Source: Calditrichota bacterium (GTDB taxonomy: Bacteria; Electryoneota; AABM5-125-24; Hatepunaeales; Hatepunaeaceae). From it: DNA of 59,702 bases. Made by a program: the position numbers and the translations under genes. Each line of letters starts with the position of its first letter. Position 1 is the first letter of the stretch. The stretch is from contig VGIQ01000003.1 in NCBI GenBank assembly GCA_016867835.1, positions 1-59,702 of the forward strand, written 5' to 3'. Positions 1 to 59,702 of this stretch are shown here, one piece after another. Below the pieces are notes generated by a model. The model was not told the DNA's origin. It saw only the letters and a list, made by a program, of their open reading frames with translations, and did no database searches.

Positions 1-131
1 AACCGCCCGCATCAGGGCTATAGACTAAACGGCTGCACCCCAGCAGAACGACTTATCGCGGCTCCAAAAGCTGCTTGATTGTAAACACGTTGACAAGACA
101 ATACAATTTATATAAACAACTATTTAAACGA

Positions 132-770
132 TCATCGCATTACGGTCAAACGCCCGCGTTCCAATATCCACCACGCGTCAGCCGGCGGAAGTTGCCGCCT
201 CCGCGAGGCAATCCAGATCACTCCGGCCTCGCCGCAAAGGTCTTTTGCCAGCCCGGCGATTCGCCGGGCCCATTCGGGATCGAGGAACGACGTCGCTTCG
301 TCAAGGATCAGGAAGTCCGGCCGCATCGAAACGATCGAGGCGAGGGCTGTCAATTGACGCTGACCGTCGCTGAGCGTCTCCGGCGGGCGGTTCCGTAGTG
401 CGCCTAACTCGAACCGACGGATCGCCTCCTCGACCCGATGCGACAACTCCGGCTCCGGCACGGCAAGATTTTCCAGTCCCCATGCCACCTCCCGTTCGAC
501 CGACGCCGCGAGGCACTGCGCCTCGGGATCCTGCATCAGGTAACCGATGCCGTTCCACCCCCTGCTCCTTGGCGGCGACTGCCGAATGCTCCCCCCTGAA
601 GGCGTCAGGAGACCGCAAACCAGCCGCGCCAAGGTGCTCTTGCCGGAACCGTTCGCTCCATACAAGATAACACATTCGCCCGTAAAAATGCGCGCCGAAG
701 CGGCTTCGATGACCTTCCCGCCACCCGGCCAGGCAAACGAAACGTCTTCAATCGCCAGCGCAGCCATCAG
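132..770 (-). CDS. ABC transporter ATP-binding protein (small ECF/cobalt-type ATPase-like)
   Basis: Walker A GANGSGKST, signature LSDGQRQ and Walker B FLILDEATS within ORF 132..896. Start placed at MAALAIEDV, where ATGA overlaps the stop of the upstream gene. Confidence 0.7.
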   Translation of the reverse strand: MMAALAIEDVSFAWPGGGKVIEAASARIFTGECVILYGANGSGKSTLARLVCGLLTPSGGSIRQSPPRSRGWNGIGYLMQDPEAQCLAASVEREVAWGLENLAVPEPELSHRVEEAIRRFELGALRNRPPETLSDGQRQLTALASIVSMRPDFLILDEATSFLDPEWARRIAGLAKDLCGEAGVIWIASRRRQLPPADAWWILERGRLTVMR

Positions 771-2101
771 GCGGGAAGATAGGTCTGGAGTCGCTCGAGG
801 ATTCGGTCGGTCGCTCCGGAACGCTCCCGAACGACTTGCCTGGCGCGCCCCGAAGCTTCCTTTAACGTCTCCGGCGATGCCAGCCAGCCTCCCCAAAGTC
901 GTTGCAAAGACTCCCGCTCCATGATGACGAAGCCACCGCCGGACGCAATGAGCAACCCCGCCTCGTGCGCGACATAGTGGCGCGGACCGAAGGCAACCGG
1001 GAGACCGCAGGCTGCTGGTTCGAGAACGCTGTGCAGACCCTTGCCAAATCCTCCTCCCACCCAGGCCATATCCCCGACAGCGTAAACTTGCGCCAAAACA
1101 CCCATCCGATCGACCAATAAGACCTCCGCTTCAACCGCCCCGCCTGTCCACTCCGAGAATCTCAGAACCCCAAGCCCTTCCCGCCGAGCACTCTCAATGT
1201 TCCGTTCCAGCGACTCAGAGGTTACTTCGTGAGGAGCAACGACCAACCGGGCGTTCGGGTTCTTCCGCTGCAATTCCGCAAAGACCGGGTAGAAAATCCG
1301 CTCGTCAGGCTCCCACGAACTCCCCGCTATGACCACCGGTCCCACACCCAGCGCCTCCCGCAGCGAGGCAAAGCGAGCGCCTCCCTCCTCCGCCCGGCGG
1401 AGCACCTGATCGTATCGGGTATCGCCTAACACTGCAAGATCGGTCCTTTCGTCAAGGAAGACCCGGGCGCGGCCGGCATCTTCGTCCGACACCGCCCAGA
1501 CGGCACTGAGAAACTTCATATGAGATCTTGAAAAGCCCTTGACAAACGGGAAATGCCGCCGTGAACCGCGATGAAAGTTGGCATTCAGGAGTATCGTCGG
1601 GATATTAAGTGCGGCCGCCGCACGGAGCATATTAGGCCAGAAGTCATGCTTGCTGATCAGCAAAAGTACCGGCTCGAGCCGCGCTAAAAAGCGGAGTTGA
1701 TGATCGAGGAAGTCGAGCGGCAAATAACCGCAAGCGGCGAGGTCGGACCGGGCCGAAACGGCTTTCTCGACCGACGACGACGAATAGGAGAGCGCAAGCC
1801 GCACCTTTCCCGCAGAATGAAGACGGTCCAGGAGCGGCATCACCCCCTCGAACTCTCCTCGCGACGCGGTATGGATTAAGACGAGCGGTCGGTCATCTTC
1901 GCGCTCAATGCGCCAGGCTTTGCGACGCCCTTCAAGTGCGCTGCGAAGCCGCCCCTCAAACGGTGACGCTGCCTTCAGCAAGAGTGCCGCAAGCGGCAGC
2001 ATCGCATCGTAGAAGCGATACCACCCTCCACCCAGTTCATAAGGCCGGGCAATTCTATCGCCCGCCGTCGGAGCCTCCCGAGGTGCGATGACCGCTTGCA
2101 T
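767..2101 (-). CDS. waaA: 3-deoxy-D-manno-octulosonic acid (Kdo) transferase
   Basis: 444 aa. N-terminal LVLIHTASRGE-type motif and C-terminal GGGFGKGLHSVLEPAACGLPV resemble KdtA/WaaA glycosyltransferases. Confidence 0.7.
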   Translation of the reverse strand: MQAVIAPREAPTAGDRIARPYELGGGWYRFYDAMLPLAALLLKAASPFEGRLRSALEGRRKAWRIEREDDRPLVLIHTASRGEFEGVMPLLDRLHSAGKVRLALSYSSSSVEKAVSARSDLAACGYLPLDFLDHQLRFLARLEPVLLLISKHDFWPNMLRAAAALNIPTILLNANFHRGSRRHFPFVKGFSRSHMKFLSAVWAVSDEDAGRARVFLDERTDLAVLGDTRYDQVLRRAEEGGARFASLREALGVGPVVIAGSSWEPDERIFYPVFAELQRKNPNARLVVAPHEVTSESLERNIESARREGLGVLRFSEWTGGAVEAEVLLVDRMGVLAQVYAVGDMAWVGGGFGKGLHSVLEPAACGLPVAFGPRHYVAHEAGLLIASGGGFVIMERESLQRLWGGWLASPETLKEASGRARQVVRERSGATDRILERLQTYLPA

Positions 2102-3170
2102 CTACAGCGAGCAGGTCCTTTAGCGCCGCCTCAACCATCTGCGGCCTTATCTCATTCATGCAACGGAAATGTCCCAGCGGACAGACCTTCGGGCCATGGG
2201 GATGGCACGGGCGGCAGGCCAGCCCCTCAACCTGAACCACTCCGCTGGCGGCGCGAAACGGGGCAAATCCAAACTCCGGCACCGTCGGCCCAAAAAGCGC
2301 TACCGTCGGGGTCCCTACCGCAGTCGCAATGTGCATCGGCCCGCTGTCGCTGCCGATGAATGCTTTTGACTGGGACAACAGGGCAACGAGATCGCCCGGT
2401 GTCGTTTCACCGCAAAAGTTCAAGGCCGGCCGGGTGAGTCGGGCCGCCAGGCGATTCGAAAACTCCCTCTCCCGGGTCGTCCCGACGAAAACCAGAAACG
2501 CTTCGCCCTGCCGGAAAAGGAACTCCATCCAACCCTCTTCTGTCCAGGCTTTGGTCGGGTGTGACGCTCCGGGAGCAACGACCAACGGCCGGACGTCCTG
2601 TGCGATCCCACTTGCTGCACGGAATTCATCAAGTCTTTGTCCGATAATGCGGACCCGTTCCGCATCGGCTCTTAGATAAGTTCCGCCCCCGTCGTCTTCG
2701 GCTCCGAAAGCCGCGGCCGCTTCAAGATATTGTAGCGCGACTGCCGGAGGCGTCCCAATCCTATCGCGCAGGGTTGGAAAGTGAATGCGTAAGAACCGGT
2801 TAAATCGTGGCCTATGATAGTGGACAATCCGGGTAATGCCGAGCTTTCTGATGAGTATCCGGGAGCGGACGTTGTTCTGTAAATCAAGCGCTCTGGAGAT
2901 GTCTCGATCCCGGAGCCCGGAGGCAAGTCGCTTCCGCTCGGAATGCTTGCCAGGATAGGCGTGAACGAGATCGACCTCCGGCATTGCCAGTCCGATCTCC
3001 GTCCACGATGCGAGGGTAAGCAACTCGATCCGGGCTAAAGGATTCGCCCGTCGCAGCGCCCGGATTGCAACTGAAGTGAGAACGACATCTCCCAACGAAC
3101 TGAGCCGCACGACCAGTATGCCAGCCGTTTCGTTCCCGGAGATACTCACTTCATCCGGCTGGTGAGCCAT
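2055..3170 (-). CDS. glycosyltransferase family 9 (LPS heptosyltransferase-like)
   Basis: ILVVRLSSLGDVVLT near the N-terminus and IGSDSGPMHIA near the C-terminus are hallmarks of GT9 heptosyltransferases. It lies adjacent to the Kdo transferase. Confidence 0.7.
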   Translation of the reverse strand: MAHQPDEVSISGNETAGILVVRLSSLGDVVLTSVAIRALRRANPLARIELLTLASWTEIGLAMPEVDLVHAYPGKHSERKRLASGLRDRDISRALDLQNNVRSRILIRKLGITRIVHYHRPRFNRFLRIHFPTLRDRIGTPPAVALQYLEAAAAFGAEDDGGGTYLRADAERVRIIGQRLDEFRAASGIAQDVRPLVVAPGASHPTKAWTEEGWMEFLFRQGEAFLVFVGTTREREFSNRLAARLTRPALNFCGETTPGDLVALLSQSKAFIGSDSGPMHIATAVGTPTVALFGPTVPEFGFAPFRAASGVVQVEGLACRPCHPHGPKVCPLGHFRCMNEIRPQMVEAALKDLLAVDASGHRTSGGSDGGR

Positions 3171-4132
3171 TGCCCCATAACCGGATCGGCTTCAGCGGCA
3201 TACTCTTCGCTGCTGCCGCTTATGACGAAAAACCCGATGCCCGGATGGTGCATCAGCCACTCTGTTGCGCCGCGCCGGCCCATCGTGATGAATGCTTCGA
3301 CCAAACCGCCGGCTTCCGCAGCCGAGCGACACCAAACGGCAAGCGTCCAGATCTCGCCCGATGGCTGACCGTTGCGAGGACTCACTAATCGAAGATAGAG
3401 ACTATCCGCTATGACCATACCGTTCGCTGCCGGATGCAGTAGCGCCAATGCTCCGGCCTCCGGGGTAAGGGTATATTGCAGGTCCGGCTCCCGGGGGTCG
3501 GCAAAGGTATGATTCCATCTTGCGCTGTCGGCAGCCCGGCCCCAGGCAAGGTGCAGCGGTCCAACTACGATAGTCCCGTCGCTGCTTCCCATTGCGGCGA
3601 TGGCTTCAAATCCACCGTCCGCTGCCCAACCCAGCCCATATAGACCGGGATCGACGAGTCCCTGACCCTCAATGCCGATGCGCTCCCGCGAGACCTCGAT
3701 CCGGGTTGCGCGAGCACGCTGCAAGGCTCCCTCCAACTGGGTTGCGTCGGGCATCCCCGGGCGCTTGGAGTCGAGCGCCCAGAGTCTGCGCACTTCGCCG
3801 TAGCGATGGTCGAATGCCATCCCGGTCTCGCGTTGAAGACGCTCGGCGCCTTCCAGCAGCCTGACCAGGTCTTCCGGCGGCTGGGCGAGCGCCCGCTCCC
3901 GATTCAGTTTCGCCAGTGCGCCGTTATTGTCCTTCAGCAGTTCGAGTCGCTTCTCGATAGCGTCGATACCGGTCTGCGCCAGTTGCGAAGCCCGCTTGCT
4001 ATCGCCTGCACTCTCCACGCGAACCGTTATTATAACGCCCTGAACGGATTCCTTGTTGACTGCGACTTCGCTCGAACCGCATCCGGATAGGATGCTCCCG
4101 GCTGCAAGCGTCAAAACGATTTCCCGAATCAT
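3146..4132 (-). CDS. ApbE-like FAD:protein FMN transferase lipoprotein
   Basis: Lipoprotein signal LAAGSILSGCGSS, a central GLGWAADGG motif (cf. GIAKGYAVD), and an ADSL...EAFITMG C-terminal pattern resembling ApbE. Family assignment is tentative. Confidence 0.5.
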   Translation of the reverse strand: MIREIVLTLAAGSILSGCGSSEVAVNKESVQGVIITVRVESAGDSKRASQLAQTGIDAIEKRLELLKDNNGALAKLNRERALAQPPEDLVRLLEGAERLQRETGMAFDHRYGEVRRLWALDSKRPGMPDATQLEGALQRARATRIEVSRERIGIEGQGLVDPGLYGLGWAADGGFEAIAAMGSSDGTIVVGPLHLAWGRAADSARWNHTFADPREPDLQYTLTPEAGALALLHPAANGMVIADSLYLRLVSPRNGQPSGEIWTLAVWCRSAAEAGGLVEAFITMGRRGATEWLMHHPGIGFFVISGSSEEYAAEADPVMGQWLTSRMK

Positions 4133-5091
4133 CGGCTTCTCCTCATCGCATAAGTTACCAATTGGTGTAGTTCATCACGGGCAGCACCGGTCGGAACGCC
4201 GTTCAGCGCCTGCGCCGCCCGCGCCGCTTCCACTTCCATGACCGCAATGGCAGATTCCTCTCCCCCATACTTACGGACAAAGTCAGCCACCTTACCGGCT
4301 TCGCCAAAGCGGAGTCCTCTCCGGATACGAGCCCGAATGCGTCCCGCCTCTCGCGGGGGTGAGTTGCCAAGGGCGGTCAGGAGGGGCAGGGTCAACTTGC
4401 GCTGCTTAAGATCACCGAAGAGCGGCTTGCCCAGTCCGGCGCTGCTGCCGAAGAGATCGAGCAGGTCGTCGCGTATCTGGAAGGCGACGCCGAGGTGTTC
4501 GCCATAAAGGCCAAGTTGCTTTACCGCATCGTCCGCAAGCCCGCACGAAAGCCCGCCCAATCTGCAACCGGCGCTGAAGAGGGCGCCCGTCTTGTCGCTT
4601 ATCATCTTCAGGTATTCCTCAGTGCTGAGGTCGAGGCGGCGCGACCCCGAGGCTTGCACCAGTTCGCCGCGCGCCATCCGGCGAGCGGTGTGTGAAAGCA
4701 CATCGAGCCACTTCAAGTCGCGGGCCTCAAGCGTCTCGGCAAGCACCGTCGCCAGCATATAGTCGCCGAACAGGACCGCTATCTTGTTGCGAAACTTCGC
4801 CGGCAGCGACGGCCAGCCGCGCCGCGTTGCCGACTCATCGACGACGTCGTCGTGCACCAGCGTCGCTTCGTGCAGCAACTCGACGATAACCGCCGCCTGA
4901 ATCGCCGTTTCAGGGGGACGACTCCCATTCAACGATGCAGCGAGCAGCGTCAAGGTCGGACGCAGACCTTTCCCTTGTGTCTTCACCAGATAACCGGCGA
5001 CCCGGTCGATGACGAAGAGCCCGCTGTGCAGCCTCTCTTTGTATCGCCTGCGGAAACGTTCCAGTTCCGGTTCGATGAGGGCGATGTTCAA
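4129..5091 (-). CDS. ispB: polyprenyl diphosphate synthase (octa/heptaprenyl-type)
   Basis: First aspartate-rich motif LVHDDVVDES and second motif FQIRDDLLD. 320 aa. Confidence 0.8.
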   Translation of the reverse strand: MNIALIEPELERFRRRYKERLHSGLFVIDRVAGYLVKTQGKGLRPTLTLLAASLNGSRPPETAIQAAVIVELLHEATLVHDDVVDESATRRGWPSLPAKFRNKIAVLFGDYMLATVLAETLEARDLKWLDVLSHTARRMARGELVQASGSRRLDLSTEEYLKMISDKTGALFSAGCRLGGLSCGLADDAVKQLGLYGEHLGVAFQIRDDLLDLFGSSAGLGKPLFGDLKQRKLTLPLLTALGNSPPREAGRIRARIRRGLRFGEAGKVADFVRKYGGEESAIAVMEVEAARAAQALNGVPTGAARDELHQLVTYAMRRSR

Positions 5092-5255
5092 GTCTTTATA
5101 CGCCAGGATGTCATGTGTCAGGCGGGATCGGACTACGGATGCAGCCGCAAAGATGGGTTTAATATACGAATGAGCGGACGGAGCCCAAGATGAAGTCCAT
5201 TAGGTGGGAATGACCATCCATCAAGAGGAGCGATTTTCCAATCCGTCGGAGGAGG

Positions 5256-6164
5256 TCAGGCCGCTTCCATACGTCGCCTGAGATGAGCCCAGTCTTCGTC
5301 GATCCAATTCTGAATCTGCAACCGCTGTTCCGGTGTGAGATGCTTGAATCGCCCCTGTATTCTAAGGTAGTCGCTCACCGGCCGGGCCGGAGGATCGAGC
5401 GAGAGCATAAACCGGCGGCCGTCGAAGACCTCGTAGAGGGGGAAAACACGTGCTTCGACGGCGTAGCGCGCTTCGAGGATGGAGTCCTTTTCGACCGCCT
5501 TATGCCCCGGCGGGCAGGGCGAAAAAATGTGGATCAGGCGGAAGCCGGTCATATCCCGTGCGCGCTCAAACTTGCGGACGAGGTCGTCGGGCCACGCCAG
5601 CGTCGCCGTTGCCGCATAAGGTATCCGATGCGCGGCCATAATCTCCATCAGGTTCTTTTTGCGCTCGCGCTTGAAATCGTCGCCCGGCGTCGTCGTCGTC
5701 CAGGCTCCCCACGGCGTTGCCGATGAGCGCTGAATACCCGTGTTCATATAGGCTTCGTTGTCATAGCAGACGTATATGATGTCGTCGTTTCGCTCAGCAG
5801 CCGCCGAGAGTTGCCCGAAGCCGATGTCGAAGGTTCCGCCGTCGCCAGCCCAGGCGACGACGTTCACTCCCTTCTTCCCAGTCGCATTGAGCCCGGCACG
5901 GACTGCTCCGGCGGTGATGGCCGCTGTCTCGAACGCCGTCTGATAGACCGGCACCCCCGATGCTGAGTAAGGAAACGGCCCGTCGATCACTGCCCAGCAG
6001 CAAGCCGGAATGACCAGAATCGTCTCGCGCCCCAGCGTCTTTAGTGCCAGTCGCATAGCGAGCGCCGCACCGCAACCGGGGCAGGCGACATGGCCGGGAT
6101 GCATAATCTCGCACCCCGGTATGGCCGGATAGTTTTGTAGATGAGGCAGAGGACGCATGGGCAA
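5256..6164 (-). CDS. porB: 2-oxoacid(pyruvate):ferredoxin oxidoreductase beta subunit (TPP-binding)
   Basis: CPGCG near the N-terminus, GDGGTFDIGFGQLS TPP motif, and a CYDNEAYMNTGIQ-type segment. No alpha, gamma or delta subunit genes are nearby. Confidence 0.7.
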   Translation of the reverse strand: MPMRPLPHLQNYPAIPGCEIMHPGHVACPGCGAALAMRLALKTLGRETILVIPACCWAVIDGPFPYSASGVPVYQTAFETAAITAGAVRAGLNATGKKGVNVVAWAGDGGTFDIGFGQLSAAAERNDDIIYVCYDNEAYMNTGIQRSSATPWGAWTTTTPGDDFKRERKKNLMEIMAAHRIPYAATATLAWPDDLVRKFERARDMTGFRLIHIFSPCPPGHKAVEKDSILEARYAVEARVFPLYEVFDGRRFMLSLDPPARPVSDYLRIQGRFKHLTPEQRLQIQNWIDEDWAHLRRRMEAA

Positions 6165-6493
6165 GTCGGGTGAAATTGGCAGTTGAAACCCGCTGGGGCA
6201 ACATTCATCAAAGCAAGAATAGTGCCGCAGTACCTTCCTTACTTGTCCCCCCGCTCACGGGGGGACTACAGGGGGAATATACAGTTAGTCTTGTGAAAAA
6301 GCGTGCAGTCGTATTGTATTGGCGGGTGGACCCTTCGTCCACTTGCACCACATCTCCCCGCTACACGCCAGACTGGGTGTCCGGGGGCACGATTCGATTT
6401 CATCTGGAATGCCCTTCTTCGGTCGAGACGCTCACTGCGTTCAGCATGACAAGTGCCCTGCTAATACTTAGTGCACCAGGCAATATCCCTCGA

Positions 6494-7804
6494 TCACGGC
6501 CCCATTCGCCTTCTCCTCACCATAATCAACACCAACAGGAGCGCAGTGACTGCCACCATAGCCAGGCTGATCCGGTCGCGGACGTTGTCGCGCCGGACGG
6601 CACGTTCCCGTTCACGCCAATCGGGAACCGGATAGACAGCTCTCGCAGACGCCAAAACGCGCGGCCAAACGACGCTCCAGGTGCCGCTGCGCAGTTGCAT
6701 TGCAGAGGTTTGCATGCGATTCTGATTGTAGTAACCGGGGAAGTCGGTGAACTCGACCGGGCCGACTGCTGTCCTAAGCGACGTCTCAGCGAGTGCTTTA
6801 CGAATGAGCGACCGCTCTTCGCCGCCGGAATGGGTAAGGACATCACCGACGACTTCCATCGCAGCATAGCCCAGCGCTGCGAGCGGATCGGGATCGTCGC
6901 CTTTGCGACCCGGTCGCCAGTGACGGAGAAACTCCTGCGCCGCCGGACGTGGATCATCCGCGGTCCAGATAACCGGGGCGAAAATCCAACTCGATGTGCC
7001 TTCCGAGAGGGCGATCAAGCGGTAGCTTGCGAGTCCTGTCGTCCCCAGCAGGAAGGCGAACGGCATAAATCGCTCTGATCGCGCCTGCCGTAAGAATCGG
7101 GCTATGTCTGCGGTCTCGCCGAAAAGCCAGACTGCGGCCGGTTTCTGAGGCTTAAGCAGCGACAGCAACGGGGTGAAATCCTCCAGTCCCGGGGCAAACC
7201 GGATCCGGTCCACCCGGCCCCGCCATACCCGGTTAAGGTCGCGCTCAAGGTCGTCTATCGCCGGCGCTGCGGATGTAGACTCGCTGCCTACGATTGCCAG
7301 AGGTTTGCGGTTGCCAATAGTCGTCATGGCCCAGCCGACCAGACCTTCATTCTGCTCCGAAGCCGGTGGCGCAATGCGGAAGATCCACTCGCGATCCTCG
7401 GCCGACAGACTGTCGCCCGACGCTGCGTCGATCAGATAGGGCAGGCGGAAAGTCTCGGCAATCCGGGCTATTCGGTAGGCCGATGAGGAAGGAAATCCAC
7501 CGACCAAGAGTATCACGTTGCGCTGATTCGCAAGGGAGATGGCGAGCGATTCGGCTACTGCCGGATCGGAGCGGGTGTCAAAGGTGAGTAACACCACCCG
7601 GACATCGGATGGGCGGGATGTTCGCCATCCAAGATGATAGGACCTGTGCAGCGTCCGGCCGGCCTCCTGATAGGCGCCGGTTAAGGGGACCAAACAGGCG
7701 ATCTTCGCAAATTCATCCGGCTCTTCAGATATCGCACTACGAACCGTAAACAGCAAACAGAAGAAGATCGAGTCGATTAGCACTCGAGGGCCGAACCGGT
7801 TCAT
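6494..7804 (-). CDS. periplasmic ligand-binding protein, type 1 (LivK/ANF-receptor-like) with C-terminal TM anchor
   Basis: N-terminal signal peptide, NVILLVGGF...RLPYLID pattern of Leu/Ile/Val-binding-type SBPs, and a C-terminal hydrophobic helix LAMVAVTALLLVLIMV followed by RRRR. Confidence 0.5.
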   Translation of the reverse strand: MNRFGPRVLIDSIFFCLLFTVRSAISEEPDEFAKIACLVPLTGAYQEAGRTLHRSYHLGWRTSRPSDVRVVLLTFDTRSDPAVAESLAISLANQRNVILLVGGFPSSSAYRIARIAETFRLPYLIDAASGDSLSAEDREWIFRIAPPASEQNEGLVGWAMTTIGNRKPLAIVGSESTSAAPAIDDLERDLNRVWRGRVDRIRFAPGLEDFTPLLSLLKPQKPAAVWLFGETADIARFLRQARSERFMPFAFLLGTTGLASYRLIALSEGTSSWIFAPVIWTADDPRPAAQEFLRHWRPGRKGDDPDPLAALGYAAMEVVGDVLTHSGGEERSLIRKALAETSLRTAVGPVEFTDFPGYYNQNRMQTSAMQLRSGTWSVVWPRVLASARAVYPVPDWRERERAVRRDNVRDRISLAMVAVTALLLVLIMVRRRRMGP

Positions 7805-7867
7805 CTCCGCCCCGGCTGTTTCAACGTCAACTTCCCGGCATGAGTCCGATTCCGGCCGTCCGCCGCG

Positions 7868-8632
7868 TCAGACCAGCCAGTCGAGGTAGAGTTCGATGAA
7901 GTGCACGACCGCGTTGATGGCTCCAATGTTGCGCAATTTCAGCCAGATGCCGGGGATGTTCAAGAGCACGTTGAAACCGATGGCTATCATCACCAGTGCC
8001 CCGATCATGATCGTCGCCAGCCGCCGGAAGTGCTTTAGGCTGAAGATGCCGAGCCGCTCGAGGTAGAACCGGAACCGCACGTCGTCGAGCCATCGCGGAT
8101 CGAGAAACAGCCCGGCTATCGACCAGGCAAAGGCGAGATACCAACCAACTATCACAATGACCGCCGGGAAGTATTCGAAGTAGAGGCTTATCCCGCCATA
8201 GGAGAGCGCGGTAATAAGTCCCAATACGATGGCACCCAGGGTCGCCTTGCGGATGTTGCGAATTCCGGCCCGTTCGCGGATGATGAAGTCCGTCCCATAA
8301 GGCAGCCGGATCGGGAGGTGAATCCGCACCGACATGTCGATTAGGATTCCACCGAGGGAAATCCCCAATATCGCCAACAGCAGACTATCCACGAGGTAGC
8401 CAAGCAGTTCCCCCCGGCCGGCGAATAGTTCTATGAACCCGACCGCCAGTACCAGAACTCCAAACCAAATTGACCAGAAGATCGCGCCCTTATCCTGCAG
8501 GCCCTCGATCGACGATTCCACAAACAGGAACCATTTCGTCGGCTCGGGAAGTTGCTCACCGCAGTGCGGACACTTCCAGTTGACCGGAATCTTGGTTACG
8601 TAGGTCTTGCACGAGTTGCACTTGAGTGCCAT
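7868..8632 (-). CDS. membrane protein with N-terminal zinc-ribbon (CxxC...CxxC) and about 5 TM helices
   Basis: MALKCNSCKTYVTKIPVNWKCPHCGEQL followed by multiple hydrophobic segments. No recognisable family. Confidence 0.45.
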   Translation of the reverse strand: MALKCNSCKTYVTKIPVNWKCPHCGEQLPEPTKWFLFVESSIEGLQDKGAIFWSIWFGVLVLAVGFIELFAGRGELLGYLVDSLLLAILGISLGGILIDMSVRIHLPIRLPYGTDFIIRERAGIRNIRKATLGAIVLGLITALSYGGISLYFEYFPAVIVIVGWYLAFAWSIAGLFLDPRWLDDVRFRFYLERLGIFSLKHFRRLATIMIGALVMIAIGFNVLLNIPGIWLKLRNIGAINAVVHFIELYLDWLV

Positions 8633-8683
8633 AAGGCCAATTAATGCTGCGGGTTGATGTCGAGTCCGCCCCCCGGACGGCGG

Positions 8684-9688
8684 TTAGAGCGTGAACGCAA
8701 ATCCGAAACGTTGAACGCTGCCCAACGCTCCGAGCGAAAGTATCGCATAGTCGAGGCTGGTGGGGCCGAAGCCGATCCCAAAGCCAAAGGTGAAGCCGGA
8801 AAGTGTGTCGCGCCGATGGCCGACCCGCTGGTCGCGACCCTGACTGCCGTAACCGATCCGTAAATAGAGCGGTTTACCGCCTCCCGAAGGAGTAATCTCA
8901 AACTCGCCCCCGGCAGCAAATGCCAAATCGGGCTCGCCCGGCAGCATCCCGGCCCGCCACTCGCCTTCGCCCCTGGCTCGCATGAGCGTTGTCAGATGCA
9001 GCGTCAGCGGCAAATGCTGCAGTTTCTTCGATCCTCCCAGACGCAGTTCGGTCGGCAGGGGATCGGTTCCGGTTCCGTAGCCGTCCCACTGACGGCCGAG
9101 ATTGACCATCGCCGCGCCCAGGACGACATCCTCCCATTGCAAGTCGTAAACAAGTCCTGCGTCGAAAGCGTAGCCCGCCGCGTCCGCTTCAGCCAGCCGC
9201 CCGGAGATCATACCTGCCGTCAAGCCGCCGTATAGTCGGGGATAGAGTTCACCGGCCCAACTCACGCCGTAATGATACTCCGCCGCTGCAAGCGTCCGCC
9301 CGGTCGGACCCAGGTCGCGCTGCGATTCCTCGATGCTCCCGTAGTCGAGGGACTTCAGGAAAAGCGCTGCCGTGCCATAGCGAAGCGGCTGTTGATAATG
9401 AAGACGACCACTCCAGATAGCAGCCGGATGAGTGCCGTAAGCGGCTGTCGCGAGTCGCTCGCCAGTCGCGAGATTCGCCGGATTGCAGTCTGTAAGCAGC
9501 ACCTTGCCCGGCGCGGCAACCGGCGCACCGGCGAGCGCTGCGGCTCGCGCATTGACCGGAATTGCCAGAAGTGGAAAGCCGGTTCGCCCGGCAGCCATCG
9601 CTGCATTCATTCCGCTCGCCAGCACCAGCGCGATGAGCGCTCCGCTGCAGGCGGTTCTTTTTGGTTTAATGTGGATGAATCGGCTCAT
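8684..9688 (-). CDS. putative outer-membrane beta-barrel protein (PorV/PorQ/FadL-like)
   Basis: Signal peptide, alternating amphipathic beta-strand-like segments rich in G, Y and aromatics, and a C-terminal FGFAFTL. Start placed at the internal MSRF to limit overlap with the upstream gene. Confidence 0.4.
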   Translation of the reverse strand: MSRFIHIKPKRTACSGALIALVLASGMNAAMAAGRTGFPLLAIPVNARAAALAGAPVAAPGKVLLTDCNPANLATGERLATAAYGTHPAAIWSGRLHYQQPLRYGTAALFLKSLDYGSIEESQRDLGPTGRTLAAAEYHYGVSWAGELYPRLYGGLTAGMISGRLAEADAAGYAFDAGLVYDLQWEDVVLGAAMVNLGRQWDGYGTGTDPLPTELRLGGSKKLQHLPLTLHLTTLMRARGEGEWRAGMLPGEPDLAFAAGGEFEITPSGGGKPLYLRIGYGSQGRDQRVGHRRDTLSGFTFGFGIGFGPTSLDYAILSLGALGSVQRFGFAFTL

Positions 9689-10652
9689 CAGATGGATCGA
9701 CCGGGGTCTCATCGTCGTCTTCTTCCTCCAGCCATTTCCTGAACTGTATCCGTTTACGAATCCAGACCGCGATTACGGCAACCATCGCCAAGAGAACAAT
9801 CCCGATCCAGATCAGGTTGTCGAGGTCGAGCAACGCCAACCCGCGATAGCGCTCCTGCGCCTTCTCGAGCCATTCGGCTTGCCAGTATTCGTATTCAACC
9901 CCGGTTACGGCGTGAAAAACCGCATCGAAGGGACGGTCGGGAGAAGTCTCCTGCAACAGGCGCCGGACGGATTCCCATCCGAATCGCTCAACGAACGATC
10001 CCGCAGCATAGCGCGCCTCAATGTAAGCCAGTTCAGCATCCGGCGCGGAATACTGTAACACGTCGTCGATTCGGGGCAGCCCCATCAGCCGGTTCGCCAC
10101 TGCGGCGCGACCGAGCGCTCCCAGCGATCCCGCCCGGCTCTCACCCGCCAACACCTGGCAGAGACCTTCCTCTAACCACTTCGGTATCCCCCCCTGGCCG
10201 CCATTGGCAACATGGATCAGGATGTGCCCGATCTCGTGGGCTGCGGTAACGCTTATTGGAACGCCGCCCGGTATGGTGTGCGCCGGTCGGATGACGATCC
10301 GTCTGCGGTCCGGGTAGGCAATCCCCCCGGCCCACTCCGGCGCGCGCCCTCCGGTGATCCGGACGAACTCGCTGCGCGACGGCGGAAGATCGATCCGCAC
10401 TTCGTCGGGCAGCGTCGCTCCGAGCGTTGTCTCCATTCCGACACGGAGCGATTGCAGCGCCTCGTCAAGTTGACCCAAAAATCGCTCGTCTTCACCGGCA
10501 TAGTAATATACAAAAGGGGGACGGGGAACAATGCGATACGAGGTCTGCGCGCCAGCCCTGACGGACATTAGCAGCATCAGCCACAGCCCGACGGTGAGTC
10601 GGGGCAGCCATTGGGTATACCATCTAAACATGATGTTAACTGAACAGTTCAC
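9666..10652 (-). CDS. membrane-anchored MA-clan zinc metallopeptidase-like protein
   Basis: HExxH (AAHEIGHILIHV) followed by WLEEGL as a candidate third ligand, an N-terminal signal/TM and a C-terminal TM (IWIGIVLLAMVAVIAVWI), and an acidic tail. Confidence 0.5.
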   Translation of the reverse strand: MNCSVNIMFRWYTQWLPRLTVGLWLMLLMSVRAGAQTSYRIVPRPPFVYYYAGEDERFLGQLDEALQSLRVGMETTLGATLPDEVRIDLPPSRSEFVRITGGRAPEWAGGIAYPDRRRIVIRPAHTIPGGVPISVTAAHEIGHILIHVANGGQGGIPKWLEEGLCQVLAGESRAGSLGALGRAAVANRLMGLPRIDDVLQYSAPDAELAYIEARYAAGSFVERFGWESVRRLLQETSPDRPFDAVFHAVTGVEYEYWQAEWLEKAQERYRGLALLDLDNLIWIGIVLLAMVAVIAVWIRKRIQFRKWLEEEDDDETPVDPSDEPIHPH

Positions 10653-10730
10653 CTGAGTATCTGTTTGAGAAGATAAGTATATCTTCCGGCTTCGTCATTC
10701 CCGCGCAGCAGCCTGTCCGAGAATGCCCTG

Positions 10731-10812
10731 GGGTGCCGTCGGGTGTCCTCACCCGACGGGAAGTCATTGTTGGGTGCCGTCGGGTGTCCTCACCCGACGG
10801 GAAGTCATTGTT
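10731..10812. repeat. 2 x 41-bp perfect tandem direct repeat, each unit a hairpin (CCGTCGGGTG-tcctc-CACCCGACGG)
   Basis: GGGTGCCGTCGGGTGTCCTCACCCGACGGGAAGTCATTGTT occurs twice back to back in the priA 3' flank. Confidence 0.9.
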
Positions 10813-10872
10813 AATAAAGGTATGTTGGTGTCAGATTAGACAACTTACACCGCGACCAAGAGTGCTTGATAG

Positions 10873-10990
10873 TGTCAGGTGAGACACCTGACACCACACT
10901 TAAGAGCACATTTGTCGGTTTCGTCATCCCCGCGCAAGCGGGGATCCAGACCAGATAGGCTGGGATGGGTTCCCGCCTGCGCGGGAACGA
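10873..10990. repeat. cluster of REP-like palindromes (GTGTCAGGTG-AGA-CACCTGACAC; ATCCCCGCGCAAGCGGGGAT; GTTCCCGCCTGCGCGGGAAC)
   Basis: Perfect 10-bp stem palindrome at 10873-10895 and two GGATyCCCGC...GCGGGrAT-type hairpins at 10921-10990. Related copies occur at 10688-10705 and 41106-41135. Confidence 0.8.
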
Positions 10991-11022
10991 AGTCAAATAT
11001 AGCCAGCATTGTCAGATAGACT

Positions 11023-13473
11023 TCAGGTCTCAATCGGATCGACATCGATGCTGATTCTCACCGCGCTCCTGCCCGCCAGAGACTGAATTTCCCGGCAGAT
11101 ATTGTAGATTGTCTCCTTGTCGGTTCTGAAGGGTGTGTCGAACCGGCGCGGGAACTTGACAAGAAGTCGGCGTCGGTAATGACCTTCTGCTCGTTCCACC
11201 GGCGGCGACGCCGGACCGAGCACCCGTCCCAACTTAAGTCCTTCGACAAGGCGATCGCGAAGCGCATTTGCCGCAGCATCCGCTTTCTCTGCCTCCGGAC
11301 ACCTCACTCCGATCGCTATAAGCCGCCCGAATGGCGGGTAGCCGAGCGGCTCGCGCGCCACAATCTCCGACCGGTAGAGTTGCTCGTAGTCGTGAGCCTG
11401 CACCCATCGCAATAGTTTGGCTTCCGGAACCGCGGACTGAATGACGACGTCGCCGCCGCCGGCACGTCCGGTGCGACCGGCCGCTTGAGTGAGGATGCGA
11501 AAAGCGCGCTCGACGGCACGATAGTCGGGTTGCAGCCATTCGAGATCCGCCGCCAGTATCCCGGCCAGTTTCACACCCGGAAAATCGTGCCCTTTGGCGA
11601 CCATTTGGGTGCCGAGCAAAACATCGATCTCACCGGCGGCCATCCGCGAGAGTATCTCCTGACCGGCTCCGGAAGGACGAGTGGTATCGAGATCCATTCG
11701 CGCTACGCGGGCCAGTGGATAGAGCAGATTCAACTCCCGCTCAACCTTTTGAGTGCCCAATCCACCATAACGCACCCGAATGCCGCCGCAAGCCGGACAG
11801 GTCGTAATCACCCGGCTCGAAAACCCGCAAAGATGGCAGACTAATTTTTCGCCGTCGCGATGATACCTAAGTGAGACGTCGCAGTCGGGGCATTTCACCA
11901 CTTCCCTGCATTCCCGACACCGGATAAGAGTTGAAAAGCCGCGACGGTTCACGAGCAAGATCGCCTGGCGGCCCTCCCCCAGTGTCCGCTCGAGCCGCGA
12001 CCTTAGCGGCGGGGAGAGGAGGTTTCCCGGCTCCAGTCCCCACCATTTAACGACTGTAACCGCTGGAAGTTCTACGCCCTGATGCCGCTCGCGCAGTTGC
12101 AAAAGTTCATAGCGCCTTCCCAAGGCATTGTGAAAACTGACGACATCGGGCGTCGCCGAGCCGAGCAGGACCGTGGCGCCGCAGAGTTGAGCCCGCTTCA
12201 GAGCTGCGTCGCGGGCGTTGTAGCGGGGTGACGGGTCGTCCTGCTTGTAGGAGTCGTCGTGCTCTTCATCGACCACAATCAAGCCAGGCCGGTCAAGCGG
12301 CGCAAAGAGCGCCGACCGCGCCCCTACGACGACGTCCCGGACACCGCTCCGAATCGCACGCCAGATATCCCGCCGGTCGGCCGCGGATAGGCTGCTGTGA
12401 ACGACCGCCACCCGGTCGCCAAAGCGCCTCCGCAAGCGTCCGGCAAGTTGCGGCGTCAAAGCAATCTCCGGCACCAGTACCAGTGCCGAACGCCCGGCCG
12501 TCAGCGCCGCGGCGACCGCTTCGAGGTATATCAAACTCTTGCCGCTGCCGGTTACGCCATAGAGCAAAAAGGTCTGGAATCGACGCTCGGCAAGCGCCGA
12601 CCGGACTTTGGCGACGATCGCCTGCTGCGTTTCAGAGAGTTCCGGCGTCTCCAGAGCCGTTTCGACCAAACCACTCTGCGACCTCACCGTAACATCGCGC
12701 AAGACTCTGCCAGATTCCACCCACCGCCGGTTCTTTAGGTTGCGCAAAGCAGCCGTAAGACCTGGCAACTCCGGCGAACGACGCCCTTGCACCAGACGCC
12801 CATCTCGCTCGCGAAGATGTTCCACGACCCGGCGCAACTTAAGGGCGTTCTTGGGCAGAGCGTCGAGCGCGTCCTCATAACTGATTACGCCGGTCCAGAT
12901 CCAAACGAAGTCGAAGCCGGCATCGCGGGAGGGCATCCTATCGGGTGCCGGTTCAAGCCAGCCGCGCTTGCGGAACTGCTCGAAGAGCGAACCTCCCTTG
13001 GAAGAGCGTCTAATGATGGCTTCGCGGGAGAGGACTCCGCGCGCCAGCGCCCGCCAGAGGTCGGCTGTCGGGCCGGCTTCTTCAGCGATCCACAACTCGG
13101 CGCGACCGGCTTCCGATAAGTGATACTTCCCGGCGACCCGACTCTTTAGCCCGGATGGTATTGCCGCAGCAAGCACTTCCCCCCACTCGCAGAGATAGTA
13201 TTCCGCCATCCAGCGGGTTAGGTCGAGCAGGTCCGCGGGCAGGAGCGGTGAACGATCGAGCAGGCTTCCGACGGGCTTATGACGTTCTTCTTTCGGCCCG
13301 AGATACCACCCGACGGCAACCCCGGTCCGCATCGCACGACCAAAGGGCACCCGCACCCTCTGGCCCGGCTCGACCACTCCCAGTTCATCGGGGACAAGGT
13401 AGGTGAACGGCCCGAATGGCGCTTCGAGAAAGCAGACGTCGGTTAGCGGGACAGCAGTGCCGGATACGCTCAT
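11023..13473 (-). CDS. priA: primosomal protein N' (replication restart helicase PriA)
   Basis: 816 aa. Walker A GVTGSGKS, DEEH box (VVDEEHD), and a Cys-rich zinc-binding region CRECREVVKCPDCDVSL...CHLCG...CPACG. Confidence 0.9.
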   Translation of the reverse strand: MSVSGTAVPLTDVCFLEAPFGPFTYLVPDELGVVEPGQRVRVPFGRAMRTGVAVGWYLGPKEERHKPVGSLLDRSPLLPADLLDLTRWMAEYYLCEWGEVLAAAIPSGLKSRVAGKYHLSEAGRAELWIAEEAGPTADLWRALARGVLSREAIIRRSSKGGSLFEQFRKRGWLEPAPDRMPSRDAGFDFVWIWTGVISYEDALDALPKNALKLRRVVEHLRERDGRLVQGRRSPELPGLTAALRNLKNRRWVESGRVLRDVTVRSQSGLVETALETPELSETQQAIVAKVRSALAERRFQTFLLYGVTGSGKSLIYLEAVAAALTAGRSALVLVPEIALTPQLAGRLRRRFGDRVAVVHSSLSAADRRDIWRAIRSGVRDVVVGARSALFAPLDRPGLIVVDEEHDDSYKQDDPSPRYNARDAALKRAQLCGATVLLGSATPDVVSFHNALGRRYELLQLRERHQGVELPAVTVVKWWGLEPGNLLSPPLRSRLERTLGEGRQAILLVNRRGFSTLIRCRECREVVKCPDCDVSLRYHRDGEKLVCHLCGFSSRVITTCPACGGIRVRYGGLGTQKVERELNLLYPLARVARMDLDTTRPSGAGQEILSRMAAGEIDVLLGTQMVAKGHDFPGVKLAGILAADLEWLQPDYRAVERAFRILTQAAGRTGRAGGGDVVIQSAVPEAKLLRWVQAHDYEQLYRSEIVAREPLGYPPFGRLIAIGVRCPEAEKADAAANALRDRLVEGLKLGRVLGPASPPVERAEGHYRRRLLVKFPRRFDTPFRTDKETIYNICREIQSLAGRSAVRISIDVDPIET

Positions 13474-14138
13474 CGCCGCTTGCGAAAGGTATAAAGAACA
13501 GCAACGACTCCGGTCAACCGGCGGAATCTTACATCATCGAGCTGTTGCGAGGCTATCTCGCGAACGATCGCTTCCGGTGATGGGAAGGCGAAAATGGTGC
13601 GGGAAAGATAGCGATAGGCTTCCCGGTCGCCGGAGAGGAGTCCCCCCCAGTGCGGCAGTATGATTTGAAGGTATAACCGCATCAGTCCTCCCCAGAGCCC
13701 TCCTTTCGGTGGTGAGAAATCGGTCAGAGCGCCTCGACCGCCGGCACCAAGGACGCGATCCATCTCGCCGATGGCCGCCTGCCGGTCGCTTAGGTTGCGC
13801 AGGGCAAAGGCCGAGACGACCGCATCGAACGAGCCGGGACGAAAGGGTAACTCTTCCGCCCGAGCCTGCACCCGGTGAAACGGCACTCGCGAGGTCATCA
13901 GCATCGCCCGCTCAGGATCGATCCCGATCTTGACGATACCGCGGCCTTCGACGAACTCGATCAACTCCCCGGCACCAGATCCGACATCGAGCAGTCGCTC
14001 CCCCGGTTTCAGCAGAAGTGAGCGCACGACGCTTTGCCGCCAGACGGCGTCGAGACCAAAACTAATGAAGCGGTTGACCCGGCGGTAGCGGCCGGCGATG
14101 CGCCTAAACGGCTGAGGGGAGGACGTCCCGGCGGGCAT
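13470..14138 (-). CDS. ubiE: demethylmenaquinone/ubiquinone C-methyltransferase (UbiE/MenG family)
   Basis: SAM motif LDVGSGAGE, and an N-terminal [18 protein letters not shown]...WR pattern typical of UbiE. Start placed at the internal MPAGTSS. Confidence 0.65.
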
Positions 14139-15201
14139 AGAGAGCGGCGGGATCGAATTGACCAGCCTTCCAACAGGCGGCACGGCTGCCGGCACTGACT
14201 TGGGGTAGAGAGAGAAGCTCAGGCTCCTCGGCGCGGCAGCGATCGTCGGCTAACGGGCAACGGGGATGAAACCGGCAGCCGGAAGGTAGATTCAGAGGAT
14301 TCGGCACGACGCCTTCGATCTGGTAGAGCGTCTCGCGCCGAAGGCCGAGTCGCGGCACGGCTTGTTGCAGGCCTATCGTGTAAGGATGTCGAGGCCGCAG
14401 GAAGACGTCGGATACGCTCCCGGTCTCGACGATCCGCCCGGCATACATAACCGCGACGTTGTCGGCCAGTTCCGCGACGACGCCGAGGTTATGAGTGATC
14501 ATTATGATCGCCATCCCAAGTTCACGCTGAAGCCGGCGCAAGAGGACCAGGATTTGGGCTTGGATCGTAACGTCGAGCGCGGTCGTCGGCTCATCGCAGA
14601 TCAGAAGTCGCGGTCGGCAGGCAAGGGCCATGGCGATCATCACCCGCTGGCGCAGTCCGCCTGATAGTTGATGAGGGTATTCGTCGAGCCGCCGTTCCGG
14701 ATCGGTCAAGCCGACCAGTTTGAAAGCCTCAAGGGCCGCCCGACGCGCCTCAGAGCGGTTCACGCCTTGATGCAGCATCACCGCTTCGGCTACCTGATCG
14801 CCACAGGTGAAAACCGGATTGAGCGACGTCATCGGCTCCTGAAAGACCATCGCAATGTCGTTTCCCCGCACCGAGCGCATTTCATCTTCGCTCAGTTGCA
14901 GCAAGTCCCGTCCACTGAAGAGAGCCACTCCGCCTGCTATCCGGCCCGGCGGCTGCTGAATCAGGCGCAGGATCGCCAGGCAGGAGACCGTCTTACCGCA
15001 GCCCGATTCGCCGACCAGGCCGAGGGTCTGCCCGGCTTTGACGTCGAACGAAACGCCATCGACCGCGCGCGCCACGCCGTCGTCGGAATGAAATTCGACC
15101 CGCAGGTCACGGACGGATAAAAGGACGTCGGAGTCGTTCACAATAAGTTCAGTCACTAACGCCCAGGAACTTCCTGCAGACTTCGACAATAGCCGCTGCA
15201 T
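14104..15201 (-). CDS. oligopeptide/dipeptide ABC transporter ATP-binding protein (OppD/DppD-like)
   Basis: Walker A GESGCGKT, signature LSGGLRQRV, Walker [13 protein letters not shown], and the C-terminal oligopeptide-ABC extension (HPYT...CRFHPRCP). The true start is probably an internal GTG near 15156. Confidence 0.8.
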
Positions 15202-16093
15202 CGACCCCGTAAAGCCTCGCCAATTCGTCCGGTTCGCCCGAGGTTGTGAATATCCGGTCTAACGCCACCCGGCGCATCGGCGTCGGGTGACTCGCCGCGA
15301 GCACCCCGGCGGTTCGCTCGTAGAGACCACCCACGAATATATGATCCTCGACTGTGACGACGCGCCCGGTGCGAATGGCGGATGCAACCACCGTCGCGTC
15401 GTCGAACGGCTCGATCGAGGCAACGCCAATCACTTCGGCTACGCCATCGCCGAGCATATCGGCGGCTTCAAGCGCGGCATAGACCTTGTCGCCCGTCGCG
15501 ACGATGCTGATTTCACGGCCTTCGCGTAAGATGACTGCCTTGCCGATCTCGAACCGAACGTCCGGCGCGGTGAAAATCGGCACTTTCGGGCGGTTAAGGC
15601 GGAGATAATAGCAACCCTTGCGGTTCAGAATGACCTCGAGCGCTTGCTTAACCTGATGCCCATCCCAAGGCGCCAGGACCGTGAACCCCGGTATGAGCCG
15701 CATGCGAGCCAGATCGGTCAGATCGTGCGCCGAGCCGCCGTCCGGGCCTACGGCTATGCCGGTATGACTCGCGGCTACGATGAGATGCAGATCTTCGCCC
15801 TGCCTCGCCGCGGTCGTCAGGTGCGCAAAGGCATGCTGGAGAAAGATCGACATGTCGCAGGCTACCACCCTCCGGCCGGCCATTGACAGACCGGTTGCCA
15901 GCCCGATCATCCCCGGTTCATTGATCCCGGCGGTATAGAACCGCTCCGGCCACTTCTTGCGAAACGGCTCGCTCATCGTCGAATTGCTGGTCCCGGCATC
16001 GAGAACGCGCAGATCGTCAAATTGCTCTCCCGCGGCAAGCAGCGCCTCACCGAAGGCCTCGCGGAGCGAGACGTTGCCAAAGGTCTGCATCAA
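15149..16093 (-). CDS. transketolase, C-terminal (pyrimidine-binding) subunit
   Basis: 314 aa with [29 protein letters not shown] and an ATG...[12 protein letters not shown]-terminal domain. It follows the N-terminal subunit gene directly (split transketolase). Confidence 0.85.
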
Positions 16094-16914
16094 CGGCCCT
16101 CCCCTGCGGCATCGACGCCTGCAAGATAGGCGTTCCTCTCAGCCTCGTTTGCTGGAGGCTTGCCGTGGCTGCCGAGTTTCCCGGCTTTGGCGGGGTCGCC
16201 GCCCTGCCCTTTGACCGTCCTGCAAACGATGAACTTCGGCCGCTGACGATCGCGAACGGCTTCCTGTAAGGCCTCGCCGAGCGCAGCCCAATCGTGGCCA
16301 TCGATCTCCATCACGTTCCAGTTGTAAAGCCGGGCCGCATCTGCCAGCGGTCCGATGTCGGTCGCGGCATCCTGCGCCAAGCCGTTGTTGTTGAGCAAGA
16401 GCGTGAAATTCCCGGCCGGTTTCAAGTGATGCGGCGCTGCCAGAAGACCGAGCGCCGAAGGCTCTTCGAACTCGCCATCCCCGGCGATGCAATAGACATC
16501 TTGCGGCCATTCAAGGGCAAAGCCATAGGCTTGCCAGACGCCGATTGAAAGCGAGCCGTTGGAGTTCTCCAAACCATACTTCAAGTTGCGCTGGGTATGA
16601 CCTTGAAAGGGCGAGTGCGGCTTGCGGATGCCGGCAAAGACCTCTTCAACCGGATAGTAGTCGAGCCGGGCATTGATAAGGTATTGTATCGGGCAGGCGT
16701 GACCTTCCGACAGGAAGATCGCGTCGCGTCCGGACCAATCGCCCCGCGAAGGATCGCAGCGGTAGGAACTGCTGTAAACCAACGCCAGATAGACCTCGAC
16801 CAGCGAGAGCGAAGTGTCGAGATGGCCCGACCTGGCGCGGTAGATCAGTTCGATCAGGTCGCGCCGCAACTGTCGGGCGTGAGCGTCAAGTTCAGATATG
16901 GGTATGCGAAACAT
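16090..16914 (-). CDS. transketolase, N-terminal (TPP-binding) subunit
   Basis: SGHLDTSLSLVEVYLAL (the GH motif), GDGEFEEPSALGL, and a 4-nt overlap with the C-terminal subunit gene. Confidence 0.85.
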   Translation of the reverse strand: MFRIPISELDAHARQLRRDLIELIYRARSGHLDTSLSLVEVYLALVYSSSYRCDPSRGDWSGRDAIFLSEGHACPIQYLINARLDYYPVEEVFAGIRKPHSPFQGHTQRNLKYGLENSNGSLSIGVWQAYGFALEWPQDVYCIAGDGEFEEPSALGLLAAPHHLKPAGNFTLLLNNNGLAQDAATDIGPLADAARLYNWNVMEIDGHDWAALGEALQEAVRDRQRPKFIVCRTVKGQGGDPAKAGKLGSHGKPPANEAERNAYLAGVDAAGEGR

Positions 16915-16942
16915 AGGTTTGGATAAATGCCTGTCCGGACAA

Positions 16943-17758
16943 CTACAATCGCGTCAATGTCCGGACCAGTAAGACCATTGCCAGGATCGGCGCAGCGGCA
17001 AAGAAACTGTCGAACCGGTCGAAGGCGCCGCCATGCCCGGGTATAAGGCGTCCCGAGTCCTTGACGCCCGCCTCCCGCTTAAGTTGCGATTCAACCAGAT
17101 CGCCATACTGACCAAATAGACCGGCTGCCAGTGCAAGGGCGACGGCGTTGAGAATATCGATCCAACCAACAAGTGCTCCAACAGCCGCGGCAATAACGGC
17201 TCCTCCCAGACCGAACAGGAAGCCCTCTACGGTTTTGCCGGGACTGATGGTCGGTGCCAGGGGATGCCGGCCGAGCCAGCGTCCGCCGGCATAGGCAAAG
17301 GTGTCGGTGAGCCAGAGCGCAGCCCAGAGCAGGATCGCAAGTGCGCGGCCCTCGTCGGTAAAACCTCCTCCGTAGTTGCGAACGGCGAGAAATGCACCTC
17401 CCAGCAGCGGCGGGTAACAGATTCCTCCCAACGTTGCCAGAACGTCTGCCTGCGACCGGCCGGAGGCCATTCCAGAGAAGACCAGCATCAAAAACGAAGT
17501 CGCGATCACCCAGCCGAGCGCTTCCATCCCGCGCATCTGCCACAGAACGACAATCAATACCCCGATCAGCAGCCCCGGCTCAGCAAAAGGCCTGCGACCG
17601 CACTGCACCTGCAGATCGTAGTACTCCTTCTGTGCGAGTAGCGCGACCGCGGCAACCAGCGCCGTAAGGTAGTATCCACCCTGCCAGGTGCACCAGAGCA
17701 GCAGCGGTATTCCGACTGCTGAGACGAGAATCCGCTGCGTCAGGTTGCCTGCTTTCAT
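16943..17758 (-). CDS. cdsA: phosphatidate cytidylyltransferase
   Basis: SPGKTVEG and the IPGHGGAFDRFDS signature. Polytopic membrane protein. Confidence 0.85.
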   Translation of the reverse strand: MKAGNLTQRILVSAVGIPLLLWCTWQGGYYLTALVAAVALLAQKEYYDLQVQCGRRPFAEPGLLIGVLIVVLWQMRGMEALGWVIATSFLMLVFSGMASGRSQADVLATLGGICYPPLLGGAFLAVRNYGGGFTDEGRALAILLWAALWLTDTFAYAGGRWLGRHPLAPTISPGKTVEGFLFGLGGAVIAAAVGALVGWIDILNAVALALAAGLFGQYGDLVESQLKREAGVKDSGRLIPGHGGAFDRFDSFFAAAPILAMVLLVRTLTRL

Positions 17759-18177
17759 GGATTATCGGGAAGTGAGAGAATCGTTACCCGCACTTCGCCG
17801 ACCCCCGGCCCCGTCAGCCCGATCTGACGAGCCGCTCCGAGCGAAAGGTCGAGCGAGCGGCCCGCGATATGCGGTCCCCGGTCGTTCACCACGACGGTCG
17901 TCGTCTTGCCGGTCGGCGGGTATTCGACCCGGAGTTGAGTCCCGAAGGGAAGGCTGTTGTGCGCTGCGGTCGAGCCGTGCATATCGTAGGTCTCGCCGCT
18001 CGCCGTCTTCCGTCCATCGAAGTCTTCGGCATAGAAGGAGGCAGTGCAGATCCAGGTTTGTCCGACCCGGTAATTCCCCGATGGATCATAACGGCCGCTG
18101 GTGAAACGCGGACTGGCAGTGCAAGCCGAAATGAGAACCGTCAACGTCAAGTTACATACGAGGAGTCGCAGCGACAT
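17755..18177 (-). CDS. RlpA-like lipoprotein (double-psi beta-barrel domain)
   Basis: Lipobox LISACTAS, then a GQTWICTASFYAED...TASGETYDM...AAHNSLPFGTQLRVEY segment typical of the RlpA/DPBB domain. Confidence 0.6.
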   Translation of the reverse strand: MSLRLLVCNLTLTVLISACTASPRFTSGRYDPSGNYRVGQTWICTASFYAEDFDGRKTASGETYDMHGSTAAHNSLPFGTQLRVEYPPTGKTTTVVVNDRGPHIAGRSLDLSLGAARQIGLTGPGVGEVRVTILSLPDNP

Positions 18178-18234
18178 AGTGTAGGTTCCTATGCACCTTG
18201 CGACCGGTGGAGAAAGCATCATCCGGTGACCGGA

Positions 18235-19155
18235 TCAAGTCCTGAGCGAGCCGATCAAGTCGGCGAGCCGCGCCACGCCGTGCCGGTCGCACCACGCTTC
18301 CATCTCGCGCAGAATGCGCGCCGGGGCATAGGGATCGGCGAACAGGATCGATCCGAGTTGGAGGCCGCTTGCGCCCGCCATAAGGAACTCGATCCCATCG
18401 AGGCCATCCGAGATGCCGCCCGAAGCCCAAATCGGCAGATCGACCGCTTGCGATGCCTGCCAGACCTTCGCCAGTGCCACCGGCTTAAGCGGTGGACCCG
18501 AATAGCCGCCGGTGACGGTGCCGAGCATCGGTCGTCGCTTCTCGGCGTCGATCATCATGGCGACCAGAGTGTTCGTCATCGTAAGGGCGTCGGCGCCGGC
18601 TTTGGCAGCGGCTTCCGCCAGGGGCGGCACGGAGGGATGATGCGGCGTCAGTTTTACCGCCAGAAAGCGCTTCGTCAGCCCCCGGCAGGCGCGAACGATC
18701 TCGGCAACCGCGACCTGATCTCCCCCGATGCTGAGTCCACCCTTCTTCACATTGGGACAGGAGACGTTGAGTTCGTAGCCATCGATCTCGGGAATGGTCT
18801 CCAACTTCTCCAGGACGGCGGTGAACTCCTCGACCGTATCGCCTACGATGCTGAGGAAAATCCGCGTTGTACCGACGGGGAGAGATTTCACTTTTGTCTT
18901 CAGGAATGCCTCGACGCCCGGATTGGCCAGGCCGATCGAGTTGATCACCCCGCCGCCCGGCGTCTCACAAATGCGCGGGGGTGGATTGCCTTCGCGCGGA
19001 CGGATCGAGAGCGACTTGGTAACGATTCCTCCGAGCGGCGCATAGTCCATCACACTAAGGAACTCGTCGCCGTAGCCGAAGGTCCCCGATCCGGTCAGAA
19101 GCGGCGACCGAAAGGTCAGCCCCCGCATCGTAACCGACGCATCGAACGGCATCAG
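18235..19155 (-). CDS. pyrD: dihydroorotate dehydrogenase catalytic subunit (class 1B)
   Basis: NPVMNASGTFGYG-like LLTGSGTFGYGDE, NVSCPNVKKGG, and IWASGGISDGLDGIEF. Start placed at MPFDASV, abutting the pyrK stop. Confidence 0.85.
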   Translation of the reverse strand: MMPFDASVTMRGLTFRSPLLTGSGTFGYGDEFLSVMDYAPLGGIVTKSLSIRPREGNPPPRICETPGGGVINSIGLANPGVEAFLKTKVKSLPVGTTRIFLSIVGDTVEEFTAVLEKLETIPEIDGYELNVSCPNVKKGGLSIGGDQVAVAEIVRACRGLTKRFLAVKLTPHHPSVPPLAEAAAKAGADALTMTNTLVAMMIDAEKRRPMLGTVTGGYSGPPLKPVALAKVWQASQAVDLPIWASGGISDGLDGIEFLMAGASGLQLGSILFADPYAPARILREMEAWCDRHGVARLADLIGSLRT

Positions 19156-19949
19156 GGCAGCACCTCCGGTTCGAGTATCACCGACCGCGCATCGAAGACC
19201 GGCCCATCGTGGCATACCAGATAATAGCCTTCGCCATCCGCCCGCGGCACGGCGCAGGATTGGCAAGCCCCCAGTCCGCAGCCCATCGGCACTTCAAGCG
19301 ACGCAAAAGCCGGGATGCCCGCTCCCAGCGAAATGCGCTTGACGGCTGACAGCATCGCTCCCGGCCCACAGGTGTAGATGTCAAGTGAAGCCGTATCCGT
19401 CCCGCCAAGCACCTGCTCGAGCAGAGCGGCGACATTGCCCTTGAAGCCGAGGCTGCCGTCGTCCGAGGCGACGTCGATGCGACGGTCCTCGATCTCCTCC
19501 AGTGTCAACGGCGAGGTGCTTTGCGAACGCATTCCCAGCAGGAACCTTCGCGGAGCATTGGCGGGCAATTGATCGTCGAGCAACTGCAACGGCACGACCC
19601 CGATCCCACCGCCGACGAGGAGGCTGGTCCGCGCAGGATTAGGCTGCGCAAAGCCGGTTCCGAGCGGGCCTATCAGGTCGAGGGCGTCGCCGGGACGCTT
19701 GGCGGCAAGGAGGCGTGTTCCTTCGCCGCGAATGTTGAAGATGAGACGCAGGGACTTGCCTGCAACCGGCCCGACCGAAAGCGGACGACGAAGGAAGGGA
19801 TGGTGGTTGTCCGTCACCCGGACATGGACGAACTGGCCGGCACGGGTGACCGGCGCGATCTGAGGCGCTTCGACCGTGAGGTCCCAGAGGTTCGCCGAGA
19901 CCTCGAAGGCGTGCCGGACGATGCCTATCTCCGCGATCGGTCGGTTCAA
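19152..19949 (-). CDS. pyrK: dihydroorotate dehydrogenase electron-transfer subunit
   Basis: FAD/NAD-binding fold (RPLSVG, GGGIGVVPL) and a C-terminal [2Fe-2S] Cys cluster CGLGACQSCAV...C. Confidence 0.8.
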   Translation of the reverse strand: MNRPIAEIGIVRHAFEVSANLWDLTVEAPQIAPVTRAGQFVHVRVTDNHHPFLRRPLSVGPVAGKSLRLIFNIRGEGTRLLAAKRPGDALDLIGPLGTGFAQPNPARTSLLVGGGIGVVPLQLLDDQLPANAPRRFLLGMRSQSTSPLTLEEIEDRRIDVASDDGSLGFKGNVAALLEQVLGGTDTASLDIYTCGPGAMLSAVKRISLGAGIPAFASLEVPMGCGLGACQSCAVPRADGEGYYLVCHDGPVFDARSVILEPEVLP

Positions 19950-22360
19950 TTCTCTCCCAACGGTGGAAACTCGAGGACCTGCTTCATCCGAACCGCAACC
20001 GGACGTCCCTGGTGCCGGCCGGGACGATATTGCAAAAGACTCATCACCTCCGGCGCCACCCGGTCAAAGCCGCGTCCTTCCGGTTCCGCCATCAGTACGA
20101 CAACATCCCGCGGATCTCCGGTCCTGCTCACCACAAGTTCCACCTCGACGCGGCCCCGGACATTCTCGGCCAACGCCTCCATCGGGTAGTAGTTGCTCAA
20201 GTGGCTGCGGAGGATCTCCGGAAGCGTCGTCAACACCGGCGGCTCATCGACCATCGCAGCGTCGTAAATACGTTCCTCTTCGATAGACGGATCCGGCATT
20301 GACATCTCAAAGCGATCGTAGAACTCATCCTCCGGTGCCGGTGAAGCGGGCATTTCCTGCTTGGGCGCAGGTGTGCGCGGTGCCGCCGTCGGACGCTGCC
20401 CCGGATACTTGCGCTGGGCGATACGCGCCTCAGCCGAGCCGGGGAAGCGCGTCACAACCTCGCCATAGAGTTGCGCTGCAAGCGTATCCTCGCCGAGCAC
20501 CCGCTTGGTGATGTATGCCGCGCCCAATAGCGCTCGAGCCCCCCGCGAATCGCCCGAATCGGCGCTCGCCGAAGCGAGTAGGTAGAGATGACGCGCAGCG
20601 GTTGGATCGCCTGCCGTCCAGAGCGATTCCGCCTCCACCATTATCCGCTCCATATCCGATACGACAGGTTCGACGGCACGACCCAATGCCTTGCGCGCCC
20701 GCGCTTCCCAGCCCGGATCGGGAGGCTCGGCCAGGATAAGACTATAAAGCGAATCGTGCGCCGTCGTATCCCCCGACGAGCGCGCTACAAATGCCAACGT
20801 TGCCAAAGCCCGCGCTCGCATGGTGGTATCGAGCGGTTGATCCAAAGTGAGCCTAAGGTAGTAACCGGCGCTGTCGGCTGCGTTGCGCTCGAAGAGGTGA
20901 AACTCTGCCAGTTGCAGCCAGGTCTTAAGGCGGGAGGCGCGCCTTAGGGAGTCGATCCGCGCCACCGCAGTTGAATCAAACTCCGCTGTAATCTTAGATA
21001 CCGTAGTATCCCCTCCCAGTGTATCGCCCCGGGCTTTGGCTTCCTCAACCATCCGGGCGAGTGGGTCGCGGGTGCGGGACCTTGATGCACGGGACGTCCG
21101 GTCCGGAGTCTTATCCTTGAAGGGTGCGAGCGAATCGACAAAGGCGGTATCTGCAGAGGTCATCGCTCTAAGACCCCTCTGGACGCTGTCGATCAAGGTC
21201 ATCTGCCGCTCAATAAAGCGGAGATGATACCAATATTTGCTGAGGGCTTCGACTTCAGCCAGAAGTGAGTCGGCCAGCGGCCCCGACCGGGCGGTTCGCT
21301 CGGCCTGCTTGACCGCCTTAAACGCGGCAACTGCACCGCCGTAGTCGCGCCGCACCTGCCAAAGCAGCCGCCCTAATTCATACTGCGCATCGGCCGCGAC
21401 CTCGCCCCGCTTGTCGCCTTCGACCGATCTGGCAAGACGGGCTATGGCATCATCCTGCCGGCCGGTAATCGCTTCTGCGCGCGCCATTTCAAGTTCGATG
21501 CGGGGAAAGTCCTCGAAGTAGGCGCCATCGTCCAGGAGGTCGTCGAAGACCTGCATCGCCTCGTCTATTTGACCTGCTTCCCGCAGCGCAACGCCGCGCT
21601 GAAGCGAGGCTTCGAACCTCAGCCGGCGCGGAATCTTGCGAGCCAGGACACGGTCATAGAAGCGGACGGCATCCTCGTGACGCCGGGCAAGTCCAAGGCA
21701 CTCGCCCGACCTCACCCATGCCTGGCCGCGCAGCCATTCATCGTCGCCGGCCCGTTCGGCCGCCAGTTCATACTCCTCGAGGGCTTGATCCCACCTCTTG
21801 TCGTCGTAATAATAGTCGCCTACAGCCAGATGAGCCTGCGCTGCGATCAGGTCGGATGATTCGGATGCAGTCAGTTCGGAGAGCAACTGCCGCGCCGAGT
21901 CGGGCTGCGCCAGTTTAAAGAGCGACATTCCCTTCCATAGGCGCCCTTCGGGGATGAGTTCCGACAAAGGGTACTTCGCCTCGAGTTCGTCGATCTTCCC
22001 GGCTGCGCTGCGATACTTGGAAGTGCGGTAGTAAGCCTTGGCGATCAAGAGGAGGGCGTCGTCCTCCCACTTGCTTCCGGGATAGTAGGCGAGCATCTTG
22101 CCGGCCGACTCGATGGCTTTGTCATAGTTGCTGCTGCCCGATACCCGCCGCGCCGGTTGACGCGAGCCGGCTTCGCGTTGTTGATTCTCGGCTTCGCGAT
22201 AGTGTTTGCGAGCGTTGTAGAAGTAGTTGTAATATGCGCAGCCGACGGAAAACTGGAGCGCAATCGGAACCAGCAGCACAAGCATCGTCCGGTGGAGGAT
22301 GGAATTATCGCGCAAGGGGCGGTTCGGACGGGAGCGATCTCTTGACTTGGAGGGCGACAA
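19946..22360 (-). CDS. TPR-repeat protein with C-terminal TonB-like domain
   Basis: N-terminal TM, many TPR-like helical repeats, a Pro-rich linker, and a C-terminal TonB_C-like segment (RGRVEVELVVSRTGDPRDVVVL...GFDRVAPEVMSLLQYRP). Confidence 0.55.
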   Translation of the reverse strand: MSPSKSRDRSRPNRPLRDNSILHRTMLVLLVPIALQFSVGCAYYNYFYNARKHYREAENQQREAGSRQPARRVSGSSNYDKAIESAGKMLAYYPGSKWEDDALLLIAKAYYRTSKYRSAAGKIDELEAKYPLSELIPEGRLWKGMSLFKLAQPDSARQLLSELTASESSDLIAAQAHLAVGDYYYDDKRWDQALEEYELAAERAGDDEWLRGQAWVRSGECLGLARRHEDAVRFYDRVLARKIPRRLRFEASLQRGVALREAGQIDEAMQVFDDLLDDGAYFEDFPRIELEMARAEAITGRQDDAIARLARSVEGDKRGEVAADAQYELGRLLWQVRRDYGGAVAAFKAVKQAERTARSGPLADSLLAEVEALSKYWYHLRFIERQMTLIDSVQRGLRAMTSADTAFVDSLAPFKDKTPDRTSRASRSRTRDPLARMVEEAKARGDTLGGDTTVSKITAEFDSTAVARIDSLRRASRLKTWLQLAEFHLFERNAADSAGYYLRLTLDQPLDTTMRARALATLAFVARSSGDTTAHDSLYSLILAEPPDPGWEARARKALGRAVEPVVSDMERIMVEAESLWTAGDPTAARHLYLLASASADSGDSRGARALLGAAYITKRVLGEDTLAAQLYGEVVTRFPGSAEARIAQRKYPGQRPTAAPRTPAPKQEMPASPAPEDEFYDRFEMSMPDPSIEEERIYDAAMVDEPPVLTTLPEILRSHLSNYYPMEALAENVRGRVEVELVVSRTGDPRDVVVLMAEPEGRGFDRVAPEVMSLLQYRPGRHQGRPVAVRMKQVLEFPPLGEN

Positions 22361-22477
22361 GGACTAACTTATAAGTTTGTTAACAGGCAGGGGCGGCCGA
22401 ATCGGCGCCTCCCAAGTTTCACCCGCCGCACGGGGACTCCGTTTCCCCCGGCCATCGTCTGACAGAGACCCGACCCT

Positions 22478-22741
22478 ATGGCTCATCACAAGTCCGCCAT
22501 CAAGCGCATTCGAACCAATCTGAAAGCCAACCTGCGCAACCGCCATTACCGCTCGATGCTCCGGACGGCGATTCGCCGCGTCCGGGAGGCTGGTGCCGGC
22601 GAGGCTTCGCGGGGAAGCCTCGCCGAAGCCTATAGCCTGATTGATAAATTGGTCATAAAGGGGATTCTTCACCGCAACACCGCCGCTCGCCGCAAAGCCC
22701 ACCTGGCACGGACTTCGTCCGGCAGCAAGCCTGCTTCCTGA
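22478..22741 (+). CDS. rpsT: 30S ribosomal protein S20
   Basis: 87 aa. The HKSAIKRIRTNLKANLRNRHYRSMLRT ... KGILHRNTAARRKAHLAR pattern matches S20. Confidence 0.85.
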   Translation: MAHHKSAIKRIRTNLKANLRNRHYRSMLRTAIRRVREAGAGEASRGSLAEAYSLIDKLVIKGILHRNTAARRKAHLARTSSGSKPAS

Positions 22742-22802
22742 CCAGCCTTCCCGTTTCCGGACCCGGAATGACTCCGGCAGCCGTTGGTGGTTGCCGGACC
22801 GA

Positions 22803-24302
22803 TCAAATCGTAGTCTGATAGTTTGGCGCTTCGCGGGTGATGATCACATCGTGGGGGTGGCTTTCGCGGACCCCTGCCGCAGTGATCCGAATAAACCGCG
22901 TATCCCGTTGAAATGACGGGATGTCAGGCGTTCCGCAATAACCCATTGCAGCCTTTAGTCCGCCGGTCATCTGTTGGACAGCATCGGCCAACCGGCCCTT
23001 GAACGGAACCCGGCCTTCGATGCCTTCCGGCACCAATTTGTCAGGATCGGCGCCTTCCTGGAAATAACGGTCGGCAGAGCCTTGCTTCATCGCCGCCAAC
23101 GACCCCATCCCGTGATAGACTTTGTAGGTCCGTCCTTCCCAGAGCACCATTTCGCCGGGGCTTTCTTCCATCCCGGCAAAGAGCGACCCTATCATGACCG
23201 ATGAGGCTCCCGCGGCGATCGCTTTGGCAATGTCGCCGGAGTAACGGATGCCGCCGTCGGCAATAATCGGGATACCCTCCGGTAAGGCGGCTTCGGCGCA
23301 ATCGAGGATCGCGCTGATCTGCGGCACGCCGATCCCGGCAATGACTCGGGTGGTGCAGATCGCTCCGGCGCCGATCCCGACCTTGACCGCATCGGCTCCA
23401 ACCTGAACGAGGTCGCGCACCGCCGCACCGGTAGCGACGTTGCCGGCGATCAGGTCGAGGTTGGGCAGGAGGCTCTTGATCCGCCCGGTCATCTTCAGAA
23501 CGCCCTCCGAATGACCGTGAGCAGTGTCGATGCAGATCACATCGACCCCGGCGTCGGCAAGGGCTTTGGCCCGGTCAAGGGTGTTCTCCGCGACACCGAC
23601 AGCAGCCCCGACCCGAAGCCGGCCCAGCGCATCCATACAGGCGTGAGGGAACATCGCCTTCTTCTGAATGTCCTTGGCGGTAATCAGGCCGACCAGCCGT
23701 CCCCGCCCATCGACCACCGGCAACTTTTCGATCCGCTTCTCCTGCAAAATCTGCTGCGCCTGCTCGAGCGTCGTTCCGACCGGTGCCGTTACCAGCGGCC
23801 CTTTGGTCATATACTCCGCAATGGGCCGGTTATAGTCCGCGGCGAAGCGTATGTCGCGATGGGTCAGGATGCCGGTAAGGCGGTCGTCATCGACGATCGG
23901 GATGCCCGATATGAGGTAGCGGTGCATCACTTCGAGCGCCCGGCCAAGCGGAAGATGCGACGGGAGCGTGACCGGGGAGGTGATGGTGAAACTCTCAGAC
24001 CGCTTCACCGTATCGACCTGGGCAGCCTGCTCTTCAATCGAGAGATTCTTGTGAATGATGCCGATCCCGCCCTGGCGCGCCAGCGAAATCGCCAGTTTAG
24101 ACTCGGTAACGGTGTCCATCGCTGCCGAGAGGAGCGGGATGTTGAGGCGGATGTTGCGGGTGAGACGGGTTTCAAGGTTGGCCTGTCGCGGCAATATGCC
24201 GGACCGGCGGGGAACGATCAGGACGTCATCGAAGGTGAGGGCAAGGCCGCCGGACTGAAGCGACTTGCCGCCCTCGCCGGAAGCGGAAGGAATCTTCTCC
24301 AT
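22803..24302 (-). CDS. guaB: IMP dehydrogenase
   Basis: [10 protein letters not shown] start, tandem CBS region, and catalytic-loop [20 protein letters not shown]. Confidence 0.9.
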
Positions 24303-24370
24303 AAGGACTCTAAAGATAGCGGATCGTAGCCGATGCAGCGAAGCGCATCAGTAAGGCTTAATCTTTCATA

Positions 24371-25054
24371 TTAGGGCATATCGTCCTGTAACGCAATGGT
24401 CGCCGCCCGCCGAAGTTCTTCGGCCGCACTTTTCGGGTCTCTTTCGCCATAAATAGCCTTGCCGGCTACCAGGAGCCGCGCTCCCTGCTTCGCGGCAAGA
24501 GGTGCAGTCCGGCCATCTATACCGCCATCGACTGCCAGCAGGCACTCTCCTACGAGGCGCGCCTTCGTTTCGGCTATTCGCGGAAGCATCTCCGCGATGA
24601 AAGCCTGTCCCCCAAAACCTGGCTCTACGGTCATAACCAGAACCTGATCGACACGGTCCAGCCAAGGCTCAATCGCGCCGAACGGCGTCCCCGGCTTGAT
24701 CGAGAGTCCGGCGCCGACACCTGCTGCGCGGATGACGCCGATCGCTTCCGACGGATCCGGCTCGGCTTCGATGTGGAATGTCAGGTAATCTCCCCTCCCG
24801 AGTCCGGCACCGAGAAATCGTTCTATCCAGGCGCCGGGACGTTCGATCATCAAATGGACATCGAGCGGCACCGCAGAGACGCGCTTGATCGCCTTGATGA
24901 CGGGCGGGCCGAAGGTCAGGTTAGGGACAAAATGACCGTCCATTACGTCGCAATGAATGTAATCGACGGCGTCTTCGATGCTCCCTATGGAGCCCGCCAA
25001 GTCGGCCATATCGGCCGAGAGCAAACTGGCTCCGATCCGGATGTCGCTCTTCAC
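24371..25054 (-). CDS. rpe: ribulose-phosphate 3-epimerase
   Basis: IGASLLSADMADL, HCDVMDGHFVPNLTFGP, and MTVEPGFGGQAF motifs. Confidence 0.9.
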   Translation of the reverse strand: MKSDIRIGASLLSADMADLAGSIGSIEDAVDYIHCDVMDGHFVPNLTFGPPVIKAIKRVSAVPLDVHLMIERPGAWIERFLGAGLGRGDYLTFHIEAEPDPSEAIGVIRAAGVGAGLSIKPGTPFGAIEPWLDRVDQVLVMTVEPGFGGQAFIAEMLPRIAETKARLVGECLLAVDGGIDGRTAPLAAKQGARLLVAGKAIYGERDPKSAAEELRRAATIALQDDMP

Positions 25055-25884
25055 CGGCGCTCCCGGGGATGGACTGCCGTGTCGTTAATCGATTCTCCGT
25101 AGCGAGTCGTATCCGTAACCGGAACTCCGCCGACCGGAGGGGTAGCGATTCTAATTGCAACCAAGCCATCCTCAGGCAGCGGCGAGCCTGCCCGAGGCGT
25201 CTGTTCGATCACCGTTCCGGGCGGCCTCGACCGGTCGGGATACCGTGCGATGGTGCCGGCGGTCAGATTGTAGCGCGCCAGAAGAAAGCGCACTTCGGGT
25301 AGCGAGCGACCCGACAGGTCGGGAACGATCGGGTGTTCGGGAAAGGCTCCCAAACCGACGGTCAGTAGAACCTCGCTACCGCGTTCGGCGTCGCTTCCAG
25401 CGAGCGGTTTCTGGTCGATAATGACTCCCTCCGGATCGGACGACGAATGGCGATAACGGAGATGCTCCAGATCGACCTTCAGACCGCTCGAGTCGGCAAT
25501 CAATAACGCTTCCCGGGGCGATCTTCCCTTTAATTCCGGAACTGTTGCCATTCCTCGCGACGCAGCCAGGACCAACTCAATCGTCCGCCCCGGCTTGACC
25601 ACGGATCCGGCAGGCGGGAATTGATCGACAACGGAACCGGGCGGGATGCGGTCGTCAAACCGGTCCCGGGTGCGCGCGATGACCAACCCGGCCTTCCGGC
25701 AGAGCACTTCGGCTTCATTATAGGTCAGCCGGCGCAGATTCGGGACCGCAACCTCGGCACCGGCGCGGGTCACCAGCGGCATCACGATCTTGTCGAAAAA
25801 GGCCAGCAGCCAGATACTGCCCACTCCCACCACTACCAGCCCGGCAATGAGATCGAGCCGGTTCTGCCACCGGCGGCGCTTCAC
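25051..25884 (-). CDS. PASTA domain-containing membrane protein
   Basis: N-terminal TM followed by three PASTA-like repeats (VPNLRRLTYNEAEVLCRKAGL..., VPELKGRSPREALLIADSSGL..., VPDLSGRSLPEVRFLLARYNL...). Confidence 0.65.
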   Translation of the reverse strand: MKRRRWQNRLDLIAGLVVVGVGSIWLLAFFDKIVMPLVTRAGAEVAVPNLRRLTYNEAEVLCRKAGLVIARTRDRFDDRIPPGSVVDQFPPAGSVVKPGRTIELVLAASRGMATVPELKGRSPREALLIADSSGLKVDLEHLRYRHSSSDPEGVIIDQKPLAGSDAERGSEVLLTVGLGAFPEHPIVPDLSGRSLPEVRFLLARYNLTAGTIARYPDRSRPPGTVIEQTPRAGSPLPEDGLVAIRIATPPVGGVPVTDTTRYGESINDTAVHPRERR

Positions 25885-27233
25885 CTACCTCCCCGAACGG
25901 CCGCTTTCTGCCGGATTAGTTGCACCGCAAAGACCCCGTCGCCGCCTATCTCTTCGCCCCAGAGATCGATCCGGCCCGCCTCATCGAGCAAATCGTCGGG
26001 GATCAATCCCGCGCCCGACCGGAATGCGAAATCGCTCCTATCGGCGAGGAACTGCCCGATCAGTTCGCGGTTCTCTTCCGGTTCGACCGAGCAGGTGCTA
26101 TAGACGATCCTCCCGCCGGGGCGGACGCGGTCGGCAGCGTATTTCAGGAGGTTCAATTGAAGCGATGCCATCCGGCGAATGTCGTCCGGCCGACGGCGCC
26201 AGCGCAAATCGGGCCGGCGCGCCAGAACGCCCGTCCCGGTGCAGGGCGCATCGACCAATACGGCATCGAACTGCCGTTTGCTGGCCAGCAGATCGTCGTA
26301 GGGAACAAGTTCAATGTTGGCATAGCCGCTGCGACGAATCGCCGCTTCGAGCATGGTCAGCCGGTCCGCTGAAGAGTCGGTCGCGGCGATGCGCGCATCC
26401 GGGGCTAACTCGGCCATATGGGTGCACTTGCCGCCCGGCGCGGAGCAGAGGTCGAGGATCTCTTCGCCGGCATCTGGATTCAGCAACTTCGCCACCAGTC
26501 CCTGCGAGACATCCTGCGGCTGTGCGCGACCGCTCCGCACTGCCTCGATCTCGCCCGGGGTGATACCGTGAGGCAATGTTATGAAAAAGGGATCGACACT
26601 GTGCGGCCGGGCGCCCGACTCCTGAGCCAGGCTGCCGGCCAGAAAGTCCTCTGGAGACGTGCGCAGCCGGTTGATGCGCAGATGCACCTCAGGGCGGCGG
26701 TTGTTCCAGGTTAAATGACGGCGGAGATTGTCCGGTGCGAGGCGCTTCAGATAGCGGGTTACAAGCCATTCAGGGTGGGAGAATTCGACGCTGAGCAAGG
26801 CTGGAGACGGCGACCGGTCGGTGTCCGGCAATCGGATTTTCCACTCCCCCGCTTCACGGCCGACTCGTCGCAGTAGTGCATTGACCCATCCCGTAGCCCC
26901 TCCGCCGCCGGCACGGCGCACAGCTTCAACGGACCCATCGACGATGGCGTGCTCCGGCACCCGATCGAGGAACAGGAATTGATAAAGCCCGGTCGAAACG
27001 GCGGCGATTGCCATCGGGTCGTGCGACTCGTTCGTCCGGTCGAGTTGCGCTATGATCCACTCGAGACGCCCCTTCTGGCGGACGGTGCCGTAGAGGATTT
27101 CAAGATATAGCCCCCGGTCACGCCGGTCCCAGGGTGAAGCGTCCAGTTCCCGCCCGGCAAGGGTCTCGATCCGGCCGGGATTCTTCAGCCACCGGGCATA
27201 AGCACGAATGGCAGCCTCGCGAGGCGGCATCAT
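25881..27233 (-). CDS. rsmB: 16S rRNA (cytosine-C5)-methyltransferase RsmB/Sun family
   Basis: N-terminal NusB-like domain, LDLCSAPGGKCTHMAEL SAM motif, DAVLVDAPCTGTGV and IVYSTCSVEPEEN catalytic motifs. Confidence 0.85.
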   Translation of the reverse strand: MMPPREAAIRAYARWLKNPGRIETLAGRELDASPWDRRDRGLYLEILYGTVRQKGRLEWIIAQLDRTNESHDPMAIAAVSTGLYQFLFLDRVPEHAIVDGSVEAVRRAGGGGATGWVNALLRRVGREAGEWKIRLPDTDRSPSPALLSVEFSHPEWLVTRYLKRLAPDNLRRHLTWNNRRPEVHLRINRLRTSPEDFLAGSLAQESGARPHSVDPFFITLPHGITPGEIEAVRSGRAQPQDVSQGLVAKLLNPDAGEEILDLCSAPGGKCTHMAELAPDARIAATDSSADRLTMLEAAIRRSGYANIELVPYDDLLASKRQFDAVLVDAPCTGTGVLARRPDLRWRRRPDDIRRMASLQLNLLKYAADRVRPGGRIVYSTCSVEPEENRELIGQFLADRSDFAFRSGAGLIPDDLLDEAGRIDLWGEEIGGDGVFAVQLIRQKAAVRGGR

Positions 27234-27345
27234 CCGTGAAGGACGAGTCTCGCGAGCACCGTTAGGACGGGGCGAACGCGCCCGGCTTAATGTCGGACTT
27301 GCCTTGCGGACAAGGGGCTGTCCGGCAACGACAGAATGCCTCTTC

Positions 27346-28035
27346 TCAGTCGCGGGAATTCCGCAGCAGGATCATGCGGAGGAGGTGCATCAGGGTCACG
27401 GTCGCTGCCGCGACATAGGTCCAGGCGGCAGCCGTCAGCACCTTGCGCGTCTGGCTGATCTCATAGTCCGCCATCAAGCCGGTTCCGCGCAACTGAGCCA
27501 GCGCCCGCCGCGACGCGTCAAACTCGACCGGCAGGGTGATCAATTGAAACGTCAGCGCCCCCAGGAAGAGGATAATGCCAACGTCCATCAGCACCTTGAA
27601 ACTGGAGAAGATCAGTCCGACGAAAAAGATCGGCATTGCCAGCGTCGAGCCAATGTTGGCCGGCCAAAGGAACAGGTGTCGCAGTTGCAAAGCGAGATAG
27701 CCCTTTTGGTGCTGAATCGCGTGTCCCACTTCATGCGCCGCGATGCCCAGCGCTGCGAGTGAGGAACTGCCATAGATGCCCTCCGAAAGGCGCACCTTGC
27801 GGCTACGCGGGTCGTAGTGATCGCTCAGTTCGCCTTCGACGGCTTCGACTTCGACATCATTAATGCCGTTAAGGTTGAGTATCTTTCGGGCGACTTGTGC
27901 ACCGGTAAGGCCGGCCGCCGAGCGCACCTCGCTATACTTCTGATAGGCGCTCTTGACCTTCGCCTGAGCCCAGAAGGCGAGGATCATCGCCGGAATGAGC
28001 AGGACGAAGGTCGGGTCGAAAAACGGGAACATCAT
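27346..28035 (-). CDS. membrane zinc metallopeptidase (HExxH; YpfJ/Zn_peptidase_2-like)
   Basis: N-terminal TM, AAHEVGHAIQH, and a downstream LPVEFDASRRA (E..AD-like) motif. Confidence 0.55.
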   Translation of the reverse strand: MMFPFFDPTFVLLIPAMILAFWAQAKVKSAYQKYSEVRSAAGLTGAQVARKILNLNGINDVEVEAVEGELSDHYDPRSRKVRLSEGIYGSSSLAALGIAAHEVGHAIQHQKGYLALQLRHLFLWPANIGSTLAMPIFFVGLIFSSFKVLMDVGIILFLGALTFQLITLPVEFDASRRALAQLRGTGLMADYEISQTRKVLTAAAWTYVAAATVTLMHLLRMILLRNSRD

Positions 28036-28127
28036 ATGCGAATTTGGATTTTACCTTTATGCTGATGAAGGTCAACGCTTCGATTGTTGCCTAAAGTAGG
28101 CTGCGAAGGAGACCGCTTCTTATACTA

Positions 28128-29069
28128 CTACCCGCCTAACCGGGTTCCGGGACTCAGCCGCCTCCCCCGCAGAAACTCGGAAGTTGTCATCCACCTCCGG
28201 CCTTCGAGTTGCAGTTCGAGGATCTGCAAGTGGCTGTCGCCGGTCTTGACGATCATCGCTTCGGACGAGATTACGGTGATCGTTCCGGTCTCCTGATCAC
28301 GCACTGCATCCAAGGTATCGGCCGGCATCAGACGAGTCCGCAGGATCTTCAGCACCTTTCCTTCGAGAGTGGTGAAGGCAGCCGGCTCGGTGGCCAGCCC
28401 GCGCACCCGGTTATGAATCTCGAGCGAAGGTGCACTCCAGTCGATACGGCAAAGGTCCCGGGTCAGTTTGGGAGCCGTGCCGAACGCACCGGATTGCCGG
28501 TGAGGTTTCATCAATCCCGTCTCCATGCCGTCCAGGGTCTCGACCATCAGACTCGCTCCCAGTTTCGCGAGGCGTTCGCTCAGCGAGTCGGCGTTATCAT
28601 CGGGATAAACAGGCTCTTCACGCTGCAGGAGAACCCCCCCGGTATCTACTCCCTTGTCGATCAGAAAGGTTGTCAAGCCGGTCTTTTCCAAGCCGCGCAT
28701 CAATGCCCAGTTGATCGGCGCTGCGCCGCGCAGATCGGGCAGGAGTGAAGCGTGCAGATTGACGCAGCCGAGTCGGGGCACTCCGAACACGGCCGGAGGC
28801 AGAATGCGAAAGGCCACGATGACCCCAATATCGGGCTGCCAGCCAGCGAGCGCCGAAACGAATCCGGGATCGTTAAGGTCGTCGGGCTGCAGGACGGGCA
28901 GTCCGGTTGTAAGTGCCGTCGTCTTAACCGGCGGATCTGTGACCTTAAGCGACCGGCCGGTCGGCTTCGAGGGCGCCGTTACGACGCCGACGACAGAGTG
29001 ACGGCTTGACAGCACCGCTTCCAGCGTCGGCAACGCGAATCGGGGCGTCCCCATGAAGACGACCCGCAA
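28128..29069 (-). CDS. fmt: methionyl-tRNA formyltransferase
   Basis: MRVVFMGTPRFA, the formyltransferase N-domain, CVNLHASLLPDLRGAAPINWAL, and a C-terminal Fmt domain. Confidence 0.9.
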   Translation of the reverse strand: MRVVFMGTPRFALPTLEAVLSSRHSVVGVVTAPSKPTGRSLKVTDPPVKTTALTTGLPVLQPDDLNDPGFVSALAGWQPDIGVIVAFRILPPAVFGVPRLGCVNLHASLLPDLRGAAPINWALMRGLEKTGLTTFLIDKGVDTGGVLLQREEPVYPDDNADSLSERLAKLGASLMVETLDGMETGLMKPHRQSGAFGTAPKLTRDLCRIDWSAPSLEIHNRVRGLATEPAAFTTLEGKVLKILRTRLMPADTLDAVRDQETGTITVISSEAMIVKTGDSHLQILELQLEGRRWMTTSEFLRGRRLSPGTRLGG

Positions 29070-29072
29070 GGA

Positions 29073-29402
29073 CTATTCTCCCGCCGAAATCCGCCGCGCT
29101 ACCGCCCCGCGGTCGATCTCAACCTTGACGTTATCGTCGATGCGGACGATAAGCGTCCCCTCCTTTTCATTCACCCGCTGCACAGTCCCGTGCAAGCCGC
29201 CCGAGGTGACGATTTGGTCGCCTTTGGTAACTGCTTCGAGCATCTTCTGGTGCTCCTTCTGACGCTTGGCTTGAGGCCGCAAGATCAGGAACCAAAAGAT
29301 GACGAAAATCAGCAGAAAGGGCAGCAGGCCGAGCAGGCCCGAACCGCCGGAACCCGGCTGACCGCCCGGCGGCGGCGCCATTGCAAGGAGAGGAAGGAAC
29401 AC
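29073..29402 (-). CDS. yajC: preprotein translocase subunit YajC
   Basis: 109 aa. TM LLPFLLIFVIFWFLILRPQAKRQKEHQKMLEAVTKGDQIVTSGGLHGTV. Confidence 0.8.
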   Translation of the reverse strand: MFLPLLAMAPPPGGQPGSGGSGLLGLLPFLLIFVIFWFLILRPQAKRQKEHQKMLEAVTKGDQIVTSGGLHGTVQRVNEKEGTLIVRIDDNVKVEIDRGAVARRISAGE

Positions 29403-29419
29403 AGGTAACCTGTTGTTGA

Positions 29420-30979
29420 TTAGTAGAGTTGAAAAACCTGAAAGGCGCCGGTGCAGGCGACGTAAAGATAACGCCCGCCGACTGTCATTCCCCGCACCGG
29501 AGGCATGTTGCGAAACTCGGTTACCACCGGCAGGGTCGCAAGTTGTCCAGCCTGCAGGACTGCCAGACCGTCACCGAATCCGGCATAAAGATACGGCATC
29601 TCGAGGTGCAGGCTCTGCAGCCCGCGATGGCGGGGATGATCGAACTCCAGACTTGGGCTTGCCGGATCACGGCAGTCAAAGACCTTGATGCCCCGACTCT
29701 CGGTGGCTAAGATGACCCGGTTGTCGAGAGCCTCAACACCGACCGGCACCCCATCGACCGGAATCTCGGCCACAATGCGCGGTAATTCGGGACTGAAGAT
29801 ATCGATCACCGACAGCCCCCATTCGCCGATGACGAAGGCGGTCCGACCGCTGATGGAGATTGCCTCACCGTAATTGGTGAGGCGCAAGTTAAAGGCTCGC
29901 CGCGGCTCGCGGACGTTGGCGACGTCGATCGACCAGAGGCCGGTGAAATGGCAGGTCGCGAAGAGATAACTCCCCGCCAGCGCAACGTCGCGCACCTTCC
30001 CGGGAATGATCGATCTTGCGACCTCGTTAGGGGATCCGGGGCGGCCCAGTCCGTAAATGACGACGCCTTCATCGTCATCGGCAAGATAAATAGCCCTCTC
30101 GTCTAAGGTCATGCCGTTCGCCCAGATGCCGGCCGGACTCGTGTAGGTAAGCCGCGGGCGAACCGGGTCGGCGACCTCGATGACGTGAAATGCGCCTTTG
30201 GCGTCGCTCAGATAGCAATAGCCGTGGCGATAGACGACATCCTCAAACTCGGCGTCCGGCACCGGCAAATGCGCGATGCGCCAGGGCTGGAGGCTATGGC
30301 CCCTGACGACAAACCGGGCATCAGCACGGAAGCTCTCCGCCCGATTGCCGACTTCGTCTCGAAACGTGCCGATGACATAGGCGGCGGTGTCGTTCACGCC
30401 GGACGGTATCGTCATACTGCGCTGAAAGACGCCCGACCCCACCGAATAGAGCCGGAAGAATCTTAGGAACTCACCAAACTCGATCTCTGCGACTCCCGGT
30501 TCTCCAGTTGTCATCACAAACTGCACTTCATCTCCGGGCCGAAGCGTGTCGGAATAGGCGTAGGCGTCGAGCGAGTCGATGCGGGCGGTGAAGTCGAGGC
30601 GGATCGAGTCCGAGAGCACCTCGGTAGTGCCTCCTCCGGTCGCTGCAAACCGCCCGAATATAATCTCCAAGCCCTCTCTACGCGGCACCGGAATAAGGCT
30701 CTCGGCGCTATAGTCCTCCCACCCTTTTGCGGCCGTCAGCGAGTCGTGCCAAAGGTGCATCCGGTCGATGTGTTCGCCAGTAACAGCGATGCGGAGCATG
30801 GTGTCGTTGGTCGCTGCGGCGCCCTCATCGATCAAGATCCGGACATTCTCAGGCTTCAATTCCCACGGCTTGGTCACTTCCGGCTCCCGACAGCCGGGCA
30901 GGATCATGGCTGCCAACAGCCCGCAAGTTGGCAAGCTTACTGCCGTCAGCCTGCCTTGTTCCCAAGTTTTGGCACTCAT
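29420..30979 (-). CDS. LVIVD-repeat (beta-propeller) lipoprotein
   Basis: Lipobox LPTCG/LPGC, and repeated ~40-aa units ending in hydrophobic-VIDV/IDV (FHVIEVADP, LWSIDVANV, LSVIDIFSP, IKVFDCRDP) typical of LVIVD repeats. Confidence 0.5.
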   Translation of the reverse strand: MSAKTWEQGRLTAVSLPTCGLLAAMILPGCREPEVTKPWELKPENVRILIDEGAAATNDTMLRIAVTGEHIDRMHLWHDSLTAAKGWEDYSAESLIPVPRREGLEIIFGRFAATGGGTTEVLSDSIRLDFTARIDSLDAYAYSDTLRPGDEVQFVMTTGEPGVAEIEFGEFLRFFRLYSVGSGVFQRSMTIPSGVNDTAAYVIGTFRDEVGNRAESFRADARFVVRGHSLQPWRIAHLPVPDAEFEDVVYRHGYCYLSDAKGAFHVIEVADPVRPRLTYTSPAGIWANGMTLDERAIYLADDDEGVVIYGLGRPGSPNEVARSIIPGKVRDVALAGSYLFATCHFTGLWSIDVANVREPRRAFNLRLTNYGEAISISGRTAFVIGEWGLSVIDIFSPELPRIVAEIPVDGVPVGVEALDNRVILATESRGIKVFDCRDPASPSLEFDHPRHRGLQSLHLEMPYLYAGFGDGLAVLQAGQLATLPVVTEFRNMPPVRGMTVGGRYLYVACTGAFQVFQLY

Positions 30980-31039
30980 CGCTCATGACCTCATAAGGTC
31001 TAAATAGATATCATATCGTTAAGGGTGGCGTCAAGTAGT

Positions 31040-31116
31040 GTCATCCTGAACGAAGTAAAGGATCTCGTTTGGGATGAGATATTGAAGAGGTGATGCTTCA
31101 CTTCGTTCAGCATGAC
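31040..31116. repeat. MITE-like hairpin element, copy 1 (25-nt terminal inverted repeats GTCATCCTGAACGAAGTRAAGGATC)
   Basis: Left arm 31040-31064 and right arm 31092-31116 are reverse complements (about 22/25). A second, inverted copy lies at 36064-36141. Confidence 0.8.
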
Positions 31117-31319
31117 GACCACCGCCAGAAAATACACTTGTTGCGCCAGGTTATATCACTTGGTGCAGATTATAGTAGTGCTTCCCCTCTTTAGCCCCCC
31201 CGCTAAGCGGGGGAGCGAAGCGATACAAGACTGAATCGTAACCACTCTGACCCTTGCGATCGACTGGCTCTAATGACTGTCATGCCAGCCCGCCGTTCAA
31301 CTCTCCACTTTCCACACTA

Positions 31320-32471
31320 TCAGCCCTTCCAGCCGGCTACAAGAGTCTTCTTCCACTGACCGAATTCCCCTTTGACGATCGCGGCTTGAGCCTGCTGCAT
31401 CAAGTGCTCGTAATAGGCTATGTTGTGCAGACTTAGCAGTCGCATTCCCAACAGTTCACCGGCGGTCGTCAAGTGATGCAAATAAGCGCGGCTGAAGTTG
31501 CGGCAGGCCGGGCAGCCGCATATCGGGTCGAGCGGGCCCTGATCGCTGCGAAAGCGAGCCAGGCGCAGGTCGATACGACCGGACGATGTGAAAGTCTCCC
31601 CGTTGCGGCCGTTGCGGGTCGGCAGGACGCAGTCGAAGAGATCGACTCCGAATCCGATACAGGTCAGGAGGTCTTCCGGCGTCCCGACGCCTAACAGGTG
31701 TCGCACCCTGTCGGAAGGCAGGCGGCTGCAACAAATCTCCGCGACCCGATACATTTCCTGCGGAGGCTCGCCGACCGACACGCCTCCAATGGCAAAGGTG
31801 TCCGGATCAAGCAAGGCCAACTCCTCCAGCGAACGCACCCGCAGATCGTCGAAGAGACCGCCCTGGATGACAACCGTCAACCCCTGCTGAGAGCGCTTAT
31901 CCGATGTCTGCCTCAAGTGACTCAGGAACCGCTCGGCCCAGCGGGTCGTTAGTGCAGTAGCGCGATCGACCTCGTCCCGCGATGCCGGGTAGGGTGGACA
32001 CTCGTCGAGGGCGTAGATCAGATCGGCGCCCAAGGCACGTTGGATATCTCCTGCCCTTTCCGGCGTCAGGTGCACCAGTCGGCCGTCATAGACCGACCGG
32101 AAGGCTACGCCGGCTTCGTCGATCTTGCGCGTTTCGGAGAGGCTGAAGACCTGAAAGCCGCCCGAGTCGGTCAAGGTAGGCCCGTTCCAGCCCATAAAGG
32201 CTGCCAGTCCCCCCATACTGGCAACCAACTCTTCACCGGGACGGTGGTGCAAATGGTAGGTGTTCCCGAGCACCATCTCGACCCCGGCAGCGCGTAGTTC
32301 ATCGGGACCAAGGCCTTTGACCGATGCGACCGTCCCTACCGGCAGGAAAGCAGGCGTCCGGACGATCCCATGCGGCGTCGTCAGGATTCCGGCGCGCGCC
32401 GCGCCGTCGGTCGCGGTCGTTTGAAAGTCTCTAGGACGGGCCGGATCCGCCGCTCCGCTGGGAAAAGGCAC
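31320..32471 (-). CDS. tgt: queuine tRNA-ribosyltransferase
   Basis: VMLGNTYHL, LTDSGGFQVFSL, and the zinc site CGCPAC...H. Confidence 0.9.
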   Translation of the reverse strand: MPFPSGAADPARPRDFQTTATDGAARAGILTTPHGIVRTPAFLPVGTVASVKGLGPDELRAAGVEMVLGNTYHLHHRPGEELVASMGGLAAFMGWNGPTLTDSGGFQVFSLSETRKIDEAGVAFRSVYDGRLVHLTPERAGDIQRALGADLIYALDECPPYPASRDEVDRATALTTRWAERFLSHLRQTSDKRSQQGLTVVIQGGLFDDLRVRSLEELALLDPDTFAIGGVSVGEPPQEMYRVAEICCSRLPSDRVRHLLGVGTPEDLLTCIGFGVDLFDCVLPTRNGRNGETFTSSGRIDLRLARFRSDQGPLDPICGCPACRNFSRAYLHHLTTAGELLGMRLLSLHNIAYYEHLMQQAQAAIVKGEFGQWKKTLVAGWKG

Positions 32472-32516
32472 AATCCTAATTTACATTGACTATTGTCATC
32501 ATTCAAGGGAAATAGG

Positions 32517-32951
32517 ATGGGAGCAACCAAGACTGAGTTACATGCCGTCGTCACCTGGCGCGGCGAATCCCGCTTCGAAGGCGCTAATCCTACCGGGCAG
32601 GGCATCCTCTTCGACTCCCGACCGGCTGGCGAACCGACGTCAGGCCCGTCGCCGATGGAGACCGTCCTCCAGGCCGCCGGCGCCTGCAGTGGTATGGATG
32701 TCGAGTTCATTCTGCGCAAACGGCAGTTGAAACTCGAACATCTCGAAGTGCACCTGACCGGCGTCAAACGCGCCGAACATCCCCGCATCTATGAGTCGAT
32801 TCACGCTGCCTACCGCGCCAAAGGCGAGGGTATCACCAAAGATGAGATGGAGCGCGCCGTCAACCTCTCGCATACAACCTACTGCTCGGTCTTCGGGATG
32901 CTGAGGCAGATTGCCGACGTTACTTGGGAATGCGAAGTCATCACCGACTAA
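32517..32951 (+). CDS. OsmC/Ohr-family peroxiredoxin-like protein
   Basis: About 145 aa with PMETVLQAAGACSGMDV and SHTTYCSVFGML (the two conserved Cys regions of OsmC). Start placed at MGATKTE. Confidence 0.7.
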   Translation: MGATKTELHAVVTWRGESRFEGANPTGQGILFDSRPAGEPTSGPSPMETVLQAAGACSGMDVEFILRKRQLKLEHLEVHLTGVKRAEHPRIYESIHAAYRAKGEGITKDEMERAVNLSHTTYCSVFGMLRQIADVTWECEVITD

Positions 32952-33163
32952 TGACCAACAACTAATGTCAATGAAGAAGTTGATGAATATGTTATTAATG
33001 GTGGCATTTTCATCTCTTCAAGTCCCTCTGCTTTGCGGGGGGACGGCAGGGGGGAATATGGATCAAACCAAGATTACCCCCCTACATTCCCCCCCGCAAA
33101 ACTGGTGGGGAGAGTACAAGAGCATCTGACCAAGTAATAATATGGACTTGTGAGGTCGTCAGA

Positions 33164-35314
33164 GTGATGTTTGTAACTAAGCATTCCGCAATCTGCATTC
33201 TGCATTTTGCGCTCGCCCTGTTTGGTCTGTTGCTTGCTGAGAGATCATCCGGCGTTCCCCGTTGGGAGGTGATCAGCCCCTGGCCGGCGCCAGGGAGCAT
33301 CGTTTCGCTCGACTTCATCAGCCCTGATACCGGCTATCTTGTCAACGATGTCGCGATGCTGCTAAAGACCGTGAACGGCGGAGAATCTTGGACGGAGATC
33401 GCCTCTCCGCGCCATCTGGCGACAGGGCCGTGGCGGATTGAAGCGTTCAACAACCGGCTGGCGCTTCTTGGCGGCACCTACCATGAAGCGCCGTTCACCG
33501 GAGCCTTATTCTACACCGATAATGGGGGTGAGGATTGGGATCGATGGGAATTGGGAGGGGACTTCGATCCCTTTGGTCCAACGGCGGTTACCTTTCGACC
33601 GGCTTTACTCGGCTGGGTAGCCGGGACGACCTATGATGTGCAAGGCGTACCAGTAGCAGCGGTCTATCGCAACAATGGCGAAATCAACTGGACAAAGACG
33701 ATTCTCCCGGAGAGTCGCGGTATGACGATCCACGACCTGCACTTCGCCAATGGATCCCTCGGCTGGGCGGTCGGGTCGAATGGCTATGCCGCGAGGACTG
33801 ATGATGGCGGAGATCACTGGGTGCGTATCGCCACCGGCACCGGCCTTGCGCTCCATACTGTTCATTTCGTCAACGCCACGACAGGCATTGTAGCGGGAGG
33901 AAATTTCAATACCGCGGTGATGCTGCGGACGACCAACGGCGGTGCCAGGTGGGACGCTGTCGAAACGCCGGCCCGAACCCGTATCACCGGGCTTACGATG
34001 CTGGACAACGGGCAATGGGTAGCCATCAGCGAAGGCGGCAATGCTCCGGCAGCCATAATGACCTCGCCGGACGGCATCCGCTGGGAGACAGCACTTTCAA
34101 GCGAGAGACTGCTCTGGTGCCTCGGGAGCGCCGGCAACACAGCCTATGTCGGTGGCAGCGACGGGACCTTAATCACTGCCCGGGACGGTAGGAACTGGCG
34201 CGAAACAACCCGCCGCCTCGGCGAAGGAACGATCTACGATTTGCACTTTCGCATCCCATCGACCGGCTGGTTCTGCGGCGAAGATGGTCTCTTTGGCCGG
34301 ACCGACGACGGCGGGGCAACCTGGAGCACCGGAGCAGTCGCAGAAGGCGTCAACATCTTCGCCATACACTTCACCGACGACGAGACCGGCTATGCGGCCG
34401 GATCAACCTCACGCGAGTTTCGGACGGAAGACGCCGGGAGAACCTGGGAGCCGGTCTCTATTGCCGAAACACAGGTGAGCCGGATCGTTTTCGTAGGTGG
34501 GCGCGGCTTTGCGCTGGCGGGCGATCAGGTTGCATCTACCGACGACGGACTGGACTGGAGGACGACAGTCGTTACGCGCAACGGAGCCATTCTGACCGGG
34601 CTGGCGGTCGTGAACCGCGATACGCTCTTCGTTGCATCGCCGAACGACTCGATGCGCAAGTCCACCGACGGCGGGCGCACTTGGCAGCGGGTCGCGACGC
34701 CCTTCGGACCGGCCAACGATGTTGGCTTTCTTGACCGGCGCCGGGGCTATGCCGTATCCATCGACCGCGTTCAACCGAGATTCTACTTCACCACCGACGG
34801 CGGCACTAACTGGCAGGCGCGCGGCGGATTCGACTTCATCCCGATCGGTGTCAGCATGCCCGACGAAGGCGTCGCCTGGCTGCGCGGAGGCGACGGGGAA
34901 CTGATGCGGAGTGTCAACGCCGGATGGACCTGGCAGGATGCCGGCCTTCCGGCGCGGAGCATCGTCCGGGACGTTGTGCCGCTTGGCCCTGACCGGGCGG
35001 TCGTTTGCGGTGAAGGAAGCCTGATGGCGCGCTGGGGCGAGGACGATCTAAATGCACCAGTAGGCCCGATCGCAAAGCCGGTCAACTATGAAGCGGTGAT
35101 CTTCCCCAATCCGGCCAACCGGTCGGCGCAGATTCGATTCGGTGGTCTATCCAGTAATGTCGTGCTCTATGATCTGCGCGGGCGGGAAGTGTTAAGATCA
35201 AGCGGTGACGTCCGGGAAGCGTTCAACCTCGACCTGACGGCACTTCCATCGGGGAGTTATCGAGTGGTGGCGGACGGACGGACGTCAGCAGTCCGGCTGG
35301 TCGTCCTCAAGTAG
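33164..35314 (+). CDS. BNR/Asp-box (Ycf48/sortilin-like) repeat protein with T9SS C-terminal sorting domain
   Basis: Signal peptide, at least 8 (S/T)xDGGxTW repeats, and a C-terminal ~80-aa beta-sandwich tail (VIFPNPANRSAQIRF...LYDLRGREV...LPSGSYRVV) typical of Por-secretion CTDs. Confidence 0.65.
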   Translation: MMFVTKHSAICILHFALALFGLLLAERSSGVPRWEVISPWPAPGSIVSLDFISPDTGYLVNDVAMLLKTVNGGESWTEIASPRHLATGPWRIEAFNNRLALLGGTYHEAPFTGALFYTDNGGEDWDRWELGGDFDPFGPTAVTFRPALLGWVAGTTYDVQGVPVAAVYRNNGEINWTKTILPESRGMTIHDLHFANGSLGWAVGSNGYAARTDDGGDHWVRIATGTGLALHTVHFVNATTGIVAGGNFNTAVMLRTTNGGARWDAVETPARTRITGLTMLDNGQWVAISEGGNAPAAIMTSPDGIRWETALSSERLLWCLGSAGNTAYVGGSDGTLITARDGRNWRETTRRLGEGTIYDLHFRIPSTGWFCGEDGLFGRTDDGGATWSTGAVAEGVNIFAIHFTDDETGYAAGSTSREFRTEDAGRTWEPVSIAETQVSRIVFVGGRGFALAGDQVASTDDGLDWRTTVVTRNGAILTGLAVVNRDTLFVASPNDSMRKSTDGGRTWQRVATPFGPANDVGFLDRRRGYAVSIDRVQPRFYFTTDGGTNWQARGGFDFIPIGVSMPDEGVAWLRGGDGELMRSVNAGWTWQDAGLPARSIVRDVVPLGPDRAVVCGEGSLMARWGEDDLNAPVGPIAKPVNYEAVIFPNPANRSAQIRFGGLSSNVVLYDLRGREVLRSSGDVREAFNLDLTALPSGSYRVVADGRTSAVRLVVLK

Positions 35315-35376
35315 TAAGTCTCATCTGGCGGCGCTGTGCCGCCGGACGTCCTCGTCCGGCGGCTGAGTCGTCATAC

Positions 35377-36006
35377 TCACGCCGCAAATCGGGCTCCATT
35401 TGGATTTGGATTTCGCACCCAGCCGGCTTTGGATCCAACCCACCAGACTATACCGAAACTAACCGCCCCAATAATCCAGCCGCCGATGACGTCGCCCGGA
35501 TAGTGCACACCGATGTAGATGCGCGAATAGCCGATTACCAGCGCACCGCCCAGATACCACCACCTTCCCGCCGGATAGAACAAAGCCCACCAGAGTGCCT
35601 GCCCCATCGAGTTCGCGGCATGCGACGACGGGAACGAGAACGACCTCTTATAGACGACCTCGATCACGTCGGGTATGACGATCCAGCCCTCTTTCGACCA
35701 GTAATGCAGTCCCGGGATGACGTTGCAGGGCCGGATCCGTTCGACGAGCGGTTTGACCAGCCCGGAACTGATCTGGTCGGTCAGGATCACGACGACGACC
35801 GCGAGCACCCCGGCGATGCGGCCTCGTTTGCCGCCCCAGATCATCACCCCGAGCCAAACCAGCAACAGAGGCCCCATCCAGTTTACGTTGCGGTCGAGGA
35901 AGGGCATCGCGACATCAAAGAGAGGGTTGCGGAAGGCACCGTTCAGGACGAGCGCCAGTTGGGCGTCTAATTGAATGAAGAATGCAAAATGCAGAATGTT
36001 GAACAC
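35377..36006 (-). CDS. PAP2-family phosphatase (phosphatidic acid / undecaprenyl-diphosphate phosphatase-like)
   Basis: KPLVERIRP, PSSHAANS and SRIYIGVHYPGDV, the three PAP2 signature motifs. GTG start. Confidence 0.75.
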   Translation of the reverse strand: MFNILHFAFFIQLDAQLALVLNGAFRNPLFDVAMPFLDRNVNWMGPLLLVWLGVMIWGGKRGRIAGVLAVVVVILTDQISSGLVKPLVERIRPCNVIPGLHYWSKEGWIVIPDVIEVVYKRSFSFPSSHAANSMGQALWWALFYPAGRWWYLGGALVIGYSRIYIGVHYPGDVIGGWIIGAVSFGIVWWVGSKAGWVRNPNPNGARFAA

Positions 36007-36063
36007 AGGAAGTTAGATGGTGAAGTATATCTATTATTGATCAGTGCATCTGATTGCTGGCAT

Positions 36064-36141
36064 GTCATGCTGAACGCAGTGAAGCATCCCAACCTGAAGA
36101 TAGGCATCCCAAACGAGATCCTTCACTTCGTTCAGGATGAC
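36064..36141. repeat. MITE-like hairpin element, copy 2 (inverted relative to copy 1)
   Basis: GTCATGCTGAACGCAGTGAAGCATC ... GATCCTTCACTTCGTTCAGGATGAC. Its arms match the reverse complements of the copy-1 arms; the central loop is partly shared (tcgtttgggatg). Confidence 0.8.
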
Positions 36142-36253
36142 ACCAAAATGCACCCCTTGGTATCAAGGTATATGCATACCGGATGCCCTTGTCCGGCGTG
36201 CACGAGTCGAGGTTTTGATTTGCGGACTCATTCTTCATTCTAAATTCTCCATT

Positions 36254-36958
36254 TCAAAGCCCGGCTGTCTGCTTCAGCCGCTGCACCTCGCCCGGTGTCA
36301 ACTTACGCCATCTGCCGACCCCGAGCCGGCCGAGCGCCACCGGCCCGATTCGCGTCCGCTTCAACTCGACGACCGTCAACTTCAGTTCCCGAAAGAGCCG
36401 CCGGACGATGTGCTTGCGGCCTTCGTGGATGACGACCCGGCAACGTCCTCCCGGAGCCGGGAGAAGCGCCGAGACCTCCACCTTGCGCTCGTCGATGATG
36501 ATGCCCTTGCGGATGCGCTCAAAGTCGCGGGAGCCAAGCGGGCGGTTCAGTCGGACAAGGTATTCCTTTTCGACCTCATGGCGGGGATGAATCAAGCGGA
36601 ACGCAAGGTCGCCGTCGTCGGTCAGGATCAGCAGGCCGGTCGTTTCGCGGTCGAGCCGACCGACCGGGAAGAGCCGCTCGGGGAGGTCAGGCAGCGCTTC
36701 CGGCAGCGAAAGCCCAGGTTCGCGGCTCTTCGCCAACGTGGTGATGACGCCGGCCGGCTTGTGGTAGATAATATAGGTGCGCGCCCGGGCAATCTCGAGC
36801 GGCGCGCCGTCGAGGGTGATGTCGGAGGTCTCTTCGACACCGGTCGCCGGGTCGAGGACGACCTTGCCGCCGACGCGGACGCGACCGGCGCAGATCAAGT
36901 CTTCGGCGCTGCGGCGGGAGGCGGCTCCGGCCAAGGCAAGGAAGCGGGAAAGGCGCAT
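36254..36958 (-). CDS. pseudouridine synthase (RsuA/RluB family) with S4 domain
   Basis: N-terminal S4 (RLSRFLALAGAASRRSAEDLICAGRVRVGG), and a catalytic-Asp motif VGRLDRETTGLLILTDDGDL. Confidence 0.85.
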   Translation of the reverse strand: MRLSRFLALAGAASRRSAEDLICAGRVRVGGKVVLDPATGVEETSDITLDGAPLEIARARTYIIYHKPAGVITTLAKSREPGLSLPEALPDLPERLFPVGRLDRETTGLLILTDDGDLAFRLIHPRHEVEKEYLVRLNRPLGSRDFERIRKGIIIDERKVEVSALLPAPGGRCRVVIHEGRKHIVRRLFRELKLTVVELKRTRIGPVALGRLGVGRWRKLTPGEVQRLKQTAGL

Positions 36959-37076
36959 GGGAAGCGTAATAGGGATTTTGGGGGGTGTGTAGCAAGAAAA
37001 TCGTCACTTCGTCACCGAAAGGGCGTATCCTGCGTGGCAGCATAGAGATACGCGGTGACGGAAGGGTGACGGAAGG

Positions 37077-37127
37077 TGCTGATGATGACTAATGACTGAT
37101 GACTGATGCCAATGCTGATGCTGATGA
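37077..37127. repeat. stop-rich heptamer/hexamer repeat block (ATGACTR)3-ATG-N3-(ATGCTG)2, copy A
   Basis: gctgatgATGACTAATGACTGATGACTGATGccaATGCTGATGCTGATG. Related copy B is at 47088-47145. Confidence 0.8.
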
Positions 37128-37173
37128 AACCGTAGCGCCGCCATGCTGGCGGCATGCCATCAGGATGATGGCG

Positions 37174-40100
37174 CTACGAGCGCCCCTCCACAATCGCAAT
37201 TTCCTTCTCTGTCAAGCCGTAAAGTTCATAGACCGCGCGGTCGATGGCGCGCTCGACTTCGGCAAGTTGCGCCTCGAGTCGGCGGCGCTCGGCAAGGCCG
37301 GGGGAGATAAGTATACTGTCCTTGATTCTTAAGGCATGATCTGTTAGGCCCGTAATAGCCAACTTATTGCCATTTCCGGAAGTGGGAACCGAGACCATAT
37401 ATTGTCGTATTTGTCTTATGCGACCCTTCATATCAGGATCACCTAATACAGCTGAATGGCGTAATAAGTATTGCCAAACAGCCTTCGAGTTTAGTAATCC
37501 TGTAAGGAATAGATCATTTGTAGGCATAATGTAACACGTTTGAATCGAATATAAGCCATGAATGTCGTAGGCAAACCTACTTTCCATAGCAATATCGGGC
37601 CAAATAATCTTCGGTTTGAGAAATTCATCGTAATAATCGCATGCTCTCAATTCCCACCAGTGTTTGCCTTGATCCTGACGCTTTTCAAGTTGCGGTTGAT
37701 AGTCCTTAAGATGATCGAAAATTAGAGGATATTCTTCAATATCAACTCCTATTTTAGTCATAATCAAGTATCTGTCCCGATAGTTAACCCGCCATTTGCG
37801 CACATCGTCGCCCTTGACGAAGGGGACGATGATCTCCGACGATTTCGGATCCTTGTCGATGAGGCGCTGGCGCTGTTCGGCGGTGATGACGAAAGCTTCG
37901 TTAAGCCCGGTCTTTATACCATAGTATATTTGATTACCTACATACTCCCCGAGCGGCTTTCCCGCTTCCCGCATCTTCTCAAACACGTCCACCAAGCCTC
38001 TTTGCACCAAAGTGAAACCTGTAGGTGACAAAGCCCCTGCCGAAAGCGGGAACGCGGAGTCTTCGAAGATCGCCCTAATCTGTTTTGCTTGAACATCGTT
38101 GCTTTTCGCGGGCAGTTCGGGGATAGCCGCAAAGCGCGGCTCACCTTCCGGCGGCTGCTTCGAGGCGATGACGATCATCGGCATCACTGCGGGTTCGTCG
38201 AAGACCTTTGCCTCTCCGAAATCTACCAGTTTCTCAAGCCGCTTCGCCAGCAGAAACTCCCGTAATTTTTCCCCATAAGCTGCCCGCATCCACTTGTTTG
38301 AAACGATGTAACCGAAACGTCCGCCCTCTCTCATCAGGTTGAATGCCTGCTCGATGAACGCAATGTATAAGTCGGTTGTGGCGCTGGAAGTCGTGAACCG
38401 GACATCCAGAAACTCTTTGACCGCGCCGAGTGATTCCTGCCGGACATAAGGCGGGTTGCCGATGACAGCATCGAATCCTCGCGGCTCGCCGGGATGGAAG
38501 AAGACTTCGGGAAAGGCAAGTTCAAAGTGAAAGAATCGATTGCGGTGTCTAATGTCTCCTGCGTCATCGGGGAGTTTGTCTCCGCCGAGCAGTTTTTCGC
38601 AGAGTTCGGTGTATTTCAACTGGTCGATATCGTAACCGAAATCGGCAGCGGTGCGGAGGTGGGCGATGTTCTCGAAAGGTGAGAGACGCTGCAAGACTTC
38701 GCGGCGGAAAATGGCTTCCTTCTCTTTCACCTGGGGATAGTTGTCGCTCGGCATCTCATGGATACGGCTCAGCGCCTCGATGGCATCGTTAAGCGCGGTC
38801 TGGACTCCTGTGGCTTCGAATAGAGCGCCATCCTTTCTGCGCAGCCTCTCAGGAACGAACCCAAACAAGTCGGTGGTCGATCCAGCAAGCGAGTTTCCGT
38901 GCCGAAGGTGATGGTCGAGGAAGTTGAGCGGATTCGAGGACGTGATACAGGTGAGCCAGAGCGCGAGTTTCGCCAATTCGACCGCCAGATCGTTAAGATC
39001 GACGCCGTAGATACAGGATTCGACCACCCGGCGCCGCCAATAGGCTTTATTGGCCTTGAGATCGTCGGGCTTGTCGGGATTTGCCGGTGCGCTGGTCGGG
39101 TGGTCGGCAATTAGATCGCCGAGGTATTCGGTTGCCCGGACCAGGAAGTGACCGCTGCCCATCGACGGGTCGAGGAGACGGAGTTTGAGGACGCCCTCCG
39201 CGAACGAATTCGGAAGACCCTTTGAAACAGGCTGTGAATCCCTAACCTTTTGAATCAGGGGAGCAAGTGTCTCCTCGATAATATAATCGACCACCCACTC
39301 GGGGGTGTAATAGGAACCGGAGACTTTGCGGTCGCTGCGGGCGCGGGCCTGCTGGCGAACCTCCACGAATTTGATCCTGCCATTAGCGAGTTTCGGCTTA
39401 TATTCGAGTAGTCCTTCGTAGATCGAACCGAGTTGCAGAACGCTGAGCGAGGCGTAATCGATGGTCTCCTTGAAATCGACGGAAATGGTGTCGTCATCTG
39501 AGGAGGGGAGTGGGGCATAGATTAGCCCTTTGAGTAACTGCTGGACGGTATAGTTGCCGAGAAACCAAGCGCCTTTGGAAGTATCAATGGTTGAAATCCG
39601 ATAGTATTTCTTAGGGTCGAATAGTCCGCCATTATAGCGAGGGATACCGAGGCTTTCGCTTCTTGCCTCGTTTTCTCCGTCAATCGTTTTAGAGAGTTCC
39701 ACCAATATTGGCCACATTGTCGTGTGGACATCGTCTTCCGATCGATAACTGGAATTGGGAAGGATTTCCTGATACTGCCTTAGCGAATAAAGTTCGCGAT
39801 ATCTTTTACGCGCGCCGGATCCCCACTTTTGAACTGGAAGTAACTCGCGCGATTCGGCATAGAGGACAAACAGGAGGCGATAGAGAAGGATAAGGCTGTA
39901 GGTAAAGACTTCCTCTATTTGGTCTTCACGGATTTTGTTGTTGACCTTGGGGGTATAGAATCCATTTGCGACGATTTCGGCGAGTTTGAAGACGCGGACG
40001 CGGAGGCGCTCTTCGAGGTCCTGCCGTCGGGCGAGGGACTTGTTCCAGAGCGAATCGAGCCTTGAAAAGCCGTCGTCGCCTTTCGCGAAGGCGCTCCTAC

Positions 40101-40539
40101 CAAAGAGCGCAAGAAAGAGCCGGAGACTGTCCAGATCGGCGAGGACTCTGGAGAGTCTCATCGAAAAATAGGAGGTTACATCGTCCTTGCTGTGATAGAG
40201 TCTCCACTCGTTGCCGTTTGAGAGAATCCCCCAATTGATGGGCGAGCCCGGGCGGTCAGTGAGGTAGTTCCTTATCTGTCGATAATAGGGCAAGCCGGGC
40301 GTTTCGCGGCGGGATTTACGGTCGAGCGGGAGGTCGAACATCTTCGCCTCAAGCAACCCGATGCCTAGTTGGTAACGTTGCTCATCGGGCAGTTGACCGG
40401 ACTGGGTTTTGGCCTCTTCGCCATCATATAGGATATAATCAGGGAAGCCAACCAACTGGAAAGATCGGCGATGGAAGGCAAAGCCGAGCAGGGGGAGGAT
40501 TTTGTCAAAGAGGTCGGTTTCGGTCTGACTCTCGCTCAT
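37174..40539 (-). CDS. Type IIG (Eco57I/MmeI-like) restriction-modification enzyme: fused PD-(D/E)xK endonuclease and N6-adenine DNA methyltransferase with C-terminal TRD
   Basis: 1121 aa. N-terminal FPDYILY...GIGLLEAKMF (PD-ExK), MTase motif I LDPSMGSGHFLV, motif IV GNPPYV (gamma-class order), and a long C-terminal specificity region. Single-polypeptide system. The 3' 600 nt are AT-rich. Confidence 0.8.
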   Translation of the reverse strand: MSESQTETDLFDKILPLLGFAFHRRSFQLVGFPDYILYDGEEAKTQSGQLPDEQRYQLGIGLLEAKMFDLPLDRKSRRETPGLPYYRQIRNYLTDRPGSPINWGILSNGNEWRLYHSKDDVTSYFSMRLSRVLADLDSLRLFLALFGRSAFAKGDDGFSRLDSLWNKSLARRQDLEERLRVRVFKLAEIVANGFYTPKVNNKIREDQIEEVFTYSLILLYRLLFVLYAESRELLPVQKWGSGARKRYRELYSLRQYQEILPNSSYRSEDDVHTTMWPILVELSKTIDGENEARSESLGIPRYNGGLFDPKKYYRISTIDTSKGAWFLGNYTVQQLLKGLIYAPLPSSDDDTISVDFKETIDYASLSVLQLGSIYEGLLEYKPKLANGRIKFVEVRQQARARSDRKVSGSYYTPEWVVDYIIEETLAPLIQKVRDSQPVSKGLPNSFAEGVLKLRLLDPSMGSGHFLVRATEYLGDLIADHPTSAPANPDKPDDLKANKAYWRRRVVESCIYGVDLNDLAVELAKLALWLTCITSSNPLNFLDHHLRHGNSLAGSTTDLFGFVPERLRRKDGALFEATGVQTALNDAIEALSRIHEMPSDNYPQVKEKEAIFRREVLQRLSPFENIAHLRTAADFGYDIDQLKYTELCEKLLGGDKLPDDAGDIRHRNRFFHFELAFPEVFFHPGEPRGFDAVIGNPPYVRQESLGAVKEFLDVRFTTSSATTDLYIAFIEQAFNLMREGGRFGYIVSNKWMRAAYGEKLREFLLAKRLEKLVDFGEAKVFDEPAVMPMIVIASKQPPEGEPRFAAIPELPAKSNDVQAKQIRAIFEDSAFPLSAGALSPTGFTLVQRGLVDVFEKMREAGKPLGEYVGNQIYYGIKTGLNEAFVITAEQRQRLIDKDPKSSEIIVPFVKGDDVRKWRVNYRDRYLIMTKIGVDIEEYPLIFDHLKDYQPQLEKRQDQGKHWWELRACDYYDEFLKPKIIWPDIAMESRFAYDIHGLYSIQTCYIMPTNDLFLTGLLNSKAVWQYLLRHSAVLGDPDMKGRIRQIRQYMVSVPTSGNGNKLAITGLTDHALRIKDSILISPGLAERRRLEAQLAEVERAIDRAVYELYGLTEKEIAIVEGRS

Positions 40540-41142
40540 GCCTCCTTTTTCGGAGTGGGCTTTGATCGACCGCTGGGCTTTGACGACGGATAGGTAAATG
40601 GCAGCCGCCGATTCAAACAGATCTTGAGCCGATTCGGCGGGGACGGCAGCAAGCAGCGTGTCCCGCTGTTCGTTAATGAAATGGGGCGTAAAGATTCCGT
40701 GAGTTTCAAAGATGTCTCCATCGCTGGCAATGGGAGACCCAGGCTGGAGGGCAAGTGAGCCGTTGTCAGGAGGTATGTGCTTGCGTTTGTTGATTTTATA
40801 CTCGATCGGTGAGATTTTCTAATCTGGAAATGAACATGTACCCCCATTCATCTCCCCGCACGTTTGTTACCCATCTCCCCAGACTATAGACCCCCGCAGA
40901 GCGGGGGGATGGAATAGGCAATCCCCTTTCAGTTCCCTCCTGCTGCGCAGTGTGGGATTACTGGATTCCCACCTGCGCGGAGTGCCCCCCTATGGTCCCC
41001 CCGCAGAGCGGTGGATGTGCGAAGAGCAACACCCATGGGTTCCCCTCTACTGTGGGGGAAAAGGGCGGACAGGGATGTCCGCCCTCCGGACGCTCCTTCC
41101 TTTCTGGATTCCCGCCTTCGCGGGAATGACGAAGGTAAACCC

Positions 41143-41913
41143 CTAACTCCCCTCGATCTGCTTTTGCTGCGGGGTGCCCATCAGCGGCTTCAGGATGTCG
41201 ATCGGAATGGGGAAGACGATCGTCGAGTTCTTTTCGGTGGCGATCTCGGTCAGCGTCTGGAGATAGCGCAACTGCAGTGCGATCGGGTCTTTCGAGATTA
41301 CCTGTGCGGCTTCAGCGAGTTTTACTGAGGCTTGCAGTTCGCCTTCGGCGTGGGTGATCTTGGCGCGACGTTCCCGCTCGGCTTCGGACTGCTTGGCCCA
41401 GGCGCGCTTCATTTCCTGTGGCAGATCGACGTGCTTGATCTCTACCGACGAAACCTTCACGCCCCACGGCTCGATATGCCGGTCGATGATTTCCTGCAGG
41501 CGGATGTTGACCTTCTCGCGCTCGGCCAGGAGTTCGTCGAGTTCGACCTGGCCGATCACCGAGCGGAGCGTCGTCTGGGCGAACTGGAGCGTCGCATAGA
41601 GGTAATTCTCGACGGCTACGATCGATTTATTAGGTTCGACGACGCGGAAGTAAATCACCGCATTGACTTGGATCGAGACATTGTCCTTGGTGATGCAGTC
41701 CTGCGGCGGGACGTCGCGCGCTTCGACCCGCAAAGATATGCGCACCATGCGGTCGATGATCGGGATCAGCAGGATGATACCCGGCCCCTTGGCGCCGATC
41801 ACACGCCCGAGCCGGAAGATGACGCCGCGCTCATACTCGTTCAGCACCTTGATGGCGCTGGCGAGGATGAAAATCGCGACGATGACGATGAAGATCGTCG
41901 GGAGGGAAATCAT
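41143..41913 (-). CDS. SPFH/band-7 (stomatin/HflKC-like) membrane protein
   Basis: N-terminal TM, then [11 protein letters not shown]...[48 protein letters not shown], typical of the PHB domain, and a C-terminal coiled coil. Confidence 0.8.
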
Positions 41914-41935
41914 AGGTCGTTCCTTTCTAAAGTTA

Positions 41936-42210
41936 GTCGGATTGGAATCCGACCCTACGCAAGGTAATGGTCGGATCGGAATCCGACCCTACGCGATAAG
42001 GCGGATTGGAATCCGACCCTACGCGAAACAGGACACAAATGGTCGGATCGGAATCCGACCCTACGCGATAAGGCGGATTGGAATCCGACCCTACGCGAAA
42101 CAGGACACAAATGGTCGGATTGGAATCCGACCCTACGCGATAAGGCGGATTGGAATCCGACCCTACGCGAAACACGACACAAATGGTCGGATCGGAATCC
42201 GACCCTACGC
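41936..42210. repeat. tandem array of 8 copies of a 25-nt hairpin unit GTCGGATYGGAATCCGACCCTACGC, with alternating 6-nt and 17-nt non-unique spacers (72-nt super-unit x ~3.5)
   Basis: Units at 41936, 41970, 42001, 42042, 42073, 42114, 42145 and 42186. The stem is GTCGGATT/AATCCGAC. The spacers GATAAG and GAAACAGGACACAAATG repeat identically. An inverted single copy is at 52048-52072. Confidence 0.9.
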
Positions 42211-42219
42211 GATAAGAGG

Positions 42220-43572
42220 CTAATCGGTCTGGTGGAGCGCGGTCTTCAAGACCTCCACAAACCGGTCCATTTCTTCGACTGACCGCTTTTCCGTCACGGC
42301 AATGGAGAGGCAGTTCTCCATACCCGGGTAGTCGCGGCCCGGGAGCGGTCCGGCAAGTATGCCGTGCTTGACCAAGCGCTTCTGCACGTCTGCAGCCGGT
42401 CGGGGCAGTTCGAGGAGAAACTCGCTGAAGAACTCGCCGCTAAAGCGGAGACTACAGCCGGGCAGCGCTGCGACCTTTTCAGCCAGATAGTGCGCGCCTT
42501 TGTAAGAGCTGCCCGCTGCACGGCGCAGTCCGTCCCGCCCGACGAGGCTGAGATAGACCAGTGCGCAGAGCGCAATAAGAGCCTGATTGGTGCAGATATT
42601 GGAGGTCGCCTTTTCGCGGCGGATGTGCTGCTCGCGGGTCTGAAGCGTCAGGACGAAGCCGTCGCGGCCGAGGCGGTCTTTCGCACGGGCAACGATCCGG
42701 CCCGGCATGAGGCGGACAAGGTCTTTCTTGACGGCGAAAAGCCCGAGATAAGGCCCGCCGAGCGACATCGGCACCCCGAGCGGCTGGCCTTCGGCGGTGG
42801 CGATGTCGGCTCCCCACTCGCCGGGAGGCTTGAGAAGTGCAAGCGAGGTCGGGTAGGTGGACGACACTACCAGCGCTCCGGCTTGATGGGCGGCCCGTGC
42901 ACATTCGGCTACCGGCTCCAGAAGCCCGAAGTAGTTGGGATGCTGAAGGACCAGCGCGGCGGCGCCTTCGACCGTGGGAGCGAGAGTTGTCAGGTCGATC
43001 CGGCCGTTCTTCAAGTCAAGGGTTCGGACCTCGATGCCGGTAGGGGTGCAATAGGTTGATAGCACCGCCCGGTAGTGCGGGTTGACGGAGCCTGCTACGA
43101 CGACGACCTTCCGACCGGTCTTGCGAACTGCCATCAGGGCGCCCTCGGCGAGCGCGGTGGCGCCGTCATAGTGCGAGGCGTTTGCGGCGTCCATTCCCAT
43201 CAGGCGGCAGACCATGGACTGAAATTCGTATATGGTCTGTAATGTCCCCTGCGCGACTTCGGCCTGATAGGGTGTATAAGCGGTGTAGAACTCAGACCGG
43301 CCGATGATGTGCGATATGGCGGCGGGGATATAATGGTCATAGACTCCCCCGCCGAGAAAGGAGAGCGACTCCGATGCCGGCAGGTTGGTCCCGGCCAGCG
43401 CCTTCATTTCCTTCAAAACCTCGTATTCGGTCAGCCCTGGTGGGAGGTCGAGCGGTTCGGGAAGGTGAAAGCGTTCCGGGATGACCTTGGAGAGCAATTC
43501 GTCAATTGAAGTGACGCCAATGGCGGCGAGCATCGCGGCGCGGTCGGCATCGCTGTGCGAGGTGTAATTCAA
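42220..43572 (-). CDS. gcvPA: glycine dehydrogenase (decarboxylating) subunit 1
   Basis: 450 aa. SFLGGGVYDHYIPAAI, YTPYQAEVAQGTLQTIYEFQSMVCRLMGMD. The partner gcvPB is not present in the window. Confidence 0.9.
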   Translation of the reverse strand: MNYTSHSDADRAAMLAAIGVTSIDELLSKVIPERFHLPEPLDLPPGLTEYEVLKEMKALAGTNLPASESLSFLGGGVYDHYIPAAISHIIGRSEFYTAYTPYQAEVAQGTLQTIYEFQSMVCRLMGMDAANASHYDGATALAEGALMAVRKTGRKVVVVAGSVNPHYRAVLSTYCTPTGIEVRTLDLKNGRIDLTTLAPTVEGAAALVLQHPNYFGLLEPVAECARAAHQAGALVVSSTYPTSLALLKPPGEWGADIATAEGQPLGVPMSLGGPYLGLFAVKKDLVRLMPGRIVARAKDRLGRDGFVLTLQTREQHIRREKATSNICTNQALIALCALVYLSLVGRDGLRRAAGSSYKGAHYLAEKVAALPGCSLRFSGEFFSEFLLELPRPAADVQKRLVKHGILAGPLPGRDYPGMENCLSIAVTEKRSVEEMDRFVEVLKTALHQTD

Positions 43573-43575
43573 GGA

Positions 43576-43965
43576 TCAGTGGCCTCCGGAGGCAGAGACC
43601 AGCCGGTGGTAGGTATCGGCATCGAGCAGGGTGTCGATTTCGCCCGTGTCGGCGATCTGAATCCGGATGATCCAGCCGTCGCCGTAGGGTGACTGATTGA
43701 TCAGTTCCGGCTGCTGGTCGAGCAGTCCGTTGACGGCGACGACTTCGCCCGAAATCGGGGCATAGAGGTCGGTGGCGGCCTTGACCGCTTCGATAGAGCC
43801 GAACGGCTTGCCCTGGGTGACGACGGTTCCGATATCAGGCAGATCGACGAAGACAATATCGCCCAGTTCCCCCTGGGCATAGTCCGTTATACCGACCGTG
43901 CCTTCGCCCTTTTCGGCGCGAAACCACTCGTGGTCTTTGGTGTAACGAAGTTCGGGTGGGATGTT
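43576..43965 (-). CDS. gcvH: glycine cleavage system H protein
   Basis: YTKDHEWF, and the lipoyl-lysine motif GSIEAVKAATDLYAPISGEV. Start placed at the internal MNIPPEL; the long ORF-track N-extension is low-complexity. Confidence 0.85.
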   Translation of the reverse strand, partial: NIPPELRYTKDHEWFRAEKGEGTVGITDYAQGELGDIVFVDLPDIGTVVTQGKPFGSIEAVKAATDLYAPISGEVVAVNGLLDQQPELINQSPYGDGWIIRIQIADTGEIDTLLDADTYHRLVSASGGH

Positions 43966-44068
43966 CATTGACTCCTCAAATGTTGTAATTGCTCGGGTGA
44001 GGGCGGGATAAATCCCACCCTCCAAGTAGTCTAATCGGGCGGGATGAATACCGACCTCCATGTTTCTA

Positions 44069-45399
<1,331 letters not shown>

Positions 45400-45400
<1 letters not shown>

Positions 45401-45891
45401 CAGGCCGGGTCGATGCGGAAGAGCACCTGCCCGAACTCGACCGGCTGAGCGTTTTCCACGAGCGCTTCTACGATCCGCCCTGAGACTTCGGCCTCGATCT
45501 CGTTCATCAACTTCATCGCTTCGATGATGCAGAGCACTTTGCCCGGCTTGACCTGATCGCCCGGCTGGACATAGGGCGGTGCCTCCGGCGCCGGCGCCAG
45601 ATAGAAGGTGCCGACCATCGGCGACTGGACTTCGATCAGTTTCCGTGCCGGCGCGGCGACCGGCGCAGCCGCAGTGGCATCCGGCGCAGTCGCGGGTGTA
45701 ACCGGAGCGGCAGATGCCGGCGGCATTCCCGCAGGAATCGGAAACATCGCCGGGAATGGGATCGCAGTTGCCTGCCCGGAGGTATTCGACTTGGCAATTC
45801 GGACGCGCGATTCGCCCTCTCCCAGTTCGAGTTCGGCGATGTCGCTCGACTCGACGAGTCTTACAAGCCGTTTGATGTCGGCGTAGTTCAT
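45400..45891 (-). CDS. accB: acetyl-CoA carboxylase biotin carboxyl carrier protein
   Basis: Ala/Pro-rich linker and the biotinyl-lysine motif [14 protein letters not shown]. Confidence 0.85.
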
Positions 45892-45912
45892 TTGCGGGGC
45901 CTTTCGCCCTGG

Positions 45913-46473
45913 TTAGCGGACCCGTTCGATATACTGACCGGTGCGGGTGTCAACCCGGATGCGCTCGCCGGATTCGACGAAGAGCGGCACTTGCACGGTC
46001 GCGCCGGTCTCGATCTTCGCGGGTTTGGTAACGTTCGATACTGTGTCGCCTTTGACGCCCGGCTCGCACTGGACGATCGTGTATTCGATGAAGAAGGGGA
46101 TTTCGATAGTGAGCGGCGTCTCGTCGTTGAAGGCGATCTTGACGATCTCGCCTTCCTTCAGGAAGAGCGCGGCATCGCCGACGACGGCTTCCGGCACCGC
46201 GACCTGTTCGAAGGTCTCCTGGTCCATAAACTGGAAGTGGTCGCCGTCGTGGTAGAGGAACTGCATCTGGCGCGGGTCGAGTTTGATGATCTCGATCTTT
46301 TCGCCCGAGCGAAGCGTCCGGTCGATCACCTTGCCGGTAACGATGTTCTTCAAGGTGTTGCGGACGAAGGCGCCGCCCTTGCCGGGCTTGACGTGCTGGA
46401 AATCGACGATGGTCCAGAGCCCGCCTTCAAGGTCGATGACGACGCCCTTTTTGATGTCTGCGGTAGTTGCCAT
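45913..46473 (-). CDS. efp: elongation factor P
   Basis: 186 aa. HVKPGKGGAFVRNTLKNIVTGKV with the conserved modified-Lys loop. Confidence 0.9.
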   Translation of the reverse strand: MATTADIKKGVVIDLEGGLWTIVDFQHVKPGKGGAFVRNTLKNIVTGKVIDRTLRSGEKIEIIKLDPRQMQFLYHDGDHFQFMDQETFEQVAVPEAVVGDAALFLKEGEIVKIAFNDETPLTIEIPFFIEYTIVQCEPGVKGDTVSNVTKPAKIETGATVQVPLFVESGERIRVDTRTGQYIERVR

Positions 46474-46474
46474 T

Positions 46475-46495
46475 CAGATGATGATGATGATGATG
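46475..46495. repeat. (ATG)6 / (CAT)6 trinucleotide microsatellite abutting the efp start codon
   Basis: cagATGATGATGATGATGATGct on the + strand, i.e. CATCATCATCATCATCATctga immediately 5' of the efp ATG on the minus strand. Confidence 0.9.
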
Positions 46496-46509
46496 CTAAT
46501 GCACACGGT

Positions 46510-46950
46510 TTAGGTTAAATGTTCGAGGTCATCGAGGTCGCGGTGGCGGCCGGCGGCTCGCTTGTTGGCGATCAGGCTGGCGCGGTCGATGAGGGATACC
46601 TTGATGCCATCGATCTCCACCATCTCTCGCTTCGCAAAGCAGTCGTCGAAATCGACGCCGGAGATGGAGGTCAGCAACTCGATACGCTGCGGCGGAAGCC
46701 CCATACGAATCACCTTGTTCTTCTGAACGAACGACTCCCGGTTCAAGTCCGGCAGATCGAAGCCGAATTCTCGAATTGCCAATACAATTCGATCAGCATT
46801 ATCGGGGTCGATGGCCACCCATAGGTCCATATCCCCTGTCGCGCGCGGGTAGCCGTGAACGCCGACCGCAAAGCCGCCGATGAGCAGATACCTAACTTTG
46901 TGGGAAGTCAACAACTTCAAAAATTCTTTGAAGTCGCTGCTGAGCAAGAT
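46510..46950 (-). CDS. nucleotidyltransferase-fold protein (AbiEii/DUF1814-like short NTase)
   Basis: LIGGFAVGVHGYPRATGDMDLWV (hGG.A...R.T.DhD NTase motif) and a C-terminal KRAAGRHRDLDDLEHL. The start is uncertain; a TTG near 46950 is likely given the overlap with the upstream small ORF. Confidence 0.4.
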   Translation of the reverse strand: MLLSSDFKEFLKLLTSHKVRYLLIGGFAVGVHGYPRATGDMDLWVAIDPDNADRIVLAIREFGFDLPDLNRESFVQKNKVIRMGLPPQRIELLTSISGVDFDDCFAKREMVEIDGIKVSLIDRASLIANKRAAGRHRDLDDLEHLT

Positions 46951-47098
46951 CGCCAAAGTTAACCTTGCGTAAGTATTCGATGTGCGCCAGACGCTCGGCA
47001 AAGGTGCGCGAGCGCCAGTATTCGTCCGCGTCGTCCTTGTCGTTCAGGTCGGCGACGGAGAAATGGGCGCGGGAGAGTGTTTCGGGCATAATGAACAA
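46892..47098 (-). CDS. small hypothetical protein (68 aa) overlapping the NTase-like gene; possible antitoxin-like partner
   Basis: The ORF MFIMPETLSRAHFSVADLNDKDDADEYWRS... overlaps the NTase ORF by about 100 nt in another frame. It has no recognisable domain, and its start lies inside repeat block B. Confidence 0.25.
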   Translation of the reverse strand: MFIMPETLSRAHFSVADLNDKDDADEYWRSRTFAERLAHIEYLRKVNFGDLAQQRLQRIFEVVDFPQS

Positions 47099-47145
47099 TG
47101 ACTAATGACTAATGACTAATGTTGATGCTGAGCTGATGCTGATGG
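47088..47145. repeat. stop-rich heptamer/hexamer repeat block, copy B (ATGACTA)3-ATG-N3-(ATGCTG)n
   Basis: aatgACTAATGACTAATGACTAATGttgATGCTGAGCTGATGCTGATG. About 45 nt align with copy A at 37077-37127. Confidence 0.8.
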
Positions 47146-47274
47146 GCTTCCGAAATATCACCCTGAACGAATTGAAGGGTCTCAACCGGTTGATCGCACC
47201 CCGGTAGGGCGGGAACATAGGCGGTGTAGCCGCCCTCGGGGGAGGGTTCAAGGATGATTGAAGTTTCATTGTCT

Positions 47275-48249
47275 TTATCTCTTTATATTGCCCAAGTTAA
47301 GGTATCCATCCGGCCAACCCTGGTGCTTTCTATGAAAAGGAATTTTCTTTATGATATCGCCGATTCCAATTGTCCTGATCCCCTCCGTTAACAACCATAC
47401 GAGGGATGCCGCTGCCGCCTCAACTAAAAGTATTGCTTCTTGAAGGTAGCGATACTCGGGCAGCGTGTCTTTACCCTTTTGTTTGTTGTCTGTCTTGCAG
47501 ATTTCACTCCAAAATCCTATCCACAGCGACTCTGCCCCAAAGAGTGTGTCAAGAGAAACCTTATATGGTGCGAAAGGCTTCACATAATCACCTCCATTAT
47601 TCGGGCCGTTTTCCCTTTCAATTACTGGCGAGACAAAGTACCACCACTTCGGCTGTCGCTTTGCGTGCTCTATATATCGAGTTGCGAATTCAGATGATTG
47701 ACCTAAGTATAGGCCATTTGGAGTGTTCAGCATATATAGCCCCCTTCGATCTTCGTCCAAATAACTTGGGGGTTTGCCGGTTCCAACAACTGCTTCCATT
47801 ATTGGAAGCGCTTGATATCGAAAAGAAATTCTGTATCGATGAAAATTCTCCTTTTCCGCTCTTGGATCGACCCCAATGAGTATCGCATCTCGCGCCAACA
47901 CTCTGATTCGCAAATGAGATGGCAGGTGCAAGAGGGACCAATGACTACGCCAATAAGTTGCGTCAATCAATTCCAATGGACTCGCTTTTGGATCCTTACT
48001 AAACGATCTTCGTAGCACTTGGAGTCTCTCTCGCGCTGCAGGATCCTTCAAAGGTTCTATTCCGAGTGCTATCCTCGCGTTCTGAAGATATTGGAGTGCC
48101 TCGCCTACCTTCTTCGGTGGAATAGAGGCCCATAAATACTCCCACGCCAATGAGCGCAGGAATACCCTGTCATATGGAAGAAGGGAATCAAGAGTGGTCT
48201 CGTAATTACTCGGGGATTCACCTGCGTCCTTCTTCACTCTAGCACTCAT
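47275..48249 (-). CDS. hypothetical protein (324 aa) with central GIY-YIG-like nuclease motif; low-GC gene
   Basis: RRGLYMLNTPNGLYLGQSSEFATRYIEH (GLY-x8-YLG ... R ... H) at aa 168-195, and a downstream IERENGPNNG (candidate Glu/Asn). Local GC about 45% versus about 62% background. Confidence 0.45.
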   Translation of the reverse strand: MSARVKKDAGESPSNYETTLDSLLPYDRVFLRSLAWEYLWASIPPKKVGEALQYLQNARIALGIEPLKDPAARERLQVLRRSFSKDPKASPLELIDATYWRSHWSLLHLPSHLRIRVLARDAILIGVDPRAEKENFHRYRISFRYQALPIMEAVVGTGKPPSYLDEDRRGLYMLNTPNGLYLGQSSEFATRYIEHAKRQPKWWYFVSPVIERENGPNNGGDYVKPFAPYKVSLDTLFGAESLWIGFWSEICKTDNKQKGKDTLPEYRYLQEAILLVEAAAASLVWLLTEGIRTIGIGDIIKKIPFHRKHQGWPDGYLNLGNIKR

Positions 48250-48269
48250 ACCTCCACCACCTCCTCTTT

Positions 48270-48539
48270 CTAGACGCGGACGGTTAGCGGGGTGCCGGTG
48301 GCTTTGGCGTAGAGCGCGAGCGGATCGATGTCGGCATCGTTGGGCCAGCGAATCGCGCCGAAGTCCTCGTCAATGGTAACTTGACGAAAGTATGCCGGAT
48401 CCCTGAGCGGCGCATAATAATCGCCTTCAAAACCCGTCAATTCTCCAATGTCAACCTCGCCTGATCTGCCGTTCTTGAACCAGACCTTGATCTGGTAGCC
48501 GCCGGTCAGTTCGAAGCGGGTGACGTTTCTCTTTGCCAT
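48270..48539 (-). CDS. DUF2442-family protein
   Basis: VTRFELTGGYQIKVWFKNGRSGEVDIGELTG...APLRDPAYFRQVTIDEDFGAIRWPNDADIDPLALY matches the DUF2442 pattern. Start placed at the internal MAKRNV. Confidence 0.7.
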   Translation of the reverse strand: MAKRNVTRFELTGGYQIKVWFKNGRSGEVDIGELTGFEGDYYAPLRDPAYFRQVTIDEDFGAIRWPNDADIDPLALYAKATGTPLTVRV

Positions 48540-48546
48540 CGAAATG

Positions 48547-48765
48547 CTACCGGCTGCCACCAAACACCAAATCTTCAAGCACGATTTGCCTGAAGGTCTG
48601 TTTATCTCCAAGGCGCGTGGAAGCATCGAGGATTTCAAGCCCCGCAAGATGTCCCTCGGAATCATAGTCAGCGGCTATTCCTTCAGAGAGATGCTCAGTT
48701 GTAACGGTGGCGTCCCGAAATCGAATATAGAGCGCATCGACGCGGGAGTCGTAGGTGATTTTCAT
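48547..48765 (-). CDS. DUF2283-family protein (TA-antitoxin-like)
   Basis: MKITYDSRVDALYIRF...DYDSEGHLAGLEILDAS matches the YDxxxDxLYI...GxxVGIEIL signature. Confidence 0.7.
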   Translation of the reverse strand: MKITYDSRVDALYIRFRDATVTTEHLSEGIAADYDSEGHLAGLEILDASTRLGDKQTFRQIVLEDLVFGGSR

Positions 48766-48768
48766 GAT

Positions 48769-49029
48769 TTACTCGTTGAAATAATAGGTGTATACCGTAA
48801 TGATGACAATCGTGTCGGTCTCAAGAACGAATATTGGTCGAACCTGTTTCAGATGATAACCTATCCCATTCCAAACGTCGTCGAATCTGAAATTTAGCCT
48901 GCATTCATACCGATCTGCTTTAGATTTGATCCACTCTGCAGTTCGTATTGCCTGAATAACTTCTGCAGGGTTTGTGCCTCGATGTCGCATCTGCTCAAGG
49001 GCATGTTCTGAAAACTCAATTTCCTTCAT
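48769..49029 (-). CDS. DUF4258-family protein (TA-toxin-like)
   Basis: MKEIEFSEHALEQMRHRGTNPAEVIQAI resembles the DUF4258 N-terminus. It lies 3 nt upstream of the DUF2283 gene and is AT-rich. Confidence 0.65.
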   Translation of the reverse strand: MKEIEFSEHALEQMRHRGTNPAEVIQAIRTAEWIKSKADRYECRLNFRFDDVWNGIGYHLKQVRPIFVLETDTIVIITVYTYYFNE

Positions 49030-49039
49030 TGATAGATGC

Positions 49040-51052
<2,013 letters not shown>

Positions 51053-51156
51053 TTAAATCCCAAGACTGACAATTTACACCTGCCCGGACGAAGAGGCAAC
51101 TACAGGACGGCAGATGATGGCTGTTGTGGAGAGTGATGCCATGGCCAACAGCCGGG

Positions 51157-51975
51157 TTACCGGATCAGATTCCCGATGCGCTCCCACCGGACTTTCCTGT
51201 TAAGGCGGTAGAACGGCTTGGAAGCATCGTATGAGAAGTAGATCACCAGTGCCTTGCCGATGACGTTTCGCTCCGGCAAGAAGCCCCAGTAGCGGCTATC
51301 GGCGGAGTTGTCGCGGTTGTCGCCCATCACGAAGAGGTGCCCGTCGGGGACGGTCGCCGGGCCGTAGTTGTCGCGGTTGCGCATTTCGAGGTTTTTCGGG
51401 AAGACCGCCGGCTCGACATAGTCGCGCGGGTAGGTCAACTGGCTCGTCCGCTTGGAATGCGGCGGGTCGTTAAAGGGCTGACCATCGACATAGACGATCT
51501 TCTCCCGAATTTCGACCGTTTGACCGGCGGTGGCGATGCAGCGCTTGATATAGGAGAGGTTGGGGTCGAGCGGAAACCGGAAGACGACGATGTCGCCCGA
51601 CTTTGGCTTGGCGAATCCGGGCAGCCTGGCAAAGGGGACGAAGACGCCGGCCCGGGTGAACGGAATGCCGATCCAGTCGGGCGTCCGGATGCCATAGACG
51701 AACTTGTTGACGAGTAGAAAATCGCCAACGAGCAGCGTATCCTCCATCGAACCGGTCGGAATACGAAAGGCTTCGACGATCGCCAGCCGGATCGCAAAAA
51801 CGATCAGGACAACCGAGACGACCAGTTCGATCCATTCCCGGACCGGCCCGATCCGCTTCGAACGTTCGATCTTCTTTTGCCGCCGCAATTCGCGCCAGTT
51901 CCGGTAGCGCTGCCCAAATCCGTGGTCATCGGGCGGATGAGTTTTCGTTGATGGGGAGATGTTCAAGGTTCTCAA
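51157..51975 (-). CDS. lepB: signal peptidase I
   Basis: Catalytic Ser region PTGSMEDTL, and box E GDNRDNSADSRYWGFLP. Confidence 0.85.
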   Translation of the reverse strand: MRTLNISPSTKTHPPDDHGFGQRYRNWRELRRQKKIERSKRIGPVREWIELVVSVVLIVFAIRLAIVEAFRIPTGSMEDTLLVGDFLLVNKFVYGIRTPDWIGIPFTRAGVFVPFARLPGFAKPKSGDIVVFRFPLDPNLSYIKRCIATAGQTVEIREKIVYVDGQPFNDPPHSKRTSQLTYPRDYVEPAVFPKNLEMRNRDNYGPATVPDGHLFVMGDNRDNSADSRYWGFLPERNVIGKALVIYFSYDASKPFYRLNRKVRWERIGNLIR

Positions 51976-52118
51976 ATCTTATTGCTAATCAATAGCATTG
52001 CATTGCCGGGGGCAGTTTATAGTTATCCATTCCGAGAGTTGATGTTCGCTTAGGGTCGGATTCCAATCCGACCATCCCGTCGGGCGATTTGGAAATCGCT
52101 CCTGCGCGCAGCACGATG

Positions 52119-53915
52119 TCAATCCGCCTTTAGGATCGCCATAAAGGCCTCCTGAGGCAGTTCAACGCGGCCGATAACCTTCATGCGCTTTTTGCCTTCG
52201 CGCTGCTTTTCGAGCAGTTTACGCTTGCGGGTGATGTCGCCGCCGTAGCACTTTGCCAGGACGTTCTTGCGCATTGCGCGCACCGTCGAGCGGGCGATGA
52301 TCCGGCCTCCGATGGCGGCTTGAATCGCCACCTCGAACATCTGACGCGGGATCACCTCAGCCAGTTTGTCCACTACCCGCCGCCCCCAATTATAGGCTTT
52401 ATCCTCGTGGACGATCACCGAGAGCGCATCTACCATTTCGCTGTTTATCAGGATGTCAAGCCTCGAAAGTCGGGTCGGCTCCCAGCCGGTGTGCTCGTAG
52501 TCGAGCGACGCGAAGCCCCGGCTGACGGACTTAAGTTTGTCGTAGTAGTCGTAGATGATCTCGGCGAGCGGCAGTTTGTAGTGCAGGAGGACGCGCTTGG
52601 GGTCGAGATACTCGGTGTTGAGGTGCAGCCCCCGCCGCTCGGTCGTGATACCCATTATGGCTCCGATAGCATCCGGCGGAGTTACGATTTGTGCCGAGAC
52701 GATCGGCTCTTCGACCCGGGCAATGGCCGTCGATGGCGGCAGGAGCGTGGGGTTGTCAATCAGGATCACCTGCCCGTCTGTTGTCGTCACCCGATATTCA
52801 ACGTTGGGAACGGTGGTTACAAGGTTGAGACCGTATTCCCGTTCGAGACGTTCCTGGACGATTTCGAGGTGGAGCAGGCCTAAGAAGCCGCAGCGAAAGC
52901 CAAATCCCAGCGCGACCGAGGTTTCGGGCTCATACCAAAGCGATGCGTCGTTGAGTCTTAAGCGCTCCAGTCCGCTCTTTAGTTCCTCATAGTCTTCGGC
53001 CATCGCCGGGAAGAGGCCGGCAAAGACCATCGGTTTCGGTTCACGGTAGCCGGGAAGCATCCCCACATCGGGAAAGGCTGGATCGCCAATGGTGTCGCCG
53101 ACACGGGTCTCGGCAACTTCCTTGCAGCCGGGGATCAAATAGCCGACTTCGCCGGCCGCCAGTTCCTCGCCCGGATACTTCTTCAGCCGCAGGTAACCGA
53201 CCTCGTCGATCAGGTATTTCTTACCGGTGGAGTGAAAAACGATCGTCATCCCCGGCTTCATCACCCCGTTGACGACACGGACATAGGGAATGGCTCCCCG
53301 ATAGGTGTCGAATTGCGAATCGAAGATGAGCGCTTGCAGCGGCGCGTCGCTGCGTCCCTTTGGCGGCGGGATACGGGTTACGATGGCGTCGAGCAGTTCT
53401 GCGGCGCCGGTGCCTTCCTTGGCGCTGACGGAGAGGATTTCGTCCGGCGGACAGCCGAGCAGATCGACGATCTGCTGGCGCGAGCCATCAATGTCGGCAG
53501 CCGGGAGGTCGATCTTGTTCAGCACCGGGATGATGGTGAGGTTGGCTTCAACGGCTTGATAGAGGTTGGCGATGGTTTGCGCTTCGACGCCTTGAGCCGC
53601 ATCGACGAGCAGCAACGCGCCTTCGCAAGCCGCCAGCGCCCGCGAGACTTCATAACCAAAGTCCACGTGTCCGGGAGTATCGATCAAGTTTAGACGGTAT
53701 TCGCCGTCTGAGGGGCGCCGGTAAGTCATCGCCACCGCGTGAGCCTTGATGGTGATGCCGCGCTCGCGCTCGAGATCCATATCGTCGAGAATTTGCGGCA
53801 TACCGGCTCCGCCCGCAACGACGCCGGTCAGTTCAAGCAACCGGTCGGCGAGGGTCGATTTGCCATGGTCGATATGGGCAATGATACAGAAGTTGCGGAT
53901 GCGCTGCGGATCCAT
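52119..53915 (-). CDS. lepA: elongation factor 4 (translational GTPase LepA)
   Basis: [35 protein letters not shown], and the LepA-specific C-terminal domain. Confidence 0.9.
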
Positions 53916-53957
53916 TCCGAGTGGTCTGGCGCCTCGATGGGAGGAGGCGCCGTGAAG

Positions 53958-55166
53958 TTACTGGTTGTTGTTTAGAAAGTGAATTATCGTCTCGCCCATT
54001 CCTTCGGCCAAGGTCTGGCGAAACGACCTGGTCTTCAGTTGTTTCGCTTCCTGAGGATTGGTGATGAAAGCCATCTCGAACAGGATCGCCGGCATCGATG
54101 CGCCGACCAATACATAGAAACCGGCTTGATCGACGCCGCGGTTCTTCAGCCCGGCTTTAGGCGCAACGCGCTCTTGGACCAGTCCAGCCAGGCTCTGCGA
54201 TTCCCGGGTAAAAGTCGCCTGCGCCATCGAGAGCAGGATGAAGTTCTCCTCCGTGATGTCGCGGTAGTCTTCGGGCGAATCCTCCAGGTGGATCACCTCG
54301 TTTTCAAGGAGCGCCACCTCCATTGCCCGTGCGGTCTTTGCCGGAGCCAGGAAGTAGGTCTCCATTCCGCCGGCCTTCTTGTTTTTCGCGGCATTGCAAT
54401 GCAGACTGACGAAGAGTTTGCCCCCGCTGCGATTGGCAATGCGGGTCCGCTCGGCGAGCGGGATGAAGATATCAGTTTCACGGGTCAGAATGGTCCGGAT
54501 GCCCTTTTCGCGAAGGACTTTGGCGAGGCGCAGACCGACGTCGAGACAGATTTCCTTCTCTTTCAAGCCTCCGGACCCGATGGCTCCCGGATCCTTGCCG
54601 CCGTGCCCGGGGTCGATTACGACGACATCGAGAGCCCAGCGCTCGCGGTCGGCCGCCAGACGCCGGTTCGTTGCGCCGTTATCGACTGCACCCGGTGAAG
54701 GTCCTTTAAAGTGGATGGAGTGCGATTCGGGTTCGAACCGGAGTTCGATGCCGGTGAAGCGTTGGATCAACCGGCAGAGCGAGCCGCTTTCTGCAAAGCA
54801 GCGCCCGTCTTCCTGCAGTACCGGGAAGAGAAGGTTGCCCGTTTCGGACCCGATGACGACCGCCGCTGTACCGTCATGAAATCGGAGGCTCCTCCCGGAG
54901 AGGACGACCTCGAGTCCGGCACTCTCATCCTCGACAACCTGCCCCCCCAGGCGTCTTGCCAGGGCTGCAATATCGATCCACGCACCACTGCCCACCGGTC
55001 GCGATGGTATGGTATCGGGTGCGCTGACTCCGGAATGATAACAGAGGACGTAATCGACCTCGCCCTGCGCATAACCGGTTCCGCTGCTGAGCCAAAAAGC
55101 GAGCGCAAGGCACGCGGTCGCACCAAACCAGCGCCTGATCACTGCCGGAGCGACAGCGCCGACCAT
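53958..55166 (-). CDS. N-acetylmuramoyl-L-alanine amidase (Amidase_3, AmiC-like)
   Basis: VVIDPGHGGKDPGAIGSGGLKEKEICLDVGLRLAKVLREKGIRTILTRETDIFIPLAERTRIANRSGGKLFVSLHCNA. Overlaps the upstream gene by about 28 nt. Confidence 0.8.
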   Translation of the reverse strand: MVGAVAPAVIRRWFGATACLALAFWLSSGTGYAQGEVDYVLCYHSGVSAPDTIPSRPVGSGAWIDIAALARRLGGQVVEDESAGLEVVLSGRSLRFHDGTAAVVIGSETGNLLFPVLQEDGRCFAESGSLCRLIQRFTGIELRFEPESHSIHFKGPSPGAVDNGATNRRLAADRERWALDVVVIDPGHGGKDPGAIGSGGLKEKEICLDVGLRLAKVLREKGIRTILTRETDIFIPLAERTRIANRSGGKLFVSLHCNAAKNKKAGGMETYFLAPAKTARAMEVALLENEVIHLEDSPEDYRDITEENFILLSMAQATFTRESQSLAGLVQERVAPKAGLKNRGVDQAGFYVLVGASMPAILFEMAFITNPQEAKQLKTRSFRQTLAEGMGETIIHFLNNNQ

Positions 55167-56305
55167 CTCCCGGCAATCGAATCGGCAAGCGACATTACGC
55201 AGTCGGCGTAGAAGGACGATTTGTTATACGTCAGAATTGCTTTTCGGCGTCGGATGCGGTCGGGGCTTTCAGGCCAGCCGTTCTTTCTCAAGTAATTTGC
55301 GATCGAGGCTCCCGCATCGGCCACCCGGTCGAGGTCGATTACGCCGTCGCCGTTGCCATCCCTGCCATAGGCGCGGTAACTCGACGGGATGAACTGGCAA
55401 AGTCCGAAGGCACCGGCAAACGAGCCGGGCGTGGCGAGCGGATCGACGCCGCCGTGGCGTGCCATATAGAGCAGGTCGCGCAACTGGCTTCGCGCCCAGA
55501 GTGCCCGGCGGGTGAGCCGGGCGGTCATTTCCGACCGCGGGTAGTCGGGGGGCGGCGATAGGACGGCTTGAATCTCCCGCACATCACCGAGCGCCAGCGT
55601 CCAGAAGACGTTGAAGACCGACTCCTTGCCGGTGAAGGTGCCGAAGTTGGTCTCCACCTTCATTATCGCAAGAAGAAATTCGGGTGGAACGCCCCCCTGA
55701 CCGGCAGCCGGCGCGAGCGCGCTGCGGTGGAGGTTCCAATATGCGATCGACTGCTCGACGGCGTCAAAGGTCAGGTTATGGGCATATAGCGCTTCATGTT
55801 CGACAAAGGTCGAATTGCGCACCAGCAGGTCGCCGCGAAATCTCACCCGGCGATCGTCGAGCAGCAGTGCCAGGTGGTCACGATCATCCTGCTTCCAGCC
55901 TTGCCGTTCGACCACTTCGAGGAGCATCCGTTTGAGCGATTGAAGATCGGCGGTGTCGGGAACGACCTTCCCGGCGAGGGGCGTTGCGACCCGACCGGCA
56001 ACCGGCGGACTAACGGTCTCGGCCGGTTTCGCAGTGTTATTCGACCCGACGGGAACATCGACCGGCGGATTCGCATTCTGAAGAGAATCGGTATACGGCT
56101 CGACGGTCGGACTCACAATTACGGCCGGGGTCGCTGCGAAAGACTCTGTGGCAGCCACGCTGATAACAGGCTCACTTGCCGGGTTACTTTCCGGATCGGG
56201 CGATGCGCTCTCAGGAGTGCCAAACCGCTTGTTCATCCCGTTGATAATCAGGATGACTCCGGCGACGGCAAGGCCAATCGCGACAACGTTCCAGAGGCGG
56301 CTCAT
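55139..56305 (-). CDS. lytic murein transglycosylase (MltB family)
   Basis: EFLLAIMKVETNFG catalytic-Glu region, and GAFGLCQFIPSSYRAYGRDGNGDG, characteristic of MltB-type SLT domains. Confidence 0.7.
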   Translation of the reverse strand: MSRLWNVVAIGLAVAGVILIINGMNKRFGTPESASPDPESNPASEPVISVAATESFAATPAVIVSPTVEPYTDSLQNANPPVDVPVGSNNTAKPAETVSPPVAGRVATPLAGKVVPDTADLQSLKRMLLEVVERQGWKQDDRDHLALLLDDRRVRFRGDLLVRNSTFVEHEALYAHNLTFDAVEQSIAYWNLHRSALAPAAGQGGVPPEFLLAIMKVETNFGTFTGKESVFNVFWTLALGDVREIQAVLSPPPDYPRSEMTARLTRRALWARSQLRDLLYMARHGGVDPLATPGSFAGAFGLCQFIPSSYRAYGRDGNGDGVIDLDRVADAGASIANYLRKNGWPESPDRIRRRKAILTYNKSSFYADCVMSLADSIAGRWSALSLRQ

Positions 56306-56353
56306 TTCAGTGGACTGAGAGAAGATTCCAGAGTGAGCGTCCGTCCGGGGAGG

Positions 56354-58195
56354 TCAAATGTCAATCGCATAGGAATAACTAATATAGCCTTCAAGATCGC
56401 CCTTATCAACGGCGTTGAGGTAAGTTTGGGCAGCCATCAATCCAAACCAACTGCGACCCGACTGCCCGACAAGCGAAACCGACCAGCGCATTCCCCGGCC
56501 GGATAGGCGCACCACCCGCATCCGGTCGGGCAAACCGGACTCTGAAAGATAAATGGGCAGCGCAGCTGGCGTGTCGAACCAACTTCCGGTGAGGCTTAGT
56601 GTGCTACTTCCGGGCAATCCAAGACGTTCGGTCGAAGTCTCGTCTTCGTAGCGAATCAGCCCGAGCCAGCCGGTCTGACGACCGGTCGTCGAAGGTGACC
56701 TGTAACCGGTCTCCAGACCGGCGATGAAGGCATGCCCGTAATGCGAACCGTAGTCGGTCCGGTGTAAATAGCGCACCCGGGAGACGTCGGCTCTTTCGAT
56801 AGCACCGGCTTCGCCGTGCCCGATGACGTCGCGCTGATGCCGGAGGCGAAGCCGCCCCGAGTGGATCGGATTATAAGCGAATTCACCTTCGAGCGAGGCT
56901 TTGGATTCAGAGTGTGGCTCGGGGACTGTTACCGTCCGCGCCGGACGGTGCGTTGCTTCGAGGTAGAGCGCCAGTTTGGAGAGTTTGAACAAACGGCCGT
57001 CGAATCGAGACTTACGGAACGATCTATGAAGACTTGCCGCAACGCCCTGCAGATTGGACGCTTGATCTCCTATCGGCGATGCTCCGGCGGGATTCCGGTA
57101 TTCGGGCGGCAGGTCGAAGGCGATCAGATGGAGCGACGGAATATCCCCATCCCGCTTCCGATTCAGCGTAATGCAACGGGCCCGGGTGCGGTTCCGGTCA
57201 GAAGCGATCTCCCCGAAAAGTCCGGTGATGCCGGCTTCGAAGCCAAGACTAAGACCGGCCGCACCGGCGTTGCGTCCGGCTAAAGGATAAGGGTAGCGGA
57301 CGTTCGGCATCGGCTCGAAGGGTGGTTTATACTTCCCCTGCCAGCCGGAGAGTCCGGCGTTTAGGGAAAGGTCACGGGCGATTCGCTCCCGCCACTCTAT
57401 AGCCCCTCCAACGGCAGACTCGACGACCGAATCACGCTTGCGCGCTTCGCCGGGTGTCCGGTGCAAGCCTCCGTCGGAGAGGCGCTCGATCCGGCCGTCG
57501 GGTGTGACGATGGCATCATAGGGTGTCTTCGATGTGAAGAGGAGAACCTCCCAGGCTCCAAATTCGCCTCGAACTCCGACGCCTCGAAAGGACTTATTGA
57601 GACGGGTGCCGGATGCCGGGGAGAGGGTCGGGGATGGCTTCCGGTAAAGGGGCGAAGACGGAAATAACGAAAAGTATGCGGGAATCTTACCGACTGCCAA
57701 CCCCAAGCCGCTTGAAGTATGGAAATCCCCGGCGATAATATGCAGGGACTCGCGGTCGTAGTCGAGGTAGAAGCGGCTTAGGTCATCGAAGCGCGGCTCA
57801 TATTTATCCTTATCTAAGGTGGCTCCCGCCGACCAATTTGGGTGAGTGGCCTTATAACGTTGGACGATGCCGTAAGGCGAACCATCGTAACGATTCTCGT
57901 CAACACGGCTTCCCGGTCCAAACCGGCGGTCGATCCGACCCCTCGCTTGCAGGCGGATTGGGAACCGGCTGCCGGGCGGGGATGCGAAGGCATCGCTCCA
58001 GCCGGGCAGGGCTGGCTCGATGAGCATCTCTTCAAGGTCATCCGCTTCGATCCAGTCGATGGGGTAGATGGGAGGTGTCGTCCAGAGGATGTCGGACTGG
58101 AGAGGAAGCGGCGAAAGCAAGGTAACTTGAAATGACGCAGCGGCGAGGAGTAACTTGAGGGGAGAGCGACGGAAGCGTCGTTTGCTGGTAGCCAT
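56354..58195 (-). CDS. hypothetical secreted/outer-membrane protein (about 613 aa)
   Basis: Signal peptide MATSKRRFRRSPLKLLLAAASF, alternating beta-strand-like composition rich in G, Y and R. No recognisable catalytic motif. Start placed at the internal MATSK. Confidence 0.4.
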   Translation of the reverse strand: MATSKRRFRRSPLKLLLAAASFQVTLLSPLPLQSDILWTTPPIYPIDWIEADDLEEMLIEPALPGWSDAFASPPGSRFPIRLQARGRIDRRFGPGSRVDENRYDGSPYGIVQRYKATHPNWSAGATLDKDKYEPRFDDLSRFYLDYDRESLHIIAGDFHTSSGLGLAVGKIPAYFSLFPSSPLYRKPSPTLSPASGTRLNKSFRGVGVRGEFGAWEVLLFTSKTPYDAIVTPDGRIERLSDGGLHRTPGEARKRDSVVESAVGGAIEWRERIARDLSLNAGLSGWQGKYKPPFEPMPNVRYPYPLAGRNAGAAGLSLGFEAGITGLFGEIASDRNRTRARCITLNRKRDGDIPSLHLIAFDLPPEYRNPAGASPIGDQASNLQGVAASLHRSFRKSRFDGRLFKLSKLALYLEATHRPARTVTVPEPHSESKASLEGEFAYNPIHSGRLRLRHQRDVIGHGEAGAIERADVSRVRYLHRTDYGSHYGHAFIAGLETGYRSPSTTGRQTGWLGLIRYEDETSTERLGLPGSSTLSLTGSWFDTPAALPIYLSESGLPDRMRVVRLSGRGMRWSVSLVGQSGRSWFGLMAAQTYLNAVDKGDLEGYISYSYAIDI

Positions 58196-58527
58196 TAAAG
58201 ACAATATAGACCGGCTCCACACTGGGCACAAGCCGAACGATCGGGCAAAGAAGGGACCTGGTGTGCGGCGGACTTGATTTGCGCTTGTCATCGCCCTATT
58301 TTGAAGGCAGGAGTAGTGGAGACCGGCGATATTGCGAGATCCAACTCCCGCCGGATTTGTTATAATTTCCCCAATCCGGCGGCAGGCGTGCAACTGGACG
58401 CCCTTGTCCGGTTGCCAATGGGCGGACGGGGACGTCCGCCCGCACTGCTTGGGTTTACCCATTGGGTGAAGTTTTTCATCGGTTGCCGCTGGCTTAGGGT
58501 CATACTACAATCTGAAGAGCAAAACGC

Positions 58528-59076
58528 GTGAGCATTCGTGCACTGGAGCACTGCTTCCCGCAGTTGGAGCGAATAGGGGCTGAAATGCTTCGTCAGCAGG
58601 TCCGGGAGTGCTGGCTGATGGCTATTTCCGAGGGCCGCTGGGAAGTTGACGACCTCGAAGCGATTCCCTTTAGTTTTTTGGGAACGCCCGACATATCGCT
58701 TGCCGCGCATACCCGCAATGTAACCGATTCGGCTCTGGCGCTGGGGAGGGTGCTGGGTCCAGCCTATGCGGGGCATTTTCGGATCGATTTCGACATTCTG
58801 CTTGCCGGAGGATTGCTGCACGACGTCGGCAAGTGTCTCGAGTATGAGCGTCGTCCGGACGGCACATTTGCCGTCAGTCCCGACGGAAGACTTCGCCGGC
58901 ATCCGATCTCGGGAACTGCACTGGCCGCCCGGTGCGGGCTTCCGGAAGCGGTTCAGCACATTATCGCGGTTCACTCCCGGGAAGGCGACGGCGGATACCG
59001 GTCGCCGGAGGCATGGATCGTCCATCACTCCGACTTCGTCAACTTCGAACCGCTTCGCCGCGGAGTGATGCCTTGA
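58528..59076 (+). CDS. HD-domain phosphohydrolase
   Basis: The H...HD motif GGLLHDVGK and downstream His/Asp residues (AVHSREGDG...HHSDF). Confidence 0.7.
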   Translation: MSIRALEHCFPQLERIGAEMLRQQVRECWLMAISEGRWEVDDLEAIPFSFLGTPDISLAAHTRNVTDSALALGRVLGPAYAGHFRIDFDILLAGGLLHDVGKCLEYERRPDGTFAVSPDGRLRRHPISGTALAARCGLPEAVQHIIAVHSREGDGGYRSPEAWIVHHSDFVNFEPLRRGVMP

Positions 59077-59098
59077 CACTGCCGATTTGAGATAGATT

Positions 59099-59184
59099 GC
59101 GAGAGTGGCGGAACTGGCAGACGCGCCGGACTTAGGATCCGGTCCGCCCAACGGTGGATGGGGGTTCGACTCCCCCCTCTCGCA
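59099..59184 (+). tRNA. tRNA-Leu (anticodon UAG), type II with long variable arm
   Basis: Cloverleaf: acceptor GCGAGAG/CTCTCGC, D-stem GCG/CGC, anticodon stem CCGGA/TCCGG with loop CTTAGGA, variable-arm stem CCGCC/GGTGG, T-arm GGGGG-TTCGACT-CCCCC, discriminator A. CCA is not encoded. Confidence 0.85.
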
Positions 59185-59262
59185 CCCCAACCATCCGGAA
59201 CCGGACAGGACTCCGAAATTACCCGACCTTCAGGCGACACCCGCACTACAGACAGCGACCTG

Positions 59263-59702
59263 ATACGCGAAGCGCGCGAGATCAGCGCGGCGACCCGCAT
59301 CGGTCTCTACTGGAATCTGATCCTCGGAGCGCTAAAGTTTGCCGCTGGACTGTTGGTCGGATCGCTCGCGCTCCTGGCCGATGGATTTAACTCGGTTGCC
59401 GACGTCCTGACCGATCTGGCGCTGATCGTCGGCGCCCGAATGGCGGCGCGTCCTCCCGACCGCAGCCACCCCTTTGGGCACGGCAAGATCGAAACCTTTG
59501 TCGCGGGGGGCGTTGACATCGGCGTCATCGTCGTTGGAGCCGGCATCGTCTGGAGCGCGGTGGAGGCTTTGATGGGGGGCAGCAAGTCGCCTATCGACGG
59601 CGTTCCGGTAGTTTTCGTCTCGGCAGGGACGATCGTCGTCAAGGAATGGCTCTTCCGGCGGACGCGACTCGTAGCGGCGCGCTGCCGCAGCGCTGCGCTG
59701 CA
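59263..59702 (+). CDS. cation diffusion facilitator (CDF) family metal transporter, 5' part (runs off the window end)
   Basis: ISAATRIGLYWNLILGALKFAAGLLVGSLALLADGFNSVADV ... PPDRSHPFGHGKIE is the classic CDF TM1-TM3 signature. There is no canonical ATG upstream in frame, so the start is uncertain. Confidence 0.6.
   Translation, partial: MREAREISAATRIGLYWNLILGALKFAAGLLVGSLALLADGFNSVADVLTDLALIVGARMAARPPDRSHPFGHGKIETFVAGGVDIGVIVVGAGIVWSAVEALMGGSKSPIDGVPVVFVSAGTIVVKEWLFRRTRLVAARCRSAAL

Follow-up and report, generated by a model that had tools for sequence, protein, structure and literature searches.

The interval between ligA and efp in this Calditrichota contig is probably a composite accessory islet of independent cassettes, one being a stand-alone nuclease, and not one system. 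We propose that its parts, small cassettes that number at least five, differ in age, and are independent of one another, would have come together at a ligA-efp insertion hot-spot. The putative nuclease, from a rare family, looks like a recently acquired part of this islet. Our analysis covered a stretch of 59,702 nucleotides (the window), in which the islet, its borders, and its parts are as follows.

49040..51034, minus strand: ligA, NAD-dependent DNA ligase, 664 aa; upstream border, outside the islet
48769..49029, minus strand: DUF4258 protein, 86 aa (Pfam PF14076, E 3.4e-7, 30.9 bits, cut-off 25)
48547..48765, minus strand: DUF2283 protein, 72 aa (Pfam PF10049, E 1.7e-17)
48270..48539, minus strand: DUF2442 protein, 89 aa from MAKRNV... 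(Pfam PF10387, E 6e-16)
47275..48249, minus strand: 324-aa two-domain protein of a rare uncharacterized family, N-terminal helical plus winged-helix, C-terminal GIY-YIG nuclease
47764..48192, minus strand: its N-terminal helical and winged-helix-like domain, about residues 20-162
47350..47763, minus strand: its GIY-YIG nuclease domain, about residues 163-300
47554..47637, minus strand: private insertion, IERENGPNNGGDYVKPFAPYKV..., about residues 205-232, between beta3 and the Glu-bearing helix
47109..47272, minus strand: probable HicB-like antitoxin remnant (pseudogene), frame ...SIILEPSPEGGYTAYVPALPGC..., from three-frame translation, PHROG, and tblastn
47089..47121, no strand: 7-nt tandem repeat TAATGAC x4.7 (GTCATTA on the coding strand; Tandem Repeats Finder, score 52)
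46892..47098, minus strand: small ORF, 68 aa from TTG or 65 aa from ATG at 47089, conserved NTase partner
46510..46947, minus strand: minimal NTase, 145 aa from TTG 46947 (MLSSDFKEF...), DUF6036/DUF2204 type with a GG..x..HG..R.T.D.D motif
45913..46473, minus strand: efp, elongation factor P, 186 aa, identity read from the sequence; downstream border

Layout and composition of the islet

All of the islet genes lie on the minus strand below ligA, which was identified from the sequence by its KIDG adenylation motif and ends at 49040. The order, the strand, and the successive gaps of 10, 3, 7, and 20 nt from ligA down to the 324-aa ORF are just as an initial annotation of this DNA had described them, and it was also right that the islet has no integrase; we found no nearby tRNA either. 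Given this tight spacing after ligA, the islet genes may be co-transcribed, so regulatory coupling is possible.

The low GC content that had been ascribed to these genes holds for the islet as a whole (0.501, versus 0.601 +/- 0.022 in same-size windows elsewhere; z = -4.6), which has the lowest GC of any 2.5 kb on the contig, but it is driven by two genes only. These are the DUF4258 gene, with the lowest GC of the islet (0.418, z -4.4), and the 324-aa gene (GC 0.465, z -4.8; GC3 0.449, versus 0.688 +/- 0.068 in 49 ORFs). The DUF2283 gene is intermediate (0.516), while the DUF2442 gene (GC 0.570, GC3 0.70, z -0.75) and the NTase gene (GC 0.556, GC3 0.72, z -1.25) are host-like, and the background is about 60%, not the 62% first given. 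A restriction-modification gene at 37174-40539 encodes an Eco57I/MmeI-type fusion; the ~6 kb between it and the islet are filled by housekeeping-type ORFs that we read by eye, with no HMM, as EF-P, AccB, AccC, GcvH, and GcvP.

Conservation of the islet genes across loci

Three sets of loci bear on whether these genes travel together. The first comprises 17 other distinct loci of relatives of the 324-aa protein, and at none of them is there a DUF4258, DUF2283, DUF2442, or NTase neighbor, as judged by all-vs-all BLAST for 8 loci and from precomputed Pfam gene tables for the other 9. The second derives from a metagenome scan that returned at least 579 close DUF2283 relatives, from the best 80 of which we took the neighborhoods: DUF4258 stands immediately upstream on the same strand in 66 of these 80 loci and DUF4160 is nearby in 1, while DUF2442 downstream of DUF2283, the nuclease family, the NTase, ligA, and efp are each found in 0 of 80.

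The third is L009, the only syntenic relative found, in which a ligA fragment (65% identity to the window ligA over 411 aa) is followed by DUF4258, DUF2283, a second DUF2283, DUF4160, DUF2442, a 95-aa ORF, and then, where the contig ends, the N-terminus of efp (MSTTADIKNG...KPGKGGAF). Neither the 324-aa gene nor the HicB fragment nor the NTase has a relative in L009. Because L009 is a single syntenic relative, gain and loss cannot be polarized, and the ligA-efp "hot-spot" amounts to two genomes.

The initial annotation had taken the genes from DUF4258 to the NTase for one compact abortive-infection or defense module, and a multigene system acquired as a unit would account for co-directional genes tightly spaced directly after ligA, for their place in the lowest-GC 2.5 kb of the contig, and for the origin of every component in conflict-type families. 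Such a system is nonetheless highly improbable, since co-conservation is missing from all three sets of loci: the other islet genes accompany none of the nuclease relatives, L009 has the toxin-antitoxin (TA) genes with neither nuclease nor NTase, and the DUF2283 loci lack DUF2442 in the next position as well as nuclease and NTase. The mosaic GC, with host-like DUF2442 and NTase genes set against foreign DUF4258 and nuclease genes, also argues against such a system, as do the pseudogene remnant and the stop-rich repeat that break the array and the failure of PADLOC models to match any of the six islet proteins.

A putative toxin-antitoxin pair and an orphan antitoxin-type gene

The Pfam matches bear out the DUF4258, DUF2283, and DUF2442 domain calls made earlier. 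DUF4258, which is putatively a type II toxin of the RelE/ParE superfamily (BECR fold), has one close homologue, P0067, at about 56-58% identity, which occupies the corresponding position behind ligA in L009. DUF2283, its putative cognate antitoxin, starts 3 nt past the DUF4258 stop and shares 82% identity with its counterpart in L009. The two genes are adjacent in other genomes and occupy the same position in the syntenic relative, and we suggest that they would form a self-contained two-gene TA-type module in which, by analogy with the superfamily, the BECR-fold toxin may be an RNase neutralized by DUF2283. A review lists DUF4258 as a BECR-fold TA toxin family with unknown target and calls the family undescribed (PMC11980606). 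The window pair resembles these modules in the tight coupling of a small DUF4258 toxin-type gene to a small partner; however, the review gives antitoxin-then-toxin order and MqsA fusions for PF_DUF4258 (PMC11980606), whereas the window order is toxin-then-antitoxin with DUF2283 as the partner. In the Synechocystis DUF4258 example the partner is HicB, again unlike the window.

DUF2442 is a different matter. DUF4160 and DUF2442 constitute the DhiTA type of TA system (PMC8198452, PMC12065111), and L009 has the full pair, its DUF2442 orthologue (58% identity) standing behind a DUF4160 gene (PF13711, E 4.3e-17). The window retains an intact DUF2442 antitoxin-type gene but, in contrast to the pair of Dickeya dadantii (PMC8198452), no DUF4160 toxin gene; tblastn with the L009 DUF4160 found nothing in the window. 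DUF2442 here is therefore an orphan, not a TA system, and would be what is left of the DUF4160-DUF2442 pair still intact in L009, with DUF4160 lost in this lineage, we infer, rather than gained in that of L009.

The three DUF genes had earlier been read as an unusual triad, and as a three-component TA system, with DUF2442 as a second antitoxin, chaperone, or regulator, they could be expected to lie 3 and 7 nt apart, to be intact, and to include the DUF2442 that L009 also carries. That reading is scarcely credible: the literature pairs DUF2442 with DUF4160, the L009 gene follows this usual partner and so belongs to the second of two ordinary pairs, and the GC contents of DUF2442 and DUF4258 are 15 points apart. 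Because DUF4258 and DUF2283 are paired in 66 of the 80 loci, DUF2442 is next in none, and the L009 order places DUF4160 ahead of it, the triad is one TA pair plus an orphan antitoxin that lacks its DUF4160 partner.

A rare two-domain protein with a GIY-YIG core

The 324-aa gene, whose ATG is preceded by a strong Shine-Dalgarno (GGAGG), encodes a protein that itself matches no Pfam, NCBIfam, PADLOC, or PHROG model, any GIY-YIG HMM included. In an exhaustive phmmer search of 1.84 billion proteins the family numbered 65 representatives, of which 14 reached E<=1e-30, and Pfam GIY-YIG matches 24 of 35 family members. The best PDB profile match of the family is I-TevI (1mk0; E 0.005-0.008), with UvrC and SLX1 also among the matches, and an AF2 model from the 35-sequence alignment reached a pLDDT of 89.9 and a pTM of 0.90.

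These data support the GIY-YIG-like core that the initial annotation had proposed from a GLY-x8-YLG-x7-R-x3-H pattern, which is present and conserved across the family as G170-L-Y172, Y181-L-G183, R191, and H195, together with E240 and N255. The conserved Glu and Asn lie 15 residues apart, a spacing that equals that of E75 and N90 in I-TevI. The ERENGPNNG string, however, which had been counted toward this core, falls in the private insertion, where pLDDT drops to 65-71; the conserved catalytic Glu is E240. Of the 35 family members, 32 have gaps opposite this insertion, and only P0007 and P0011 have inserts there, unrelated to it. In the N-terminal domain, presumed to be a DNA-binding or sensing module, W104, P110, H112, and R116 are invariant family-wide (WRLLxLPxHxxVR motif).

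The relatives are solo, low-GC genes in TA/defense-type or variable contexts. No partner is conserved across all 17 other nuclease loci, and no methyltransferase-domain neighbor occurs at them, either among the neighbors scanned or among those with precomputed Pfam. SNF2 helicase, PLD, NERD, HEPN, MazF, gp49-HTH, and XRE genes are frequent neighbors, and those that recur are all lineage-specific: a 123-aa gene and DUF2779 at four Verrucomicrobial loci and, at two loci each, an SNF2 helicase, a MazF toxin, and a divergent XRE regulator. Compared with its flanks, the nuclease gene is 5-13 points lower in GC at 7 of 9 other loci. It is also hypervariable: at one locus that several Verrucomicrobial relatives share, identity is 85-91% for the flanking protein and only 44-51% for the nucleases (one pair 83%), with a HARE-HTH N-terminal extension in some of these nucleases and missing from others.

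A probable dead HicB fragment and an NTase cassette

Between the 324-aa gene and the NTase cassette lies a HicB-like fragment that is probably frameshifted, truncated, and dead. Its frame has no start codon, the ATG at 47270-47272 being one base out of frame, and there is no hicA gene alongside. It matches phrog_497 'HicB-like' (E 0.022) and phrog_11958 (E 0.0033), and eight of nine weak plasmid tblastn matches (E 0.01-0.9) carry a HicB family antitoxin annotation; we call it only probable because it has no Pfam match. The stop-rich repeat block noted in the initial annotation is the TAATGAC array, which places stops in all three frames between the remnant and the small ORF.

The overlapping small ORF and the short NTase are likewise present as described. 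The small ORF, a putative antitoxin or regulator with no Pfam match, extends 56 nt past the NTase start; the NTase frame is open over 46510-47001, and its start was placed from the homologue starts MLNQDFKEF / MFSQDFKEL. NTase relatives occur in 21 plasmid records at up to 48% identity. Homologous small ORFs sharing the pattern ..YW.S/T..ERL...RLQR.. overlap the NTase start in one cyanobacterial plasmid (Geminocystis pGM02, L096) and one acidobacterial plasmid (Acidisarcina pACPOL3, L095), so that cassette and overlap both recur. We suggest that the pair would be a translationally coupled two-gene cassette; its conservation is observed, and a TA-like function appears plausible.

The earlier comparison of this NTase with AbiEii, of type IV TA and abortive infection, stands at the superfamily level, in that the protein is a minimal NTase with the Pol-beta-type signature (GG...D.D) and its homologues match AbiEii/DUF1814 below threshold. 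It does not stand at the family level. The window NTase has no match to the AbiEii Pfam model at E<=10 and is of the DUF6036/DUF2204 type (DUF2204 E 7e-4, 19.7 bits, cut-off 20.3; DUF6036 E 0.008), and an Acidisarcina homologue (44% identical) clears the DUF6036 cut-off at 47.4 bits with AbiEii only sub-threshold. It has 145 aa, whereas the AbiEii model has 238 positions, and its own partner is a 65-aa protein of no detectable family rather than an AbiEi-family antitoxin; no AbiEi-type HMM matched any islet protein.

The role of the 324-aa protein

The 324-aa gene looks recently acquired and would encode a stand-alone DNA endonuclease, with the N-terminal helical/winged-helix part for DNA binding or sensing and the C-terminal GIY-YIG domain for cleavage through a canonical Tyr/Tyr/Arg/His/Glu/Asn one-metal site. 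The two-domain architecture, the conserved residues, and the solo, foreign, hypervariable character of the gene are observed, and the nuclease activity is predicted. The most likely role is that of a stand-alone DNA-targeting nuclease; context, composition, and variability suggest that it may serve defense.

A free-standing, selfish homing endonuclease that spreads by cleaving nuclease-free alleles of a conserved gene next to it, with no benefit to the host, is the competitor that deserves most attention. GIY-YIG is the classic homing-endonuclease domain, I-TevI is the top profile match, there are weak matches to the PADLOC HEase model and to TIGR01453 (group I intron endonuclease), and the solo, low-GC gene is patchy over several phyla and sits between housekeeping genes, ligA and efp here and L23 and L2 of the S10 ribosomal-protein operon in L101. 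We still judge homing unlikely. The conserved neighbor genes vary by locus, so that no common target is evident, and the invariance of four putative DNA-binding residues (W104, P110, H112, and R116) fits poorly with changing targets. The family also has the GIY-x(8-10)-YIG-x7-R-x3-H core of I-TevI-type enzymes and of the UvrC N-terminal domain, but its nuclease domain is C-terminal, the reverse of the I-TevI-type order, and is joined to an unrelated, putatively DNA-binding helical/winged-helix part; no intron, intein, or phage context surrounds it, and searches of 2.9 million viral contigs and of plasmids turned up no relatives. A housekeeping repair or structure-specific nuclease like UvrC or Slx1, and hence no conflict gene, would agree with the UvrC and SLX1 profile matches, with invariant winged-helix residues suited to DNA-structure recognition, and with a few neighbors: an upstream ORF in L003 read by eye from its N-terminus, with no HMM, as UvrA, a Y-family polymerase (IMS) gene in L101, and a uracil-DNA glycosylase (UDG) gene in L103. 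It is quite improbable, however, since the rarity and patchiness of the family, its foreign composition in most hosts, its absence from L009, and its hypervariability at a conserved locus are not expected of a core repair enzyme.

The preferred reading, a stand-alone DNA-targeting nuclease, might tentatively be narrowed to a single-protein, restriction-like defense nuclease following the logic of the type IV enzyme CMoRE/PD-T4-3 with the domain order reversed. Both are single genes without a methyltransferase that combine a GIY-YIG domain with a separate DNA-sensing domain in defense contexts. The window protein, however, has its sensor at the N-terminus and its nuclease at the C-terminus, lacks the 'GIYxY' third tyrosine (GLYMLNTPNGLYLG), and gives no match to the PD-T4-3 model; its non-nuclease domain is helical/winged-helix-like, whereas the fold of the CMoRE sensor reportedly has no known homologues. 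An inserted acidic loop covers the CMoRE active site, and a functional likeness to the inserts beside the catalytic helix in the window protein, P0007, and P0011 is speculation. The single-gene PADLOC candidate PDC-S14 weakly matches 25 of 35 family members (best 4.4e-6) and does not match the window protein at E<=10. These matches span only a 30-90-residue GIY-YIG motif (profile positions 40-137 of ~305), which is N-terminal in PDC-S14 but in the C-terminal half of the 324-aa family, and the relation is one of a common domain, not of family membership. One family member, P0016, is an apparent chimera with a PD-T4-3-like N-terminus.

The islet between ligA and efp is a patchwork

The initial annotation read the genes between ligA and efp as one novel, compact, multigene defense module. 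Much of what it observed was correct, including its DUF4258, DUF2283, and DUF2442 calls, all of which exceed their Pfam cut-offs. The single-module interpretation, however, is refuted because the islet genes are not co-conserved at other loci, a check that we ran, and the islet is a patchwork at a ligA-efp hot spot. Tight spacing, low GC content, and conflict-type domains are not enough to call a system. With the reading as a new multigene system fallen, the remaining interest of the islet genes is modest; the most interesting piece is a winged-helix/GIY-YIG nuclease from a rare family whose biology points to genetic conflict. The features of the region are as follows.

49040-51034, minus strand: ligA
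48769-49029, minus strand: 86-aa ORF, DUF4258, after a 10-nt gap from ligA (Pfam E 3.4e-7, 30.9 bits, cut-off 25)
48547-48765, minus strand: 72-aa ORF, DUF2283, after a 3-nt gap (Pfam E 1.7e-17, 63.7 bits, cut-off 23)
48270-48539, minus strand: 89-aa ORF, DUF2442, after a 7-nt gap (Pfam E 6e-16, above cut-off)
47275-48249, minus strand: 324-aa ORF, after a 20-nt gap with a GGAGG Shine-Dalgarno sequence
After the 324-aa ORF: 170-nt stretch without a clean ORF
47089-47121: 7-nt tandem repeat, TAATGAC, 4.7 copies, between the HicB remnant and the orf68 start
46892-47098, minus strand: orf68, a small ORF of 65 to 68 aa that overlaps the NTase ORF
46510-46947, minus strand: minimal nucleotidyltransferase (NTase) ORF
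45913-46473, minus strand: efp

Around the islet we found no direct flanking repeats, att-like sites, or tRNA and, as the initial annotation had also noted, no integrase. Rfam searches (E ≤ 1) returned no RNA elements, and scans for consensus promoters and terminators did no better than shuffled controls. An extended 131-aa ORF (48270-48665) was considered as the true DUF2442 gene; it was rejected because its first 42 residues are an alternative frame of DUF2283 and because the Pfam match and the orthologue on L009, a syntenic contig, begin at MAKRNV/MAAEDV. The 36 nt from the NTase stop codon to the first base of efp contain a perfect (GAT)6 repeat (46477-46495; CATCAT... on the coding strand).

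The islet taken as a whole has the low GC content originally described for it, 0.501 against 0.601 ± 0.022 for windows of the same size elsewhere in the contig, none of which is lower. Gene by gene, however, it conceals a mosaic. Two genes account for the signal, DUF4258 (GC 0.418, GC3 0.425) and the 324-aa gene (GC 0.465, GC3 0.449, against a GC3 of 0.688 ± 0.068 for 49 long ORFs). The DUF2283 gene is intermediate (0.516), and the DUF2442 gene (GC 0.570, GC3 0.70) and the NTase gene (GC 0.556, GC3 0.72) are not distinguishable from host genes. Such a mosaic already weighs against the islet having been acquired in one step.

Directly after the 324-aa gene, one frame (...SIILEPSPEGGYTAYVPALPGCDQPVETL...) resembles the N terminus of HicB antitoxins. 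It matches a "HicB-like" PHROG (E 0.022), and eight of its nine weak tblastn matches in plasmids are annotated HicB; no Pfam family matches it. The frame spans ~50 residues and has no in-frame start, the adjacent ATG being one base out of frame, and it ends early in the 7-nt repeat. We found neither an intact HicB nor an adjacent hicA, the two components of a HicAB system, and we read the frame as a dead remnant, although an assembly error may have caused the disruption. The TAATGAC repeat carries stops in all three coding-strand frames and could represent slippage, a deletion scar, or an insulator.

A candidate winged-helix/GIY-YIG nuclease family

The 324-aa protein matches no model in Pfam, NCBIfam, or PADLOC, and word-indexed homologue searches recovered the query alone or a single relative, P0059, alone. 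The resulting impression of an orphan was wrong, for searching 1.84 billion cluster representatives exhaustively with phmmer yielded 65 relatives (14 at E ≤ 1e-30), most of them 290 to 320 aa long. In an alignment of 35 sequences W104, P110, H112, R116, Y181, G183, R191, E240, and E249 are invariant, and the positions conserved in at least 90% of members include G170, Y172, H195, and N255. The family signature is G-x-Y ... Y-x-G ... R-x3-H ... E ... N, and the window protein holds every element of the GIY-YIG motif (Tyr, Tyr/Gly, Arg, His [or Tyr], Glu, and Asn). The Glu and Asn lie 15 residues apart in the family, as do E75 and N90 of I-TevI. The segment "ERENGPNNG", proposed earlier as a second motif, proved to be part of an insertion of ~28 residues that is absent from 32 of the 35 relatives and is modeled with a pLDDT of 65 to 71; the conserved Glu, E240, lies outside it.

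Several lines of comparison support the assignment at the level of the family. Pfam GIY-YIG (PF01541) matches 24 of the 35 members (best E 4.6e-5), and LEM-3_GIY-YIG matches one (3.3e-10); the window protein itself has no PF01541 match at E ≤ 1. When the family profile was compared with all PDB sequences, the top match was the catalytic domain of I-TevI (E 0.0077 with the full alignment and 0.0051 with the domain alone, over an alignment that spans only the first half of the GIY-YIG domain), followed by UvrC and SLX1. We therefore regard the GIY-YIG assignment as well supported for the family by its sequences. Structure comparison adds modest support. AlphaFold2 run on the 35-sequence alignment gave a pLDDT of 89.9 and a pTM of 0.90, against a pLDDT of 33.6 from the single sequence, and placed the conserved residues on strands 170-176, 179-185, and 203-211 and helices 188-198, 233-248, and 266-294. 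Foldseek returned nothing below E 0.1 from the PDB or from viral predicted structures, and the weak, nonsignificant matches in the viral library were enriched for GIY-YIG and intron endonucleases.

This small family, in which the GIY-YIG nuclease domain comes after a winged-helix domain, appears to be undescribed: no curated full-length model matched the family, and we found no literature on it.

The nuclease gene has no partner conserved across loci

The genomic contexts of the family comprise 17 other distinct loci: eight reference-genome loci from five phyla, five contigs encoding P0059, and four loci reached through the relatives P0002, P0007, P0010, and P0013, with the locus of a further relative, P0003, counted in the Verrucomicrobial set. 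No DUF4258, DUF2283, DUF2442, or NTase gene neighbors the nuclease at the eight genome loci (by all-versus-all comparison) or at the other nine (by precomputed Pfam gene tables), and by the same two methods no partner of any kind is conserved across either group. The kind of neighborhood does recur, and it often has a toxin-antitoxin (TA) or defense character. The neighbors include an SNF2 helicase and a NERD/helicase protein (L002), a PLD protein and an SNF2 helicase (L004), a HEPN protein (L003), a PLD-like protein and MazF (L008), MazF (L098), a gp49-HTH TA pair (L105), and divergent XRE regulators (L010 and L103), the first of these two loci also carrying a DUF927 primase island. The GC content of the nuclease gene is 5 to 13 points under that of its flanks in seven of nine other loci. 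Plasmids and IMG/VR viral contigs yielded no relatives.

At four related Verrucomicrobial loci (L005:6895-10453, L006:3635-6833, L007:7304-10432, and L101:5609-8402), the nuclease gene sits in one shared slot, with a 123-aa gene on one side and a convergent DUF2779 gene on the other. Identity among these loci is 85 to 91% for the flanking protein and 44 to 51% for the nucleases, with the exception of the L006/L007 pair (83%). An N-terminal HARE-HTH extension is present at L005 and L006 and absent from the other two, and the L101 slot is within the S10 ribosomal-protein operon, with the L23 and L2 genes on either side. The nuclease gene thus has the profile of a conflict gene, since it is solo, foreign in composition, patchy in distribution, hypervariable at a fixed locus, and often found beside TA or defense genes; the family behaves as would a conflict gene that evolves fast and moves horizontally.

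Two further observations concern these loci. The DUF2779 gene looks frameshifted in L005 and L007. In L101 (ERZ12293630 scaffold_938_c1, L101:5027-10046), the interruption between L23 and L2 is a five-gene insertion that encodes a 189-aa protein, the 123-aa protein, the winged-helix/GIY-YIG nuclease, the convergent DUF2779 protein, and a Y-family polymerase (IMS); the nuclease gene alone is low in GC (0.454 against ~0.58 for its neighbors).

A possible role in restriction

Among characterized systems, PD-T4-3/CMoRE comes closest in its logic: one protein, a type IV restriction enzyme, combines a GIY-YIG nuclease with a distinct part that senses modification (PMC12923530). The 324-aa protein falls outside that family: the PADLOC PD-T4-3 model does not match it, its sensor is a different one, and its domain order is reversed, the nuclease being C terminal, whereas in PD-T4-3 the GIYxY-YIG nuclease comes first and the sensor second. 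The PADLOC candidate PDC-S14 weakly matches 25 of the 35 family members (best 4.4e-6), only in the GIY-YIG motif region, which is N terminal in PDC-S14; membership was rejected on that restriction and on the absence of any match to the window protein (E ≤ 10). Type II systems with GIY-YIG restriction enzymes such as Eco29kI have an adjacent cognate methyltransferase. We found no methyltransferase domain among the scanned neighbors in the window or at the 17 other loci, and the window's sole methylase belongs to an Eco57I-type fusion ~6 kb from the islet. We therefore class the family with the GIY-YIG nucleases, as a variant of new architecture. One relative, P0016 (285 aa), is an apparent chimera, either a natural domain swap or a misassembly: residues 9 to 78 match the PD-T4-3/CMoRE model (E 1.3e-28), and the protein from ~76 to its end belongs to the winged-helix/GIY-YIG family.

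We tentatively propose, with less than even confidence, that the 324-aa protein belongs to a new family of restriction nucleases, each a single protein that acts against phages. The N-terminal helical/winged-helix region, with its invariant W104, P110, H112, and R116, would act as a sensor of a common feature of foreign DNA, for instance a base modification or a DNA structure, and would direct the C-terminal GIY-YIG domain to cut that DNA. Function would then parallel that of CMoRE/PD-T4-3 in a protein built in reverse, with an unrelated sensor that some members extend with a HARE-HTH domain. The main rival is that the protein is a homing endonuclease; the variation of its neighboring genes, the invariance of its putative DNA-contact residues, and the lack of relatives in viral contigs all weaken that reading. 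The family would be a cheap candidate for tests of phage defense or of modification- or structure-specific nuclease activity.

One TA-type pair and a probable orphan antitoxin

The window DUF4258 protein has a sole close homologue (P0067, 58% identity) in a collection of 5.8 billion proteins, and the 3.3-kb contig that encodes it, L009, is syntenic with the window. Its order is ligA (the C-terminal 458 residues, 65% identical to the window ligA), DUF4258, DUF2283, a second DUF2283, DUF4160 (PF13711, E 4.3e-17), DUF2442, a 95-aa ORF, and the start of efp; identity to the window is 56% for DUF4258, 82% for DUF2283, and 58% for DUF2442. Two related lineages thus have genes of TA type at the ligA-efp site, and in L009 these make up two ordinary pairs. 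The DUF4160/DUF2442 combination belongs to the DhiTA type of TA system (PMC8198452), DUF4160 genes being described as "typically followed by" genes for DUF2442 (PMC12065111). The window lacks the second DUF2283 gene and the DUF4160 gene. A mere 7 nt separate DUF2283 from DUF2442, and no DUF4160 stands directly upstream of DUF2442; tblastn with the L009 DUF4160 as the query found no match in the window.

Scanning metagenome contigs with the window DUF2283 recovered at least 579 close relatives, and we compared the neighborhoods of the best 80 of these loci. In 66 of the best 80, the gene just upstream, in the same orientation, is DUF4258; DUF4160 is nearby in one, and DUF2442 lies downstream in none. 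Members of the nuclease family are likewise found at none of them, nor are the NTase, ligA, or efp. Because of the 66 adjacencies and the absence of DUF2442, DUF4258-DUF2283 is, by gene order and Pfam assignment, a widespread, self-contained two-gene module of TA type, and the window pair, with both members above their Pfam cut-offs and in the adjacency that L009 shares, belongs to it. The notion of the three DUF genes as a unit thus gives way, given that DUF2442 never follows in these 80 loci and that L009 has DUF4160 ahead of DUF2442. The simplest account of the triad is a single TA pair with an orphan antitoxin beside it.

Losing a toxin gene is harmless, and losing an antitoxin gene is not. 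It is likelier for this reason, judging from the two genomes, that DUF4160 was lost in the window lineage than that it was gained in that of L009. The comparison would then make a textbook case of how a TA pair decays at a fixed place in the chromosome, with the antitoxin retained and the toxin gone. A review of the RelE/ParE superfamily lists PF_DUF4258 as a BECR-fold TA toxin family of which "little is known" (PMC11980606). The abundance of close metagenome relatives is direct genomic evidence of a very common module, though the literature calls DUF4258 toxins undescribed.

Tandem DUF2283 duplicates often lie downstream of a single DUF4258 gene, with two DUF2283-matching ORFs in L009 (1641-2113) and in L080 and three in L074, the last being mutually overlapping stop-to-stop ORFs. 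This suggests that antitoxin duplication is common in the module.

A conserved orf68-NTase cassette

The NTase had been called AbiEii-like, a likeness that the searches do not bear out, since AbiEii does not match it even at E ≤ 10. Its Pfam scores fall just below the cut-off for DUF2204 (19.7 bits, cut-off 20.3) and below that for DUF6036 (16.5 bits, cut-off 23.6). Relatives up to 48% identical occur in 21 plasmid records, annotated in GenBank as "nucleotidyltransferase" or "DUF6036 family", and the Acidisarcina homologue (L095, 44% identical) passes for both DUF6036 (47.4 bits) and DUF2204 (26.4 bits) and stays below threshold for AbiEii. The gene pair differs from AbiE (AbiEi/AbiEii) in having no PF08843 match and in having as partner a 65- to 68-aa ORF without a family. 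That partner, orf68, has no Pfam, NCBIfam, or PADLOC match and one weak PHROGs match (phrog_10114, E 0.0019).

In Geminocystis and Acidisarcina plasmids, a small ORF that shares a ..YW.S/T..ERL...RLQR.. pattern with orf68 overlaps the NTase start, as orf68 does here. The recurrence of this overlapping pair in distant plasmids shows orf68 and the NTase to be a conserved two-gene cassette and not one frameshifted gene. The two are probably translationally coupled, the most likely start codon of the NTase is the TTG at 46947 (MLSSDFKEF), and a putative TA-like role is plausible. This orf68/DUF6036-NTase cassette, with its conserved overlap, is not known to have been described. In Geminocystis pGM02 (L096:1-3432), the cassette separates the S and R subunit genes of a type I restriction-modification operon, next to a VapC TA pair, and its partner ORF is misannotated as "toxin secretion, membrane fusion protein".

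Other features of the window

A second foreign islet lies ~6 kb from the one studied here (37174-40847). It encodes a 1,121-aa fused restriction-methylase of the Eco57I/MmeI type (Eco57I, E 1.5e-39; TaqI_C; N6_Mtase) with a GC content of 0.523 (z -3.7), and a 103-aa ORF without a family match overlaps the start of this gene by 4 nt.

A near-perfect 72-nt tandem repeat (41966-42216; 3.5 copies, 98% matches) separates an ORF at 41143-41913 from another at 42220-43572 that we take to encode the glycine-cleavage protein GcvP. Each unit consists of two hairpin-forming subunits (CGGATTGGAATCCG), and the array, read through, gives a spurious ORF of 80 aa made of "RVGSDSNPPY" repeats.
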